Positions 1 to 64,000 of a DNA stretch of 64,000 nucleotides are shown here, piece by piece. The notes under the pieces are model-generated. The model did not search any database, had not been told where the DNA came from, and saw nothing but the letters and a program-made list of their open reading frames with translations. A program made the translations under genes and the position numbers. This DNA comes from Alkalispirochaeta sp. (lineage in GTDB: Bacteria; Spirochaetota; Spirochaetia; DSM-27196; Alkalispirochaetaceae): assembly GCA_965242725.1 (NCBI GenBank), contig CBDESZ010000022.1:32001-96000 (forward strand). Direction: 5' to 3'. The number at the start of each line of letters is the position of its first letter. Position 1 is the first letter of the stretch.

Positions 1-2
1 TA

Positions 3-1628
3 TCACCGGATTTTCTCGTCGCCCTCTACGCCTTTCTCAGGGAGTTTCCTGAACCCTTTACCCGCTCGGGAACGATGCGAAAAAAGGTTTCCGCTGCGGT
101 GGACGAACGCTTCGGTACATATTTTCAGACCCGGCCGGCGGAACGGTATTTGCGTTTTGCCGTCTCCACATGTGAAACTCTCGGCCTCGTAAACTTTGAC
201 GACGAAACGCAGGCGGTGCGCCTGCGCCCCGATAGCTGGGACGCCTTTCTGTCGGAACTCCCGGAACGGTGGGTCCGGTACCTTCTCTGGGGCGCGGCGC
301 TCACCGGTACGGTGGAGCGCAGCTTTGAGTATGCGGAACTGCTCCTTGAGGCGCTCTCGGCCATCCCGGCGACCCGCAGTTATTCCGTCGGAGAAGTGGT
401 CCGTCTGCTGCAACTCAGCGGCAACGGTCTCTCTCTCCCCATTGACGGCGAGACCGTGCAGAGACTGCTTTCACTGGGCGTACTGGTCGCCCTTGACGGT
501 AGTGGAGACGAGGAGTCTGTTGCGTCGCGGGAAGATGAAGGGAGCGATGAATCGGACGGACCGCACCTGCACAGGGTATCCCGCCTGCGAATCAATCCGA
601 CGATAACGGCCGTTCACGACCGTCCCACCGCAAGGGGAGGAGTGCGGGTTCACGCCAATATGGAAATTACCGTTGCACCGGGCAGCGACATTCACCAGGC
701 GTGGACAATTGCGTCCTTTTCCCGGCTGGTACGGTATGACACGGTCCCGACCTACATCCTCACCGACGAGAGCGTTGCCGATGCGCGCCGGGAGGGAGTG
801 GAAAACGTCCTCGCCCTCATGTCGGAAACGACCGACGATATCCCCCAGAACGTCCGCTTTCTCCTCAAACGATGGGAAAGTCGCTCCCGAGCGGTCCGCC
901 TCATCAGAGGGCTCGTGGTCATTGCGGGGGAGGAAGAGGGAGAAATTCTGAAGAAATCCGAGGATTTCCTCTCATCCATGCGGGAGGAAATAGCCCCCAA
1001 CGTCTTTCTCTTCAACCTTGAGGATGAGGCGAGGGTGGAAAAGCTCCTGCGTAAAATCGACATCGGGTCGACACCCACCGTTGAAACGGCACGGGTCGTT
1101 GATGTCAATGTTCCTGAATACCAGCGGTACCTCCTACGCCACCAGCAGCCGGCGCTTCGTTCCTCCGTTGCGCTGCGGGCAGAAACGGGGGACCCCGCCG
1201 GCCCCATCCCCCTCCACTCGACCATCCGGGAGGAACTGATGGAACAGCTCAACGGCGAGACCCTTCCGGAAGAGGTTCGACAGGAGATCGCATTGCGGAT
1301 CGACCGGGGTCTCATCATCTTTCCTCAGCAGATTCGGAAAGACATCGTACCCCAGCACGGTATAGAGGTCCGCGGTCTCGATTATCTGGGTAAGATCCGT
1401 ATGATTGAACAGGCAATCTCCAACGGCGATATTCTCGAGGTCATTACCCGATCCGGATCGGGATCGCCTCAGCGTATTCTGGTCAAGCCCCGGGAGGTTG
1501 TGGAAAACGCGGGAGACCTCATGCTGCGGGCGATTCGGCAGCCCGACGGTCCGGCCGTCAAAATCAGGATTCGCCGTATTTCCGTCCTGCGCCGTTTGAG
1601 CGGAACACTTATAAACAGGAAACGCTAA
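3..1628 (+). CDS. Helicase-associated (Helicase_C_3-like) domain protein with WYL-like C-terminus, 5' truncated by the window
   Basis: Frame is open from base 3 through the ATG at 75. The segment HANMEITVAPG...LVRYDTVPTYILTDESV...IPQNVRFLLKRW resembles the helicase-associated domain seen in XPB-like helicase partner proteins. Confidence 0.6.
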   Translation, partial: SPDFLVALYAFLREFPEPFTRSGTMRKKVSAAVDERFGTYFQTRPAERYLRFAVSTCETLGLVNFDDETQAVRLRPDSWDAFLSELPERWVRYLLWGAALTGTVERSFEYAELLLEALSAIPATRSYSVGEVVRLLQLSGNGLSLPIDGETVQRLLSLGVLVALDGSGDEESVASREDEGSDESDGPHLHRVSRLRINPTITAVHDRPTARGGVRVHANMEITVAPGSDIHQAWTIASFSRLVRYDTVPTYILTDESVADARREGVENVLALMSETTDDIPQNVRFLLKRWESRSRAVRLIRGLVVIAGEEEGEILKKSEDFLSSMREEIAPNVFLFNLEDEARVEKLLRKIDIGSTPTVETARVVDVNVPEYQRYLLRHQQPALRSSVALRAETGDPAGPIPLHSTIREELMEQLNGETLPEEVRQEIALRIDRGLIIFPQQIRKDIVPQHGIEVRGLDYLGKIRMIEQAISNGDILEVITRSGSGSPQRILVKPREVVENAGDLMLRAIRQPDGPAVKIRIRRISVLRRLSGTLINRKR

Positions 1629-3133
1629 CTCCCGCCGGGACCCTCCAGACGGACAAATTGTTCATACTGTAACGCTCCCTGCCGTTCAAACATGTCGGCA
1701 CCGTTTACGACGGCGCAGCCGGCACGAGCGGCACGCTGGAGAAACTCAGTCTCAGACGGCGTATAGACGACGTCGTAGGCGAGCTCACTGCCGGCAAAAT
1801 CGTACCCTTCAGAGGGATCACCGGGCGTCCCGTGCGCCATTCCGACGGACGTCGTCTGTATAACCAGATCGAAGGAACCCGCAGGAATTTCCGGGAGTTC
1901 CGTGAGTCGCAGTTGCCGTTCCGGAGGGATTCCAAATCTGGTTGCCACCTCACCCATACGCCCCGCCGAACGGTTTGCCAGTGTGATCGAATGAACCCTG
2001 CCTTTGAGGGCGGCCAGCACCGCCCGGGCGGCACCCCCCGCGCCGATGACGAGAACCCGTAACGTTCCCGTTTCCCGGTCCAGATGTGCCGCCACCGCCT
2101 CCCTTATTGAGTGAAAAAGGGCGGGAACATCGGTGTTGTCGGCATGCCAGCCGTCCTCATGAAGGGTGAGCGTATTTGCCGCACCGCAATCAAACGCAGC
2201 GGTACTCTTTTCCGCTTCCGCAAAATCATACGCCCCTTCTTTATGCGGGACCGTGACGGATGCACCTTTCAGCCCGTACGTCTCCACCGCGTCCGGGAAC
2301 GAGTCAAATGAATCGAGTCGAAGGGGCAGGTATATCGCGTTGATACCGTCGTCGTCGAAACGTCTGTTGTGGTACTCAGGCGAACGGGAATGAGCAACGG
2401 GACTGCCGATTACCGCAAAGGCCGGCCAGTCGGCGCCGGCTCGGTCCACGCGATATACTTCCCGCAACTGCCGCGGACTGACGTTCCCAGGGGCCGCGGC
2501 GGAACCGGGATCGGAGGCATAGGTGAGGAGACTCCCCGCTCCGGCAGGCCATACCCGTGTCGGCAGGCCGTATTCCCCCATGGCGATCCAAATGCCCTCT
2601 CTCCCGCTCATGAGCTTTCCGAAGCGTCGCGCGTTGTGGACGAGGCGCATCGTATCGCCTTCTGACTGTGCCATGACCTCAAGCTTGGGAATCTCCTGGG
2701 GCTCCGCCGAGAGGCGCGCCATGAGGGATGAGAGATCTTCAGGGGTACTCCGTGCTTCGTGATGAGACCGAATGACCGTCGCGCCGTCGGCGCGTACCGA
2801 GGCGGCGAGGCGATCCCAGTCCGCCTGCCCCACCCGATCGAGTTCGATGTCGATATATGAAGGGCTGATCGCCATGACCAGACGATTCAGGAGATGCAGT
2901 CGTTGCGCCTCGTCGCCTTCCCAGTGACCGAGATCCTGACTTCTCCGTACGGTGAGAATACACGGGAGGGATCCACCCACCTCGCGCCACCATTCGGCGA
3001 GATCCTCGACGCCGCGCTCCGCGGGTTTCAGCATATCCACCCGCAGTTCAACGAGATCGATCCAGCGTCGATTGTGAGATATCGCCTGAGACCAGTCCTC
3101 CCGGGTTTCCCCGGTGAGTGAAAGACATATCAT
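1625..3133 (-). CDS. aroDE: Bifunctional type I 3-dehydroquinate dehydratase / shikimate dehydrogenase
   Basis: N-terminal DHQase I motifs (ELRVD, SHH, MGEYG, APG). C-terminal AroE motifs (IGSPVAHSRSP, SVTVPHK, AANT, NTD, GAGGAARA, DVVY). Confidence 0.9.
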   Translation of the reverse strand: MICLSLTGETREDWSQAISHNRRWIDLVELRVDMLKPAERGVEDLAEWWREVGGSLPCILTVRRSQDLGHWEGDEAQRLHLLNRLVMAISPSYIDIELDRVGQADWDRLAASVRADGATVIRSHHEARSTPEDLSSLMARLSAEPQEIPKLEVMAQSEGDTMRLVHNARRFGKLMSGREGIWIAMGEYGLPTRVWPAGAGSLLTYASDPGSAAAPGNVSPRQLREVYRVDRAGADWPAFAVIGSPVAHSRSPEYHNRRFDDDGINAIYLPLRLDSFDSFPDAVETYGLKGASVTVPHKEGAYDFAEAEKSTAAFDCGAANTLTLHEDGWHADNTDVPALFHSIREAVAAHLDRETGTLRVLVIGAGGAARAVLAALKGRVHSITLANRSAGRMGEVATRFGIPPERQLRLTELPEIPAGSFDLVIQTTSVGMAHGTPGDPSEGYDFAGSELAYDVVYTPSETEFLQRAARAGCAVVNGADMFERQGALQYEQFVRLEGPGGS

Positions 3134-3162
3134 ACCGTATCCTATCGCGAAATACCGTGATG

Positions 3163-3191
3163 AAAAAGCGGGCCGTCATATGACGGCCCGC
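3163..3191 (-). terminator. Rho-independent terminator of the hydrogenase operon
   Basis: Perfect inverted repeat GCGGGCCGTCATATGACGGCCCGC followed by a T5 run on the minus strand, 30 nt after the hydA stop. Confidence 0.85.
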
Positions 3192-3220
3192 CGGGAATCA
3201 AGGAGGGAGACGCTGTAGGT

Positions 3221-4972
3221 CTACCGCTGGTAGAGCTTCCGCTCGGTGTAATGGGTATGGAGGTACTTGTGCGACTTCTCGCCCAGGGGTTTGCCGAGAA
3301 ACTCCTTGTATATCGCCTGTATTTGCGGGTTGTCATGGCTGCAGCGGTACGTCTGGGCCTTGTCGTCCTTGTAGACGCCGGCGATTCGCTGTCGACGGAT
3401 TTCATCCGTCGCACCGTGGGGCTGGCCACCGCCGCCGATACAACCGCCGCGACACGCCATGATTTCAATGAAATGCCACGGGGGTTCTTCTCCCGCCGCT
3501 TCCGCCGCCTGGATCGCTTCCACCACTTTCCGGGCGTTCCCCATTTGGTGGGCCACCGCGACGCGCACTTCGGTGCCCTGGACGTCCACAACCGCCTCTT
3601 TGACGCCGTCCAGCCCGCGCACGGGCTCAAACTCCACCTTCGGCAGGTTGTATCCGGTAATGAAATTGTAGGCGCTGCGCAATGCGGCTTCCATGACACC
3701 ACCGGTTGCACCGAAGATCGTACCCGCACCGGTATAAATACCGAGGGCGGGGTCCGCCTCTTCATCGGGGAGATTGACAAAATCGATACCGGCGCTCTTG
3801 ATCATACGTGCCAGCTCCCGGGTGGTGAGGACAACATCGACATCCTTTTCACCGGTGGAGTACATGTACTCATCCCGGGATATTTCATACTTCTTCGAGG
3901 TACAGGGCATGATGGAAACGTGGAAAATCTCCTCCGCCTTTTTGTTCACCTTCTCTGCATAGTAGCTCTTTACCATCGCCCCCATCATCATCTGGGGACT
4001 CTTGGCGGTGGAGAAGTTGGGAATCAGCTCGGGATAGTATTTTTCCATATAGTCCACCCAGCTGGGGCAGCAGGTGGTAATCATGGGGATCTTGCCCTTG
4101 CCGTTTGCGAAGCGATGGACGAACTCCGTCGCCTCTTCCATGATCGTCAGGTCGGCGGCGAAGTTCGTATCAAAGACGACGTCGAAACCGAGACGGCGCA
4201 GGGCGGCATAGAGCTTTCCGGTTGAAATCTCACCGGGAGCATATCCGAACGCCTCGCCCACGGCGACGCGTACCGCCGGCGCGATTTGCACAACGCTGTG
4301 CTTTTCCCCGCCCCGGAGAACTCTCAGCACCTCCGCCGACTGGTCTTTTTCGTATATGGCACCGACGGGGCAGTGGGCGGAACATTGACCGCACTTGATA
4401 CAGGGACTGTCGTTGAGGGCGATATCCCCGGCGGGAGCCATTCTCGTCGTGTCTCCACGACCGATGAACTCAAGGGCCCACACATCCTGCATTTGCTGAC
4501 AGACGTTGACGCAGCGCCCGCACTTCACGCATTTCTCGGGGTCCAGAACGATGGAGGGTGTGGAGGTGTCCCGCTCCTGTTCCATGATGTTCATTTCAAA
4601 GGGAATATCCCGGATTCCGAACTCCGCAGCCAGCCGTTGAAGCTCACAGTCCTGGTTGCGGGGACAGGTGAGACAGCTCGACGGATGGGTCGAGAGGATC
4701 AGCTCGATAACCGTCTTGCGGACCTGATGGAGTTCCGGGTCGTGGGTGATGATCTTCATTCCCTCGGTAGCTGCCGTCGCACAGGCGCGTACCATCTTGG
4801 GAGAATTTTCAAGCTTGACGACACAGATGCCGCACGCTGCCCACGCGGGGAGATCGGGATGGTAACACAACGCCGGTATATTGACGTACGCCTCTTTTGC
4901 GGCGGCAAATATGGTCGTCCCTTCCGGTACGGTTACGGCGTTACCATTTACATAGCACGTAATATCTTTCAT
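3221..4972 (-). CDS. hydA: NADH-dependent [FeFe]-hydrogenase catalytic subunit (group A3, HydA/HndD type)
   Basis: H-cluster motifs TTCCPSW, MPCTSKKYE and EIMACRGGCIGGGGQP. N-terminal 2Fe-2S, His-ligated 4Fe-4S and 2x4Fe-4S motifs. ATG 4972 lies 9 nt after GAGGAG. Confidence 0.95.
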   Translation of the reverse strand: MKDITCYVNGNAVTVPEGTTIFAAAKEAYVNIPALCYHPDLPAWAACGICVVKLENSPKMVRACATAATEGMKIITHDPELHQVRKTVIELILSTHPSSCLTCPRNQDCELQRLAAEFGIRDIPFEMNIMEQERDTSTPSIVLDPEKCVKCGRCVNVCQQMQDVWALEFIGRGDTTRMAPAGDIALNDSPCIKCGQCSAHCPVGAIYEKDQSAEVLRVLRGGEKHSVVQIAPAVRVAVGEAFGYAPGEISTGKLYAALRRLGFDVVFDTNFAADLTIMEEATEFVHRFANGKGKIPMITTCCPSWVDYMEKYYPELIPNFSTAKSPQMMMGAMVKSYYAEKVNKKAEEIFHVSIMPCTSKKYEISRDEYMYSTGEKDVDVVLTTRELARMIKSAGIDFVNLPDEEADPALGIYTGAGTIFGATGGVMEAALRSAYNFITGYNLPKVEFEPVRGLDGVKEAVVDVQGTEVRVAVAHQMGNARKVVEAIQAAEAAGEEPPWHFIEIMACRGGCIGGGGQPHGATDEIRRQRIAGVYKDDKAQTYRCSHDNPQIQAIYKEFLGKPLGEKSHKYLHTHYTERKLYQR

Positions 4973-4991
4973 CGCTCTCATCTCCTCACTG

Positions 4992-6779
4992 TTAGCGGCG
5001 AATCACCGCGCCGAACTTGCACGCTTCAAAACATTCACCGCACTTGATACATCCGTCCTGATTGATCTCATGCACCTGTTTCCGCTCGCCCGAGATGACG
5101 TTGACGGGACACCTGCGGGCACAGAGGGTACATCCGATACACTTGTCGGGAAGGATGAAATACTTCACCAGGTCCTTACAGACACCGGCGGGACAGGTCT
5201 GTTCGTTTATGTGCTGTTCAATCTCGTCCCGGAAGTAGTTGATCATGGAGAGCGCGGGGTTGGGGGCGGTCTGACCGAGCCCGCAGAGGGAGGCCCGCTT
5301 CATGGCCTGGCCGATTTCCGCAATCTGATCGAGATGCTCCAACGTGCCCTGTCCCTTGGAGATCTTGTCCAGGATGTTGTACAGTTTTCGTCCGCCGACG
5401 CGACAGGGGGCGCACTTTCCGCAGGACTCTTCAACGGTAAAGTCCAGATAGAACTTTGCGACGTCCACCATGCAGTCGTCTTCGTCCATGACGATCATGC
5501 CGCCGGATCCCATTATGGAGCCGAGCTCCTGGAGGTGCTGAAAGTCAATGGGTACGTCGATGTAGTCGGCGGTGATGACACCTCCCGAGGGTCCGCCTGT
5601 CTGCACCGCTTTAAAGGCCTTGCCTTTCGGTATCCCCCCTCCGATGTTGTACACGATATCCCGCAGGGGCGTGCCCATGGGCACTTCAACGAGGCCTGAG
5701 TTCTTGATCTTTCCGGTGAGTGCAAAAACCTTGGTACCGGTGCTGTCGCCGCTTCCGATTTTGGCAAACCAGTCACCGCCCTTGTTGATGATGACGGGGA
5801 TATTGGCCCAGGTCTCGACGTTATTGATGACCGTCGGTTTTTCCCACAGTCCCTTCACCGCGGGAAAGGGCGGGCGCGGCCGGGGCATTCCCCGTTCACC
5901 CTCGATAGATGCAAGGAGTGCCGTCTCTTCGCCACAGACGAAAGCGCCCGCACCGAGCCGGATTTCGATGTGAAACGAGAAATCGGTGCCGAGAATATTG
6001 TCACCCAGAAGGCCGAGTTCCACGGCGTCTTCAATCGCTTTCTGCAGGCGTCGAATCGCCAGCGGATATTCCGCCCGGATGTATATGTATCCCTGATCGG
6101 CTCCGGCGGTATAGCCCGCGATCGCCATCGCTTCAAGTACGCTGTGGGGATCACCTTCCAGGACGCTCCGGTCCATATATGCACCCGGATCGCCTTCATC
6201 GGCGTTACAGACGACGTATTTCTGATCCGATGCAACGACGCGGGTGAAATCCCACTTCTTCCACGTGGGAAAACCGGCGCCGCCCCTGCCCCGCAGTCCC
6301 GACTTCCGCAGTTCACCGATGACATCTTCGGGACTCATCCCGGTGAGAACTTTTTCAAGGGCGGCGTAGCCGTCCCGGGCGATATACTCTTCGATGTTTT
6401 CGGGATTAATGAATCCGCAGTTGCGCAGGACAATACGGAACTGTTTCTGGTAGAAACTGAGGTCATCGATTTTTGCGTGTTCTTTGCTTTCATCCTCTTT
6501 GTAGAGGAGACGCTGTACCGTCCGGCCTTTGACGACGTGCTCGGCGACGAGTTCCGCCGCGTCTTCAGGCTTTACTTCGACGTAGAACGCCTCGTCGGGC
6601 AGCACTTTGACGATGGGGCCTTTCTCACAGAAACCGAAGCAGCCGGTCTTTACGACCTGGACATCTTCTTTCATGCCGGCTTTGTTCAGCTCTTCCACGA
6701 TGTTGGTGAAGATCTCGTCGGCCTTGCTGGATTCGCACCCCGTGCCGCCGCAAATCAAGATATACTGATTGTATGCCAT
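4992..6779 (-). CDS. hydB: Hydrogenase diaphorase subunit (NuoF-like, HydB/HndC)
   Basis: GLRGRGGAGFPT, CNADEGDPGAYMDRS, GAGAFVCGEETALL, ESCGKCAPCR; C-terminal 2x[4Fe-4S]. Confidence 0.95.
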   Translation of the reverse strand: MAYNQYILICGGTGCESSKADEIFTNIVEELNKAGMKEDVQVVKTGCFGFCEKGPIVKVLPDEAFYVEVKPEDAAELVAEHVVKGRTVQRLLYKEDESKEHAKIDDLSFYQKQFRIVLRNCGFINPENIEEYIARDGYAALEKVLTGMSPEDVIGELRKSGLRGRGGAGFPTWKKWDFTRVVASDQKYVVCNADEGDPGAYMDRSVLEGDPHSVLEAMAIAGYTAGADQGYIYIRAEYPLAIRRLQKAIEDAVELGLLGDNILGTDFSFHIEIRLGAGAFVCGEETALLASIEGERGMPRPRPPFPAVKGLWEKPTVINNVETWANIPVIINKGGDWFAKIGSGDSTGTKVFALTGKIKNSGLVEVPMGTPLRDIVYNIGGGIPKGKAFKAVQTGGPSGGVITADYIDVPIDFQHLQELGSIMGSGGMIVMDEDDCMVDVAKFYLDFTVEESCGKCAPCRVGGRKLYNILDKISKGQGTLEHLDQIAEIGQAMKRASLCGLGQTAPNPALSMINYFRDEIEQHINEQTCPAGVCKDLVKYFILPDKCIGCTLCARRCPVNVISGERKQVHEINQDGCIKCGECFEACKFGAVIRR

Positions 6780-6780
6780 T

Positions 6781-7188
6781 TCACTCTCCCCGCTTTGTCT
6801 CGCCCACGATATCCACCGCCGGACGATCGTAAATGTGCTCGTTCAGAAGCTTTTTGCCGATGATATGGCGCCGAATGATCTGGCGGGCTACCTCGGGGGT
6901 GACGGAACCGTAAATGACGGAGGGCATGTCACTGGTACGGACCTCAACGGTCGGCTCCGCGTGATCGAGCCCCATACCACCAACCTGACGTACCGCCACG
7001 TTGGTCAATCCATGCTGGTTCAACTCCTCGATAAACGCCTTCAATGTGTCCTTGGCGCCTGCGGCAATTCCGCTCGTGCCCATGCTGACGATGATGTCGG
7101 CGTCTTTGTTTTCCGGCGATCGCATTTCCAGCTCCTGCCGTTTTGCCTCTCTGAGTTTTCTCAGATCTTCCAACGTCATCTTTGCCAT
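6781..7188 (-). CDS. Thioredoxin-like (2Fe-2S)-ferredoxin-fold small subunit (HndB/HydD type), contains no cysteine
   Basis: VSMGTSGIAAGA...QVGGMGLDHAEPTVEV aligns with the HndB-type pattern GMGTCGIAAGA...TGCxGxCxxEP; operon position fits. Confidence 0.8.
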   Translation of the reverse strand: MAKMTLEDLRKLREAKRQELEMRSPENKDADIIVSMGTSGIAAGAKDTLKAFIEELNQHGLTNVAVRQVGGMGLDHAEPTVEVRTSDMPSVIYGSVTPEVARQIIRRHIIGKKLLNEHIYDRPAVDIVGETKRGE

Positions 7189-7760
7189 TCTCGGCCTCCC
7201 TCGGTAATTTCAAGGCTCTCTTCCAGAGAACCGATGTACTCGGCGAGGAGCAGTTGGGATCCAGCCGTTTCCAGCTCCCCCAGGGCTTCCCGCAATTCGC
7301 TTCGCCGTAACGAGTAGTCGCCGTCGTTACGTCGACGAACAACCGTCAACTCATAATCTCCGTCAAAACAAAGGAGTCGCTGTATCATCTCCGCGACACT
7401 CCCCATCGGAGGTGCGTCGATATGGTCCGTCGGCAGGGTGAGGACCACCTGCGTACCGCGACCCGGTTCACTCCTGATCTCGAAGGAACCGTTTACGGCC
7501 TCCGTCATTTGCCGTACGAAGGGAAGGCCCAGTCCGACGCTCCGTCCCGGATGTTTCTTCCCGTCCGTAAAAAAGGGATCCAGGGCGCGCTCCAACGCTT
7601 CTCTGTCCATCCCCTTTCCGTCGTCCCGGAGGTCGATATGAATGGACGTCCGACCTCCCGACTCAACCCGCTCTTCCAGATTCAGATTGATAACCCGCGA
7701 CCCCGCCTCTATGGAGTTCTGGACGAGGTCCAGCAGATACTCCGCAACGGTGTAATGCAG
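7176..7760 (-). CDS. HATPase_c (histidine-kinase-like ATP-binding) protein of hydrogenase operons
   Basis: DLVQNSIEAG, DDGKGM, DPFFT, VGLGLP, SEPGRGT boxes. Start is uncertain (CTG at 7760 just after the upstream stop). Confidence 0.8.
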   Translation of the reverse strand: MHYTVAEYLLDLVQNSIEAGSRVINLNLEERVESGGRTSIHIDLRDDGKGMDREALERALDPFFTDGKKHPGRSVGLGLPFVRQMTEAVNGSFEIRSEPGRGTQVVLTLPTDHIDAPPMGSVAEMIQRLLCFDGDYELTVVRRRNDGDYSLRRSELREALGELETAGSQLLLAEYIGSLEESLEITEGGREWQR

Positions 7761-7761
7761 C

Positions 7762-8247
7762 TTACGCCCCCCGGTGTTTTGCGAGAATTTCCGGGAGATC
7801 GCCTTTGGAGAGCTTTCCGTACACCTCGTCATTGACCATGACCACCGGAGCCAGACCGCAACATCCGACACACCGGACGGACTCCATTGAAAAATGCTCG
7901 TCTTCAGTTGTCTGGTTTACCCCGATGCCGATGAGGTTTTCGATCTCGTCAATCAGGTCCTGTCCGCCTTTCAAATAGCACGCCGTGCCCATGCAGACCT
8001 GTATTCTGTTCCGTCCCGGTTTTTTCAGTTTGAAATAGTGATAGAAGGTGATGACACCGTAGATCTTGGCGAGGGGGACATCCATGTATCGCGCCAGCTC
8101 AAGCGCCTCCGCCCGGGGGATGTAACCGTAAATCTGCTGCATCTTGTGGAGGATCATGATGAGATTCCCCGGTTTTGCACGCCACAAATCTACAAAGTCA
8201 ATAAGTTCCTTCGGAAGTTCGGTTTTTTGTGCCGTTTGACTCGCCAT
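7762..8247 (-). CDS. hydC: Hydrogenase NuoE-like 2Fe-2S subunit (HydC/HndA)
   Basis: VCMGTACYLKG...VRCVGCCGLAPV; GGAGG RBS upstream of ATG 8247. Confidence 0.92.
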   Translation of the reverse strand: MASQTAQKTELPKELIDFVDLWRAKPGNLIMILHKMQQIYGYIPRAEALELARYMDVPLAKIYGVITFYHYFKLKKPGRNRIQVCMGTACYLKGGQDLIDEIENLIGIGVNQTTEDEHFSMESVRCVGCCGLAPVVMVNDEVYGKLSKGDLPEILAKHRGA

Positions 8248-8327
8248 ATACGGCCTCCTCGTATCTGTGGTAATTAACGTCCGAATTGTAGCGTCATATG
8301 AAATTTGTTGCAAGAGAAATCGTTTTA

Positions 8328-8345
8328 TTGTTATTCCGTTCACAT
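8328..8345. promoter_or_regulatory. Putative Rex operator
   Basis: TTGTTATTCCGTTCACAT matches TTGT(G/T)AA-N4-TT(C/A)ACAA with 2 mismatches, in the AT-rich spacer between divergent hydC and rex. Confidence 0.6.
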
Positions 8346-8429
8346 TATTTCTTACTGAAAAACTTTGTTGAATGTAGTTGGCACGGAGAGTATTATTCTG
8401 TTAGTTTATGTGATACAAGGTGCAAATAT

Positions 8430-9131
8430 ATGGAAACTAAAATCAACAGAGGAATAGTATTACGACTCGCAAAGTACTTGCGGGTACTACATAAGCTCAA
8501 AAGCCTGGGTTTTGTGAAGGTCTTTTCCAATAACCTCGGTGACGCCATCGGTGTAACCCCCGCGGTGGTACGTAAAGACTTCTCCACGATCAATATTCCC
8601 GGCAACAAACGGGGTGGCTACAATATCGATGTCATTATAGAAGAAGTGGAAAAGGTCCTCGGGAAAGAAGACCGTCAGCAGGTGGTCATTATCGGCTGCG
8701 GAAAGATCGGCCAGGCCCTGATGAATTACTCCGAGTTCGAACGGGAAGGCATCGAGGTCGTCGCAGGATTTGACGTAAACCCGGAGGTGGTCAATCAGGA
8801 TGCCCGTATCCCCGTCTATCCTCTCGATGAGTTCACCGCATTTACCGAGAATCGGGATATCAGGGTGGCGATACTTGCCGTCCCGGATACTGCAGCCACT
8901 GAGGTGTTTGAGATGGTGACCCAGGCGGGAATCCCCGGGGTCCTCAACTTTACCGCGGTGGAACTGAAATGTTCCAAGTGCGACTACGAAAACTGTCCCG
9001 TCAGATGTGTCGTTCAAAATGTGAACATCGGTCTCGAGATAGAGAACCTCTTTTATCTCGTACGCATGAAAAACGCCGATCTCCTTGAAGAGCAGAAATC
9101 GGAATCCAACGTATCGAGCCGCGTCAGCTGA
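8430..9131 (+). CDS. rex: Redox-sensing transcriptional repressor Rex
   Basis: RLAKYLRVL...VRKDFS...GNKRGGY winged helix, then Rossmann IIGCGKIGQAL, AGFDVNP, GVLNF. Confidence 0.92.
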   Translation: METKINRGIVLRLAKYLRVLHKLKSLGFVKVFSNNLGDAIGVTPAVVRKDFSTINIPGNKRGGYNIDVIIEEVEKVLGKEDRQQVVIIGCGKIGQALMNYSEFEREGIEVVAGFDVNPEVVNQDARIPVYPLDEFTAFTENRDIRVAILAVPDTAATEVFEMVTQAGIPGVLNFTAVELKCSKCDYENCPVRCVVQNVNIGLEIENLFYLVRMKNADLLEEQKSESNVSSRVS

Positions 9132-9133
9132 CA

Positions 9134-9478
9134 ATGACATTGACAGAGTGTGTTGACCGCGTTTCCGCGGAATGGATCGTCCCCGGCGACGGAGCGACCG
9201 AATTTCACGACATCGTCGTTTCCGACCTGATGAGCGATGTTCTGGTAACGGAGCATGATGATTTCCTCCTCGTCACCTCTCTCACATCGGAGCAGGTCGT
9301 GCGTACGGCGGATATCGTCGATGCAAAGGCAATTCTCCTTTCCAACGGGAAACACCCCCAGCCGGCGATGAAGACGCTGGCTGCCCAGCAAGGTATTCCC
9401 GTTCTGACATCGCCCCTTCCCACCTTCGACGTCTGCCGACTCCTCGCAGGCTGCAAGGACAGGACGCCCGCTTCATGA
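9134..9478 (+). CDS. DRTGG-domain protein
   Basis: SDLMSDVL...LLVTSLTSEQVVRTA motif. Confidence 0.8.
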   Translation: MTLTECVDRVSAEWIVPGDGATEFHDIVVSDLMSDVLVTEHDDFLLVTSLTSEQVVRTADIVDAKAILLSNGKHPQPAMKTLAAQQGIPVLTSPLPTFDVCRLLAGCKDRTPAS

Positions 9479-10413
9479 CCAGCGGAAGCCCGATCCCCAT
9501 CGATACCGACCAGGCTTCCCCCCTTATTACAGAGCTTATTTACCGCCTCAAAATTCGGGATATCATGACTACCGATGTGCATACGGAGTCTTCGGAACAC
9601 ACGATGCGGGATGCCCAGCAGCTGATGAAGGCAAATGGAATTACCGGAGTCCCTATCATCGAAGCGGACCGTCTGGTGGGCATTATCAGCATGGATGACG
9701 TCATCCATGCCCTGGACGACGGGAAGATCGACGCGCCGATACACTCATACATGACCCGCAAGGTGATCGTCCTGGAGGACGACATGCCGGTCAGTTTCGG
9801 GATTTCCTATCTCGAGAAGTACCGCTACGGGCGTTTTCCCGTACTCAATGCGGCAAAACAGCTTGTCGGTATCATCACAAGTCGGGACATCATTATTGCC
9901 CTCCTCCTGGAAATCAACAAAGAGGTCGAACGTTTCGAGGCGGCAAATCCGCCGCAGCAGACCGACGGCCTCGGATTTCGTCTTGAGTACGCTACCCGTC
10001 GATTTGATTTTGAGACTGCGGGGCGGCTGTCAACGGAGACGAAAAAGCAACTCAAGATCCGCAAAATGCCGCCAAAGCTGATGCGCCGTGTCGCGGTTGC
10101 GTGCTATGAGCTTGAAATGAACCAGGTGGTCCACTCCTACGGCGGTTCGGTTCGGGTTGAATTTGATCCCAACCGGGGACGCATCGATATCGTCGCCGCC
10201 GACCGCGGACCCGGCATCGAAAATGTGGACGAGGCACTCACCGAAGGCTATTCCACCGCAACCGAATGGGTGCGATCCCTCGGATTCGGAGCGGGAATGG
10301 GCCTTCCCAACACGCGACGCGTCACAGACGAATTTGACATACAATCCAGCCCGGCGGGCACAACCGTTCGGGTAACAATTTTTATTCCGGAGGCGGGTGA
10401 TGAACGTAGGTGA
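9475..10413 (+). CDS. CBS-pair protein fused to RsbT-like anti-sigma/serine kinase HATPase domain
   Basis: Two CBS repeats (IMTTDV, GVPII, YMTRKV, RFPVL), then YELEMNQVVH, DRGPGI, GYSTA, GFGAGMGLPN. Confidence 0.85.
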   Translation: MTSGSPIPIDTDQASPLITELIYRLKIRDIMTTDVHTESSEHTMRDAQQLMKANGITGVPIIEADRLVGIISMDDVIHALDDGKIDAPIHSYMTRKVIVLEDDMPVSFGISYLEKYRYGRFPVLNAAKQLVGIITSRDIIIALLLEINKEVERFEAANPPQQTDGLGFRLEYATRRFDFETAGRLSTETKKQLKIRKMPPKLMRRVAVACYELEMNQVVHSYGGSVRVEFDPNRGRIDIVAADRGPGIENVDEALTEGYSTATEWVRSLGFGAGMGLPNTRRVTDEFDIQSSPAGTTVRVTIFIPEAGDERR

Positions 10414-10735
10414 GCTCTCGGAAATCCTCAAACTCGAAACACTTCAGGGAGCCTTTGAAGACCGTCCCCTTTCGGGGGCATACACGTCTGATCTGCTCAG
10501 TGACGTAATGGCCCATGGCCACGATGCGGATGTCCTCATAACGATTCAGTCCCATAAAAATACGGTCGCAGTGGCGACGCTTATAGGGGCGGCGGCAATT
10601 CTCATTTGCAATGGACGTCCCGTTCCGGAAGAGATGATTGCCGCAGCGAGAGATGAGGAAATCGCAATTTTCCGTTCCCGGGAAGACCAGTTTACCCTTT
10701 CCGGAAAGATCTACGAGATCCTCAGGCGCACATAG
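10397..10735 (+). CDS. DRTGG-domain protein
   Basis: GAYTSDLLSDVMA...ITIQSHKNTVAVA motif. Confidence 0.8.
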   Translation: MMNVGELSEILKLETLQGAFEDRPLSGAYTSDLLSDVMAHGHDADVLITIQSHKNTVAVATLIGAAAILICNGRPVPEEMIAAARDEEIAIFRSREDQFTLSGKIYEILRRT

Positions 10736-10749
10736 CCCGGAACGCTCCG

Positions 10750-11500
10750 TTGAAAATCGTCGCGGATCTCCACAACCATTCATGCCTCAGCCCCTGTGGA
10801 GACCTCTACGCAAGTCCGTTACGCCTGGCGGAACGGGCCGCCGCCGCCGGCATTCACCTCATGGCGCTGACCGACCATAACAGTGCCGCAAACTCCCCCG
10901 CCTTTGCCGAGGCGTGCCGCCGCTGGAAAATTATGGCGCTCTTCGGAACGGAGACGACGAGCCGCGAAGAGGTTCACATTCTTTCCCTCTTTCCGACCGT
11001 CGACGCCGCCCTCGCCTGGGGCGAGTGGCTCTACGGCTATCTCCCCGATTTTCGACACGATCCCGAAAAATTCGGCGACCAGGTTATTGTGGATGTGGAT
11101 GAAAATATTATCGACTTTGAGAAGCGTTACCTCATTCCTGCGGTGGATCTTGGTATCGAGGAAATTGTTGCGAAAACTCACAAACGGAAGGGGCTGATCA
11201 TTCCCGCCCATATCGACCGCAGCGCCAACAGCATCTTCTCTCAACTCGGCTTTCTTCCCGACCTGCCCTACGACGCCCTGGAGATCACCCGGCTTCCCCC
11301 TCCCCCGGAGGACGGGACGTTTCCCGCTGATTTGCGACTCCGACGCCCATTTTCTTGACGACGTCGGACGCCGCACCTTCTCCTTTTCCGCGGATATTTC
11401 TCCCTCGTCGACTCAGGAGGAGATATTCGACGCTCTTACCGGCGCCCTGCGGAGCGGAGCAATCACTCTCTCCATCAACTTGGAAAAAGGAACATTTTGA
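10750..11500 (+). CDS. PHP-domain phosphoesterase (one frameshift near 11300-11325)
   Basis: DLHNHSCLSPC, ALTDHN, EEVH, PAHIDR. The SDAH motif and C-terminus continue in another frame to TGA at 11500. Confidence 0.8.
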
Positions 11501-11517
11501 AGTATCTTCCCCCGGTA

Positions 11518-12290
11518 ATGGGAAGAGATACTCGTACACTCCTGTTTGTTCTCGGTACGGCACTCATTCTCATTCTTCCGGTACGTGAAAATCACGGCAC
11601 TGCCGGACGTACCGCCCCCTCCGGAGGGATTTCACCTCCTGGAAGAGGCGACGCAGTACATGCTGACCATAGAGGAGCATCCGGACGAGATTCTTCGTCT
11701 GATCAATGCCGCGGAACATTCGTTTCGGAAACTTCCTGACGAACAGACGCGACAATACTGGATTGCCCGGGCGGAACTGGCACGGGCGACGAGATACAAC
11801 CAGCTGGATGAAAAAAGCAGCGCCGCCGATGCGGCGGCGCGGGGGCTGAAGGTGATAGAGCGCCTCCTTCAGGACGAACCGTTTTCCGATGGTTTACGGG
11901 TACTCGCGGATTTGCACGCTCAAATGATGTCGGCGAAGGGATTGATATACATGATACGAAACGGCAGCACAGCGAGAGACGCCGCGATCGAAGCGTTGGA
12001 ACGGGAGCCCCGGAACATAAAGGCACAGATCACCGTCGCGGGCTTTCTCCTCAATGCACCACCCATGGCGGGAGGAGACACGGAACAGGGGCGCATGGTC
12101 CTGGAGCGCGCCCTCGCACAGGAACCGGCCAGCGCAAACGACCGATTTCTCATCCTCGGGTGGCTTGCCCAGGCGAGTCACACCCTGAACGATATGGACG
12201 CGGCGGAACAATACCTCGCCGAAGCACTTTTCAATCTATCCCGAAAGCGAGTGGCTCGCCGAAATCGGTGACGAAATTCTGGAACCCTGA
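11518..12290 (+). CDS. Secreted TPR-like protein (frameshifts near 11590 and 12230)
   Basis: Signal-peptide-like MGRDTRTLLFVLGTALILILP joins ORF 11546-12271 across an A-run. Helical repeats, APPMAGGD, and a C-terminal ALSIYPESEWL in a shifted frame. Confidence 0.6.
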
Positions 12291-12296
12291 GCGACC

Positions 12297-14754
12297 CTAC
12301 CCCATCGTTGCGGTCCCGAATCACGTCACGGGGTTTGCTTCCGTTCTGGGGGCCTACGATTCCCATTCGTTCCATCTCTTCCACCATCCGGAGCGGCTCG
12401 ATTGTATCCGACCTTCAGCCGCCGCTGGAGGTAACTCGCCGACGCCTTCTGTGAGGACGTCACGACCTCAATTGCCTTTTCCATGAGCGGATCTTCCAGA
12501 ACGTCGGTATCCATGATGTCATCGTCGTCTTCGATGAAGATTTCGTCGTCTATGTAGTCAGGCTCTCCGTACTTCTTTACCTCCTCGACGACCCGTTCAA
12601 CTTCATCCTCCGAGAGAAAGGCCCCCTGAATGCGCACCGGAAAGGGATCGGCGGAGGAGGTAAAGAGCATGTCTCCCCGACCGAGAAGCTTTTTCCGCCC
12701 CGACCGTGTCGATGATGATCCGGGAATCCACCTTGCTGGCGACCATGAAGGCGATGCGGGAGGGGATATTCGCCTTAATGAGACCGGTAATGACGTCCGT
12801 CGACGGCCGCTGCGTGGCAAGGACGATGTGAATGCCGACGGCGCGGCTCATTGCGGCAAGACGGGCAACGGTGCTCTCCAGCTCCTTGCCGCTAGTGGCC
12901 ATGAGGGTCTGCAAACTCATCGATGATCACCACGATGTACGGAAGCGGTTCAGTGGCGAGATTCTTGCGTTTTATTTTGGCGTTGTACCCGGATATGTCC
13001 CGTGCTCCCAGGGAATCAAGGAGGCTGTAACGTCGTTCCATTTCATAAATCAGGTACTGCAGTGCCTGAAACGCCCCCGTTTGGGATCGGTGATGACCGG
13101 CGTGAGCAGGTGCGGTATGTCGTTGTAAAACTTCAGTTCCACGATCTTCGGATCGATGAGGATAAGCTTTACATCCGCAGGTCGTCGACGATAGAGAACT
13201 GAACAAATGATTGAGTTGACGCAGACCGATTTTCCGCTCCCCGTTGCACCCGCTATGAGGAGATGGGGGGTTCGCGTCAAATCGACGATCTGCGCCTCAC
13301 CGGCGATATCCTTCCCGAGGGCGATAGGGATACCGTGGTCGTCACCGAAGAATTCGTCGTCCCGGAGGAGCTCGCCGAAGGAGACGATGTTCCGCTCCTT
13401 GTTGGGGATCTCGATACCCACTGCATGTTTCCCCGGTATCGGTGCCACGATACGGACGCTCGAAGCCGCAAGTCTCAGGGCAATGTTGTCGGCGAGATTC
13501 GTTATTTTCGTGAGCTTCACCCCCGGCGCGGGGAGAATTTCAAACATGGTGATGACGGGACCCTTCCTGATACCCGTAACCTCCGCACGAATACCGAACT
13601 CCTCGAGGGTGACACGCAGCACTTCGCCCGCATCGCGCGTTCCGTCGTCAATTTCCCAATATCGACCGTCGGAGTATTGGTGCAGAATGGTGTCTATAGG
13701 CAGGGAGTAGGGGCGTCCGCCGCTCTTCGCGGGCTTTTTGTCGACGTTCCCGGCCAGTCCCGTTTCCCGACGCTCCGGTAACTCATCGTCTCCGTTCCAT
13801 TGGTCGAGCACGTCATCGTCGTCAAACTCCTCGTCGTCCCACTCGTCCTCTTCGTCATAGGCCGCATCGAGAATCTCCACATCGTCATCATCGGGGCCAT
13901 ACCGTCCGTCCACTTCGTCGTCGATGTCGGCGTCCACGTCGGCGGCGGGTCCGGATTTTCGGCCGAAAATGAGCGGAAGGGGCTCGTCGTCCAGCCCCTC
14001 TTCCATCTTTCGCCGGAGTGCGGAAAGGGTCCGGCCGATATCTCCGGCCGGTGTCTCTTCCCGGGGCGGGATGGTGCGGGCGACGTCATGTACGGCGTCC
14101 TCTTCGGTATATCCGTCGTCTTCCACGATGTAGGCGTATCGATCATCCCGTTCATCGTGGTCATCGAGCACCTCTTCTTCCTCTTCGAAGAGCTCCTCAA
14201 CTTCTTCCCTCCGCGCCTGTTCCGGTTCCGGGAGGGGCAGCACCTGGGATTCTTCGTCTGGAGTCTCCTCGTCATTGTCGTCGGCCTCCTGGTCCTCCTG
14301 GTCGGCAGCAAGATAGCGCCAGATCTGCATGAGTCCCACCGCCTCTATGGCGAGGACAAGGCTGAGCACGAGAATCGCACCCCGGGGCGTGAATGACTGA
14401 ACGACGAGTCGAAGGAAGGGGAGAAAGCGCTTCGCCGTCCGCCGTGAAGAGCTGCAGAATTGCGGCGATTGTCAATACGGGAACATGCACCAGATTGAGA
14501 AGGACGATCGTCGACCACGTTAGGGGTGCCTTCCGACCCGTTAACCCGGCGAGAATGAGAATGTACAGAGGAACCCACCACGCCGCCACATGTAATATGG
14601 TAAAGAGGAACCGCCCCGGTATCGCCACAATCCAGCCAAAAAAGGCGTTTGGATCGAGCATCGCGACGCCCAATGAAAGGACGACTGCAACGCCGGTTAT
14701 ACCGAGAATCGCGGCAATGATGACGTGTGCCGGATGTTTTGTACGCTGGACCAC
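12297..14754 (-). CDS. ftsK: DNA translocase FtsK/SpoIIIE (about 5 frameshifts)
   Basis: N-terminal TM segments and acidic linker; [36 protein letters not shown]; gamma domain [16 protein letters not shown]. Spread over ORFs 14272-14754, 13050-14369, 12892-13206, 12603-12920, 12326-12820 and 12178-12387. Confidence 0.92.
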
Positions 14755-14825
14755 AAATACCCTCCCTGTACCTCAGTATCGGTAGGTTGAGCCCGGGGTA
14801 TTAGGTCTTCCCGAGAGTCGGGGCG

Positions 14826-15622
14826 CTAGAAAAAGAAGAGGCCCCACAGCCCGAGGGGGACGAGGTACATGGCAAAAAGATACATCTTTCCCGCCTGGAC
14901 GATTCGCAAGAGGACGGTAAGCGCAAAGAATCCCACTATTCCGGCGGCGACACACCCTGCAAGAATATTCGCCACTCCGATCTGTGCATTCAGAGAACCG
15001 AGGTCCCGCGCCGTGAGTACAAGGGCGCCGAGTATTGCCGGAATGGAGAGGAGGAATGAGTATTCCCCCGCGGTTTTACGGTCCATGTGGGCATACAACG
15101 CCGCTGAAATGGTGATACCCGATCGGGAAATCCCGGGCAGCACCCCAAAGCCCTGGGCAACGCCAAGGAGAACCGAGTCCTTCCATCCGATATCGCCCAT
15201 TGGACGTCGCCCGGTGCTCCACCGCGTCATGATCAAAAGCGCGGCGGTGACCAGAAAGAGCACCGATGTAATCCGGGGATCGCGGATATCGAAGGATGCA
15301 TCCAGGGCGATACCGACACCTCCGTTATCGCCGTGGTGACGATGATCATCGGTATGAGCCGTACATATGGTCGATCTTCCTCGGTGACTGAACGTCCGAA
15401 AAACCGTACGAGGGCCCTCAGGAACGCCGTCACCTGACGACGCAACACGATAATGACGGCAACAAGCGTGGCCGCATGGAGGAGCACATCAAAGAGGACG
15501 GGAATTTCACCAACTCCGAAGAGTTCACGGGCAACTACCAGATGGCCGCTGCTTGAAACGGGCAGGAATTCCGTTGCCCCCTGGAGTACGCCAAGTGCTA
15601 TCGATTGAATCACATTCATCAC
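14826..15622 (-). CDS. uppP: Undecaprenyl-diphosphate phosphatase (frameshift near 15320)
   Basis: QGATEFLPVSSSGH and PGISRSG motifs in two adjacent ORFs. Confidence 0.9.
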
Positions 15623-15638
15623 ATGTTCCTTTCAGTCA

Positions 15639-18020
15639 TCATGGGTCGAAGAGTTGATGAAACGTCCGTTCCGGCGGCGTACCGTCGGCGATCCACTGGT
15701 ACATCGCTGCCGAAACGGCGATTCTCCGCACGTACCAACGAGTTTCGATAAAGGGCAGGGACTCTATTTGCAGTATCGGCGGAAGATCACCGAACTCATC
15801 TATCCACCGTCGCCCTCGTCCGAGACCTGCATTGTACGCCGCCAATTGAATGACGGGAACACTCAAGTGCTCCTCAAGATAATCCAGGTAATACGCCCCG
15901 AGACGAAGATTGTCATCGGGATTGGACAAATCAAGCGGGGCGATATCAAGGCGCCGTATCACATCGTCCGCGGTGGCGGGCATAAGCTGTGCGAGGCCGT
16001 ACGCTCCCACGTGGGACCGGGCATCCCGACGAAAATGACTCTCCTCCCGAACGAGGGCTGTCAACAACGCCGCGGGAACATCGTATCGCTGTGCCGCGGC
16101 GGCGATCTCCTGTCGAAAGGCGGGAGGATAGAGCACCGTGAGGTCATCGGCTGTAAGAGACAGTCCCTCCCCCCGCGCAACCGATCGCCGCGCAAGATCG
16201 AGCGCCGCCGAGTGGTGGCCCAGACGGGCAAGACGCCGGGCCAACGCCAGCGCGGGCGCGGCGACGGCGCCGTCCCGTGCGGGGCGGTCATCGCAAATTC
16301 AAGCGCGGCGTCCACGTCTCCCGCAGTGGTCAATGCATCGGCGATCAGGAGGAGGGCTTCACCACCTTCCCTGGGACCCGTTGATGCTCCGGGGAAGCCC
16401 CCCATTCCCCCGCGACTCATCCACCGGGAATACCTCGGCAAGGTCGGTCTCGGTTCCGGCGATGACCCGCGCCGCAAGGCCTCCAAATTCGTCGATCGAC
16501 AGAGAGCGTGTTCGTTCAAGAAGGGCATCCACCGAATCCCGGGGCGTATAGAGGCGTGACTCCGCCGCCGCCGCGAGAACGTATGACACTTGGGCGGCCG
16601 CCGCAGCCGTGACGGTGGATTCACCTTCCGACGACGTCAGGAGGTGCAGCGCCTCTTCAATCGTCCGGAACCGGCGGCGTCGTACCAGATCGGGGAGGAG
16701 GCGATCCACCGCCCGTTGCAGCTCTTCCGCAGTCGCCCCGAACGCAATCAGGTCGGAAAGGACGGGAATCAGCCCGTCCCCGGAGCCGTCGGCGGTGTAC
16801 AGCGCGAGGTAGCGGTCCCGTATTTCCCGTACAAGCGGATCGGCCGAACCGGCGCGTTCCGAGAGGATGGCACGATACACAGATTGTGCGCGATCGGGAT
16901 CATCCTGCGTCGTCGACGCACGACCCTGCAACACCGCAAGCCGTTCGACGAGGGTGGCGCCGGTATCGGGGGATTCAGGAGACGACGCGCCGGATGCGAC
17001 CGCCTGCGCCGAGAGTCGGGACAACCACGCATCCGTCGTGGGGCGGGCGACGGACAGCGCCTGATCCAGAGTGGCAAAGAGGCCGGGCAACGCCATCTCC
17101 GCCGCAACGGGCGGGGCGGCAACGGCGGAAAACTCCGGTGTTCCAGGCGCCGCGCCGGCGGAGGCGCCGGCGGAGGCGGAGGCGGAGCGAAGGTACCGGA
17201 TCAGATCGTCCGGGGGAATTCCTTCAAAGAGGCGCAGCCCTTCAATACGCTCGCCCTGGGCAACACGGTATACTCCGTCGAGCAGCCGTCGTTCAACGGG
17301 CGTGAATCGCTCAAGCGCGCCCGGGCGATAGTAAAGGTACAGGTAGAGGCGCGTGTGAATATCACCGGCAGGTACGTACAAAAAGGCGTCCAGGATGGCC
17401 TGTCGAACCGAGGGCGTGGCGGTGAACTGCGCAACTGCGAGCCATACGGCGATCTCGTCCCGAAGGGTTCGCAACGACACCTCCTCTCCGATTGTAAGCT
17501 CGTCCATATCGGGGATTTCGCCGACCAGAGCAACCAGTTGAGCGTACTCCTCCATGTTATAGAGACTTTGTCCGCGCAGATACCACCCGTCCCGATGGTA
17601 AGGATACTCCTCGGTTCCACGAATCGCCCATGCGAGCGCGGCGCCCCACTCTTCCCGCTCGGAAAAGATGTGTGCCTTCCGGATCGCCGCAAGTCCGGCC
17701 CAGGGATCGCTCCCCGCGTCGTATGCAAACTGATACGCCTCTTCCGCCGCAACCCGACGCCCCCGGCGTTCAAGTGCCCGGCCGAGAGTGAAGGGCAAAC
17801 TGCGGTGAGACTCCGCCAATTGACCGAGAAGGGAGTGCGTCACATCGAGGGTATCAAGGAAGCGGTGATCCTCCCGCGCCAGTTTCTCCGCAAACGAATC
17901 GGTGTAGCCAGCGGGTTCACCTTCTCCGGCGGGAAGAGAGCTCCCGCACGCCGTCAGGGTGAAGACACCCATGACGATAACGGCGATCAGGGAAGGGAAT
18001 TTGCGGTGAAGGGTGCTCAT
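15639..18020 (-). CDS. Lipoprotein soluble lytic transglycosylase (TPR + SLT; frameshifts near 16250-16400)
   Basis: Lipobox LTAC, helical repeats; C-terminal SLT motifs ALVREESHF, GLAQLMPATA, AAYNAG, PFIETRWY. Confidence 0.8.
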
Positions 18021-18715
18021 GTACGGAAGGTATCTGCCATTCCGAACGCCGCGGCGGTGCTTCTCAATTCGGGCAGTGCGTCGCCGCGGAGGGCAACAAA
18101 GACAAAATACGCTCCCACCATGACGATGCTCAGGACAATCAGTATCGCGGCGATAAGTACGACGATGTTAAAGGGACGACCGACAGTCCGCGCTTCCTCA
18201 GACTCTTCTTCATCGTCAAAGCCGATCAGCTCGTCGTCACCGATTGTGTCCCGCCGTTCCGCGACGGCGTCATGGAGCGCCTCTTCCCCTTCAAAGAAAT
18301 CAAAATCATCGGTGAAGTCATCTTCGTCCGATTCAAATGCCTCAAGGCGGACATCGGAAACAGCGGACGATTCATCGGGCAGCTGAAAATCCCCGGATTG
18401 GCCGGAACCGGACAGATGTGTGGAGAAACTCTGATGGTGGTCACCCGAACCGTCCCGGATTGTAGCCTCCACCGCACCGGAGCTGTCCAGCGAGAGCTGA
18501 AACTCCAACTCCCGCCCCGCCTCTTCCGGAAGATCGTCAAGCACGAGGGACCCGACAAATTCGTCGCCTTCTTCGCTTCGACGGATCAGATCTACCTGCA
18601 CACTCTGCTGTCCATCCCGCGCCACGGTGAGGACCATCCGCTTTTTCTGCGGCTCATCGTCGGTAAGTACCGGATAAAAAGTGTGATCTGCAAGTTTTAT
18701 ACCAATTTGTGCCAC
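18017..18715 (-). CDS. Membrane protein with Hsp70 substrate-binding-like N-terminus, acidic linker and one TM helix
   Basis: IGIKLAD...TVARDGQQSVQVDL...LSLDSSGAVEATIRD resembles the DnaK beta-sandwich; TM IVVLIAAILIVLSIVMVGAYFVFVAL. Confidence 0.6.
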   Translation of the reverse strand: MAQIGIKLADHTFYPVLTDDEPQKKRMVLTVARDGQQSVQVDLIRRSEEGDEFVGSLVLDDLPEEAGRELEFQLSLDSSGAVEATIRDGSGDHHQSFSTHLSGSGQSGDFQLPDESSAVSDVRLEAFESDEDDFTDDFDFFEGEEALHDAVAERRDTIGDDELIGFDDEEESEEARTVGRPFNIVVLIAAILIVLSIVMVGAYFVFVALRGDALPELRSTAAAFGMADTFRT

Positions 18716-18836
18716 GACGCGCTCCTACGATATTGACGCTATGGATTTATCCCCTCTTTGTCAACGCGACGGCGGCGGGAGCGGAACGTCATGGCCAGCG
18801 CATTAAATCAGAGGAGCCGGCGGCAGGTGCGGAACG

Positions 18837-18865
18837 TTGACACGCCACAACGGCCGACGGATAAT
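18837..18865 (+). promoter_or_regulatory. Sigma70-type promoter for a leaderless transcript
   Basis: TTGACA-17 nt-GATAAT, 6 nt before ATG 18872, no SD. Confidence 0.7.
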
Positions 18866-18871
18866 GGCGCA

Positions 18872-20228
18872 ATGCCGTTTCCCGTCATAATTGGCATCCT
18901 TATTCTGGTTATTTCTCTTTTGACTGCCGTCTACTGGTTCACACTGGGGAACAAAGATACTCCCAAGAAGAAAAAACAGAACGCTCCACAACGGCAGGAT
19001 CGTAACGCCGTATTGCGGGAGGCCAATCGTCAACTGGCGTCAAATCCCCGTGACCACCGGGCCCTCAACCAGATTGCGGACCTCTACTACGACGAACAGT
19101 CGTGGGAGAAGTCTATGAAAACCTACGGTATTCTCATGAATCTCGCCGCGTCAAATCAGGAGATCGACGAATGTCTGGTCACCACCCGCTACGGACTCTC
19201 GGCGCTCCAGCTCAACCAGTATGATGAGGCGTACAAGGCGCTCATGGTCGCCCGGACGATCAATGAAGAGCCCTTTGACATCAATTACAACCTGGGATAC
19301 CTGGAATATCGGCGGAAAAATTACGAACGGGCGGCACAACTCCTTCGCGCCGCCCTGGAAGCGCAGCCGGAACACGTTGCCGTACGACGGTACCTCGGGC
19401 GGACCATGTACAAGCTCCAGAAATTCAAGGACGCCCTCCGATATCTGCGGCAGGTCGTAGACCTCGCGCCGGAAGACAAGGAGTCTCTCTTTTTTTCTCG
19501 CCCAGAGTTACCATGAGCTGGGACAGAACGAGCAGGCCCTCATGATTTTCAGCCACCTCAGGCCCGACCCGACCATGGGACCCCACGCATCGTTGTTTGC
19601 GGGTATTATCCGCATGTCAAAACGGGAACTCGAAAAGGCGACGATGGATTTTGAACTCGGCCTGCGCCACGAAAAAGTGCGGGAAGATGTTGCCCTGGAG
19701 CTTCGCTACCGCCTGGCCGATGCCTACACGCGACAACAGGACATCGGAAAGGCGCTCCATCAGCTCGTTGAAATTCACCGGGTCAATCCGGGGTACAAGG
19801 ACGTAGCCGCCCAGATCGCCCGCAACAAGGAACTCCACAGCAATCGCCACCTGCAGATCTATCTCATCTCGCCAACCAGCGAATTTCTCTCTCTCTGCCG
19901 CAGGATGGTCATGACGTTCTACAATAACGCGAAAGTGAAGATCGTGGACGTGCAGATTCAACAAAATGAATACGCCGACATCCTGACGGAGGTCGAAACT
20001 GCACGATGGGAAGATGTGATTCTCTTTCGATTTATCCGCGGTACCGGCCAGGTGGGAGAACTGGTTGTTCGCGAACTTAACTCCCGGCTCAAAGAGACGA
20101 GGGCGGGACGCGGATTTTGCATCACCGCCGGTTCATATTCCGAGACGGCGACGCATTTTGTGGAGGCACGGCTGATAGACCTCCTGGACAAGGACAAACT
20201 CCTGGAAATATTCAACCGCCTCGACTGA
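18872..20228 (+). CDS. Membrane-anchored TPR protein with C-terminal Mrr-like restriction-endonuclease-fold domain (frameshift near 19495)
   Basis: N-terminal TM and multiple TPRs; C-terminal GELVVREL...RGFCITAGSYSETATHFVEARLIDLLD; T-run at the junction of the two ORFs. Confidence 0.7.
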
Positions 20229-20234
20229 GTATCG

Positions 20235-21315
20235 TTACCGTTCCACGGTGTATCGGACTATCTGTGCCGTCTCCTGGTTGGTCGCGACGATATGGTCTCC
20301 GCCGGGATGGTGGACCACCGTCACCTGGGCTGTTCCCGTCCCCTCGGCGATGGTCACAACCGCGGGCTCCTGTTCTCCCGTCCATTGAAGAAGTTCCAGA
20401 TTCTTGTGTCCGCTGCGGTTTCCTACAATGACCGAGGGCACGCCGTTGACCGGACCGGCCCAGAGCCCGTGGCCGAAGGCTATGGGACGGGTCTCCCGGC
20501 GAGCGGCAGGAGCGTCGTCAACGGTGTCATAGACAACCAACTCATCGCCGTGAAAGGGTTCGATCGTCACCATTTCATCACGGCCATCCTGATCAATATC
20601 GAGAAACGCCATTTCCGAGACTTCGCCGTTGAAAATTTTGTGAAAGCGCCACCGTTCTTCCGGCAATTCCGGGATCGCGGCGCGATACATCCCCCTCCTC
20701 GCCGGAAATATAGATCCATCGCCCCCGGGCGAGAAGTCCGTGGTTCTTATGCAGTTCCGGCAGCACCGGCCGGAGCGGTATCGGCGCATCGGCGGGTAGA
20801 TAGTCGAGGCCCCCGCCGTCCCGTCGGCCCGTCGTCGCGGAGTTGCCGAGGGCGTGGGCGAGGCGGTTCCCGGGAATTTCCGCTGCGAAGAGGGCTCCCG
20901 GTCGACACCAGTCATCCCTGTCGCTCTTTGTCAGGGCGATCGTTGCCGCAAGGACGACGACACCCGTTCCGTTTGCATAGCTGTGTAACCGATGCAGAAA
21001 GGGAAGATCAAACAACCGTACCGGAGACCCCGCTTCGGTGACTCCCGCGACGTAGACGGCGGATCGGTGAAAGTCGTATCCCACATTGGAGCCGCCGATC
21101 ATGAAGACGGCGTCCCGACCTGGCACCGGTACGATGTCGAGACACCCTCCGGGACCTTCCGATACGGTTGTCACGTCCCATTGCTTCGGGTCTATACGCA
21201 CCACCGCACCGGCCCCTTCGCTGGCGACGATGACGGCGGTGCCGAATGAAAAATCGACCTTCCGTGCAACATATGGATTCGGCATTGAGGCGAGAACCGC
21301 GGCGGTGATCTTCAC
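20235..21315 (-). CDS. Conserved hypothetical beta-propeller/FG-GAP-like protein (frameshift near 20690)
   Basis: PFLHRL, DDWCRPG, KNHGL, DIDQDGRDEMVTIEPFHGD; GTG start overlaps the upstream stop. Confidence 0.55.
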
Positions 21316-22208
21316 GACTCCTCCGTCCGCCCGATATTGATGCCGAGAAGATCTTCCCACAGTTGCACGATCACCGGCTGTGACCTGGGGCCGTCGCCGC
21401 GGGCGATTGCCGCGGTAAAGACCTCATCAACGATTGCGGTCACGGGAACGGGAATATGGGATGACCTGGCGAGGTTGCGTGCGTATCCGAGATCCTTGCT
21501 CAAAAGGTCGACGGTTCCTCCCGGGCTGTAGTCCCCCTTTGTGACTGCATCGATCGTGACGTCCAGCACCGGCGACCCCGCCCATCCACCGCGTATGGCG
21601 GCGTGCAGATCTCCTGGATCGATACCCGCTTTGGCGCTGAGGGCGAGACCCTCTGCGATCGAGGTGAACGCGGCGCCCACGATCATATTGTTGACCAGCT
21701 TTGCGACGCCACCGCTTCCGGTGTCGCCGACACGAACAACGGACCGGCCCATCATCTCCATGAGAGGACGGAACCGTTCAATCAGCTCCTCCGGCCCGCC
21801 GCACATGATGGAAAGCGAGCCCGACTCCGCGCCGAGCTGTCCGCCCGAGACGGGAGCGTCAATATATCCGATGCCGCGTTTTGCCGCGCTAGTTGCGAGG
21901 AGGCGTGTCGCTTCCGGTTCCGTCGTCGAGACGTCGATAATGACGTCGCCCGGTGAAAGGTGTTCCGTCAATCCGCCGGGACCATCCACCACATCTCGTA
22001 CCGCTCCCGTCGAGGGGAGGGAAAGGAATACCACTTCCGCCGCCGCGGCAACCTCGGGAACGCCGGCGACGACGGTCATTCCCGTCGAACCCGCAACGGC
22101 GTGCAAACGTTCCGTATCCCGGTCGTAGGCAAAGACGCTGTGCTTCCCCTGCAACCGGGTTGCCATCGGAGCACCCATCACTCCGAGACCGATCCATCCG
22201 ATATTCAT
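21312..22208 (-). CDS. 3-hydroxyisobutyrate dehydrogenase / tartronate semialdehyde reductase family oxidoreductase
   Basis: IGWIGLGVMGAPMA, DAPVSGG, KLVNN. Confidence 0.88.
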   Translation of the reverse strand: MNIGWIGLGVMGAPMATRLQGKHSVFAYDRDTERLHAVAGSTGMTVVAGVPEVAAAAEVVFLSLPSTGAVRDVVDGPGGLTEHLSPGDVIIDVSTTEPEATRLLATSAAKRGIGYIDAPVSGGQLGAESGSLSIMCGGPEELIERFRPLMEMMGRSVVRVGDTGSGGVAKLVNNMIVGAAFTSIAEGLALSAKAGIDPGDLHAAIRGGWAGSPVLDVTIDAVTKGDYSPGGTVDLLSKDLGYARNLARSSHIPVPVTAIVDEVFTAAIARGDGPRSQPVIVQLWEDLLGINIGRTEES

Positions 22209-22217
22209 GAAGGCCGG

Positions 22218-22706
22218 TTACCAGTCAAGCTGTACAGTAAATCCGGCAAATACCTGGACGGGCTGACTGGAAAACTGCGGTTTGGGATAAAAATCGAAAC
22301 CGGGGGCAACTTCGACAAAAAACTCAAGGAAGTCGTCCAGGAGGAGAACGCTCAGCGCAAAGGGAACGCGGGCACCGCCGTCAAACTGGACATCTCCGTC
22401 GCCGTCGCGCCCCTCCGGATAGAGCTTGCCGTAAAGTCCGATACCGAAAGAGCCGTGGAGCACTTCCACCAACTGGCGATTGTCGATAAGGCGCAGATCG
22501 CCGGCGAGAAACACGTACTGCTTCCCCTCGGTCAGGTCGTATCCGATCTTCACATCCATCGGCGACGGCCGATATACGAGCACACCATTGGGCGTCCCCG
22601 CCGCCAGTCCGAGACGACCCGGCCTGTTGCCGACCTGTGCGAAAAGCGGCGTTGCAACGGCAACTGCCAACAATAGGGTGACCAATATGAACTGTCGTTT
22701 CATCAT
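22218..22706 (-). CDS. Small secreted outer-membrane beta-barrel-like protein (DUF3996-like)
   Basis: Signal peptide ending PLFA, alternating beta strands, LEFFVEVAPG, aromatic C-terminus; GGAGG RBS. Confidence 0.6.
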   Translation of the reverse strand: MMKRQFILVTLLLAVAVATPLFAQVGNRPGRLGLAAGTPNGVLVYRPSPMDVKIGYDLTEGKQYVFLAGDLRLIDNRQLVEVLHGSFGIGLYGKLYPEGRDGDGDVQFDGGARVPFALSVLLLDDFLEFFVEVAPGFDFYPKPQFSSQPVQVFAGFTVQLDW

Positions 22707-22775
22707 ATCCTCCGTGGCCAGTATACGATATTTCTTGTCCGCTGGCCCATTGCCTGATATAGTCATTTCTCAATT

Positions 22776-25700
22776 ATGGCCGAAAAACGTCAACACCCGC
22801 GTGTGGTGCATCGGGACGTGGTCAGGTTTGAGGGAAACGGTGCGACCATTGAGGGGTTGTCCGTTGATATCAGTCGGGCGGGGATTCAGGTTGAAGTCGC
22901 CGATCCCCATTCCCTGAACAGTGTTGAAACGATCCGGTTTTCACTTCCCAATACGAAGTCGGAACTGGAGCTCCCCGTACGTATTACCCGCCGGGAAAGC
23001 GCTGCGGACGGGAACGGTCAGCATAGACTCGGCTGTGAATTCCTCCGCAAATCAGATCAGCATATTCGTCTCATCGAAAACTACATCCGCGACACCGTCG
23101 CCCTTCCCGATCAGGATGGTCGCCAGATTCCCCGCATTACCACGTCGATTCCGGTGGAGTGGGATGACGGTCGCTCCCGGGGGACGATTGAAAACATCTC
23201 ACTCACGGGGGTGCGCATTTCCACGGAACGTGCCGTGGAGGTCCACAGGGATCTGCATCTCACATTCACACTGCCCGAACGAGGGGGTGCGACAAAGGCA
23301 TCGGCCCGCGTCGTCTATACCATACGGGAGGAATCGAGCCGGAACGTGCGGTTCGGCGCAACCTTTGTGGACCTTCCCCAGGTGCATCGTGCGCGCATCA
23401 ATAATTTCATTGAACAGACGACTGCGGTGACCTCACTCAAGTCGGTATGGGCGCGCCTCAACACCGACGGCGGGCGGGGATACACCCTGGAGGGGCATGA
23501 ACTCGCCGTCATCCTGCAGCGGGTGCCCGGGATCGTCTTCCATATCCTCATGGAGGGTGACCTCTCCATACATACGGCCACGGCGTCATATGACGGCGGG
23601 GAGCGGGAAATGCGGTTTACCCTGGTTCCCCAATCGGGTAGTTCCCCGTCCCAACCGGGGCAACGCCTCTTCGTCACCTTTACCGCCCTGGGGAGCAACT
23701 ACTATTTCGCCGCTCCCATAACCGGGATTTCCCGCCCCGACGCGACCGCCGCCGGCTCCGGGACCGTCGAAAATCGTGACGGAGTGTCGCAGGTCGTCAC
23801 CCGATGGCCGCAACACATCCATCGTTCCGACGACCGTGCCGATCACCGCTCGCCGGTGGAGAGCGACCAGCGGCTTTCGTTACGGCCCGAAGGAGGTATG
23901 GCACTTCTTGAGGGTCTCCTCATTGATGTGAGCCACGGGGGGTTTCTCTGCTCCCTGACCGTATCCGCCTCTGAAACGGGGCAGCTGCAGCCCGATACCG
24001 CGGTTGCAATTGAAACGGACGGCCCGGTGCCGCTCCAAAGCTACGGACGAATACGGCATCGGGAAATCAGGGACGACACCGGGGAAGGTGCCGATACCCG
24101 TGTGGTCTACGTCGGCGTGGAAACGGGGGTACGCCACGGTACCTTCGTACGTAGAGAGATATCCACCGATGAATGGGAACGACGCCTTGAACGATTAAGG
24201 AACGAGGACGACGGGGAAACGCCGGACGTTGAATCGCGCCACATTGAGACGCGGCGCATTTCCTATCGCAACAACGAAGGACACCGTATCGTCGCCCTCA
24301 TGAACCGCGTCGGAGACGACCGGTCGGGACGTCCGACGGTCGTCATCATTCCCCCCGCCTTCGGAAAGAAGAAGGAAAACCCGGCGCCGCTGGCGCTGAC
24401 CTTGTGTACAACCTTTCTCCGTGCAGGTGCGCCGCTCGTCGTTATTCGGTACGACGGTATCAACCGTCCCGGTGAGAGCCACAACGAAGGGGGTGGAGCA
24501 CTGCGGGGATACGAGATGATCCACTACCGGCCGACCCAGGGAGTACGGGACATATCGACTACGCTGGATTTCGTATACGGCAACGGCGAGTTTATTCCAC
24601 AACGGGTCATTCTCATCACCAGCAGTATGTCCTCGGTGGACGCACGAAAACTCCTCGTCCGGGAAGGTCGCGTAGACGGCTGGATCAGCCTCATGGGAGT
24701 CCCCGCCGGCAGAACCACCATGATGAACGTCCTCGCCGGAACGGACATCATTGCAAATTACCGCCTCAGCGTCCCCAACGGGGTACGGGGCATGCTGGGT
24801 CACCTGGTCGACATGGATGTGGTTGCCCGGGATCTCGTGGAGGAGCATTACGCCTTCGTTGCCGATGCGCGTCACGATATGGCTCTCATTGACATTCCCG
24901 TCACGTGGATCGTCGGCCGGCATGACCACTGGGTGGACAGGGAAGAAGTTGAAGACATCATGTCCGTCGAAGCCGGCGCCCCCCGGGAGGTGGTCCACAT
25001 ACCCACCGGCCACAACCTCAGAAACAGTGACGACGCAGCCGAGGCATTCCGCATCATCGCCCAGTACTGCGCCGATGCGGCGGGGCTGTCGGTGGAAGCG
25101 GCGGCACCTCCCCGGGAGGCGGTCCTCCAGACACTTTCCCGGGAACGTGAGGGACTCTACAAACCGATTGACACCGACACCGTCACCGCCTACTGGCACT
25201 CCTACCTTCTCGGCGGCGACGGAACGAGTGAAGGCTACGATTTCTACCGGAATCTGGCGGAGTTCCGCGAGTTCATCGCTCAGGAAGCGGAGATGCTGGA
25301 CCCGCAACCTGGTGATCACATTGCGGATATGGGGTGTGGAACGGGTATTCTCACAGAGGCCCTCCTGCGCAGGCTCGTCGACGACGGGCCACGTAACGAT
25401 GACAGACCTCCCTCCGGAATCGTCGCGGTGGATATCATTCCGGACGCCCTCGTCCGGGCGGAGAAGAAATGCCGGCTCATCCTCGGAGAAAACGCACCGG
25501 CGCCTGACATATCACTTGAATTCCGGACGGCAAATCTCGAGCCGGACCGATATGCCCCGGTGCGGGACTTTGTATTGAACCGACAGTTGTCGCCGGCCTT
25601 TCTCAGGGGCCGCATCGAGGGGCTGTACGACAGCGTGGTGGATCTCTGGGACAGGGAAGACTCTGCGGGCGACATTCTCCGCGGAGACGATATCGCCCTG

Positions 25701-26270
25701 CCCGACGATTTTCCCCGTGCCGATGAGGCACGGGAGTTCCGCACCGCCGCCCGCGTTGCCACAGGCCACATGGACGCAGCGGACGCATGCTATTCGATTT
25801 TCTCCTTCGGAGACGCGCCGCGGCAGAGGGCACAACGAGAGGAGCCGCGACGGTACGACCGTCTCGCGGCGAGCCTCTTCATTTCCTATATTCTGAACCC
25901 CGATTACCTCCTCTGGGAGTTTCATCGCATGCTGCGCCCGGGCGGGGTGATCCTCGTCTCTTCCATGCGTCCCGACAGCGACGTTTCAAAGATCTTTACC
26001 ACCTACATTGAAGAGGTGGACTCGGGACGGGCCGATGCGACGCACCGCGGAGCGGCCGACGCGATGCTCAATGAGGCGGCGGCACTCTTTGAACTGGAAG
26101 AGGAGGGCCATTTCCGCTTTTACACCGCCGAAGAATTGTCGGCCATGTTGATCGCCGCCGGTTTCACGGATGTCCGGGTGCGACCTTCCCTTGGAACGCC
26201 CCCGCAGGCGTACATCGCGACGGGTATCGCCGTCGAAAATCCCCCCGAGCCATGGAGGAACTATGCATGA
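22776..26270 (+). CDS. Multidomain protein: 3 PilZ domains + LuxD-like alpha/beta-hydrolase (acyl-ACP thioesterase/transferase) + class I SAM methyltransferase
   Basis: RQHPR/DISRAG, RQIPR/NISLTG, RADHR/DVSHGG; RYDGINRPGES, ITSSMS, HDHWV, GHNL; ADMGCGTG and RMLRPGG. Confidence 0.8.
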   Translation: MAEKRQHPRVVHRDVVRFEGNGATIEGLSVDISRAGIQVEVADPHSLNSVETIRFSLPNTKSELELPVRITRRESAADGNGQHRLGCEFLRKSDQHIRLIENYIRDTVALPDQDGRQIPRITTSIPVEWDDGRSRGTIENISLTGVRISTERAVEVHRDLHLTFTLPERGGATKASARVVYTIREESSRNVRFGATFVDLPQVHRARINNFIEQTTAVTSLKSVWARLNTDGGRGYTLEGHELAVILQRVPGIVFHILMEGDLSIHTATASYDGGEREMRFTLVPQSGSSPSQPGQRLFVTFTALGSNYYFAAPITGISRPDATAAGSGTVENRDGVSQVVTRWPQHIHRSDDRADHRSPVESDQRLSLRPEGGMALLEGLLIDVSHGGFLCSLTVSASETGQLQPDTAVAIETDGPVPLQSYGRIRHREIRDDTGEGADTRVVYVGVETGVRHGTFVRREISTDEWERRLERLRNEDDGETPDVESRHIETRRISYRNNEGHRIVALMNRVGDDRSGRPTVVIIPPAFGKKKENPAPLALTLCTTFLRAGAPLVVIRYDGINRPGESHNEGGGALRGYEMIHYRPTQGVRDISTTLDFVYGNGEFIPQRVILITSSMSSVDARKLLVREGRVDGWISLMGVPAGRTTMMNVLAGTDIIANYRLSVPNGVRGMLGHLVDMDVVARDLVEEHYAFVADARHDMALIDIPVTWIVGRHDHWVDREEVEDIMSVEAGAPREVVHIPTGHNLRNSDDAAEAFRIIAQYCADAAGLSVEAAAPPREAVLQTLSREREGLYKPIDTDTVTAYWHSYLLGGDGTSEGYDFYRNLAEFREFIAQEAEMLDPQPGDHIADMGCGTGILTEALLRRLVDDGPRNDDRPPSGIVAVDIIPDALVRAEKKCRLILGENAPAPDISLEFRTANLEPDRYAPVRDFVLNRQLSPAFLRGRIEGLYDSVVDLWDREDSAGDILRGDDIALPDDFPRADEAREFRTAARVATGHMDAADACYSIFSFGDAPRQRAQREEPRRYDRLAASLFISYILNPDYLLWEFHRMLRPGGVILVSSMRPDSDVSKIFTTYIEEVDSGRADATHRGAADAMLNEAAALFELEEEGHFRFYTAEELSAMLIAAGFTDVRVRPSLGTPPQAYIATGIAVENPPEPWRNYA

Positions 26271-27690
26271 CCTCATAGCGACGATAGACGGTGCGCTTGC
26301 GACGTGGGGGCCTCACCCCGTCCTCATTGAAGTCGACGGGAACGGGACCATCACTCCGATCCCCTCATCGGAGCTCCTCCGACGGATCGACGGGGCGGAA
26401 CACTCCCTCCGGCGGTTCGGAGTTCAACGGTACGACGTGGTCGCCCTCTTTCTGGAGAATTCAGCGGATTACATCGCCGTCCTCATCGCCCTGTGGCGGC
26501 TGGGAGCGATACCGGTCTTTGCGAAACTGGAGTACCGCCGCAATGAACTGACCACCATTTTTCGCGACATCGATCCCGACGGGATAATCACGGAAGAGCA
26601 CTATCTGCCCCACCTGAAACAGTTCTATCCCGGACGGGGAATCATCGTTCGCAGACCCGACGGACTCGCTGCGGCGCAGCCCGTTACCCGGCACCACGTT
26701 TCGGAGGAGACGGTATCGGGAATAGCATCGATCAACTGCACCTATCGCGGCTGCGGCGAACTCCTGGGAAGCATGGCGACGGAGCGGCAGTATCTCCACG
26801 GGGCGAAGGTCCTGCAGGACGGTCTGCAGGGGAACGCCGGTGAATCGATGCTCTACCCCCTTCCACTGAGCCACATTTTCACCTTGATCGGCTGCCTTCT
26901 GGTACCCCTCATGTACGGAATGACAGGTGTAATCACCCGAACCGTCCATCCCAGAGTTCTCTTTGACACGATACATAAACTGGAGATCCGCCATATGACG
27001 GCGGTACCGGAGATCTATCGTCTCCTTGCACGCTCCTTTCGGTCGAAGCGGCCGCCGGAATCGCTGAAGACATTTGTTTCCGGCGGAAGCACCCTGGAAG
27101 CGGGAGAGTGCCGCAATTTCAACGATATCTTTGAGGTCGAAGTCCTCCACGGTTTCGGCCTGACCGAATTTACGCCGGTGAGCCGCAATGTACGGAATGA
27201 GAGCCGGTGCGGGACGGTAGGCCCTGTCTGCGACGGCGTGGAGGTATCCATCGCCAATCCCGACGACGAGGGGAAAGGGGAAATACTCGTCAAAAGCGAC
27301 GCGCTGGGATTGGGGTACTACAATCGCCCTCAGGCGACACGACAAGCCTTCCGGGACGGCTGGTTTCACACCGGTGACCGGGGATTTTTTGACGGGGACC
27401 ACCTCGTGTTCGATCGGGAGATAAAGGCGACAGGTAAAATCAACGGCGTCATGGTGGACCGGGAAGAGATCCGTCGGACGATCCTTGCGGCGACGCCCGC
27501 GCTCGACGCGGAGGTCCGACTGCAGGGAAATTCCATTTTGGCACTTCTGGAATTACCGGAAGACGCCGATATTGAGGGGGAACAAAAAAGACTTCATAAA
27601 GTGTTACCCCACCAGCTGGCGGCGTACAAGATTCCCCGTCGTCTGGAGCAGCGGGTCAGACCGGCCGTGGGCGAAAGAGAGGAACCGTGA
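26263..27690 (+). CDS. AMP-binding (acyl-CoA/acyl-ACP ligase-like) enzyme with divergent P-loop
   Basis: LPLSHIF, FVSGG, HGFGLTE, GEILVKS, GWFHTGDRG, LAAYKIPR; GGAGG RBS; overlaps the upstream stop. Confidence 0.85.
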   Translation: MHDLIATIDGALATWGPHPVLIEVDGNGTITPIPSSELLRRIDGAEHSLRRFGVQRYDVVALFLENSADYIAVLIALWRLGAIPVFAKLEYRRNELTTIFRDIDPDGIITEEHYLPHLKQFYPGRGIIVRRPDGLAAAQPVTRHHVSEETVSGIASINCTYRGCGELLGSMATERQYLHGAKVLQDGLQGNAGESMLYPLPLSHIFTLIGCLLVPLMYGMTGVITRTVHPRVLFDTIHKLEIRHMTAVPEIYRLLARSFRSKRPPESLKTFVSGGSTLEAGECRNFNDIFEVEVLHGFGLTEFTPVSRNVRNESRCGTVGPVCDGVEVSIANPDDEGKGEILVKSDALGLGYYNRPQATRQAFRDGWFHTGDRGFFDGDHLVFDREIKATGKINGVMVDREEIRRTILAATPALDAEVRLQGNSILALLELPEDADIEGEQKRLHKVLPHQLAAYKIPRRLEQRVRPAVGEREEP

Positions 27691-27971
27691 GCGACAGAGA
27701 ACAACCGACGGAGCTGATGAATTCTGCGGCTCTCCGGGACCGACTGGAAATGATCGTTTCCCGCATATCGAGAATCCCCCGGGAAGAGTTTGAAGATGAG
27801 GTGCTCATCCGGGAGGAACTGGGCATCGACAGCCTCATGGCAATGGAAATCACCGCCGCGGTGGAGCGGGAGTTCAGCGTTGAGATCAATGAGGCGGAAA
27901 TGTTTTCAATCCAGGCGGTAGGCGAGTTTGCGCGGTTTGTAGAAGAGCGGTACCGGGAGACCCATGGATAA
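27687..27971 (+). CDS. Acyl carrier protein
   Basis: Acidic 94-aa protein with ELGIDSLMAMEI phosphopantetheine site; GTGA overlap with the upstream gene. Confidence 0.9.
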   Translation: MSDREQPTELMNSAALRDRLEMIVSRISRIPREEFEDEVLIREELGIDSLMAMEITAAVEREFSVEINEAEMFSIQAVGEFARFVEERYRETHG

Positions 27972-29274
27972 GGGACGAATACTGCTCATTTCACCGGGTG
28001 GCGCGTTTCTGAGCCGGAACGAGGAATTTCGGACCTATGTTGAGACGTCCCGGGAGATGAAAACGATCCTTCACTACTGGAACGGTCTGGGTGCGGCTCT
28101 GCCGACGGTGGCGGCCCTCACACCCGAAAACTATTCGGTCACCATTTGCGACGAAAATTACAGCGACATCGACTTTGACTCGCCCGTCGAAATCGTCGGA
28201 CTGACGGGAATGACCCAGCAGGCTTCCCGGGCGTATGAGATCGCCGACGAATTTCGCAGGCGGGGCGTTTATGTAACGATGGGCGGAATGCACGCCACCG
28301 TCCTCCCCGAGGAGGCGCTTGAACACGTCGATTCCGTCTTTGTCGGGGAGGCGGAAAACACATGGCCCCGGTTTCTGTCCGACTACGACAGGGGAGAGCC
28401 TCGCCGTATATATGACCAGAACGATTATCCCGACGTCGACATGACGACGATTCCGCTGCCCCGGTACGACCTGGTAGCCCACAATGACTACCCCGTGGTG
28501 TGGGTTCAGGCGACACGGGGGTGCCCCCTTGACTGCGAGTTCTGTGCGGCCACACGGGTCTATGGTCGACGTTACCGCCACAAGGAGGTTTCCCAGGTCG
28601 CAACCGAGGTGCGTACGGTGCGATCGCTCTGGAAACACGCCCAGGTCGGATTTGCCGACGACAACATGTTCGTCAATCGACCGTGGGTACGAAAGCTTCT
28701 TGACGAATTTGAGACGATTCCGTTCACCTGGTACGCCCAGAGCGATATTTCAATTTCGGAGCATCCCGACCTCCTGCAACGGCTGCATGAAACGGGTCTG
28801 CGCATTCTCTTTGTCGGTTTTGAGAGCGTAAACCACGACAATCTCAAGGGGATAAACCGCAATGAGTGGAAAGCGCGCCGGCTGGAGCGATATCCTGACG
28901 CGATCGCGGCGATTCAGGGAGCGGGTATCGGCGTCTACGGCTCCTTCATCGTCGGAATGGAATCGGATGACCACGATGTGTTTTCCCAGATTGCGGACTT
29001 CGCAAACACCAATAATCTGATGGGTACGCAGATAACGATCCTCACGCCCTTTCCCGGCAGCCTCCTGCGAACCCGCATGGAGCGGGAGGGACGGATTGCG
29101 TCCAGCGACTGGAGTCTGTATACCGCGTGGAACAGCGTCATACACCATCCCCGCCTATCCGCAGACGAGCTCGAGTCGGGTCTGTTGAAAATCTATCGGT
29201 CGGTCTATGCGGAAGAACAACTACGCGCTCGAGCGGCGCATTTCAAGACCATTTTCCGGAAACTCGCGGGGTAA
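27964..29274 (+). CDS. B12-binding-domain radical SAM enzyme
   Basis: N-terminal cobalamin-binding-like region (GGMHAT, VGEAE); RGCPLDCEFC, FADDN, VGFES, TPFPGS. Confidence 0.9.
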   Translation: MDKGRILLISPGGAFLSRNEEFRTYVETSREMKTILHYWNGLGAALPTVAALTPENYSVTICDENYSDIDFDSPVEIVGLTGMTQQASRAYEIADEFRRRGVYVTMGGMHATVLPEEALEHVDSVFVGEAENTWPRFLSDYDRGEPRRIYDQNDYPDVDMTTIPLPRYDLVAHNDYPVVWVQATRGCPLDCEFCAATRVYGRRYRHKEVSQVATEVRTVRSLWKHAQVGFADDNMFVNRPWVRKLLDEFETIPFTWYAQSDISISEHPDLLQRLHETGLRILFVGFESVNHDNLKGINRNEWKARRLERYPDAIAAIQGAGIGVYGSFIVGMESDDHDVFSQIADFANTNNLMGTQITILTPFPGSLLRTRMEREGRIASSDWSLYTAWNSVIHHPRLSADELESGLLKIYRSVYAEEQLRARAAHFKTIFRKLAG

Positions 29275-29284
29275 CAACGACGAG

Positions 29285-31769
29285 ATGCAGCCGGGATACA
29301 TAGAGGAACAAAAAGAACGGGCCCTTCGGAACAGCCGTATCGCGGCCGTCTTTGCCGCGGTTGCAATTATGGTGTTCGCCCTTCTCGACATGGTGGTCTA
29401 TCCAGACTTTATGTACCGCTTTCTTATTCTCCGCATTTCAGTCGTCGGCGTCAGCGCGATCCTCTACGCCATTACCTATATTCCCCGTGCCGCCGATTTC
29501 GGACGGGAGATCGGTATGGTTCAGTACGTCATTACGGCTCTTTCAGTTGTCGTGATGATACATATGGCGGACGGGTACCTGAGTACCTATTACGCGGGGT
29601 TGAACATCATTTTCATCGTTTTTCTCGCCATTCTTCCCCTGGACCACATCAGGACAACCGTCATTTGCTCGGTCATCTACGCGGCGTATCTCATTCCCAT
29701 CCTCCTGCACGGCCAAATCGACGATTGGGCGATTTTTGTCAACAACAACGCCTTCCTCCTGGGAACAATCCTGCTCGCCGTCGTAAGCTCCTATTTTTCA
29801 AATCGCCTGCGCCGGAAGGAGTATATCGCCCGATACAACCTCGCCCGGGCAAATGACGAGCTGAAACAGATGGACCTGCTGAAATCCCAGTTTTTCGCCA
29901 ATATCAGCCATGAGGTGCGGACGCCGCTCACGTCGATCATCGGCCCCGTTCAAAGTCTCTACCAGGGGGAGGCCGGGGAGGTAAACGATATACAGCGGCA
30001 GCTCCTTTCCCAGGTCTATCGGAACGGCGTCAGACTCCTCGACATGATCAATCAAATGCTCGATTTTGCCCGGTTTGATGCAAATAAGATGCAGGTGCGT
30101 CTGTCCGAGGTCGATCTGGATACGGTCATTCAGGACATCATCTCCGTCTTTCTTGAAGTCGCTGCACGAAAATCACTGACGATCACCTATGAACTGGAGA
30201 CGGATATTTTTCCGGTCTATCTGGACAAGGAAAAAGCGGACCGGATTATCACCAATCTGCTGAGAAACGCCATAAAATTCACCGACCGCGGCGGAATCAC
30301 CATACGTGCGGGCAGCAACGGCGATACCGTCTATATCGAAATAGAAGACACGGGAATCGGCATACCGGGAGATCAGGTTTCGACGATTTTTGAACGGTTT
30401 CAGCAGGTCGACAGCTCGAGCACGCGAAGGTACGAAGGAACGGGCCTCGGATTGACGATCGTCAAGGAAGCGGTGGAGATCCAGAGGGGCTCGGTGGACG
30501 TCCGGAGCGTATACGGGGAAGGAACGACCTTTACCGTAACCTTCCCCTGCGATCTCCATGAACAGATGCCAAACGCCGTCGGTGCACCTGTTGCCAAGGA
30601 ACGGCGACGGGGGGACCGCCGAAAAGGAAACGGCGCCTATACCGGACCGGAACGGCGACGCGGACCGCGGCGACAGCTGGACTTTGCACGTGTGGACATC
30701 GCCGATATGGTCATGATCGATTCGGGGCTCTACGGGTTCGATGAAGAGGATGAGGAGTCGATCGCCGACCGGGACGATGACCGGGAGCGGACAATCGTTC
30801 TCTACGTCGAGGATAACGTCGACCTTCGCAGGTACGTGTATACAATGCTCTCCCGATCGGGGTATCGCGTCGTTACCGCCGCGGACGGCAGAGACGGGTG
30901 GGACAAATTGCAGGACCTCCACCCGGATGTCGTCGTTTCCGACGTCATGATGCCCCGCCTGGACGGCTACGACCTCATGAAACGGATGAGAAGCAGCGAC
31001 GAGCTGTGCACCATTCCGATCATCCTCACCACGGCCAAGTCGGAAACAGAGGAACGGATCAAGGGTCTGGAACACGGTGCGGATGATTACCTTGCCAAAC
31101 CGATAAACATCAGGGAACTTGACGCCCGTATTCGCAATCTCATAACCCGCAGGCTCTTTCAGGAAGCGGTGGCAAAAGCGGAAATGCTGGAACGGCGAAT
31201 GCAGGACATCACCCTGGGATTCTCCCGTTCCCTGGATCTGCGGGATCCCTACACGGCAAATCACTCAAAGGATGTCCTCTTTTTTGGTACGATTATCGCC
31301 GATGAACTGGGATATACCGTAGACGAGACGTTCCGTGACGCGCTGCTCCTTCACGATATCGGGAAAATCGGAATCCCCGACCGTATCCTTCTCAAGGAAG
31401 GGCCTCTCAATGATGACGAGTGGACGTTAATGAAACGACACGCCGAGTTCGGTGCCCAATTGCTGGCGGAAATTTGAATCATTCAGGGATGTCAGTGAAA
31501 TCGTCCTCGCCCATCAGGAACGGTTCGACGGGAGCGGATATCCCCGGGGCCTGAAAAACGGGGATATCCCCTTTATTGCCCGCATTATCGCCGTTGCCGA
31601 CGCATGGCACGCGATGACTGAAGATCGTCCCTACCGCAGGGCGCTGGATGTCTCCGAAGCCATTTGTGAATTGACCCGTGGCAGGGGCAGCCATTTTGAC
31701 CCTGCGGTGGTTGATGCATTTATTGCGGCTCTCTGCCGTCACCAATTGATCGATCTATCAATGTGCTGA
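29285..31769 (+). CDS. Membrane hybrid sensor kinase: TM bundle + HisKA + HATPase + REC + HD-GYP (frameshift near 31470)
   Basis: About 6 TM helices; ANISHEVRTPLT, NAIKFT, DTGIG, GTGLGL; VEDN, SDVMMP, DDYLAKP; LHDIGKIG, then HQERFDGSGYPRGL in ORF 31452-31769. Confidence 0.88.
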
Positions 31770-31785
31770 ATCGACGCCGGACGGG

Positions 31786-32547
31786 TCAGCAGAGAATGGT
31801 AATCCCTCCGTCTACGACCAGATCATGGCCGGTAATAAACCCCGCCATCGGCGACGCCAGAAAAAGCACAGCCCCTGCCACTTCGGAAACTTCCGCAAGA
31901 CGCCCCAATGGAGTTCTCTCGGTCCAGCGGGCAATGAGATCCTGCACCTCCGGGCGTTTGTTCATATCGGTGAGGGTATAGCCGGGACTGACGCTGTTCA
32001 CCCGCACCTTTTGCGGCGCGTATTCGACTGCCAACGATTTCGTCAGCATGATCACCCCCGCCTTTGATGTATTGTAGTTGGCCTGAAACTGGGGAACATT
32101 GACCATCGATCCGGAAATCGACGCGATGTTGATGAGACTGCTTCCATGTCCCATTACGGCGAGCTCGGCACGACAACATGCGTAGACACCCTTCAGGTTG
32201 GTATCCATGACTCGGTCCCACGCATCTTCATCGAGATCCTTGAAGGAAATGCTGTTGGCGACGCCGGCGTTATTGACGGCGATATCAAGCCCTCCCAGTT
32301 CCGCCACGATGCGGTGGATTCCGTTCCGGACCGAGGAAACGCTGGTGACATCGATTTCCACACCGATCGACGTCGCGGAATAACGCTCCGTCAGATCCGC
32401 GGCGACACGGGCAGCGGCGGCGGCGTCACGACCGGTGACCGCAACTGACGCGCCTTTTGATGCAAAGGCTTCGGCGATGCCGTAGCCGATTCCTCGATAT
32501 CCGCCGGTGACGATCACCCGTTTTCCGGAAAAATCTAATTCATACAT
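31786..32547 (-). CDS. SDR family oxidoreductase (sugar/polyol dehydrogenase-like)
   Basis: TGGYRGIG, NNAG, YNTSK, NSVSPG. Confidence 0.88.
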   Translation of the reverse strand: MYELDFSGKRVIVTGGYRGIGYGIAEAFASKGASVAVTGRDAAAAARVAADLTERYSATSIGVEIDVTSVSSVRNGIHRIVAELGGLDIAVNNAGVANSISFKDLDEDAWDRVMDTNLKGVYACCRAELAVMGHGSSLINIASISGSMVNVPQFQANYNTSKAGVIMLTKSLAVEYAPQKVRVNSVSPGYTLTDMNKRPEVQDLIARWTERTPLGRLAEVSEVAGAVLFLASPMAGFITGHDLVVDGGITILC

Positions 32548-32599
32548 GAGAGAAACAATTGTACACCCCCGGGAACGGAAATGAAATCGCCCCGCCCTC

Positions 32600-33461
32600 C
32601 TATGACATATCCCGGCGCCTGTAGTACGCCGCAAGGGTTCTGTCCAGGAGGATAAACAGAAACAGCGGGACAACCACAAAGAGAAGGGTGAATACCGAGG
32701 CGGGGGTACGGTCTCCGCCGGTCAGATAGGGAAAGAGAAAGGTAGTGTACGACTCTACGACACCTCCACCGATGAGAAATATCAGGAAGTACTCTGAAAA
32801 GGCGACGAGAAAGACGACGGAGCCGCCGGAAAGGATTGCCGGCCCAAGGAGCGGCAGGTGAATGACCGCCATTCGCCTGAAAAGTGACGCCCCCAGATTT
32901 GCGGCACAGGCGTCCATGTCGGGATCGATCCGCTGGAATCCGGCGATGAGGGCGCGGAGCATATTAGGGATACGCCGCCGCCGTCAGGACCAGAACGACT
33001 CCCGGCAGCGTATCGACAAGTCCGATACGGATAAAAAGGAAGTGTATCCCCATTCCGTACGTTATCGCCGGGACGAGGACCGGCGACATGAGAAGGGCTT
33101 CCAGTGCAATACGACCGTGAAACTCATAGCGGGCGAGAACACTGGCAGGAAGCAGGGAGACCAGGAACGAAAGTACCACGGTCGCCGTTGAATACGCGGT
33201 GGACGACAGCAACGATCCGGCGATTTCGCCGCCGTTTTCCAAAAGGAGCAGAACTCCCCGGGCGGTGAACTCCTGGGGAAGCAGCCCCGGATAGGTCCAC
33301 CGCGCGGCGACGGCGTGGATTGCGACGATGATCAGGGGAAGCAGGAAGATCACCGCCATGAGGCCGGCAAAGAGAAGCCACCGTGACGGGCCGGGCTTCC
33401 CCGGAGCGTATGCCTTTGCCCCGCCGGTCCTCCCTTTATCGCGGTCGACCTCTTCCCTCAC
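32600..33461 (-). CDS. ABC transporter permease (YnjC-like; frameshift near 32963)
   Basis: Hydrophobic; EAA-like DACAANLGAS; two abutting ORFs. Confidence 0.8.
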
Positions 33462-34375
33462 AGCGGCCGCTCCCGTATGGAAAGACGCCGGGCTATACGG
33501 GAATAGACAACGACAAAGGCGATCGCAATCGCCGCAAGCAGCGTCAGCGAGGCCATGGCAATCGAGCGATCCGCGAGAGAGCCCTGAAAATAGAGCGAAT
33601 ACACAGTCATGGGAATCATCTGGGGACGACTTCCATCAAGAAGCCAGGGAATGTCAAAGCCTCCCAGTGCATACAGAAAGAGAATGATGAAGAGTTGATT
33701 CAGCATAGGCCCGAGCATGGGCAATATCACTCTGACAAATGTACGGACCGGTCCCGCTCCAAGCATATACGCCGTCGTGACCATTTGTCCGGGAATGCGC
33801 TCAAGGACACCCAGGGTCAGGAGCATCACGAATGGGAACTCCTTGTACACGTAGGCCATGATGATCCCCACGCCGTTCCGTGAGTAGAGGAGCTGTGGAA
33901 AGTCTTCGATTGCCGAGGTAACACCCAGATGGTACGACAGAGACGCGATGATGCCGGTCCGGGACCAGAGCAGCATGACGATATATGCGACGACGATGTG
34001 GGGAAGGATGATGGGTACCCGATAGATCACCCCGACGGAACGCACCCAATCGGGAGCTCGCCACAACAGGTACGCGCCGACGGCGCCCGTTCCCACCGCG
34101 ATCAGGGCCGAAACGCATGCGACATAGAGGGTATACAGAATGGACGCAAGCAGCTCCGGACGCATGAAAAGCTCACGGTATCCATACCATACGCTCATGC
34201 TGCCACGGTCCGGGTTAAGCGCGGGAGGTCCTGCAAGCCCCAATGACTGCAGCGCTCCATGGAGGAGTCCCGCGCCGACGGTGGCGGCAAAGAACAACAC
34301 CAACGGCAGGAGACGCAGCAGAATCCCCAGACGCTGCTTTCGGTCCGCAGGGAGGCGGCGACGAAACTCTCCCAC
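33458..34375 (-). CDS. ABC transporter permease (YnjC-like)
   Basis: PIILPHIV, YKEFPF, AYMLGAG; TM helices. Confidence 0.85.
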   Translation of the reverse strand: MGEFRRRLPADRKQRLGILLRLLPLVLFFAATVGAGLLHGALQSLGLAGPPALNPDRGSMSVWYGYRELFMRPELLASILYTLYVACVSALIAVGTGAVGAYLLWRAPDWVRSVGVIYRVPIILPHIVVAYIVMLLWSRTGIIASLSYHLGVTSAIEDFPQLLYSRNGVGIIMAYVYKEFPFVMLLTLGVLERIPGQMVTTAYMLGAGPVRTFVRVILPMLGPMLNQLFIILFLYALGGFDIPWLLDGSRPQMIPMTVYSLYFQGSLADRSIAMASLTLLAAIAIAFVVVYSRIARRLSIRERPL

Positions 34376-34379
34376 GGCA

Positions 34380-35628
34380 CTACTTCAGACGGACGTGCCG
34401 GTCCCACCCGGCTTCCAGCGCTTCCCAATACTCCGAAGGGATTTCCGGAACTCCATACCGGTCAAATTCCGATGGCGGGACCGTGGCCTCTCCCAACCGG
34501 AGACTCGCAAAAAGGGCCTGATCCTCCTCGGGAAGACGGTCCAGAGAGAGCACGGTAAAGTCGCCCCAGTTTTCTACACGATTCTTGGAATACTGTGCCT
34601 CCGGCGACAGGAGGAAGTTAGAGAGGGACGATCGCCCCTGCGGGATTCGGCGCGTTGAATGGAATTGCGGTGAAATGGGTATTGAAGAGCGATCCGTCGG
34701 TCATTACGAAGGACGTGACGGACGCGGGATATCGACCGTTGGCAATGCGGGTGGCGGCGGTCGTCTGGGTGAAGGACATCGTAAAGTCCACCTCGCCGCG
34801 CTCAAAGAGGGCATCCAGGTTTGCCAGGTCCCGGGGATAACTGTTCCCCTCCTGCCACAGGTACGGTTCCAGGGCATTGAGGTAGTCCCATAATGCCGGT
34901 ACCTTCGCCTCGTAGAGGTCACGGTCGAAGCCGTCGATGTACTGTGCATAGCCTCCGGTACGCGCATAAAAGGCCTGCCGGATAAAGGCGGAACCGGTGA
35001 AGTCCGGCGGCTGGGGATAGGTGAAACGCCCAGGGTTTTCCTTGACCCATGAAAGAAGGTCGGCAAAATCGGTGGGATACTCGGGAACCCTGGCGGTATC
35101 CACAACCATGTTGAACTGCGCCCGTCCCCAGGGCGCTTCATACCCTTCTACGGGAAATCCCGCATCCGTCGCGACCGTCGAGGGATCGACGTACTTGCGG
35201 TAATTGGGAAGCAGATCGACAAACGGTCCGAGAAGAAGACCTCCCTCCCTGGCGATGCGAAAGTTCTCACCGTTAATCCATACGAGATCGATCGTACCGA
35301 CCTCCCGCCCCGCCTGCTTTTCCGTCAGAAGTTTGTTGATGAACAGAGACGCGTCCATCGGTATCCGCCGGAGTTCAATGCCGTAACGGGACTGCATTTC
35401 CTCCGTCACATATCCGTCGATCCATCGGTTCACCGTATCGGAACCGCCCCACATGTAGAACCGGACCTCCCTTCCCCGGGCGTCCGCCGTTATTTCATCA
35501 AAGGACCGGGACAGAATCTCTCCGGACGCTGTTTCCTGCGTTCCCGTCGCCCCAACGTGAACGTGCGTCTTCGGAAGGAGAAGCAGAAAAAACGCCAGAA
35601 CGGCTACGGGATAAAGTGATCCCTTCAT
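34380..35628 (-). CDS. ynjB: ABC transporter substrate-binding protein, YnjB family (frameshift near 34625)
   Basis: FYMWGGS, DLVWINGENF, EAPWGRAQF, FTYPQPPDFTGSAF; NFLLSPEAQ continues in a shifted frame to TAG at 34380. Confidence 0.8.
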
Positions 35629-36350
35629 GGAACCTCCTGAATCGATTTGAAAATCCTCGCGACTTCGGTGTTTTCCGGATTCCGTCGGATATCGGTGTAC
35701 GACGCCACTTGATGGAGGCGTCCGTCGATAATGACGCCGATTCGATCCGAAACCGCTCCCGCTTCTTCAAGGTCGTGGGACACAAGCACCGTCGTCACGC
35801 CAAGTTCTCTCTGCAGGGAACGTATGAATCGCGCGGTATCCCCCTTGAGATTCTTGTCGAGATTTGCAAAGGGTTCATCAAGGAGCAGCAGTGCGGGTTC
35901 CATCACCAGAGCCCGTGCCAGAGCGACGCGCTGCTTTTGCCCGCCCGAGAGCTGGGCGGGCCATACCTCCGCTTTGTCCCCGATGCCAAGGTGGTTGAGG
36001 TACCGGCAGACGCGGTCTTTCACATCGGAACGTTCAAGTTGAAGGTGACGACGGCGGGAGCGTAATCCGAACGCGACGTTTTCAAACACCGTCATATGGG
36101 GAAAGAGAAGATAGTCCTGAAAGACGAGAATTGCCGGGTGGTCCCGGGAAACGGGCTCCCACCGTTCGATCGTTCCCGCGGTTGGCTGATCGATACCCGC
36201 GAGCAGTTTGAGCAGGGTCGTCTTGCCGCTCCCCGACGGTCCAACGAAGGATATCAACTCACCCTCAAAGATGGTTACATTGATATCCGAAAGGGCCGAG
36301 AAATCGCCGAAACGACGTGAAATCCCATGAAGATGCATGTACCTCTTCAT
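35625..36350 (-). CDS. ABC transporter ATP-binding protein
   Basis: GPSGSGKT, LSGGQKQR, LLLDEPF. Confidence 0.9.
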   Translation of the reverse strand: MKRYMHLHGISRRFGDFSALSDINVTIFEGELISFVGPSGSGKTTLLKLLAGIDQPTAGTIERWEPVSRDHPAILVFQDYLLFPHMTVFENVAFGLRSRRRHLQLERSDVKDRVCRYLNHLGIGDKAEVWPAQLSGGQKQRVALARALVMEPALLLLDEPFANLDKNLKGDTARFIRSLQRELGVTTVLVSHDLEEAGAVSDRIGVIIDGRLHQVASYTDIRRNPENTEVARIFKSIQEVP

Positions 36351-36403
36351 CACCACTGCAAACATCACAAAAAATCGCTACTGTGTCTATCGGAGGTGTA
36401 AAA

Positions 36404-37030
36404 ATGCTTGACCAGGTAACCCGTTCCCTGAAGGATAGCCTCCTCACTCCCCTTGAACGGGTTATTCCTCACGGTCTGCACCCCGACACCATTACGTGGG
36501 TTTCGCTCATTCCCGGACTTGCAGCGGCACTCCTCGCGGGCGTCGGACTCACCGGCTGGGCGGTTGCGGCCTTTGTGGCAAACCGCATTCTCGACGGACT
36601 GGACGGACTGCTTGCCCGGCGGCGACATCTGCAGTCCGATTTCGGCGGGTATCTCGATATCATTGTCGACTTTGTCGTCTATGCCGCCATACCGATCGGC
36701 GTATGGTACGGCGCGGCGGGCGGCGCCGGCGCCCTTCCCCTTGTCCTGCTCCTTTCGGTCTTCTATGTGAACGGCGCGTCGTGGATGTACCTTTCGGCGG
36801 TTCTTGAAAAGCGGCGTCCGAAAGACGGCGAACCATCGTCGTCCCGGCGCAGCGAGCATACAACCGTAACGATGCCCCGCGGAGTTGTTGAAGGAACGGA
36901 AACGGTCATTTTCTTCACGCTCTTTTTGCTCATACCGCGGTTGTACGTGCTTCTGTTTTCAATCATGACCGCCCTGACCGCCGCCGGAGTTGTACAACGA
37001 CTGGTATGGGCGTATCGAAACATACGATGA
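36404..37030 (+). CDS. CDP-alcohol phosphatidyltransferase family protein (YnjF-like)
   Basis: DGLDGLLAR...GGYLDIIVD motif; EGTET. Confidence 0.88.
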   Translation: MLDQVTRSLKDSLLTPLERVIPHGLHPDTITWVSLIPGLAAALLAGVGLTGWAVAAFVANRILDGLDGLLARRRHLQSDFGGYLDIIVDFVVYAAIPIGVWYGAAGGAGALPLVLLLSVFYVNGASWMYLSAVLEKRRPKDGEPSSSRRSEHTTVTMPRGVVEGTETVIFFTLFLLIPRLYVLLFSIMTALTAAGVVQRLVWAYRNIR

Positions 37031-37148
37031 ACAACTCAATGGACCGGACCCGTATCGGCGCGGCGGGGAGTACACCGGGCAGGGCAGAGATCGCGATACC
37101 TTGCGTCCTCCGCCGTATGGCGATACGGTAGAAATACGGGGGAAAACA

Positions 37149-37989
37149 ATGTCCATACAACGTGTTGTAGTGACGGGAAGCGAAGGCAAGGCGGGACGCC
37201 ATGTGGTAAGCCACCTGAAGGCAGAGGGGTACGAGGTACTGAGAGTCGACCTCGCAGCTCCCCTGGACGCGGCCGATCATTCGGTACGCCGCGCTGACCT
37301 TACCGATCTTGGCCAGACGATGGAGGTTCTTCACGGAGCGGACGGCGTCGTCCATCTGGCGGCGATACCTGCACCCTACATGGTTACCGACGCCGAGACG
37401 TTCCGCATCAATACAATTTCGACCTACAACGTCTTTTCCGCCGCCGCAACATTGGGACTTCGGCGCGTCGTCTGGGGCGTCCAGCGAGACGACACTGGGG
37501 TTGCCTTTCGACAGACCACCCGATTACGCACCTGTGGATGAGAACCACACCTATCCCGAGTCGTCATACGCGTTATCCAAGGTCGTCTCGGAGGAAATTG
37601 CCCGCCAGTTCTCCCGGTGGCGGGATATCCCGATCGTCGGATTACGACTTTCAAATATCATCACCCCCGACGAGTACGTCCTGTTCCGGGAATTCCAGGA
37701 CGATCCTGCGATGCGGAAATGGAATCTCTGGGGATATGTAGATGTCCGCGACGTGGCACAGGGCTGTCGCAGGGCCCTTGAGGCGAAGGTCGTCGGCGCC
37801 CGGAATTACATAATTGCCGCCGCCGATACCGTGATGAACCGGCCCAGCGCCCGACTTATGGAGGAAGTGTTTCCACAGGTGCGGATTACCAGACAACTGG
37901 ATACCCATGAAACGCTGCTCTCCATCGACCGCGCACGGACCGAACTGGGTTACCATCCGGAATACAGCTGGCGGGATTCACTGACCTGA
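37149..37989 (+). CDS. NAD-dependent epimerase/dehydratase (frameshift near 37478)
   Basis: VTGSEGKAG, VHLAAIP, ASSET, YALSK. Confidence 0.85.
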
Positions 37990-38068
37990 CTGTCAGGCTC
38001 TCTTTTCAAATCCGCTGCTTCGGGATTTGCGCTGTTTTCGGGTATTCTCATTGTATGTGCACATAAAG

Positions 38069-38097
38069 TTGACGCCACGCCTGCGGTGATGTAGCTT
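38069..38097 (+). promoter_or_regulatory. Sigma70-type promoter for a leaderless transcript
   Basis: TTGACG-17 nt-TAGCTT, 7 nt before ATG 38105. Confidence 0.55.
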
Positions 38098-38104
38098 TCA
38101 CGAC

Positions 38105-38848
38105 ATGAACCGTGAACGCCTTCTCCGGGGTGTCCTTCTCGCCGCTATCACAGGTACGGCGATCACCGTCGCCATACGGTATGATGCGCCGGCCCTCCTG
38201 CGACAGCTCCTCGAATGGGTGGACACTCAGGGGATGCGGGGCATACTTGTCTTTATCGCCGCGTATGTGGGAGCTACGATCCTCTTCGTTCCCGGAAGTA
38301 TTCTCACCCTCGGGGCGGGATTTGTATTCGGCGTGACGGGGGGGACGGTTGCGGTCTCCATTGCGTCTACGCTGGGTGCATTGGGGGCATTTCTCGTCGG
38401 ACGCTATATAGCACGGGGGTGGGTTGCCGCAAAAACGGCGGGCAATCCCCGATTTGCCTCGATTGATGACGCGGTCGGCCGGGAGGGATGGAAGATCGTC
38501 CTCCTTACCCGCCTTTCACCGGTCTTTCCATTCAACATGCTGAATTACGCCTACGGCCTTACCAAGGTGTCCGTTACGTCGTATTTTTTCGCATCATGGA
38601 TCGGCATGCTGCCGGGTACCCTGATGTACGTCTACTTCGGGTCGGTAGCCGCCAATCTCGCGACGATAGGTGGCGCAGCCGCCGACAGGGGCGCCGCCCA
38701 ATGGATCGTCTACGGTATCGGACTGCTTGCGACGGTCGGCGTCACCGTTTTTATTACCCGCCTCGCACGACAGGCGTTAAAAAAAACGCTTCCCGATACC
38801 GCGCCGGCAGTCACAACTCCGACGGAGCCGGAGAAGGCCCATGAATAA
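38105..38848 (+). CDS. TVP38/TMEM64 (DedA/VTT) family membrane protein
   Basis: PGSILTLGAGFVFG, LTRLSPVFPFNMLNY, GMLPGT. Confidence 0.9.
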   Translation: MNRERLLRGVLLAAITGTAITVAIRYDAPALLRQLLEWVDTQGMRGILVFIAAYVGATILFVPGSILTLGAGFVFGVTGGTVAVSIASTLGALGAFLVGRYIARGWVAAKTAGNPRFASIDDAVGREGWKIVLLTRLSPVFPFNMLNYAYGLTKVSVTSYFFASWIGMLPGTLMYVYFGSVAANLATIGGAAADRGAAQWIVYGIGLLATVGVTVFITRLARQALKKTLPDTAPAVTTPTEPEKAHE

Positions 38849-38872
38849 CCGGTACCGTCCGGTACGACAGGT

Positions 38873-39232
38873 TCACTTCATTTCTTCAATCGAAATTTCG
38901 ACACCCGCCTCGGACCACTTGTCCGGTTGAAATCCGACGACAAATCCGCCTTGTGCGGTGATGAGGACGGGGAAAATAAGCCCTCGGGGCGGAACCATAT
39001 CCTTGAGCCCGCGTAAAAAGGGGCCGCGCACCGCCTGGGGGAGCGTGTCGAGGTCCACATATCCAAAGGCCACTCCCTTTTCCTTCAGTACTTTTTCAAC
39101 CTTGTGGCACACACCGCACTGTGTCAGGCCGACGATGAGCACCTCTTTGGGATCGTCGTCGGCTCGCGGCCCGGCGCCTTCGGTAAAGGTAAAATCTACG
39201 TCCTCCAGTCCTGCAATCTCTCGGTATGCCAT
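38873..39232 (-). CDS. Glutaredoxin-like protein
   Basis: CGVC, FPVL, VVGFQPDKW. Confidence 0.75.
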   Translation of the reverse strand: MAYREIAGLEDVDFTFTEGAGPRADDDPKEVLIVGLTQCGVCHKVEKVLKEKGVAFGYVDLDTLPQAVRGPFLRGLKDMVPPRGLIFPVLITAQGGFVVGFQPDKWSEAGVEISIEEMK

Positions 39233-39274
39233 ACGACCAGTGTACAACATGCCGCTCGCCTTTGCCGGAGTCCG

Positions 39275-40126
39275 CTACGCCCGGCCGTCCCGTTCCACCT
39301 CTTCAACCAGGGCGGAAAGGGCTTCACCGGCATTGTCACGTATGGAAATGGTCGCCGACGGTGAGAGGGGCGTTTCCCCTGGATTAATTTCCACCACCGG
39401 TACACCTGCCCGGACGGCGAGTTCCGGCAACATCGCTGCGGGATAGACAATCGAGGATGTACCGATACTGAAAAGGAGGTCCGCCGCTTCCGTTGCGGAA
39501 AAGGCCCGGTGGATCGCCTCCTCGGGAAGACTCTCGCCAAACCACACTACGTCCGGCCGAAGGTAGTCGCCGCACACCGGGCAGCGGGGAACCTCCCTGA
39601 TGAGCACCGACCCCTTGGCTCCGACGGCGTCGGAAGAATCTTCCGACACTTTCGTCGTATTCGACGCACGGTGGTCCCAGGCAAACACCGCGCGCGCCTC
39701 CGGCGACGGATCACCGGATTCGTAGGAAATGCAATTGTGGAAACAACGAACCCTGAGGATGTTGCCGTGGAGCTCCACCACATTGCGGCTCCCCGCCCGT
39801 CGGTGCAGACCGTCCACATTCTGGGTGATGAGGGTGAAATCCGAAAGGAGACGCTCAAGTGTCGCCAGGGCGACATGGCCGCGATTGGGGGTGACGGAAC
39901 TGACCATGGATCGCCGCCAGGCGTACCAGCTCCACACGGTGCGGGGATCACGACGGAACGCTTCCGGCGTCGCCAGGTCCTCCGGCCTGTAGCGCTCCCA
40001 CAGACCCGTCTGGGCGTCCCGAAACGTGGGAATTCCACTTTCCGCCGATACCCCAGCTCCGGTGAGCACAACGACGCGACGGCTCGTCCGGATCAGTTCA
40101 GCAACCTGTTTCAGCTCGTTCATCAC
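39275..40126 (-). CDS. cobB: NAD-dependent protein deacylase (sirtuin)
   Basis: GAGVSAESGIPTFR, TQNVDGLH, ELHGN, RPDVVWFGE, GTS. Confidence 0.92.
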   Translation of the reverse strand: MMNELKQVAELIRTSRRVVVLTGAGVSAESGIPTFRDAQTGLWERYRPEDLATPEAFRRDPRTVWSWYAWRRSMVSSVTPNRGHVALATLERLLSDFTLITQNVDGLHRRAGSRNVVELHGNILRVRCFHNCISYESGDPSPEARAVFAWDHRASNTTKVSEDSSDAVGAKGSVLIREVPRCPVCGDYLRPDVVWFGESLPEEAIHRAFSATEAADLLFSIGTSSIVYPAAMLPELAVRAGVPVVEINPGETPLSPSATISIRDNAGEALSALVEEVERDGRA

Positions 40127-40254
40127 ACGCTCCCGTTCCCGACGGTATCGATCGCCGGATCTTCCCGCCGGGGATGGCGGTCAGGCGGATCGTCATTGAG
40201 ACCACCTCCCAATAGATACCATAAAACGGAGCGCTTCGGTTATACTTATGGGCT

Positions 40255-41127
40255 ATGGAGACCGTCGAGAGCATTCAAAGGAAGATCGAGCATCGATTTA
40301 ACGACTTGAGCACCGCCGAACGCCGCGTCGCCCGGGCCATGCTCGTAAACTACCCGCTTTCCGGTCTGGAAACGATCGCCACCGTCGCGGAACGGGCAAA
40401 TGTCAGCGATCCGACGGTGCTTCGTTTTATTGCAAAACTCGGTTTTAAACGGTACATCGACTTTCAAACGGCGATCAAGCAGGAACTTGATCAGCGCATG
40501 CAGGGTCCCCTGGGAATCCGCTCCGCCGCTCCCGGCTCCCAGACCGACCTCCAGAGCTACCTGAATACCTTCCATCAGGCTATTACAAAGAACGTGGAGG
40601 AGACCTTTCACGGTATTTCAAATGCCGAGTTTGAAGGCGTTCTGAACGTCCTTATGGATCTGAAGAAACAGATCCATCTGGTAGGAGGCCAGTTTACCGA
40701 CTCCGTCGCGCGATACCTCTATTTCCACCTCCGCAAAATGCGTCCCCAGGTGCATTTGATTCAGGGGCAGGGTCCCAGCAGAATCGACCACCTCCTGGAC
40801 CTCGGAAAGAAGGACGCACTCATCGTCTTTGATGTCCGAAGGTATCAGCCGGATATTGTGGAGTTTGCCGCCAGGGCATCGGAAAAGGTGGGAGCCCTCA
40901 TCGTCATTACCGACCAGTGGCTCTCACCGGCCGCCAAATATGCGGGGTACGTTCTCTCCTGCTGCGTCACTTCGGTCAGCCGCTGGGACAGCCTCGTCGG
41001 CATGACCGCGCTGATCGAAGCGCTCATGTCCTATTTTGCGGAACAACACTGGCAGGAAATACAGCCGCGCCTCGCCGCGCTTGAGGAGATCCGCAATGAT
41101 ATCGACTCCAGCCAGTATCTGGAATAA
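40255..41127 (+). CDS. MurR/RpiR family transcriptional regulator
   Basis: N-terminal HTH VSDPTVLRFIAKLGF; C-terminal SIS-like ITDQWLSP. Confidence 0.88.
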   Translation: METVESIQRKIEHRFNDLSTAERRVARAMLVNYPLSGLETIATVAERANVSDPTVLRFIAKLGFKRYIDFQTAIKQELDQRMQGPLGIRSAAPGSQTDLQSYLNTFHQAITKNVEETFHGISNAEFEGVLNVLMDLKKQIHLVGGQFTDSVARYLYFHLRKMRPQVHLIQGQGPSRIDHLLDLGKKDALIVFDVRRYQPDIVEFAARASEKVGALIVITDQWLSPAAKYAGYVLSCCVTSVSRWDSLVGMTALIEALMSYFAEQHWQEIQPRLAALEEIRNDIDSSQYLE

Positions 41128-41131
41128 CGGT

Positions 41132-41268
41132 AGTATTCAGAAGCCTGTTGATAATCCTTGTCTAACTCTCTCTGTGAAAGTGATTAATTGCCGAAAGAGG
41201 TGCCTGGAGAGAATAATTCCTCCCGGCGCAGACAGTTACGAAAAAAAATCAACACTCTTCTCAATACT
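41132..41268. repeat. 137-bp segment bounded by 21-bp imperfect inverted repeats (MITE/IS-remnant-like)
   Basis: AGTATTCAGAAGCCTGTTGAT (41132-41152) versus the reverse complement of 41248-41268, AGTATTGAGAAGAGTGTTGAT: 18/21 identical. Confidence 0.45.
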
Positions 41269-41354
41269 CGAATGAGGAGGCCGCGCCGGCGCAGTCCCGA
41301 CACCTACCGACGTACGCCGGGCGTCCCCCTCCAACCGCAATAACGCGGGCGACC

Positions 41355-42740
41355 CTACTTCGACTCGGGGTCGGTCATGCCCACGGCTTCTTCAAACTCA
41401 ATGCCCGTCTTGATTCGCGATTTTGAATAGCCCTGGTAGATCAGAACCAGGACGGCGGTACCGACGATAACATAGACGATGGCTATCGGATCGCTGGAAA
41501 AGACCATATACATCGTTGCAAGGACGCCCAGGAAGGCGACGACAAACAGTGCGGGCCGTATCCGTGCCGGCAGTTTCCACTGCAACTGCTCCCATTCACG
41601 GGGAAACTTCTGCTTGTATTTCACCGCCGCCATGAGGGTGATAAACCAGCAGACGATACCGACGCCGACACCGGTCATGCTGATCGTGACGTATGCCGCG
41701 GAAAGGGCGCCCCAGTTGCCCATAATAATCAGGGCAACGCCGATCGCCCAGGAAATGAGTATGGTGACCCAGGGAACGCGCGTCTTTTTTGTAAGCTTTG
41801 TAAAAGAGGGAGGGAGTGCCCCTTCCTGTGCCATTCCGTAGAGCAGCCGCGAAGCGGCGTACATTTCCGCGACAAGACACGTCACCGTCGCAACCCACGC
41901 CGCGAAGTTCATGATGAGTCCCGCATAGTTGCCCCATACCTGCGCCGCCGAATAGGTAAACGGAGACTCAAGGGCGGCAAACTCGGAGTACTTCACCAGT
42001 CCCACCATGACCAGCATGGAACTTGTATAAATCACTAGAAACGTGATGAACGCCCAGAACATCGCCTTCGGAAGAACCCGTGCATCCTTCAGCTCTTCAC
42101 CGGTGGTCAACAGTGCCAGGGGTCCCATGTAGGCATAGAGACCGAGGCCCGTGGCCGCCATGAAACCGGTAAAACCGTACGGAACGAGAGGCTGATAATT
42201 TGCCGGGTCGATCCGCCCGCTTACGAGGCCGGAAACTGCGAAGAGGAGCATCACGGCGGTCAGGATTGCCACCAGGACAAACTGAGCCTTTCCCGCCAGC
42301 TCCGCCCCGGACAAGCTTATCGCCATGATGGCGGTCAAGAGGAGTACGGACCAAATCACCGCCGAGAGGGTGGTATTGTCGGTCCATTGAAAGAAGTAGT
42401 TGCTGACGATCCCCGCAGCGATGGATACCGAGCCAAGGAAGGTGATATTCATCAGCGTGTATGACAGCCCGGCAACGGTGCCATATCCCGGCCCCTGAAT
42501 GCGACGGCTCCACAAATGGATCGATCCCGCCGTAGGCATTCCAATCGCGAGTTCACACATTGTCATCATGATGACCATCATCACGACACCGGCGACCAGA
42601 TAGGAGAATGCCGCGGAAGGCCCGGCAACGGAAACGCCCTGGCCGACCAGATAAAAAATGCCGTCACCGACCACCGCGCCGACTCCGATTGCCCAGACGT
42701 GCCAAAATGTCATTTTTCTCATCAGTCCAGAATCTGCCAT
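41355..42740 (-). CDS. APC family amino acid/amine permease
   Basis: GAVVGDGIF, ELAIGMPTAGS, SRLLYGMA; about 12 TM helices. Confidence 0.9.
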   Translation of the reverse strand: MADSGLMRKMTFWHVWAIGVGAVVGDGIFYLVGQGVSVAGPSAAFSYLVAGVVMMVIMMTMCELAIGMPTAGSIHLWSRRIQGPGYGTVAGLSYTLMNITFLGSVSIAAGIVSNYFFQWTDNTTLSAVIWSVLLLTAIMAISLSGAELAGKAQFVLVAILTAVMLLFAVSGLVSGRIDPANYQPLVPYGFTGFMAATGLGLYAYMGPLALLTTGEELKDARVLPKAMFWAFITFLVIYTSSMLVMVGLVKYSEFAALESPFTYSAAQVWGNYAGLIMNFAAWVATVTCLVAEMYAASRLLYGMAQEGALPPSFTKLTKKTRVPWVTILISWAIGVALIIMGNWGALSAAYVTISMTGVGVGIVCWFITLMAAVKYKQKFPREWEQLQWKLPARIRPALFVVAFLGVLATMYMVFSSDPIAIVYVIVGTAVLVLIYQGYSKSRIKTGIEFEEAVGMTDPESK

Positions 42741-42780
42741 TCCTTGTACCTCCCCCGTCGATTTGAAATATTCTCGTTTT

Positions 42781-42854
42781 AGTGTAGCCGGGATACTCCA
42801 GCTGTCAAGTAAAAATTACAATTATTCAATATTATGATTTTTAAGTAATTTTTA
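42781..42854 (-). promoter_or_regulatory. Permease promoter with upstream inverted repeat
   Basis: Minus strand TTGACA-16 nt-TACACT; TAAAAATTAC-N25-GTAATTTTTA inverted repeat (42810-42854) abuts the -35. Confidence 0.6.
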
Positions 42855-43646
42855 TTTCTTCTCATGTTCGTCCCGGGGTGCATCAGCCCCTGTTGCCTCG
42901 AACTTCAGGAGAATGTTGAGCAGGTGATCGGTGATCACCTTTATCGACTCCCCTTCGCGGAGCAGATCCTGTCTGATTTCAATGAGGACCGCGTCGACAT
43001 TCCTTTGTCCGCCGTGGGCGTGCATGCCGTAATCTCCATCACGGGTGACCGGATAGGGTTGATTGATACCGACCGGCCTGAGTTCCGTGTTCTGCAACTC
43101 CTCTATGAGATAGGAGGCGAAGGAAGATTGATTTTCATAGGTTATGCCGATCGGCCACGGTCGCCGGCGCCCGTTCAGAATCGGAGTAAAGCTGTGAATT
43201 GCCAGATAGTACATATTTCCCTTGCGCCGTATGTGGGAGGAAAGGGTCTCGGTGATGGCTTCATGATAGGGAAAAAAAAGTTCGTCATACCTTCGTCGCC
43301 GCGCGTCCGCCGTCAGCGTGACGTTGCCGGGAATGGTTACACCGTGGATCGTCGGGGGAATCGATTCCGGTGCATCCAGCGGCCTGTTACAGTCTATGAC
43401 GAGGCGGGAGAATTTCGTTGCGACCAGTGGGGCGTCCAGTGCATCGGATATGGCCGTACTCACCTCGTACGCCCCGATATCCCAGCCGGCGTGGGAGTTC
43501 AGGGTATCCGCAGAAACACCGAGATCCCCGAGCCGCTCGGGCACGGCGTTGAATGCGTGATCGCATGTCAGAAATATCCGTGATTTCCCGTCGCCGTTTC
43601 TGACCGTATACGCCGGTCTTTCATGATCAAAAAGCAGTTCTTCCAA
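42852..43646 (-). CDS. N-formylglutamate amidohydrolase family protein
   Basis: TCDHA, HAGWDIGA, SRLVIDCNR, HSFTP, NQPY, IEIRQDL. Confidence 0.88.
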   Translation of the reverse strand: MEELLFDHERPAYTVRNGDGKSRIFLTCDHAFNAVPERLGDLGVSADTLNSHAGWDIGAYEVSTAISDALDAPLVATKFSRLVIDCNRPLDAPESIPPTIHGVTIPGNVTLTADARRRRYDELFFPYHEAITETLSSHIRRKGNMYYLAIHSFTPILNGRRRPWPIGITYENQSSFASYLIEELQNTELRPVGINQPYPVTRDGDYGMHAHGGQRNVDAVLIEIRQDLLREGESIKVITDHLLNILLKFEATGADAPRDEHEKK

Positions 43647-43694
43647 TTCGGCCCCCTGTCACCTATCCTTACCGTGCTCCGTCTCATTGCGAAG

Positions 43695-43773
43695 TGTAAT
43701 AATTATTACATGTTCATCTTTCATTGTCAAAACGTAATTTATGCTTGACCGGGGTTCCGGCGGCTGGTACGAT
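43695..43773 (+). promoter_or_regulatory. Palindromic operator and promoter of the GS-like gene
   Basis: Perfect 16-bp palindrome TGTAATAATTATTACA (43695-43710); TTGACC-17 nt-TACGAT (43745-43773). Confidence 0.65.
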
Positions 43774-43816
43774 AATTCCACAACTGGATACGGACCACTC
43801 ATATAAGGAGCAGAAC

Positions 43817-45160
43817 ATGGGGGACATTGAACGAATACAGAAAATTGTCCGGGAGCGGGATATAGAACTGACCCGATTTCTCTATACCGACAACGACGGT
43901 GTGACCAGGGGCTATTCCACCACCGCCGACTCCCTGAAAGGCGATCTTGAGCGGGGACACACATACGCAATCGCCATGCCGCTCTTCAGCGCCCATGATG
44001 ACCTCGTTCCTGACAGTAACTACGGTCCCGTCGGTGAGCTGCTGGCAAAGCCCGACCTCAGCACCTTTACCGCGATTCCCTATGCGGAGAAATCGGCCGC
44101 CGTCATTTGCGACTTCCACGACATAAACACCTACGAACCGAGTCCACTCTGTCCCCGATCGGCACTCAAGAAGACCCTCGGCAAGAGCCGGTATGAAGTT
44201 ACGGCAGCTTTTGAAAATGAATTTTATTTCCTGCTCCACGACGAGTCGGGGAATGTCGTTTCAGCGGAGGAGAGTCTCTGTTTCGATACCCGCGGCATGA
44301 ACGTAATGAACCGCGTCATCCTGGATATTATCGAGAACCTCAAGGTCCAGGGCATAACGGTGGAGAAACACTACCCGGAGTACGGCCCCGGCCAGCACGA
44401 AATCGTCACCAAATATGCCGACGCGCTGCGGGCCGCGGACAATCAGATACTCTTCAAGGAGACGGTGAAAGCCGTTGCCGCCCGGCATGGCCTCATCGCG
44501 TCGTTCATGCCGAAACCCTTTGAAGACAAATCCGGCAGCGGAGCCCATATTCATATCAGCCTGCAGGAAAATGGACGGAATGTCTTTTACGACGGCGCAC
44601 ACGAAAGCGGATACAGCGATATCGCGCGCTATTTCATTGGAGGCATCCTGAAACATGTCGAAGGGATTCTCGCCTTTACCTCTCCCATCGTAACATCCTA
44701 CAAACGCATCATACCCCACAACTGGGCAAGTGCCTTTGCGGCTTACGGCGATGCAAACAAGGAAACTGCCGTCCGTATCATTCGGGGGCTGCGGGGAAAT
44801 GAAGAAAAGGGATTCAATATCGAATTCAAACCCGCCGACGGCACCGCAAATCCCTACCTCGCCCTGAACGCACTGCTCATCGCGGGCTTTGACGGCATCA
44901 GAAACAAGATTGATCCCGGTCCGGAGCTGACGGTCGATCCGGCGGAGCTCTCCGGAGAGGAACTGGCGAAGCGGGGGGTCCGGGAACTCCCCAAATGCCT
45001 CGGCGAGGTGATCACCGCGCTGGAGGGAGACGAGCTTTTTCGGACGGAACTCGACCCCATACTTTACGCTGAATATCTGAAAATCAAGAAGTACAACTGG
45101 ACCAAATATCTCCGCCACGTATCACAATGGGAGATCGATAACTTTCTTACGATCTTTTAG
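43817..45160 (+). CDS. Glutamine synthetase-like gamma-glutamyl ligase
   Basis: FENEFY, EYGPGQHE, FMPKP, SGSGAHIHISL, NIEFKPADGTANPY; AAGGAG RBS. Confidence 0.88.
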   Translation: MGDIERIQKIVRERDIELTRFLYTDNDGVTRGYSTTADSLKGDLERGHTYAIAMPLFSAHDDLVPDSNYGPVGELLAKPDLSTFTAIPYAEKSAAVICDFHDINTYEPSPLCPRSALKKTLGKSRYEVTAAFENEFYFLLHDESGNVVSAEESLCFDTRGMNVMNRVILDIIENLKVQGITVEKHYPEYGPGQHEIVTKYADALRAADNQILFKETVKAVAARHGLIASFMPKPFEDKSGSGAHIHISLQENGRNVFYDGAHESGYSDIARYFIGGILKHVEGILAFTSPIVTSYKRIIPHNWASAFAAYGDANKETAVRIIRGLRGNEEKGFNIEFKPADGTANPYLALNALLIAGFDGIRNKIDPGPELTVDPAELSGEELAKRGVRELPKCLGEVITALEGDELFRTELDPILYAEYLKIKKYNWTKYLRHVSQWEIDNFLTIF

Positions 45161-45172
45161 GAGCCGACGAGT

Positions 45173-46261
45173 ATGGATTTGACGGATCTTCCGGTACTGG
45201 ACAACCATTGCCACTTTTTCTCGACCGAATTTGACGCGTCCCTGCCGCTTCACCGCGTTCTGACGCTCTCACTCAACGAAATGCCCGACGATCAGCTGCG
45301 TCATTCCCTGCTCTATCGCCACACCCTTTCGGCGTTGTCGTCTCTCTTCGACGTCTCCCTGGATGAATCTGTGATACTTGAAACCCGACGCAGGGAGGGT
45401 ACTGGAGACTACAAAAGGTACGTGCACCGCCTGATGGGGGACATCAATATGCGGTGGATGCTCGTGGACATCGGGCTGCAGCGCTCAACCGTCGACTTCT
45501 CCCGCTTTGAGGCACTCATGTCCTGCCCCGTCCACTACGTCTACCGCATTGAAACCGTGGTGGACAGGCTGGTACGGGAACACGTTTCCCCCGGGGAAGG
45601 GGTCGAACGGTTCCGTCAGGAAGTCACCGCCGCGGCACGACGGCTTCCCGCGGTTGCGCTGAAAAGCATCATCGGGTACCGGACCGGACTTGAAATCGAC
45701 CCGACCGTGACCGTTGCTGTCGCCGAGGAGCGGGGAGACGAGGCTTCCTACCGGAATCTCCTTTTCCTTGAAGCAACAGAAATCTGCCGCGAGCTCTCCA
45801 TTCCGATCCACATCCACTCCGCATTCGGGGAATCCAATATCGATGTCCGGCGCAACAACCCTCTCCACCTGAAGCCCTTTCTCGATTCATCGTTTGCACG
45901 GGATATCGCGGTAGTGCTCATCCACGGGGGGTATCCCCGCGTCTTTGAGGGAGGGTACCTGGCGGCGATGTACCCCAATGTCTACATAGACATTTCAGAG
46001 TTCATTCCCTTTGCAACAATGGGAATGCGGCGCGGGCTGGAAGATGTTATGAGCATGTGCCCCCTGAACAAGGTGATGTACGGCTCCGACGGATTTGACC
46101 TTCCGGAAACTCACTGGTATGCCGCACGAGCCGGAAAAGAGGCGCTCGCCGCGGTTCTCGAGGCGATGGTCGGCGGACGACAGATACCTGCGCACTATGC
46201 GGAAGAGGTCGCCCATATGGTACTGTACCGAAACTCCCTGAACCTGCACCGCCTTGAATAG
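45173..46261 (+). CDS. Amidohydrolase (FluG/NodGS N-terminal-like)
   Basis: DNHCH, KSIIGYRTGL, HIHSAFG, LIHGGYP, MYGSDG. Confidence 0.85.
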   Translation: MDLTDLPVLDNHCHFFSTEFDASLPLHRVLTLSLNEMPDDQLRHSLLYRHTLSALSSLFDVSLDESVILETRRREGTGDYKRYVHRLMGDINMRWMLVDIGLQRSTVDFSRFEALMSCPVHYVYRIETVVDRLVREHVSPGEGVERFRQEVTAAARRLPAVALKSIIGYRTGLEIDPTVTVAVAEERGDEASYRNLLFLEATEICRELSIPIHIHSAFGESNIDVRRNNPLHLKPFLDSSFARDIAVVLIHGGYPRVFEGGYLAAMYPNVYIDISEFIPFATMGMRRGLEDVMSMCPLNKVMYGSDGFDLPETHWYAARAGKEALAAVLEAMVGGRQIPAHYAEEVAHMVLYRNSLNLHRLE

Positions 46262-46275
46262 CGGCTCTACAGGCG

Positions 46276-46482
46276 TCACTTGCGCCGACGGCGACTGATG
46301 CGGGACAACCCGACGATAAGCCAGCTGGTGATCATTCCGGTGAGAAAGACCGCAAGCAACACCAGTACACGCGGCGCGGTGACCGTCCACCAGAGAAATG
46401 AGTAACTCACGACTTCCGCGTTCTGCGCGGCAAACACGACGATCACCGCCCCTATGACTATCCCGATAAGCATTCGTATCAT
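46276..46482 (-). CDS. LapA-family small membrane protein
   Basis: Two TM helices around FAAQNAEVVSYSFLWW; basic tail. Confidence 0.7.
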   Translation of the reverse strand: MIRMLIGIVIGAVIVVFAAQNAEVVSYSFLWWTVTAPRVLVLLAVFLTGMITSWLIVGLSRISRRRRK

Positions 46483-46495
46483 GGTACGTTCCAAT

Positions 46496-48454
46496 TTATA
46501 CCGTAGCCGCATATGTCGTCAAAACAATAAGCTCCACGGAACCGCTCAAATCGACTTCCAGATCGAGCGGCGGGTTGAGATATATCCCACCGTTGTATTT
46601 ACCCGGCGACGACACATACCTGATACCGATCAATGTCTCTCCATGAAGGTACACAATATCCCGGACGTCCCGGAAGGTTCGGCTGATACCCGTTATGGAA
46701 TAGGACCGTGACGATTCAAAATAGATTTCCGCGCCACCAACGGTGAAGAGTTCATCAAATACGCTGTTCAGCTCTCTCCGAAGGGAAACGTGGGCAATGA
46801 TGTGGCTCAACATATTGGTGCTGATGAGCACTTCTCCAGGTTTCCGGTGAAAGAGCCGTTCATTGTCGGGGTCCATGAGTTCCAGAAGGATTTCCGGCGA
46901 TCTGCCGTCATGGGACAACAGATCCTGCAGGACGAGATAACCGAGAATGGTCCGGGCGTCGGCTTCTTCATGGGACGAAAGCCATCCATTTGCCAGAAAG
47001 ACGATGTTGTCGTACCCCCCGGGGTTCAGGCGCATGAGATCGGACGAGGATGTGTAGTCTCCCTCGATATGGCGGACATTCGTTCCCCTGGGTAATGAGT
47101 CATTGCGAACCATCTGTGTCTCCCGTTCGGCAATCGGCACGAGGGAGAGGAGGTCTATCGCGAATGTTTCATGGGTATAGCTTCCGAATTCCCGGATAAG
47201 GGCGGGCACCTTGTGGTTCCAGCCGAGAATCAGCAGACGCTTCTTTACCTTCCGCCCGGCATCAGGGCGGCTGCGTCCCTGCCGTAGTGCAGGCGGAGAT
47301 ACGCTCGATCGCTCCACCGGTTCTATGGCCCGGTATTCCCGCGCCACAAAGACGATTCGATCACCGGGTTGTACGATCGTGCCCTCCGGTGGATTGAGAA
47401 GCGGGGAAAAACCGTCCTCACCGTTCCGGAGGAGTCCCAGAACGATGGCGTTCCGGAATCTGTCCGTCAGTTCCGCCACTGGTGTTCCCACGAAGCGGGG
47501 AAACTCACGCAGATATATCTCGTTCCCGTGACTGTGGGTCAAAAGCTCCGCATAAACATAGGAGAGGCCCCGGTGACGAACGTTCTGCGCTATGAGACGA
47601 CTGATTACGACATCTCCGGCGATCGCCTCAAGGTGCTTCCGGTAGGCCGTTCGTGCAATCGGAATCTTGCGGGGATCTATGAACTCCGCGACGACAAGGG
47701 GGTGCCGGGACAGTCTGTGAAAATTCTCGTCGTTGGCGACGGTCAGCAGCGATTTTATCACGCCCATATCGGATGCTTCAGAATCCTCCTCAAAGAAGTC
47801 CGAACCGGGATACATGATGACGCCGGCGCGGAGATAATCTACGCGTTCCAGGTGGTCCGCCCTCAGCGGTGATCCCGACCGGAAGGTGATGAGCGAGGCG
47901 TTCCAGTACGGACCGAGAGCCTCTTTCAGTTCCGTGAAGATCGATGTGCTCACGTCTTCCGCAAGAATGACGATGCGAAGCTTCCGCGCGCCGATACGTT
48001 TCAGGAAACGCCGCACCCTACCCTGGGAGACTGCCAGTTCCCGCACGATGGAGGCGGTGCGATTGGTCCAGCCGAGAATCAGAATATGGTCCTTCATTGA
48101 AATCGGCGTCAGGCCCCGCTCCAGTCTCCTCATCGTACCGTGGAGCCACTGCGTCATGATGGCGATGAGGGCGCCCATGAACAGGACGTACCCCAGTATG
48201 GTCACGACGGTTGATACAACCTTGAGAACCAGACCCTCGTCATCTCCGAGGTATCCGGGGTCGGTGAGCCGCAGAAAGGCCCACCACGCCGACGCGCCGA
48301 AGACGTCAAAACCGTCGGTAAGATGAAAAACAAGGAGCCCCGCCAGAAATGAGATGACACTTATGAGGGAGGCGATAATCAGGAGCTGGTACAGAGCTCC
48401 TTTCAGCAGGAGTTTTTCGATGAGAAAGGTGATTCGATCATAGAAGCGTTTCAT
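46496..48454 (-). CDS. CASTOR/POLLUX(DMI1)-like cation channel protein with RCK domains
   Basis: WWAFLRLTDPGYLGDD pore-like segment, HILILGW twice, GNEIY, LLNPP, ADARTI. Confidence 0.8.
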   Translation of the reverse strand: MKRFYDRITFLIEKLLLKGALYQLLIIASLISVISFLAGLLVFHLTDGFDVFGASAWWAFLRLTDPGYLGDDEGLVLKVVSTVVTILGYVLFMGALIAIMTQWLHGTMRRLERGLTPISMKDHILILGWTNRTASIVRELAVSQGRVRRFLKRIGARKLRIVILAEDVSTSIFTELKEALGPYWNASLITFRSGSPLRADHLERVDYLRAGVIMYPGSDFFEEDSEASDMGVIKSLLTVANDENFHRLSRHPLVVAEFIDPRKIPIARTAYRKHLEAIAGDVVISRLIAQNVRHRGLSYVYAELLTHSHGNEIYLREFPRFVGTPVAELTDRFRNAIVLGLLRNGEDGFSPLLNPPEGTIVQPGDRIVFVAREYRAIEPVERSSVSPPALRQGRSRPDAGRKVKKRLLILGWNHKVPALIREFGSYTHETFAIDLLSLVPIAERETQMVRNDSLPRGTNVRHIEGDYTSSSDLMRLNPGGYDNIVFLANGWLSSHEEADARTILGYLVLQDLLSHDGRSPEILLELMDPDNERLFHRKPGEVLISTNMLSHIIAHVSLRRELNSVFDELFTVGGAEIYFESSRSYSITGISRTFRDVRDIVYLHGETLIGIRYVSSPGKYNGGIYLNPPLDLEVDLSGSVELIVLTTYAATV

Positions 48455-48571
48455 AGAGGTCTACAGTGTAATACGCCCCTTCGCCGATTGCACTTACCGT
48501 TCGCGCATAAAATTTTCCCGATACCTTGACGATTTTCAAATGCTGTCATATGTTTACTTTTGAGGACATTA

Positions 48572-49261
48572 ATGGACAACAGCAGCCGTTTATGGTCACT
48601 ACAGGACTTGGCTACATATCTTCACGTTGCCGAGAAGACGGTATCGCGCATGATCCAACGGGGAGACCTCCCGGCGGTGCGGGTAGGAAATCAGTGGCGT
48701 ATCGTTCCTTCCGAGGTGACGGAGTGGATCGCCCGACAGCGAAGCCGCCCGGAATCGCTCAGGGACATGTTGCGATCGGACCCGATGGCGGTTCCTTTTG
48801 ACCGCCTGATCCGCGGGGAACATATTCTCTACGCACCGGAGATACGCGATGAGCCGACCGTATTGAAACGCCTTGCGGCGATGGTTGCCGATGCCTACCC
48901 GGAGGTAGACGCCGATGAATACCGCCTGGCCCTCGAGGAGCGGGAACAGCTCATGTCGACATCCCTCGGCGGGGGTGTTGCCGTACCGCATATTCGGCAT
49001 ATAGACCGAAATCCCCCGGACAGCCTGGACCCCTTTCTCCTGATAACCGGCGAGAACGTCTCCTTCGGGGGATCTCCATGTCGGATTTTCTGCCTGATAT
49101 GCACCGATGATCTGGTCCTCCACTTACGAATGATCCAAAAAATCACATACATCTTGCGCCGGGACGACGTAATCGAAGAACTGACGCGTCAGCACGACGT
49201 TGACGGAATACTTCGCGCGATCGTCCGCGCAGAAAGGACTTTATCCTATGAAGAATCATGA
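48572..49261 (+). CDS. Excisionase-type HTH + PTS EIIA domain protein
   Basis: LATYLHVAEKTV...LPAVRVGNQWR; EREQLMSTSLGGGVAVPH. Confidence 0.82.
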   Translation: MDNSSRLWSLQDLATYLHVAEKTVSRMIQRGDLPAVRVGNQWRIVPSEVTEWIARQRSRPESLRDMLRSDPMAVPFDRLIRGEHILYAPEIRDEPTVLKRLAAMVADAYPEVDADEYRLALEEREQLMSTSLGGGVAVPHIRHIDRNPPDSLDPFLLITGENVSFGGSPCRIFCLICTDDLVLHLRMIQKITYILRRDDVIEELTRQHDVDGILRAIVRAERTLSYEES

Positions 49262-50036
49262 AATTGCACTTGCCGAGTGCGGCGCACATATCCGCATCGA
49301 CAATGGCGACCTCGTCCTTGAAGAGGCGGCACGCCGCATCGCCGACGCACTGTCACTTCCGGAAGCCGACGTCCTGCGCCGGCTGAAGCATCGTGAATCA
49401 CAGGGTTCCACGGGGCTTGAAAAAGGAGTCGCCCTGCCGCACTGCTCCCTTCCCGACGCGGATCGCTTCACCGTGGGGATCATCACCACCCGGGAACCCA
49501 TCGATTTTCGTGCCGTCGACGGCAAAAAATCGGACATCTTCGTCTTCGCCGCGGGACCGGAACAGAAGAGATCAGATCACGTCCGCATACTGGCGGCCCT
49601 CACGGCGCAGCTGAAGGAAGAGGGGGTACGAAAGGATATCCGTGAAGCCGACGACGGGGGCAACCTGCAGAAAATGCTCTCCAACGCCCTGCTTCCGGAG
49701 GAGCATGAAGAGACCGATCGCTATTCCCTCCTCCTCGTGTATGTACAGAATCAGGATCACTACGAGTCGATCCTTGAGATCATTTCCGCGGAAAAAGACG
49801 CGTCGGTCTCCGTCATGGACGCAAAGAGCGCCGGATCAATCCTGCACCGACTCCCCCTCTTTGCCACCTTCTGGAACGAAAGTGAAACCCGTGAAATCCA
49901 CCGTATTGAGGCGGTTCTGCCTGCGGACCGCACCAACCGGTTGATCCGCAAAATTGAAGAAATCAATACGTCCCGCAGGGGCGTCCAAATAAGCGTACTC
50001 GATCTCAGCTATGGATCGGGTGTCCTTGATCTGTGA
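49248..50036 (+). CDS. PTS EIIA domain protein with small C-terminal (P-II-like?) domain
   Basis: RESQGSTGLEKGVALPH, IDFRAVDG, HVRILA. Confidence 0.78.
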   Translation: MKNHEIALAECGAHIRIDNGDLVLEEAARRIADALSLPEADVLRRLKHRESQGSTGLEKGVALPHCSLPDADRFTVGIITTREPIDFRAVDGKKSDIFVFAAGPEQKRSDHVRILAALTAQLKEEGVRKDIREADDGGNLQKMLSNALLPEEHEETDRYSLLLVYVQNQDHYESILEIISAEKDASVSVMDAKSAGSILHRLPLFATFWNESETREIHRIEAVLPADRTNRLIRKIEEINTSRRGVQISVLDLSYGSGVLDL

Positions 50037-50049
50037 GCGAGGCAGTACA

Positions 50050-51276
50050 ATGACGTTATCCCATATTATCACTTCGCCCACCGTCATAGTCGGGGTGGGT
50101 ACGGTCGCGGCTTTCTACGCCGGAAATCTCGCCCGGAAAGTCAAATTGCCGTCCATTATCGGTTTCATGGTACTGGGGGCGGTGCTCGGTCCATCGCTCG
50201 TCCATTTGCTTACGGAAGAACTGCAGAATCAGCTCCAGTTCATTAATGATATTGCCCTCGGATTTGTCGCCCTTTCGATCGGACTGGAATTGAGCATTTC
50301 CGCCCTGCGACGTCAGGGGCGATCAATCATATGGATCATTTTCAGTGAAAGCATCTTTACCTTCATCGTCGTCACCCTTGCCCTCGGCTTTCTCACGGGC
50401 AACTGGGCATTTGCGCTCCTCTTTGGTGCCATAGCTCCGGCCAGTGCACCGGCCGGTACCGTTGCGATTATCCGGGAGTACCGGTCCAAGGGACCCCTCA
50501 CGCAGGCGCTCTATTCGGTCGTCGGTTTTGACGACGGTCTCGGCATCGTGATTTTCGGATTCGCCTCGGCAATTGCCGTCCAGATCCTACAGAATGCGGC
50601 TTTCTCCATGGGGCTCCTGCTCCAGCCGCTCCTCGAAATCGGAGGCAGTATCCTGGTCGGCGCCGTCGTCGGCGGAATTGCCGGGCTTCTTTCATCACGG
50701 TTGAAGTCGAGGCGGGACACACTGACGCTGATCTTCGGTTTTATTCTCCTTTCGACGGGTCTTTCCAACGCGCTTCATCTTTCGTTGATCCTCACCAATC
50801 TCGTAGCGGGTATTACCCTGATCAACACCCAGCAGGGCGAGACCTCCGAACGGGTAGGTGAGTCCATTTCATCGGTCATGCCGCTTCTCTTTACCCTCTT
50901 CTTCCTGCTGGCGGGGGCACACCTCAAGATTGCGGCGTTGCCGGCGCTGGGATTGATCGGACTGGTTTACATTCTGGGCCGTTCCTTCGGTCTCATCGGA
51001 GGTGCGTGGATCGGAAGCGTCCTGGGCGGTGCGGACAATACGATCAAGAAGAACCTGGGGCTGGGTATTCTCAGCCAGGCCGGTGTTGCCATCGGGCTGG
51101 CCTTGTACGTGCAGCGGACCTTCTCAGCGTATGGCGAAACCGGCGCATGGATCGGTACGACGATTATCACGACGGTCACGGCGACCAGTATCATTTTTGA
51201 GATTGTCGGTCCGATACTTACAAAAATCGCATTGACCCGGGCCGGAGAGATACCAACCGAAACATCGGGAAAATGA
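50050..51276 (+). CDS. Cation:proton antiporter (CPA family)
   Basis: LGAVLGPS, PASAPAGT, VGFDD, FFLLAGA, SQAGVAIGL, EIVGP. Confidence 0.88.
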   Translation: MTLSHIITSPTVIVGVGTVAAFYAGNLARKVKLPSIIGFMVLGAVLGPSLVHLLTEELQNQLQFINDIALGFVALSIGLELSISALRRQGRSIIWIIFSESIFTFIVVTLALGFLTGNWAFALLFGAIAPASAPAGTVAIIREYRSKGPLTQALYSVVGFDDGLGIVIFGFASAIAVQILQNAAFSMGLLLQPLLEIGGSILVGAVVGGIAGLLSSRLKSRRDTLTLIFGFILLSTGLSNALHLSLILTNLVAGITLINTQQGETSERVGESISSVMPLLFTLFFLLAGAHLKIAALPALGLIGLVYILGRSFGLIGGAWIGSVLGGADNTIKKNLGLGILSQAGVAIGLALYVQRTFSAYGETGAWIGTTIITTVTATSIIFEIVGPILTKIALTRAGEIPTETSGK

Positions 51277-51326
51277 ATAAAAATTGCAAGTACCGCAAAA
51301 TCTAACATTCCGTGTATACTTGCTTT

Positions 51327-52064
51327 ATGGACGGAGCACAGATCGAGCTGTTGATGGCAGGCGGCCGCATGGTCCTGACCGAACAGGGTGAGGAAAGCGC
51401 AATCAGGAAAAACCCGATTGACGGTCCCCGGAATGTGAAGGCCGACGGTCTCGACGGCGATGATCACGCGTATCACCATCACGGCGGCGCCGACAAGGCG
51501 CTGCTCCACTATCCGGCGGAACACTACGACACCTATCGCCGTCGCTTTCCCAGGTTTTCGGCAAATCTGAACGGGCCACGCCGGGGATTCGGCGAGAATA
51601 TCAGTACCCACGGCATAACCGAAGAGGATGTGTGCCTCGGCGATCGCTACCGCATCGAACCGGCAGACCCCGCCGATGCGCGCCGGGGTATCCTCGTGGA
51701 AGTCTCGGGCTTCCGGCAGCCGTGCTGGAAGCTCGGTTTTAACTGCGCCGTCCGGGATGTTCCACGATTGATGCAGGATCAGGGGAAGACGGGGTGGTAC
51801 TATCGGGTGATCGAGCTTGGCGCGATCGCTCAAGGTGATCGCATTGCTCTCGTCCAGCGGCCCTTCCCGGAGTGGACCATCGGTCGGCTGATCAGGGGCT
51901 TTTACGGCACACCGCTGGACAGGGAATTTCTTGCCGGCGTGGTAAAGCTCCCCGCCCTCGCTGAGTCGCTGCGGGTGGTCATGGAACACCGACTGTCGTC
52001 TGGCGTCGTGGAGTCCTGGGACGACCGTCTCTACGGACACGAAAAACAGTTTCACCAAAAGTAA
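51327..52064 (+). CDS. MOSC domain protein (YiiM-like)
   Basis: HHGGADKA, FGENIST, RQPCWKL, TGWYYRV. Confidence 0.88.
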   Translation: MDGAQIELLMAGGRMVLTEQGEESAIRKNPIDGPRNVKADGLDGDDHAYHHHGGADKALLHYPAEHYDTYRRRFPRFSANLNGPRRGFGENISTHGITEEDVCLGDRYRIEPADPADARRGILVEVSGFRQPCWKLGFNCAVRDVPRLMQDQGKTGWYYRVIELGAIAQGDRIALVQRPFPEWTIGRLIRGFYGTPLDREFLAGVVKLPALAESLRVVMEHRLSSGVVESWDDRLYGHEKQFHQK

Positions 52065-52083
52065 TCGGCGGCCGTAGTGCCCG

Positions 52084-54177
52084 TTACTGCTGGAGAACCC
52101 GCCTTATTTCGGCCCACACCTGAAACTCCCGATACGGTTTTGAGAGAAAACCGTCCATTCCCGCTGCGTAACACTCATCGATCTGCTCCTTGAACGCGTG
52201 GGCGGACAGGGCGATGATGGGGTGCCGGGACGCTCCACTGTCATGCTCCCAGGCGCGTATGCGACGCGTGGCGGAAATTCCGTCAAGATGAGGCATTGAA
52301 ATATCCATGAGAATCACGTCAAAGTCCCGTTGCGTGACCGCTTCCGCCGCTCTGACCCCGTCGGACGCCTCCTCCACCTTTGCCCCTGCCCGGGAAATGA
52401 AATGGGAAAGGTAAATTCTGTTGATCGCCTCGTCTTCAACGATGAGGACCGAGAGGCCGTCCGCCACGCCCTTCTCCGCAGGCGCATCCTTTTCCGCCGG
52501 TGCGATTGTTTCCGCGGACGGCAACGGTAACGTCACGTCAAATTGTGACCCCTCTCCGATTTCGCTGACAACAGTCACCGTGCCGCCGTGCAGATCCACA
52601 AGTGTCTTCACGATCGCAAGACCGATACCCAATCCGGCGGTCGTGATTGCAGGTTCTCCCGTTCCCCGAGTGAATGGCTCAAAGATCGCGGACATCTCCC
52701 CGTCGGGAATTCCCGGTCCGGTGTCGCTCACCGAGATGAACAGCGTATCGTCGCGGTAGTCAAGAGCAAGGGAGACCGTACCGTCATCGGTAAACTTGAT
52801 CGCGTTGCCCCCCAGGTTAATGATGATCTGGGCGATTCTCTCCCGGTCACCGAGGACACGCACATCGTTTCCGGCATATGTGACGTGCCATTGAAGTTTC
52901 TTGTTTACGGCGGCCACCCCAAGTGTCTGATCGATCCAGTCTACCATCTCCTGGAGCCTGAAGGTGGTCGGCTCAAGAGTCATTCCACCCGCGCCGGTAC
53001 GGGAGATTTCGAGCAAATCAAGAAGGATACGGGAAAGATGCTGCGACGCCCCTTCAATTGTCCTGACGAGCTGAAGCTGCCGCCCGTCCAGCCCCGACTT
53101 GCCCAGGATATCGGTCATCCCGATTATACCGTGGAGCGGCGTGCGAAGCTCGTGACTCACATTGGCGAGAAAGCGCAGCTTCGCGTCGTTTGCATCACGC
53201 AATTCATTCTGGATTTCGGTGCTTCTGTTCAACGCTTCCGTCAGTTCCCTGGTACGCCGTCGTATCTGCCGCCTCAATATTGCGACCCACGCAAAGGCGC
53301 CGATGCCTACGCCAATGACGACATGAAGAACGACCACCACGATCCGTCCCTGCGTCGTGGTCCACCACGGTGGTCGTTCCAGAATGCCGAACCACTCCTC
53401 GTACAGCGTGTCAAACTCGCCGGTCGATTTGAGAACTCCCAGTCCTTCATTCAATATCGCCAGCAGATCAGCGTCACCCTTCCGGACGGCCATCCCATAG
53501 GGTTGGCGGAAAAGCGGCTCCTCGAGCATGTATATATTCCGATACCGGCCACGCCGGATCTCCCTCATCCCCTGGCCCATCCCGAAGATGGCGACCTCTC
53601 CCCTGCCCGTCTCAAGCGCTTCAAGGACGTCGCTCCACTCGGCGATGGGAACCACCTCTCTCCCGATACCCTCTTCCACGACATAATCATGCGCAAGGTC
53701 GCCGCGATGAACGAGGATGGTGGCATCATCCACATCCTGTAATGTACGAACGGCGGAACCTGAGGTGGTAAACACCCCGTAGGACACCACAAAGAGAGGA
53801 ATGGTGAAGTCGTGCAGCTGGTCCCGCGCCGGGGTCCGGTACATTCCCTGAAGCATATCCACTTCACCCGTCTCCAGACGCCGCCGCGCATCACTCCAGG
53901 AGGTAAGCTCCACCTCAATATCGAGATTCATTATTTCCGCCACACGTGCAACGATGGCGGTATTGAAACCGTCGGGCTCTCCCTGTTCATTGAGATACTC
54001 AAAGGGCGGATAGTCGTGGTCTCCACCCACACGGACCTTTCGCGAAAGCGATGAACCCGTGCCGCTCTCCACCGGGACGGTGCGGGAAATGAACCGCCCG
54101 TCCCTGCCGTCCATATTTTCAGGTACACAGGCGGAGACAATCAGCAGAATGCACGCGAGGAAGATGAAGGTCCGCAC
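52084..54177 (-). CDS. Hybrid histidine kinase with periplasmic SBP (family 3) sensor and REC
   Basis: Lipobox-like IVSAC, DYPPFEY, TM, NVSHELRTPL, NAIKFT, GLGIGL, VEDEAIN, MDISMP. Confidence 0.88.
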   Translation of the reverse strand: MRTFIFLACILLIVSACVPENMDGRDGRFISRTVPVESGTGSSLSRKVRVGGDHDYPPFEYLNEQGEPDGFNTAIVARVAEIMNLDIEVELTSWSDARRRLETGEVDMLQGMYRTPARDQLHDFTIPLFVVSYGVFTTSGSAVRTLQDVDDATILVHRGDLAHDYVVEEGIGREVVPIAEWSDVLEALETGRGEVAIFGMGQGMREIRRGRYRNIYMLEEPLFRQPYGMAVRKGDADLLAILNEGLGVLKSTGEFDTLYEEWFGILERPPWWTTTQGRIVVVVLHVVIGVGIGAFAWVAILRRQIRRRTRELTEALNRSTEIQNELRDANDAKLRFLANVSHELRTPLHGIIGMTDILGKSGLDGRQLQLVRTIEGASQHLSRILLDLLEISRTGAGGMTLEPTTFRLQEMVDWIDQTLGVAAVNKKLQWHVTYAGNDVRVLGDRERIAQIIINLGGNAIKFTDDGTVSLALDYRDDTLFISVSDTGPGIPDGEMSAIFEPFTRGTGEPAITTAGLGIGLAIVKTLVDLHGGTVTVVSEIGEGSQFDVTLPLPSAETIAPAEKDAPAEKGVADGLSVLIVEDEAINRIYLSHFISRAGAKVEEASDGVRAAEAVTQRDFDVILMDISMPHLDGISATRRIRAWEHDSGASRHPIIALSAHAFKEQIDECYAAGMDGFLSKPYREFQVWAEIRRVLQQ

Positions 54178-54197
54178 GCCCCCTCCTCCCACTGAGT

Positions 54198-55886
54198 TCA
54201 CCCGGCGCCCCCCGCCGGCGCGGTAAGAACGATTCCCGTCGCAGGGGGGAGGGAAATGGTACCGTTTGAAAAACCGACGTCGGGGTCACTTGTAAAAATG
54301 GGATGTGCCTCCGCCAATGGAAGGGCAAACTCTCGCCTGCGGCGACCGAAGTTTATCGCAACGAGGCACGTTTCAGCCCCTTCAGCCCCGGCTTCCCGTA
54401 TATATGCGACGACCGTGGACGGTAATTTCCGGGGATCAACAAGACGGAGGGTACCCCGGGAAAGGGCGGGAAAGGTCCTGCGAATTCTCAACAGGGCGCG
54501 ATAGTGCTCCAGGAGGGAACGGGAATCCGACTCCTCCCGGGCGACGTTTACCGTCGATCTGTTTTCGTGAAGGGGCAGCCACGGCTCCCCGGTGCTGAAT
54601 CCCCCCTTTTCGCCTCCGTTCCACTGCATGGGAGTTCTGCAACCATCGCGATTGAGATAGAGCCCGAGGAGGTTTTCAAGCCACCGCGGTACCCATGAGT
54701 ACTGCCGCGCGACGGGATCGAGGGCACCTGCGAGGGGAAACTCCGCGTTTTCCATGCCGATCTCTTCCCCGTAATAGACGACGGGAATGCCCCGGGCGGT
54801 CAGCTGGAGGAGGGAGACACATTTCGCCCGGCCGATGTCGCCGCCCAGGCGGGTTATCCACCGACGCTGATCGTGGTTGCCCAGTACGAGGGTGGGCACC
54901 AGCGGCGGGGGGTAGAGCGTTTCAAATGTCTTGAGAACTGAACGAAAGAAGCGCGCTGAAAAGGTGAATCGCAGCAGCTGGAAGAGAAATATTGCGTGGA
55001 GTCCCGGTCGTTGACCGTCGCCGAGGTAGTTCCGTATCACGTTGTGCCGTCCGAAAACTTCGCCGATCAGGAGCCGTTCTGCGTCCCACCTGTCGGTGAA
55101 CTCCCTCAGCTCCCGGGCAAACTCGAAATTTTCAGGCAGGTTCATCGTGTATTTCTTGATCTGGTTGGCTCCATCGTTGGAATCGACGGGCTGGCCGATA
55201 CGGAACGAAAAGGGGTTGTTCCGGAACCGGTCATCCTTGAAGATTGCGTGAAATATGTCCAGGCGGAATCCGTCGACCCCCCTGTCGAGCCAGAATGCGA
55301 CATTATCGAACATCGCCTTTTTCACCGGCGGATGACGGTAATTGAGGTCCGGCTGAAAGGGAAGAAAGTTGGCGTAATACCATTGGCCCCGACGGGGCTC
55401 AAAGTGCCAGCCGTTCTTGCCGGTAATCGACTTCCAGTTGTTGGGCGGGCGGCGACCGCCCCTTTTCCCCTCCCGCCATATATACCAGTCGCTGTAATAG
55501 CCGTTCCGTTCCCGCCGGGAACGCTGAAACCATGGGTGTTCCAGCGAGGTGTGACAGAAGACCATGTCAAAGACGATACGCATATCAAGGTCGTGGACGG
55601 CATCGATAAGTCTCCGGGCGTCGTCCATCGTACCGTATTCGGGAGCGATCTCCCGGTAGTCCGAAATATCGTATCCATAATCCTGTTGCGGACTCCGGTA
55701 GAAGGGAGATATCCAGATCGTTTCAAATCCGAGATCCTTGATGTAGGTAAGGCGGGATATGATTCCGGGTATGTCTCCGACGCCGTCGCCGTTGGAATCC
55801 ATAAATGAACGGGGATAGACCTGGTACACCGTCGTGGACCGCCACCATCCGTTGTGCTGGTCCGGTATTATCCATCGCTCTTCCAC
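54198..55886 (-). CDS. GH13 alpha-glucosidase / oligo-1,6-glucosidase
   Basis: YQVYPRSF, GYDISDY, QPDLN, DGFRLD, IGE, NHD, YYGEEIG, RDGCRTPMQW. Confidence 0.92.
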   Translation of the reverse strand: MEERWIIPDQHNGWWRSTTVYQVYPRSFMDSNGDGVGDIPGIISRLTYIKDLGFETIWISPFYRSPQQDYGYDISDYREIAPEYGTMDDARRLIDAVHDLDMRIVFDMVFCHTSLEHPWFQRSRRERNGYYSDWYIWREGKRGGRRPPNNWKSITGKNGWHFEPRRGQWYYANFLPFQPDLNYRHPPVKKAMFDNVAFWLDRGVDGFRLDIFHAIFKDDRFRNNPFSFRIGQPVDSNDGANQIKKYTMNLPENFEFARELREFTDRWDAERLLIGEVFGRHNVIRNYLGDGQRPGLHAIFLFQLLRFTFSARFFRSVLKTFETLYPPPLVPTLVLGNHDQRRWITRLGGDIGRAKCVSLLQLTARGIPVVYYGEEIGMENAEFPLAGALDPVARQYSWVPRWLENLLGLYLNRDGCRTPMQWNGGEKGGFSTGEPWLPLHENRSTVNVAREESDSRSLLEHYRALLRIRRTFPALSRGTLRLVDPRKLPSTVVAYIREAGAEGAETCLVAINFGRRRREFALPLAEAHPIFTSDPDVGFSNGTISLPPATGIVLTAPAGGAG

Positions 55887-55949
55887 CCCCCCTGCTCATT
55901 TCAAAAAGATAGTAGCGACACATTCACCGATCGCTGTATACTGAACCGC

Positions 55950-57562
55950 ATGGCGATGCGACGGACCGACCACTACACCGTTCCGGATAAACTCTATTCC
56001 ATACCGGAACCAAAGGTCTACCGCGACGCCTATTTCGAACTTCCTTTTTTTACGACGCCTGTTCATCCTCTTGCGATCATGGTTCAGCAAGTCCGACATC
56101 TCCCGGATGATCAAGGAACAGGAGCTGGAAACGATCAAGCACCGTATCGCCGACGATGAATCTGCGATTCTGGATCCGACGATTCCCGCTCTCCGCGACG
56201 GCTTTCACAGCAGGATCCGCACGGTGGGACAGCTCATTCAGAAGCTGAAGCCGGTGCTCATGGAGGTACGGGGTTCGGGGGCGGGGCCCTTTCTCCGGGG
56301 GATGCTGGAGAAACTTGACAGTGAACTCTACAAGACGCTTCAGGCGGCGTGTGTCATTCCCGAGGAAATCCTGACAAAAGCGACAACCACCGTGGCGGGC
56401 GCCAAGAAGCGGGTACAGCATGACCTGTTGCAGGCCCTTGAAATCAACGAGAAGACGATTAAAGAGTACCTCACGCCGATCTGGAACAGCATCGAAGCGC
56501 TGGCACTCCTTTCCACCGTGGACTTTGCCGCCCTCGTTCCCGGTGAAGGCGGAAAAGGGCTGCAGGTACCCATGCGTCCCGTCAAGGACCAGCTCATTCA
56601 GCTCGCCTGTGCGATGGACGTATGCTCCCGGAATAACCGTCCCGGAGCCATCAAGGGTGCGACGGAGTACGTCTCTCTCCGTACGGGGAAAACGGAATAC
56701 CGCGGGAGAGACGATCTGGCAGGCAATTGACGATGTACTGAAGGCCATTCCCCTTGCGGACCTCGCGCGACTCGCCGCAGATGAGCCACGAATGGAACTG
56801 GTACAGATTACCACTCCCAACAACTGGTGGCAGCGTTTTTCAGCGACGTGGCTGGAGCGGATCGATGTTCAGGGGCCGCTGATGCGCCACCGGTCAATGG
56901 TCCTGGAAGAGATACTCCGCAGCGGGTTTGAGGTGGGGGAACCCGTTCCGGCGTGGATACCACCCTCCCTGTACCAGCGCTCAGCCGGCGCCTTCCGTCG
57001 CCTTGCCACGGCACAGCGCTTCCGTGACACCCGGACAATGGTGGGAGCCCTCGCACGGGAACACTCGGCAATGCCCGCCGCCGATCGCGCCAAGATCCTG
57101 GAAGCCCATGTGGAACTTGACCGCGTCTATACCCGACTGGAAGAGCTTATTGGAATCGGCGAGTCCCGGGGCATGCTGGGAGACGATTTACGCCGCCTGC
57201 GGCAGGCCGATGAGGCGCGCGCCTCGGTGGCAGGCATGCAGAAGATGAATATCTATACAAAACACCGTCCGACGATGCGCACCCTTATCGACCAGGGAAT
57301 TGAGGCGATGAACACAATTGCGGGACACTACAGCCGCAACAAGACGTTGCTGAAAAAGATGCTCCGTAGCGGGGTGCTGCGTATCGATCTCGGTTCCGAC
57401 GAAGTGACGCCGACGGAAATTCTTGAACTGGTCACCGACGGATATATCAAACTTGCCCAGGCACTTCGGAGCCTCGTCGCCCTGGAACATGAATTGACGA
57501 AGGGTCTTCAGTCCGCCGCCGAGGAGGAGGAAGAGACCACCGCCGTTGACGAAGCGGGGTAG
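55950..57562 (+). CDS. Conserved spirochaete-type helical protein (DUF5312-like; frameshifts near 56047 and 56695)
   Basis: Three consecutive ORF segments joined at T- and A/G-runs; TATACT 7 nt before ATG 55950. Family call is from recollected resemblance only. Confidence 0.5.
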
Positions 57563-57573
57563 ACGGACGCCTG

Positions 57574-59629
57574 TTACGCGACGGATTCACCGGTGCCGCG
57601 GCGTTTTCCAACCGTCATGAGCAGAATCGAAAGATCGGAATTACGAACCCCGGAAATGCGCGACGCCTGCGCGACCGAAAGAGGTCGAATGTGCTTGAAC
57701 TTTTCCCGCGCCTCGTTGGAAATGCCCTTGAGGGTATCCCAGTCAAAATCGGCGGGGATTTTCATCTGTTCCATGCGGCGGAACCGTTTTACCATCTTCT
57801 CTTCCCGGGCGACGTAACCCTCGTACTTGATGTCCAACTCCACCTGCCGGAGCCACTCGACCGGACGGGGCTCACCGCTGCGGGGATCGTTCACGAGGGA
57901 GGTGTCCAGCTGAGCGAGATCCGCGAGTGAGACCTCCGGGCTCTTGAGGATGTGGGCAAAGCTCTTCCCCACGAATTTTGCGAGGCCGTTACCGCCACCA
58001 CTCTCTCCGTCGGTCCCGGAGGCCGCCCCGCTTCCCGCTTTTTCAAGGGCGGGTGAAGCGTCCCGTCGCGATGAGAGTGCCGACGGCGACGCAAGTTCTT
58101 TTTCAGAAAGATTGCGGGTCCGCAGAAGCTCCCGTATCTCTTCGATGGCGGCGCGTTTTTCCTGAAACCGTTCCCACTCCGCGGGGGTATGCATACCGAC
58201 ATTCCAGGCGCGCTCGTAGAGGCGCATGTCCGAGCTGTCATGGCGGAGATTCATGCGGTGCTCCGCCCGGGAGGTGAACATGCGGTAGGGCTCTTTGGTG
58301 CCGAGAGTGACGAGATCGTCGATGAGGACACCGATGTACGCTTCCGAGCGGCTCAGGACGAAGGGTTCCTTGCCCTGCATGCGCATTGCAGCGTTGATCC
58401 CGGCGATGAGTCCCTGTCCCGCCGCCTCCTCGTATCCCGAGGTGCCGTTGGTCTGTCCGGCGATGTAGAGGCCCCTTACCATTTTGGCTTCCAGGCTGGG
58501 ATAGAGCCGGGTGGGATCGATGTGGTCGTATTCCACGGCGTATCCGGGACGGACGATTTCCGCCCCTTCCAGGCCGGGTATGGAGTGTATGAACTGCTCC
58601 TGCACCTCTTCCGGCAGGGAGGAGGAGATGCCGTTGAGATACATTTCTCCCGTTGAAAGTCCTTCAGGCTCTATGAATATCTGATGTCGCGTCCGATCGG
58701 GGAATTTGACCACCTTGTCCTCTATGGAGGGGCAGTACCGCGGTCCCGACCCGACGATGAGCCCCGAGTAGAGGGGTGAGCGGGCTGATGTTTGCCTGTA
58801 TGACGGCGTGGGTCTCTTCTGTGGTGTAGGCGATGTAGCACTGCACCTGCTTCCGATCCACACGCCGGTTGCCGTACGAAAAGGGGACGATCTCGTCGTC
58901 GCCGAACTGGGGTTCCACCTTGTCAAAGTCTATGGAGCGCCGCATGACCCGCGCGGGGGTGCCCGTCTTCATCCGGCCCATGGGGAATCCAAGTTCCCGA
59001 AGGGGCCTTTCAAGTCCCCGGGCGGCGGGCTCGGCGATGCGACCGTTTTCCGCGTTGTACTCACCGATGAATATCCGTCCGTTGAGGAATGTACCGGTGG
59101 TTATGACGACGGTGCGGGCGGTGAAGCGTTTGCCCCGCTCGGTGATGACTCCCGCCACGGAGCGCGCCGTCGCCGGTGATGTGGTAAGAGACGACGGGGC
59201 GGGAGATGCCGCCGTTGCGCCCGCCGGTCCGACAGGCACATCCGACCGGCTGTAGAGCAGTCCCGTCACGGTATCCTGGAAGAGGCTCAGATTTGACTGT
59301 TCCTCGAGAACCTGCTTTGCCTTGACCTGGTACGCAAGTTTGTCCGCCTGGGCGCGGGGCGCCTGCACGGCGGGACCGCGGCTGCGGTTGAGAACGCGAA
59401 ACTGGATCATCGTCTCGTCGGTAATCCGTCCCATTTGCCCGCCCAGGGCGTCGATTTCACGGACCATATTGCCTTTGGCGAGACCGCCGATGGCGGGATT
59501 GCAGCTGAGTTTGCCGATTGTATCAAGATTCTGGGTAATCAGGAGGACGCGAAAGTCCAGACGGGCTATTGCGCTGGCAGCCTCTATTCCGGCGTGGCCT
59601 CCTCCAACTACGATGGCATCGAAATCCAT
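57574..59629 (-). CDS. mnmG: tRNA uridine-5-carboxymethylaminomethyl(34) synthesis enzyme (frameshift near 58785)
   Basis: [58 protein letters not shown]. Confidence 0.95.
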
Positions 59630-59664
59630 GTATGATAGAGTATCAAAATGCTGAGGATTGTTCT

Positions 59665-60880
59665 ATGAATGAAGAGCTGTTGGGCCCGGCCAGACCGCTC
59701 ACGCGATGGGTGGAAGGTATCATCCTTGTGGATGATGAAGACGATGTCCTCAGGTCCCTTGCGCGGGACATCAGGAGCTGGACCCGGAGCCGGAATCTTA
59801 CGGTCTACCCGGTGCATTCCGGTGAGGAATGCCTGGACCTCGTCCGCGAAAAGTATCCCTCCATCGGTCTGGTCGTATCGGACCTGCGTATGCCCGGTAT
59901 GAGCGGCGCCGACCTTTTTATAGCCCTCAACGATGCGTATCCCGATATCGGATGCGTCATGGTCACCGCCTACGCCGACATGGATCAAATCACCCGCGCC
60001 CTCTCGTCATCGATGATGGGCCTTATCCAAAAACCGTGGACGCCGGATGAGTTGCAGGCGGATCTTGACCGCGCCCTGGAACAGGTTGAATACCGACGCA
60101 GTGCGGAAGAACGGAACAGGGAGCTGAATCAGCAGCTCGAGCTGGCCGGTGCCTTTCAAAAAGCGGCAATGGCGGTCACCATTCCTCCCGACGAACGTGT
60201 GGAATATCAGGGCTTTTCCCGCCCCGCCAAGGAAATGCACGTAACCGGAGACTTCAATGATTTTCTCAGACTTGACAGGGACCGGTACCTCCTTCTGGTG
60301 GGAGACGTCTCCGGTCACGGCATGCGGGCGGCGTTGCTGTCGGCGATGCTCAAGATCGTGGTCCGCTCATACGTTGACCGGGGACAGAGCCTCGGTCGCG
60401 GGGCCGGCGGAACTCCTCCGCCAGGTCAACATCGCAATATCCTCCTATTTACCCCGTACTTCAGGTATGATCGCCTCCTGCGCGGCGGTAATTGTCGATC
60501 TTCAGTCACAGACGCTGCTCATTGCCAACGCTGGCCATCCTCCCGTTTTTGTGGTGCGTAACGGAACCTTCGCATACAGTTCCATACTCGATCCCGCGAT
60601 GGGCATTTCCATGGACACTGCGTACCGGGAAGAGGAGTTGCCCCTGCAGCACGGTGACAGAATCGTCCTCTTTTCCGACGGCCTCTACTCCAATGCGACA
60701 AAGGACGAGGAGTATTTTTCCACCACACGGACCGGTACGATTTTCCAGGGAGCCCACGGGGGAACGCACTTTTCCGACGATGTGATACGTCTCGTCATGG
60801 CTGATCGCATTATGCACGGTCGTCCAACCGTACCGTTGTTTGCCGATGATGTTACAATAGTCTCACTCATGGTGTATTGA
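59665..60880 (+). CDS. Response regulator with PP2C/SpoIIE (RsbU-like) phosphatase domain (frameshift near 60400)
   Basis: LVDDE, SDLRMPG, QKPW; GDFND, GDVSGHG, ANAGHPP, FSDGL, DDVT. Confidence 0.85.
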
Positions 60881-60884
60881 AGCG

Positions 60885-62707
60885 ATGGAATATCAGCTTT
60901 TTGTCATACTCGCACCGGTTGCGGCGATCGTACTCCTGATCACGGCGGCACGAATCTTTCCTTTTCGCGGCGTTCTCATGTCACGGACGATTCTCGCCTA
61001 TCTCATCGCCGTCTCGGCGCTCCTGGCCGCCAACACGCTGGAACTGGTCGTGGACACACCCGGAGTGGACGCTGTTTTTCGCCCGGCTGGTCCATCCGGC
61101 GTGGCACGCCGTGGCGATTACGTGGTTCCTCTTCGCCGCGTTCTACTCCGGTCGGAACACATGGGCGCGGGCGTCCCGTATCGCGGGACTTGCATTCTAT
61201 CCGGTCCTTTTCAGCGCGGCCATTCATATTGAATCGGTATCACACCTGTTCTGGACGTCCCTGCAGTTTTTTAAAGTTGACGGGTATCTCACCATGTCCG
61301 GTCGTTACGGCTGGCTCTTCTGGATAAACGGAGTATATGCATACAGTCTGATTCTCATCGGGGTAATAACAATCGTACGAAACGCCCTTGATCGTCCCGA
61401 CTGGTATAAGCGGCAGACCCTTGTCCTCGTCGCAGGCGCCGTACTGCCCGTTCTGGCCAACCTTATATATATCTTCCGCCTCTTTCCGTGGCCGCAAAAG
61501 GACTACACCTCCATTGCCTTTGCCCCTCTCGGGCCTCGCCTTTTACCTGGGCGTTCAGAACGTAAGCCTTCGCGGAAAAAGACCGTTGACGAGAAGCACC
61601 GTACTGCAGGACGTACACAGCGCCGTGCTCGTCCTTGACAATGAGGGTACGATCCTGGACGCAAATCCCGCCGCGATGGAAATGCTGAACCTTACCGTTC
61701 AAGGCGGTCTGTATCACCACAGTTCTCTTTCCCGCGGCGTGGTGAGTGACCTTTCGCTGTCGTCCCATCACAACACGGTAAAGTCCCATGACTGGGACAA
61801 TGGGGAGCAGCGGACCTTTGACATCACCGTAAGACCCGTCGCGGAAACGACGGGCGTTCACTCTGCGGCGGTGGTGACGATTCATGAAACGACGGAATGG
61901 CTCCGACTCAAACAGGCCAATCAGGACATTCACCTGCGTTATGATCGAGCAGGAACGGCTGGCGACGATCGGCATGCTCTCCGCAAGCATCGCCCATGAG
62001 ATCAAGAATCCCCTGACGGTGCTCAGGAGCACCTACGGCTCGGTGTACGACATTGCCCGGCGGTTGCTCGCGGAACAGACGGACCTATCGGAGAGCCCCC
62101 TCCATGAGGAGCTGCAGGAAAGCGATGAAGCCTTTCGTCGCGGATTTGAACGGATCGGGTCGGTGCTGCAGACAATGACGGGCCACGCGAGACCATTTGA
62201 AAATGAATCCCTTGTGAACGTTGATCTGCACCAGATTATCACCGACACCCTCCAGCTGACGCGCTCGGTCTATCGCGGCGTTGCAACGGTGGAACAGCGA
62301 TTTGGCACCATCCCCACCGTATTCTGCATGCCCGGTGCGATAAGCCAGGTATTTCTCAATATTCTTCTCAATGCGGTTCAGGCCATTGAATCAAAGGGAC
62401 ATGACGGTGACTTTTCCAGGTACGGTAAGATCGTCATAGAAACCGCCGTCGGTGGATCCGCCGACGAAAAGAAGATGGTCCAGTGCAGGATCCTGAACAA
62501 CGGTCCCGAAATTCCGTCGGAGGTGGCCGCGAAGATCTTTGAACCGTTCTTTACGACCAAATCCGCCGATGTCGGATCAGGTCTCGGCCTCTCGATTTCC
62601 CGGCGGATCATCGTGGACCGCCATAACGGCCGGTTGGAAGTGATTCAACGGGACGGTATATGACCGGTTTCCTCATCGGTCTGCCCATTGTGGAGCCGGA
62701 ACCGTGA
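60885..62707 (+). CDS. HisKA_7TM-PAS sensor histidine kinase (several frameshifts)
   Basis: 7TM-like N-terminus, PAS (VLVLDNEGTILDANPAA), IAHEIKNPL, NAVQA, FEPFFTTK, GSGLGL. Likely end TGA 62707 overlaps the next GTG. Confidence 0.78.
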
Positions 62708-63330
62708 GGGACAGTACATCCCGTAAATTATTTGTTGCCTATACCCTTCCTGCGGCACTGCGAGGACGCGTTGCCGATCGTCAGGAAATCCTCCGGGCAT
62801 CCCTCGGCACCAAAGACATTTTGAGGATGGTGGCACCGGAGAAACTGCATCTCACGCTCCTTTTTCTCGGCGAAGTGCCCGGGGAGAAGGTGCATCCCCT
62901 TGCGGCAGCGATGGAAGAGGCCATTCCGGAGGGAACCGAAAAACCCCGTCTGGTCCTGACCGGAATCGGCGCGTTTCCGTCACCCCGCCGCCCGAGGGTG
63001 GTGTGGGTCGGGGCCCTAGATCCGACGGGGTATACCGAAGCCCTGGCCGGCAATCTCCGGTTCCGCCTCTCTTCCGTCGTCCCTGATCTCCTTCCTTCCG
63101 ATGGAGACCATACCTTTGTACCCCATATCACGATCGGGTATCCCCGGCGCGGACTCTCGGGAGAAGAGCGAACGACGCTGAGTAACGTCCTCCGGAACCC
63201 TTCACTCGTGACGCCGGAGGAGGCGGGAGAGGAGCAACCCGCCTTTGATGTGGGCGAAGCAGCCCTGGTGGAGAGCGTCCCCACCAATCGGGGTACACGG
63301 TACGACGTCCAATACGCCGTCAAAATATGA
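62704..63330 (+). CDS. thpR: RNA 2',3'-cyclic phosphodiesterase (2H family)
   Basis: HLTLLFLG and PHITI motifs; FPSPRRPRVVW. Confidence 0.88.
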   Translation: MRDSTSRKLFVAYTLPAALRGRVADRQEILRASLGTKDILRMVAPEKLHLTLLFLGEVPGEKVHPLAAAMEEAIPEGTEKPRLVLTGIGAFPSPRRPRVVWVGALDPTGYTEALAGNLRFRLSSVVPDLLPSDGDHTFVPHITIGYPRRGLSGEERTTLSNVLRNPSLVTPEEAGEEQPAFDVGEAALVESVPTNRGTRYDVQYAVKI

Positions 63331-64000
63331 GACTTTTTCGACCCGATCTTGTTGCGACATTTGTCGACAGACCAAACAGATTTCTCATAACCGCACGGTC
63401 ACCTGACGGCCGGCTCCTGCACGCCCACTCCCCCAACCCCGGCAGAATGTGGGAGCTTCTTTATCCGGGCACTCCTCTCATCCTTCAGCACGCCCCCACC
63501 GGAAACACGTCACCTTCCAAACGCAAGACCGCATGGTCCGTCGTCGCCGCTATCCGTCCTTCCGACGGCACGGTGGTTCCCCTCGTATCGACGGCGGCCA
63601 ACGATATCGCGGCGGAGCTTATCATCCCCGATCTCTTTCCCCGCGCCACTGCAACACGACGGGAAGTGACGCTTGGTGAGAGTCGTTTCGACTTTGTCGT
63701 CGGCACGGGAGATATCGAAACGGTCATCGAGGTGAAGAGCTGCACCCTGGAAGCGTACGGCGTCGCCATGTTTCCCGACGCCGCAACCTCCAGGGGGTTG
63801 AAACACCTCACGGCATTGAAAGAGATGCGCCATAGGGAGCGAATGGTTCTCTTTGTGATTCAGGGTCCCCGGGCCGAACGATTTGTTCCCGATATTCATA
63901 CCGACCCCGCATTTTCGATGGAACTCAGGGAGGCACATCATGCGGGCGTGCACGTCCATGTCGTCGCGACGGGTACCGACGGGGACGGGACGACCCGGGT
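63327..64000 (+). CDS. sfsA: DNA/RNA nuclease SfsA, 3' truncated by the window
   Basis: Translated by hand from ATG 63327: RPNRF, NPGRMWELL, SRFDF, EVKSCTL, FPDAATSRGLKHL; open to the window end. Confidence 0.88.
   Translation, partial: MRLFRPDLVATFVDRPNRFLITARSPDGRLLHAHSPNPGRMWELLYPGTPLILQHAPTGNTSPSKRKTAWSVVAAIRPSDGTVVPLVSTAANDIAAELIIPDLFPRATATRREVTLGESRFDFVVGTGDIETVIEVKSCTLEAYGVAMFPDAATSRGLKHLTALKEMRHRERMVLFVIQGPRAERFVPDIHTDPAFSMELREAHHAGVHVHVVATGTDGDGTTR

Follow-up and report, generated by a model that had tools for sequence, protein, structure and literature searches.

The first gene of a five-gene operon in Alkalispirochaeta sp. probably encodes an undescribed autoinducer synthase, which would replace PhcB, couple acyl release to methylation, and receive c-di-GMP feedback through the HD-GYP domain of the operon's receptor. 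It is followed by genes for an acyl ligase, an acyl carrier protein (ACP), a B12 radical SAM enzyme, and the receptor. Positions refer to the window, the whole stretch of 64,000 nucleotides that was analysed.

Table 1. Features of the synthase operon in the window
Feature	Residues	Positions	Strand	Basis or remarks
Putative signal synthase, triple-PilZ / LuxD-like hydrolase / SAM methyltransferase fusion	1164 aa	22776..26270	+	
PilZ1	3-108	22782..23099	+	Pfam PF07238; RxxxR 22788-22802, DxSxxG 22866-22883
PilZ2	114-213	23115..23414	+	Pfam; RxxxR 23121-23135, NxSxxG 23193-23210
YcgR_N-like motif-less beta-barrel	~236-348	23481..23819	+	Profile matches to PP4397/YcgR-type chains; model strands
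PilZ3	350-452	23823..24131	+	RxxxR 23835-23849, DxSxxG 23925-23942; profile matches, HHalign
LuxD-like alpha/beta hydrolase	489-796	24240..25163	+	Pfam PF02273 E 3.8e-6; Foldseek top match 1tht
Predicted catalytic triad	S617, D717, H746	24624-26, 24924-26, 25011-13	+	Conservation; LuxD alignment
Class I SAM methyltransferase, ~100-aa helical insert	~800-1152	25173..26231	+	Pfam PF13489 E 1.3e-9
Methyltransferase motif I, DMGCGTG		25326-25346	+	Sequence
AMP-binding (acyl-CoA/acyl-ACP ligase-like) enzyme, non-canonical P-loop		26263..27690	+	PF00501; overlaps synthase stop
Dedicated acyl carrier protein, GIDSL motif		27687..27971	+	PF00550
B12-binding radical SAM enzyme, accessory tailoring enzyme		27964..29274	+	CxxxCxxC invariant
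Receptor: six-TM PhcS/MASE8-type sensor (29285-~29835), HisKA, HATPase, REC, HD-GYP		29285..31769	+	

Domain organization of the synthase

The synthase reading frame extends on the forward strand from an ATG at 22776 to a stop at 26270, as first given, and is covered with 0 base differences by a contig from a public run, which may be the source of this DNA. The protein is organized as PilZ-PilZ-YcgR_N-PilZ, followed by the LuxD-like hydrolase and the class I SAM methyltransferase. The original prediction of three PilZ domains ahead of two catalytic domains is thus borne out by Pfam, the family profile, HHalign, and the AlphaFold model. Pfam alone recovers just two PilZ stretches, PilZ1 and PilZ2. 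The third, together with the domain before it, was identified by family-profile matches of positions 247–431 to PP4397 (2gjg, E 8e-5; 3kyf), and the unit resembles the YcgR/PP4397-type receptors in this respect. The same region weakly matches YcgR-type chains of K. pneumoniae (5ejl, 5ked; E 0.02–0.03). HHalign related PilZ1 to PilZ3 (95.6%, 48 columns) and PilZ2 to PilZ3 at only 2.1%. The beta-rich AlphaFold model (pLDDT 87.6, pTM 0.85) supports the parse of PilZ3 and YcgR_N; a YcgR-like domain before the third PilZ had been suggested, and both the profile matches and the model strands agree with it.

Each PilZ domain retains an RxxxR and a (D/N)xSxxG motif, exactly as originally read: RQHPR (residues 5–9) and DISRAG (31–36) in PilZ1, RQIPR (116–120) and NISLTG (140–145) in PilZ2, and RADHR (354–358) and DVSHGG (384–389) in PilZ3. 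Three correctly spaced pairs were found in 0 of 20,000 shuffles of residues 1–460, two pairs in 10, and one in 635. Conservation was assessed in 107 aligned homologues from 120 listed, with 13 partial sequences left out. The pair is intact in all 93 homologues that cover PilZ1, in 105/106 for PilZ2, and in 100/107 for PilZ3; in the seven exceptions, D is replaced by E, or S by G or A. Of the 93 fully aligned homologues, 86 retain all three pairs. Mean column conservation across the PilZ domains is only ~0.5, whereas the motif residues are near-invariant and rank highest in conservation within each of the three domains. The PilZ3-equivalent motif residues are also invariant or nearly so in a distant lineage with a single PilZ domain. 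By profile or fold and by the motif definition in passages of a PilZ survey (10.1101/814665), all three domains have the sequence features of canonical PilZ receptors. Near-invariant motifs within variable domains, and 24 GGDEF matches in the host genome, suggest that the proposed c-di-GMP control of a biosynthetic enzyme holds.

Variant relatives are common and have the YcgR_N-PilZ unit alone (~830 residues), two PilZ domains, or a REC domain replacing PilZ1. PilZ3 is the unit common to all examined family members with a complete N-terminus, and relatives with fewer PilZ domains keep the same partner sensor. Because one-PilZ relatives exist, three c-di-GMP sites are not required, and cooperative, switch-like control, which the three sites had suggested, is not needed for the core function of the family. 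By record titles the family extends over Spirochaetota and Desulfobacterota, and by protein names over Acidobacteriota and a Nannocystis bin; look-alikes in the Atlas come from Myxococcota and Nitrospirota. No clear stand-alone hydrolase-methyltransferase was found among 37 shorter-form matches, mostly from short contigs, and a plasmid search with the catalytic half gave no match.

Catalytic domains

In a fold ranking drawn from 48,160 other representative chains, the hydrolase domain places LuxD (1tht) above all others, with esterases closely behind. The VIA-align superposition on LuxD has a Z-score of 28.6 and an rmsd of 3.0 over 278 of 293 residues, and the next-best match has a Z-score of 26.0. 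The matches of a whole-protein fold search were filled by this domain. The predicted triad is conserved in 106/107 (Ser), 107/107 (Asp), and 107/107 (His) homologues; Ser and Asp are in register with LuxD, and His was assigned by its invariance and position. The fold, together with a Ser-Asp-His triad and a non-GxSxG elbow, places the domain in the LuxD-like family PF02273, and at 20.9 bits it falls far below the cut-off of 420 in the NCBIfam model of LuxD orthologues (NF052253). LuxD is an acyl-ACP thioesterase. The synthase domain resembles the myristoyl-ACP thioesterase LuxD of Vibrio harveyi in fold, profile, and catalytic register, but differs from it in having 20% sequence identity, in being fused to PilZ and methyltransferase domains, and in its operon, among whose other genes Pfam and NCBIfam identified no luxC or luxE types.

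The methyltransferase residues D851, C854, G855, T856, and G857 are invariant in the aligned homologues. The domain has only generic class I profile matches, the best of which are small-molecule types, and no CheR match was found by Pfam or profile search. Membership in the PhcB family was rejected: three PhcB-like proteins, which score 83–116 bits against one another, give 9.2, 6.9, and 3.1 bits with the profile of the domain, and this profile ranks PhcB-like proteins (3–9 bits) below ordinary methyltransferases of the same genome. A Paraburkholderia protein homologous to the PhcB-like query (116 bits) belongs to a cluster annotated as 3-OH-PAME biosynthesis protein. Since the methyltransferase is not PhcB-like, its proposed formation of a methyl ester is based on the analogy of the receptor.

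Operon partners

In long loci of the lineage that includes the window's operon (lineage A), the ligase and the ACP are each present in 50/50 and the radical SAM enzyme in 41/50; the nine operons that lack the latter still hold ligase and ACP. Loading and then hydrolysing an acyl chain in those nine operons would be futile unless the chain were elongated or transferred. The ANL P-loop (T/S)(S/G)G(T/S)(T/S)GxPKG is present in 0/53 operon ligases, compared with 6/7 other ligases of the genome, and a canonical ANL adenylate-forming ligase was therefore rejected; the operon ligases all keep GLTE, GD, and the C-terminal Lys. The single-PilZ lineage (lineage B) lacks ligase, ACP, and radical SAM genes, and has an MMPL lipid exporter in 20/29 loci and a conserved gene of ~230 residues, not PilZ-like, after its kinases. 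A promoter scan was at chance level (4 found, 4.8 expected).

PhcS-type receptor and its pairing with the synthase

Beyond the gene originally described, the partner of the synthase is a PhcS-type receptor bearing an HD-GYP domain of the c-di-GMP phosphodiesterase type. In the assembly the receptor reading frame shifts at 31470/71, and contigs of runs X1 and X4 have one base fewer at 31470; a truly broken receptor was rejected and the apparent frameshift attributed to an assembly error.

The receptor sensor aligns with the N-terminus of PhcS (HHalign 99.6%, E 6e-25, 181 columns), and 120/120 PhcS-like N-termini match it, with a median of 69 bits (89–96 for R. pseudosolanacearum), compared with at most 10.5 bits for shuffled and 0.6 bits for reversed controls. 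Ralstonia PhcS carries Pfam MASE8; the MASE8 score of the receptor sensor itself is 14.9 bits, below the gathering cut-off of 26.2, and 26/49 family members match at E<=0.1. The fold of the sensor is common and also occurs in membrane adenylyl cyclases and in ImcA of P. aeruginosa (Z 14.5–15.7). In a quick, unfinished tree, PhcS forms a long-branched separate clade, and the group closest to it was not separated out; ligand identity therefore cannot be transferred from PhcS to the receptor.

HD-GYP is fused to the kinase in 16 of 18 scanned receptors and split from it, as a kinase plus a REC-HD-GYP protein in the manner of RpfC/RpfG, in the two Desulfotignum loci; no HD-GYP output was found in the annotated single-PilZ loci. 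Passages of 10.1101/2021.11.05.467447 give the reference motifs as HD and HHExh[D/N]GxGYP. HD is present in 45/45 receptors, which were chosen for GYP, with HHE in nine and HQE in 36, including the window's receptor. The presence of HQE instead of HHE makes its phosphodiesterase activity uncertain.

Where at least 4.2 kb follows the synthase, 50/50 lineage-A loci carry the sensor, as do 28/29 single-PilZ loci whose downstream stretch is 3.2 kb or longer; the sensor profile used for these counts was built from lineage A only. It is the sole partner common to both lineages. Among 401 Spirochaetota genomes, the eight with a full synthase are the eight with a top-scoring receptor, although the genomes are related (7/8 matches belong to one genus) and the counts thus overstate independence. 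In the same genomes, 43/43 PhcB-like genes of at least 130 bits have a sensor of this type within 3 kb, compared with 1/21 weaker matches, the cut having been set after the score gap had been seen. The synthase and the PhcB-like methyltransferases are unrelated and each is paired with the sensor, so that one receptor family serves both. Neither synthase type is near 47/121 such sensors, and at the thresholds used 19/62 sensor-bearing genomes have neither.

Proposed mechanism and alternatives

We propose that the LuxD-like domain would free an acyl chain from its acyl carrier, and that the SAM domain would methylate the freed chain by carboxyl O-methylation, yielding a diffusible signal resembling a fatty-acid methyl ester. 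The acyl chain in spirochaetes may be a special one, provided and tailored by the ligase, ACP, and radical SAM enzyme. The signal would be exported, act from cell to cell, and be sensed by the PhcS-type receptor of the same operon, in which His-to-Asp transfer would control HD-GYP and thereby change the c-di-GMP level. Binding of c-di-GMP to the PilZ domains would gate catalysis. The loop would be one of positive autoinduction if c-di-GMP inhibits the synthase and the signal lowers c-di-GMP, and negative otherwise. More tentatively, a cross-phylum synthase family may stand in for PhcB as the counterpart of PhcS-type receptors, produce new methylated fatty-acid signals tailored by radical SAM enzymes, be gated directly by c-di-GMP in a transcription-free HD-GYP loop, and have its response steepness tuned by one to three PilZ domains.

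We consider it unlikely that the LuxD-like domain is instead an acyltransferase from ACP to an acceptor, whose C- or N-methylated acyl ester or amide would be a secondary metabolite or membrane lipid monitored in the same cell rather than a density signal. The LuxD-family Pfam entry is an acyl transferase, other kinds of hydrolase-methyltransferase fusion are known in the Atlas, and the MMPL exporter would suit any lipid product; the retention of ligase and ACP without the radical SAM gene and a methyltransferase that is not PhcB-like also fit. Nevertheless, the partner shared by both lineages is a sensor and not a biosynthetic gene, no acceptor-supplying gene is conserved, and the synthase is patchily distributed (4/16 other genomes of the genus; 15/41 relatives, the window's genome included), unlike a housekeeping lipid gene.

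It is rather improbable that the protein edits a methyl-ester signal in both directions, with the methyltransferase making it, the hydrolase destroying it, and c-di-GMP selecting the direction. An alpha/beta hydrolase could be a methylesterase, as the high-ranking esterases allow, and the signal might be one that the cell itself or its neighbours make with PhcB-type enzymes, given that a separate PhcB-like gene, accompanied by a sensor-PP2C of its own, is present in the same genome. Such a gene of at least 130 bits is, however, present in only 3/8 synthase genomes of the phylum sample, the LuxD match spans nearly the whole domain and outranks esterases, and the dedicated ACP is conserved throughout lineage A (50/50).

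Structural or protein-docking PilZ domains on an enzyme not regulated by c-di-GMP are very improbable: the Atlas holds PilZ-less LuxD-methyltransferase clusters (~560 residues), and one function of Myxococcus xanthus PixB is independent of c-di-GMP binding according to passages of PMC8316039, but conservation peaks at the ligand-binding residues, both in all three domains and in the distant lineage. A PilZ-controlled methylation and demethylation switch on the adjacent receptor, like CheR/CheB adaptation, is hardly credible despite the tight linkage to the receptor and the MapZ precedent, in which CheR1 is bound at raised c-di-GMP (passages of 10.1101/2020.02.11.943704), since the methyltransferase resembles small-molecule types and not CheR, and the LuxD fold, ACP, ligase, and MMPL exporter indicate lipid chemistry.

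Relation to known systems

The preferred reading, an autoinducer synthase opposite its receptor, resembles Ralstonia Phc quorum sensing, whose signals are 3-OH PAME and 3-OH MAME, in that a SAM methyltransferase gene precedes one for a membrane kinase whose MASE8-type sensor is homologous, and this arrangement was found by HHalign and in the pairing counts of both lineages. Passages of PMC11960443 and PMC6989110 describe PhcS as sensing 3-OH MAME, which the methyltransferase PhcB makes. Unlike in Phc, the synthase shares with PhcB no homology other than the class I fold and has LuxD-like and PilZ domains, the output is REC-HD-GYP instead of PhcR/PhcQ/PhcA, which were not found in the operon, and there are additional genes for a ligase, an ACP, and a radical SAM enzyme. 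DSF lowers c-di-GMP via RpfC/RpfG. The Xanthomonas Rpf/DSF system shares an acyl thioesterase-type synthase, an acyl ligase, a membrane kinase, and an HD-GYP protein acting on c-di-GMP (passages of PMC13220807). In contrast, RpfF is of the enoyl-CoA hydratase type, a domain that Pfam and NCBIfam found in none of the five operon genes, DSF is an unmethylated acid, and RpfF is held back by the RpfC REC domain or RpfR binding without PilZ control of its own. PixB (PilZ-PilZ-GNAT) likewise joins several PilZ domains to an acyl-handling enzyme (passages of PMC8316039), but it has other catalytic domains and lacks the motif-2 Ser, whereas the synthase has three complete motif pairs and a linked, dedicated receptor.

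PilZ-PilZ tandems with intact motifs are already known (passages of 10.1101/814665). None of 20 titles listed by a literature search describes a spirochaete protein with PilZ, methyltransferase, and hydrolase domains; searches found no LuxD and PilZ combination, no protein with 'three PilZ domains', nothing on Spirochaeta quorum sensing by fatty acid methyl ester, and one relevant paper with a single mention of MASE8. Titles on Nitrospira, luxD, PhcS, PhcB, or RpfC mostly concerned Ralstonia, and the rest were unrelated. The words 'acyl' and 'hydrolase' are absent from the main text of two PilZ surveys (10.1101/814665, 10.1101/2020.02.11.943704), whose supplements might list the architecture, and a Leptospira c-di-GMP survey does not mention MASE or Phc.

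If true, the proposed mechanism would give free-living spirochaetes, along with other bacteria of sediment and soil that are mostly uncultured, a chemistry for signalling between cells, and would place an autoinducer synthase under direct second-messenger control, with the loop closed at the protein level. The analysis also links MASE8 with PhcS, and the PhcB/PhcS-like pairs common in Spirochaetota offer a testable ligand class for many orphan sensors. The natural series of one, two, and three PilZ domains would be a clean test of whether more binding sites sharpen an allosteric response.

Domain structure of the synthase

The original prediction of an unusual fusion, in which three PilZ domains stand ahead of two catalytic domains, holds in Pfam, profile searches, HHalign, and an AlphaFold model of the putative signal synthase (pLDDT 87.6, pTM 0.85). 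Pfam detects PilZ in two stretches, a LuxD-family Acyl_transf_2 domain (residues 520–731, E 3.8e-6), as well as families of class I methyltransferases. The three RxxxR and (D/N)xSxxG motif pairs are located where they had been predicted, and none of 20,000 shuffles produced three correctly spaced pairs. PilZ3 and the YcgR-like N-domain proposed to precede it are backed by profile matches to PP4397 (E 8e-5) and, more weakly, to YcgR-type chains. PilZ1 matches PilZ3 at 95.6% in HHalign, compared with merely 2.1% for PilZ2 and PilZ3.

The search for homologues found 124, of which 120 were listed; 107 were aligned and 13 partial ones left out. The motifs are intact in PilZ1 of 93/93 aligned homologues, PilZ2 of 105/106, and PilZ3 of 100/107, and all three pairs are intact in 86 of 93, against a mean column conservation of about 0.5. 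The synthase is a real, conserved, uncharacterised enzyme and a predicted c-di-GMP effector. Cooperativity among its PilZ domains is possible; it is not required, since one-PilZ forms exist. The two PilZ domains of PixB make unequal contributions (PMC8316039).

The best Foldseek match of the hydrolase domain is LuxD (1tht, a myristoyl-ACP thioesterase), which also ranks first in VIA-align among 48,161 chains (Z 28.6, rmsd 3.0, 278 residues aligned; runner-up Z 26.0) and by profile (E 6.5e-5). The predicted triad is conserved in the 107 homologues (S617 106/107, D717 107/107, H746 107/107), and its serine and aspartate line up with the ASLS and DDWV stretches of LuxD. The domain shares fold and Ser/Asp register with LuxD but is not an orthologue (20.9 bits against a 420-bit cut-off). 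The methyltransferase domain retains motif I and has only generic relatives in the profile search; PhcB-family membership is ruled out at 3–9 bits.

Coordinates of the features discussed (L-numbers, loci examined; G000, the window's own genome)
Feature	Record	Coordinates	Strand	Remarks
Synthase ORF	window	22776–26270	+	1164 aa
Divergent upstream gene	window	22218–22766	−	likely ATG 22706
Ligase P-loop	window	26734–26772		residues 158–170
Apparent receptor frameshift	window	31470
FtsK-like gene	window	12326–14369		three frames (ORF list)
TPR-like gene	window	18758–20228		two pieces (ORF list)
Desulfotignum receptor and REC-HD-GYP genes	L036	16854–20092
Desulfotignum receptor and REC-HD-GYP genes	L066	3701–7476
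Paraburkholderia graminis plasmid operon	L076	4572–8947
Second Phc-like module	L074	4296–8013		G000:C32:28295–32015

The operon and its distribution

Four genes follow the synthase, overlapping or almost abutting. The first three encode an AMP-binding ligase, an ACP, and a B12 radical SAM enzyme; the fourth encodes the putative receptor, an HK-REC-HD-GYP membrane protein. The receptor gene appears frameshifted; contigs from two runs of the same sample are one base shorter at this position, so the frameshift is an assembly error and a truly broken gene is ruled out. Because this one-base error is confirmed, the FtsK-like and TPR-like genes, which also look frameshifted, probably contain assembly errors as well.

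A genome scan turned up 148 relatives; 80 of these were retained and form 73 loci, practically all from metagenome bins. By record label, 61 are Spirochaetota, 6 Desulfobacterota-type, 1 Aminicenantes, 2 Eubacteriales, and 3 unassigned. In 50 of the 73 loci the downstream sequence extends for 4.2 kb or more; all 50 contain the ligase, ACP, and sensor, and 41 contain the radical SAM gene. The gene-presence profiles were derived from these very loci, and the gene order, identical throughout in BLAST with the window's proteins, is therefore an independent view. Occurrence of the operon is sporadic: full synthase matches are present in 8 of 401 Spirochaetota genomes, with two weak ones in addition. 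Of 41 relatives, 15 have it; within the genus the figure is 4 of 16 other genomes. In the host genome, GGDEF gives 24 matches and Pfam PilZ 8; ACP-like matches number 3, and there are 2 ketosynthases.

The ligase P-loop is replaced in 53/53 aligned homologues (consensus NYTYRGYGYPLGA; here NCTYRGCGELLGS), and the remaining catalytic motifs are invariant. The divergent gene upstream of the synthase has a signal-peptide-like start and no Pfam match, and is kept beside the synthase only in locus L001.

Single-PilZ relatives

The hydrolase profile finds 625 representatives, 271 of them at E<=1e-30. Among the best 150 listed, architectures include YcgR_N-PilZ-LuxD-MT (about 830 residues), two- or three-PilZ forms, and REC-PilZ forms. 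In proteins P0290, P0294, and P0383 (one named Acidobacteriota), REC stands in the place of PilZ1, so phosphorylation can apparently substitute as input. In the Atlas cluster resource, the short, single-PilZ form occurs mainly in Myxococcota, and look-alikes occur in Nitrospirota; both placements are leads, as few members have taxa. Its RxxxR arginines, motif glycine, and triad are invariant in 38/38.

From 125 metagenome relatives of the short form, 80 loci were kept. Those with at least 3.2 kb downstream (29) contain the same sensor type in 28 cases and an MMPL exporter in 20; the operon ligase, ACP, and radical SAM gene were found in 0/29 at the thresholds used. The conserved core is therefore the synthase plus the PhcS-type sensor. 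Generic ligases lie on the opposite strand in six loci. The kinases are HK-REC-HK plus REC-GAF-HK, and no HD-GYP was seen with them in the loci annotated. In 23 of 59 single-PilZ loci (noted in L081, L088, L124, L129, and L132), a protein joining a nucleotide-kinase-like AAA domain to a dCMP/cytidine deaminase is encoded directly upstream of the synthase; in L081 and L132 it comes after a winged-helix AAA regulator. A protein of about 230 residues is encoded downstream of the kinases in this lineage.

The receptor resembles PhcS

The first ~185 residues of the receptor form six helices, with a fold like those of ImcA and membrane adenylyl cyclases (Z 14.5–15.7). The MASE8 match is weak in Pfam (26/49 members) and strong by Atlas features. 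A sensor search of 72,556 plasmids gave two matches, one of them a kinase right behind a methyltransferase in P. graminis. Relatives of this kinase are named PhcS, including that of R. pseudosolanacearum at 50–53% identity; MASE8 is present in all 120 listed, and the methyltransferase cluster is annotated as a 3-OH-PAME biosynthesis protein. The plasmid carries a complete phcB-phcS-regulator-regulator-like operon. Profile-profile comparison aligns the operon sensor with the PhcS N-terminus over 181 columns (99.6%, E 6e-25), the 120 PhcS-like N-termini reach a median of 69 bits with the operon-sensor profile (shuffles <=10.5), and the receptor is the best match of the PhcS profile across the whole host genome. 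The receptor is thus PhcS-like.

The Phc literature gives methyl 3-hydroxymyristate, the product of PhcB, as the PhcS ligand (PMC11960443, PMC6989110, PMC7154725, PMC9102662). PhcS lies on a long separate branch of a quick, unfinished tree, and therefore the ligand class transfers, not the ligand itself. The HD-GYP motif reads HQE instead of HHE in 36/45 receptors. In two Desulfotignum loci, an HK-REC-HK receptor gene precedes a standalone REC-HD-GYP gene, a split like that of RpfC/RpfG.

One receptor family, two methyltransferases

In the 401 Spirochaetota genomes, the sensor type occurs in 62 (121 matches) and PhcB-like matches in 53. A sensor is located within 3 kb of 43/43 PhcB-like genes scoring at least 130 bits versus 1/21 weaker ones, and within 6 kb of all 8 full synthases; 47 sensors are near neither. 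One receptor family accompanies two methyltransferases that are unrelated to each other, one of them from a known methyl-ester synthase family. This is a pattern, not a statistic, since a gap visible in the scores set the cut-off and the sampled genomes are related.

In 38 of the 401 genomes PhcB-like genes adjoin MASE8-type sensors, and in some of them several sensors are clustered. Phc-like signalling seems to be common in Spirochaetota, and the searches run found no literature on it there. The host genome has a second Phc-like module, flanked by GGDEF genes, with an slr1658-superfamily gene, a PhcB-like methyltransferase (480 residues), and a fusion of a MASE8-type sensor with a PP2C phosphatase.

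Proposed function

We infer every catalytic and regulatory step of the following loop, which we consider the likeliest reading and reasonably probable. The synthase would free an acyl chain and then methylate it to give a diffusible signal; the receptor would sense the signal and set its HD-GYP activity, and c-di-GMP would act back on the synthase through the PilZ domains. The proposed chemistry is Phc-type, and the logic parallels that of Rpf (RpfF/RpfB/RpfC/RpfG; PMC13220807).

The non-canonical ligase P-loop and the HQE reading of most HD-GYP motifs are difficulties for this scheme. Nine operons keep the ligase and ACP without the radical SAM tailoring enzyme; acyl transfer or chain elongation fits this better than simple load-and-release does. 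As a product, an acyl-conjugate metabolite or lipid that is sensed inside the producing cell is unlikely, and a signal editor that both makes and destroys the signal is less likely still. Protein methylation and PilZ domains without a regulatory role are both highly improbable.

The literature searched contained no published description of the synthase, although closed bioRxiv supplements or subscription journals might contain one. The enzyme of the diffusible-signal loop is probably a new quorum-signal synthase.
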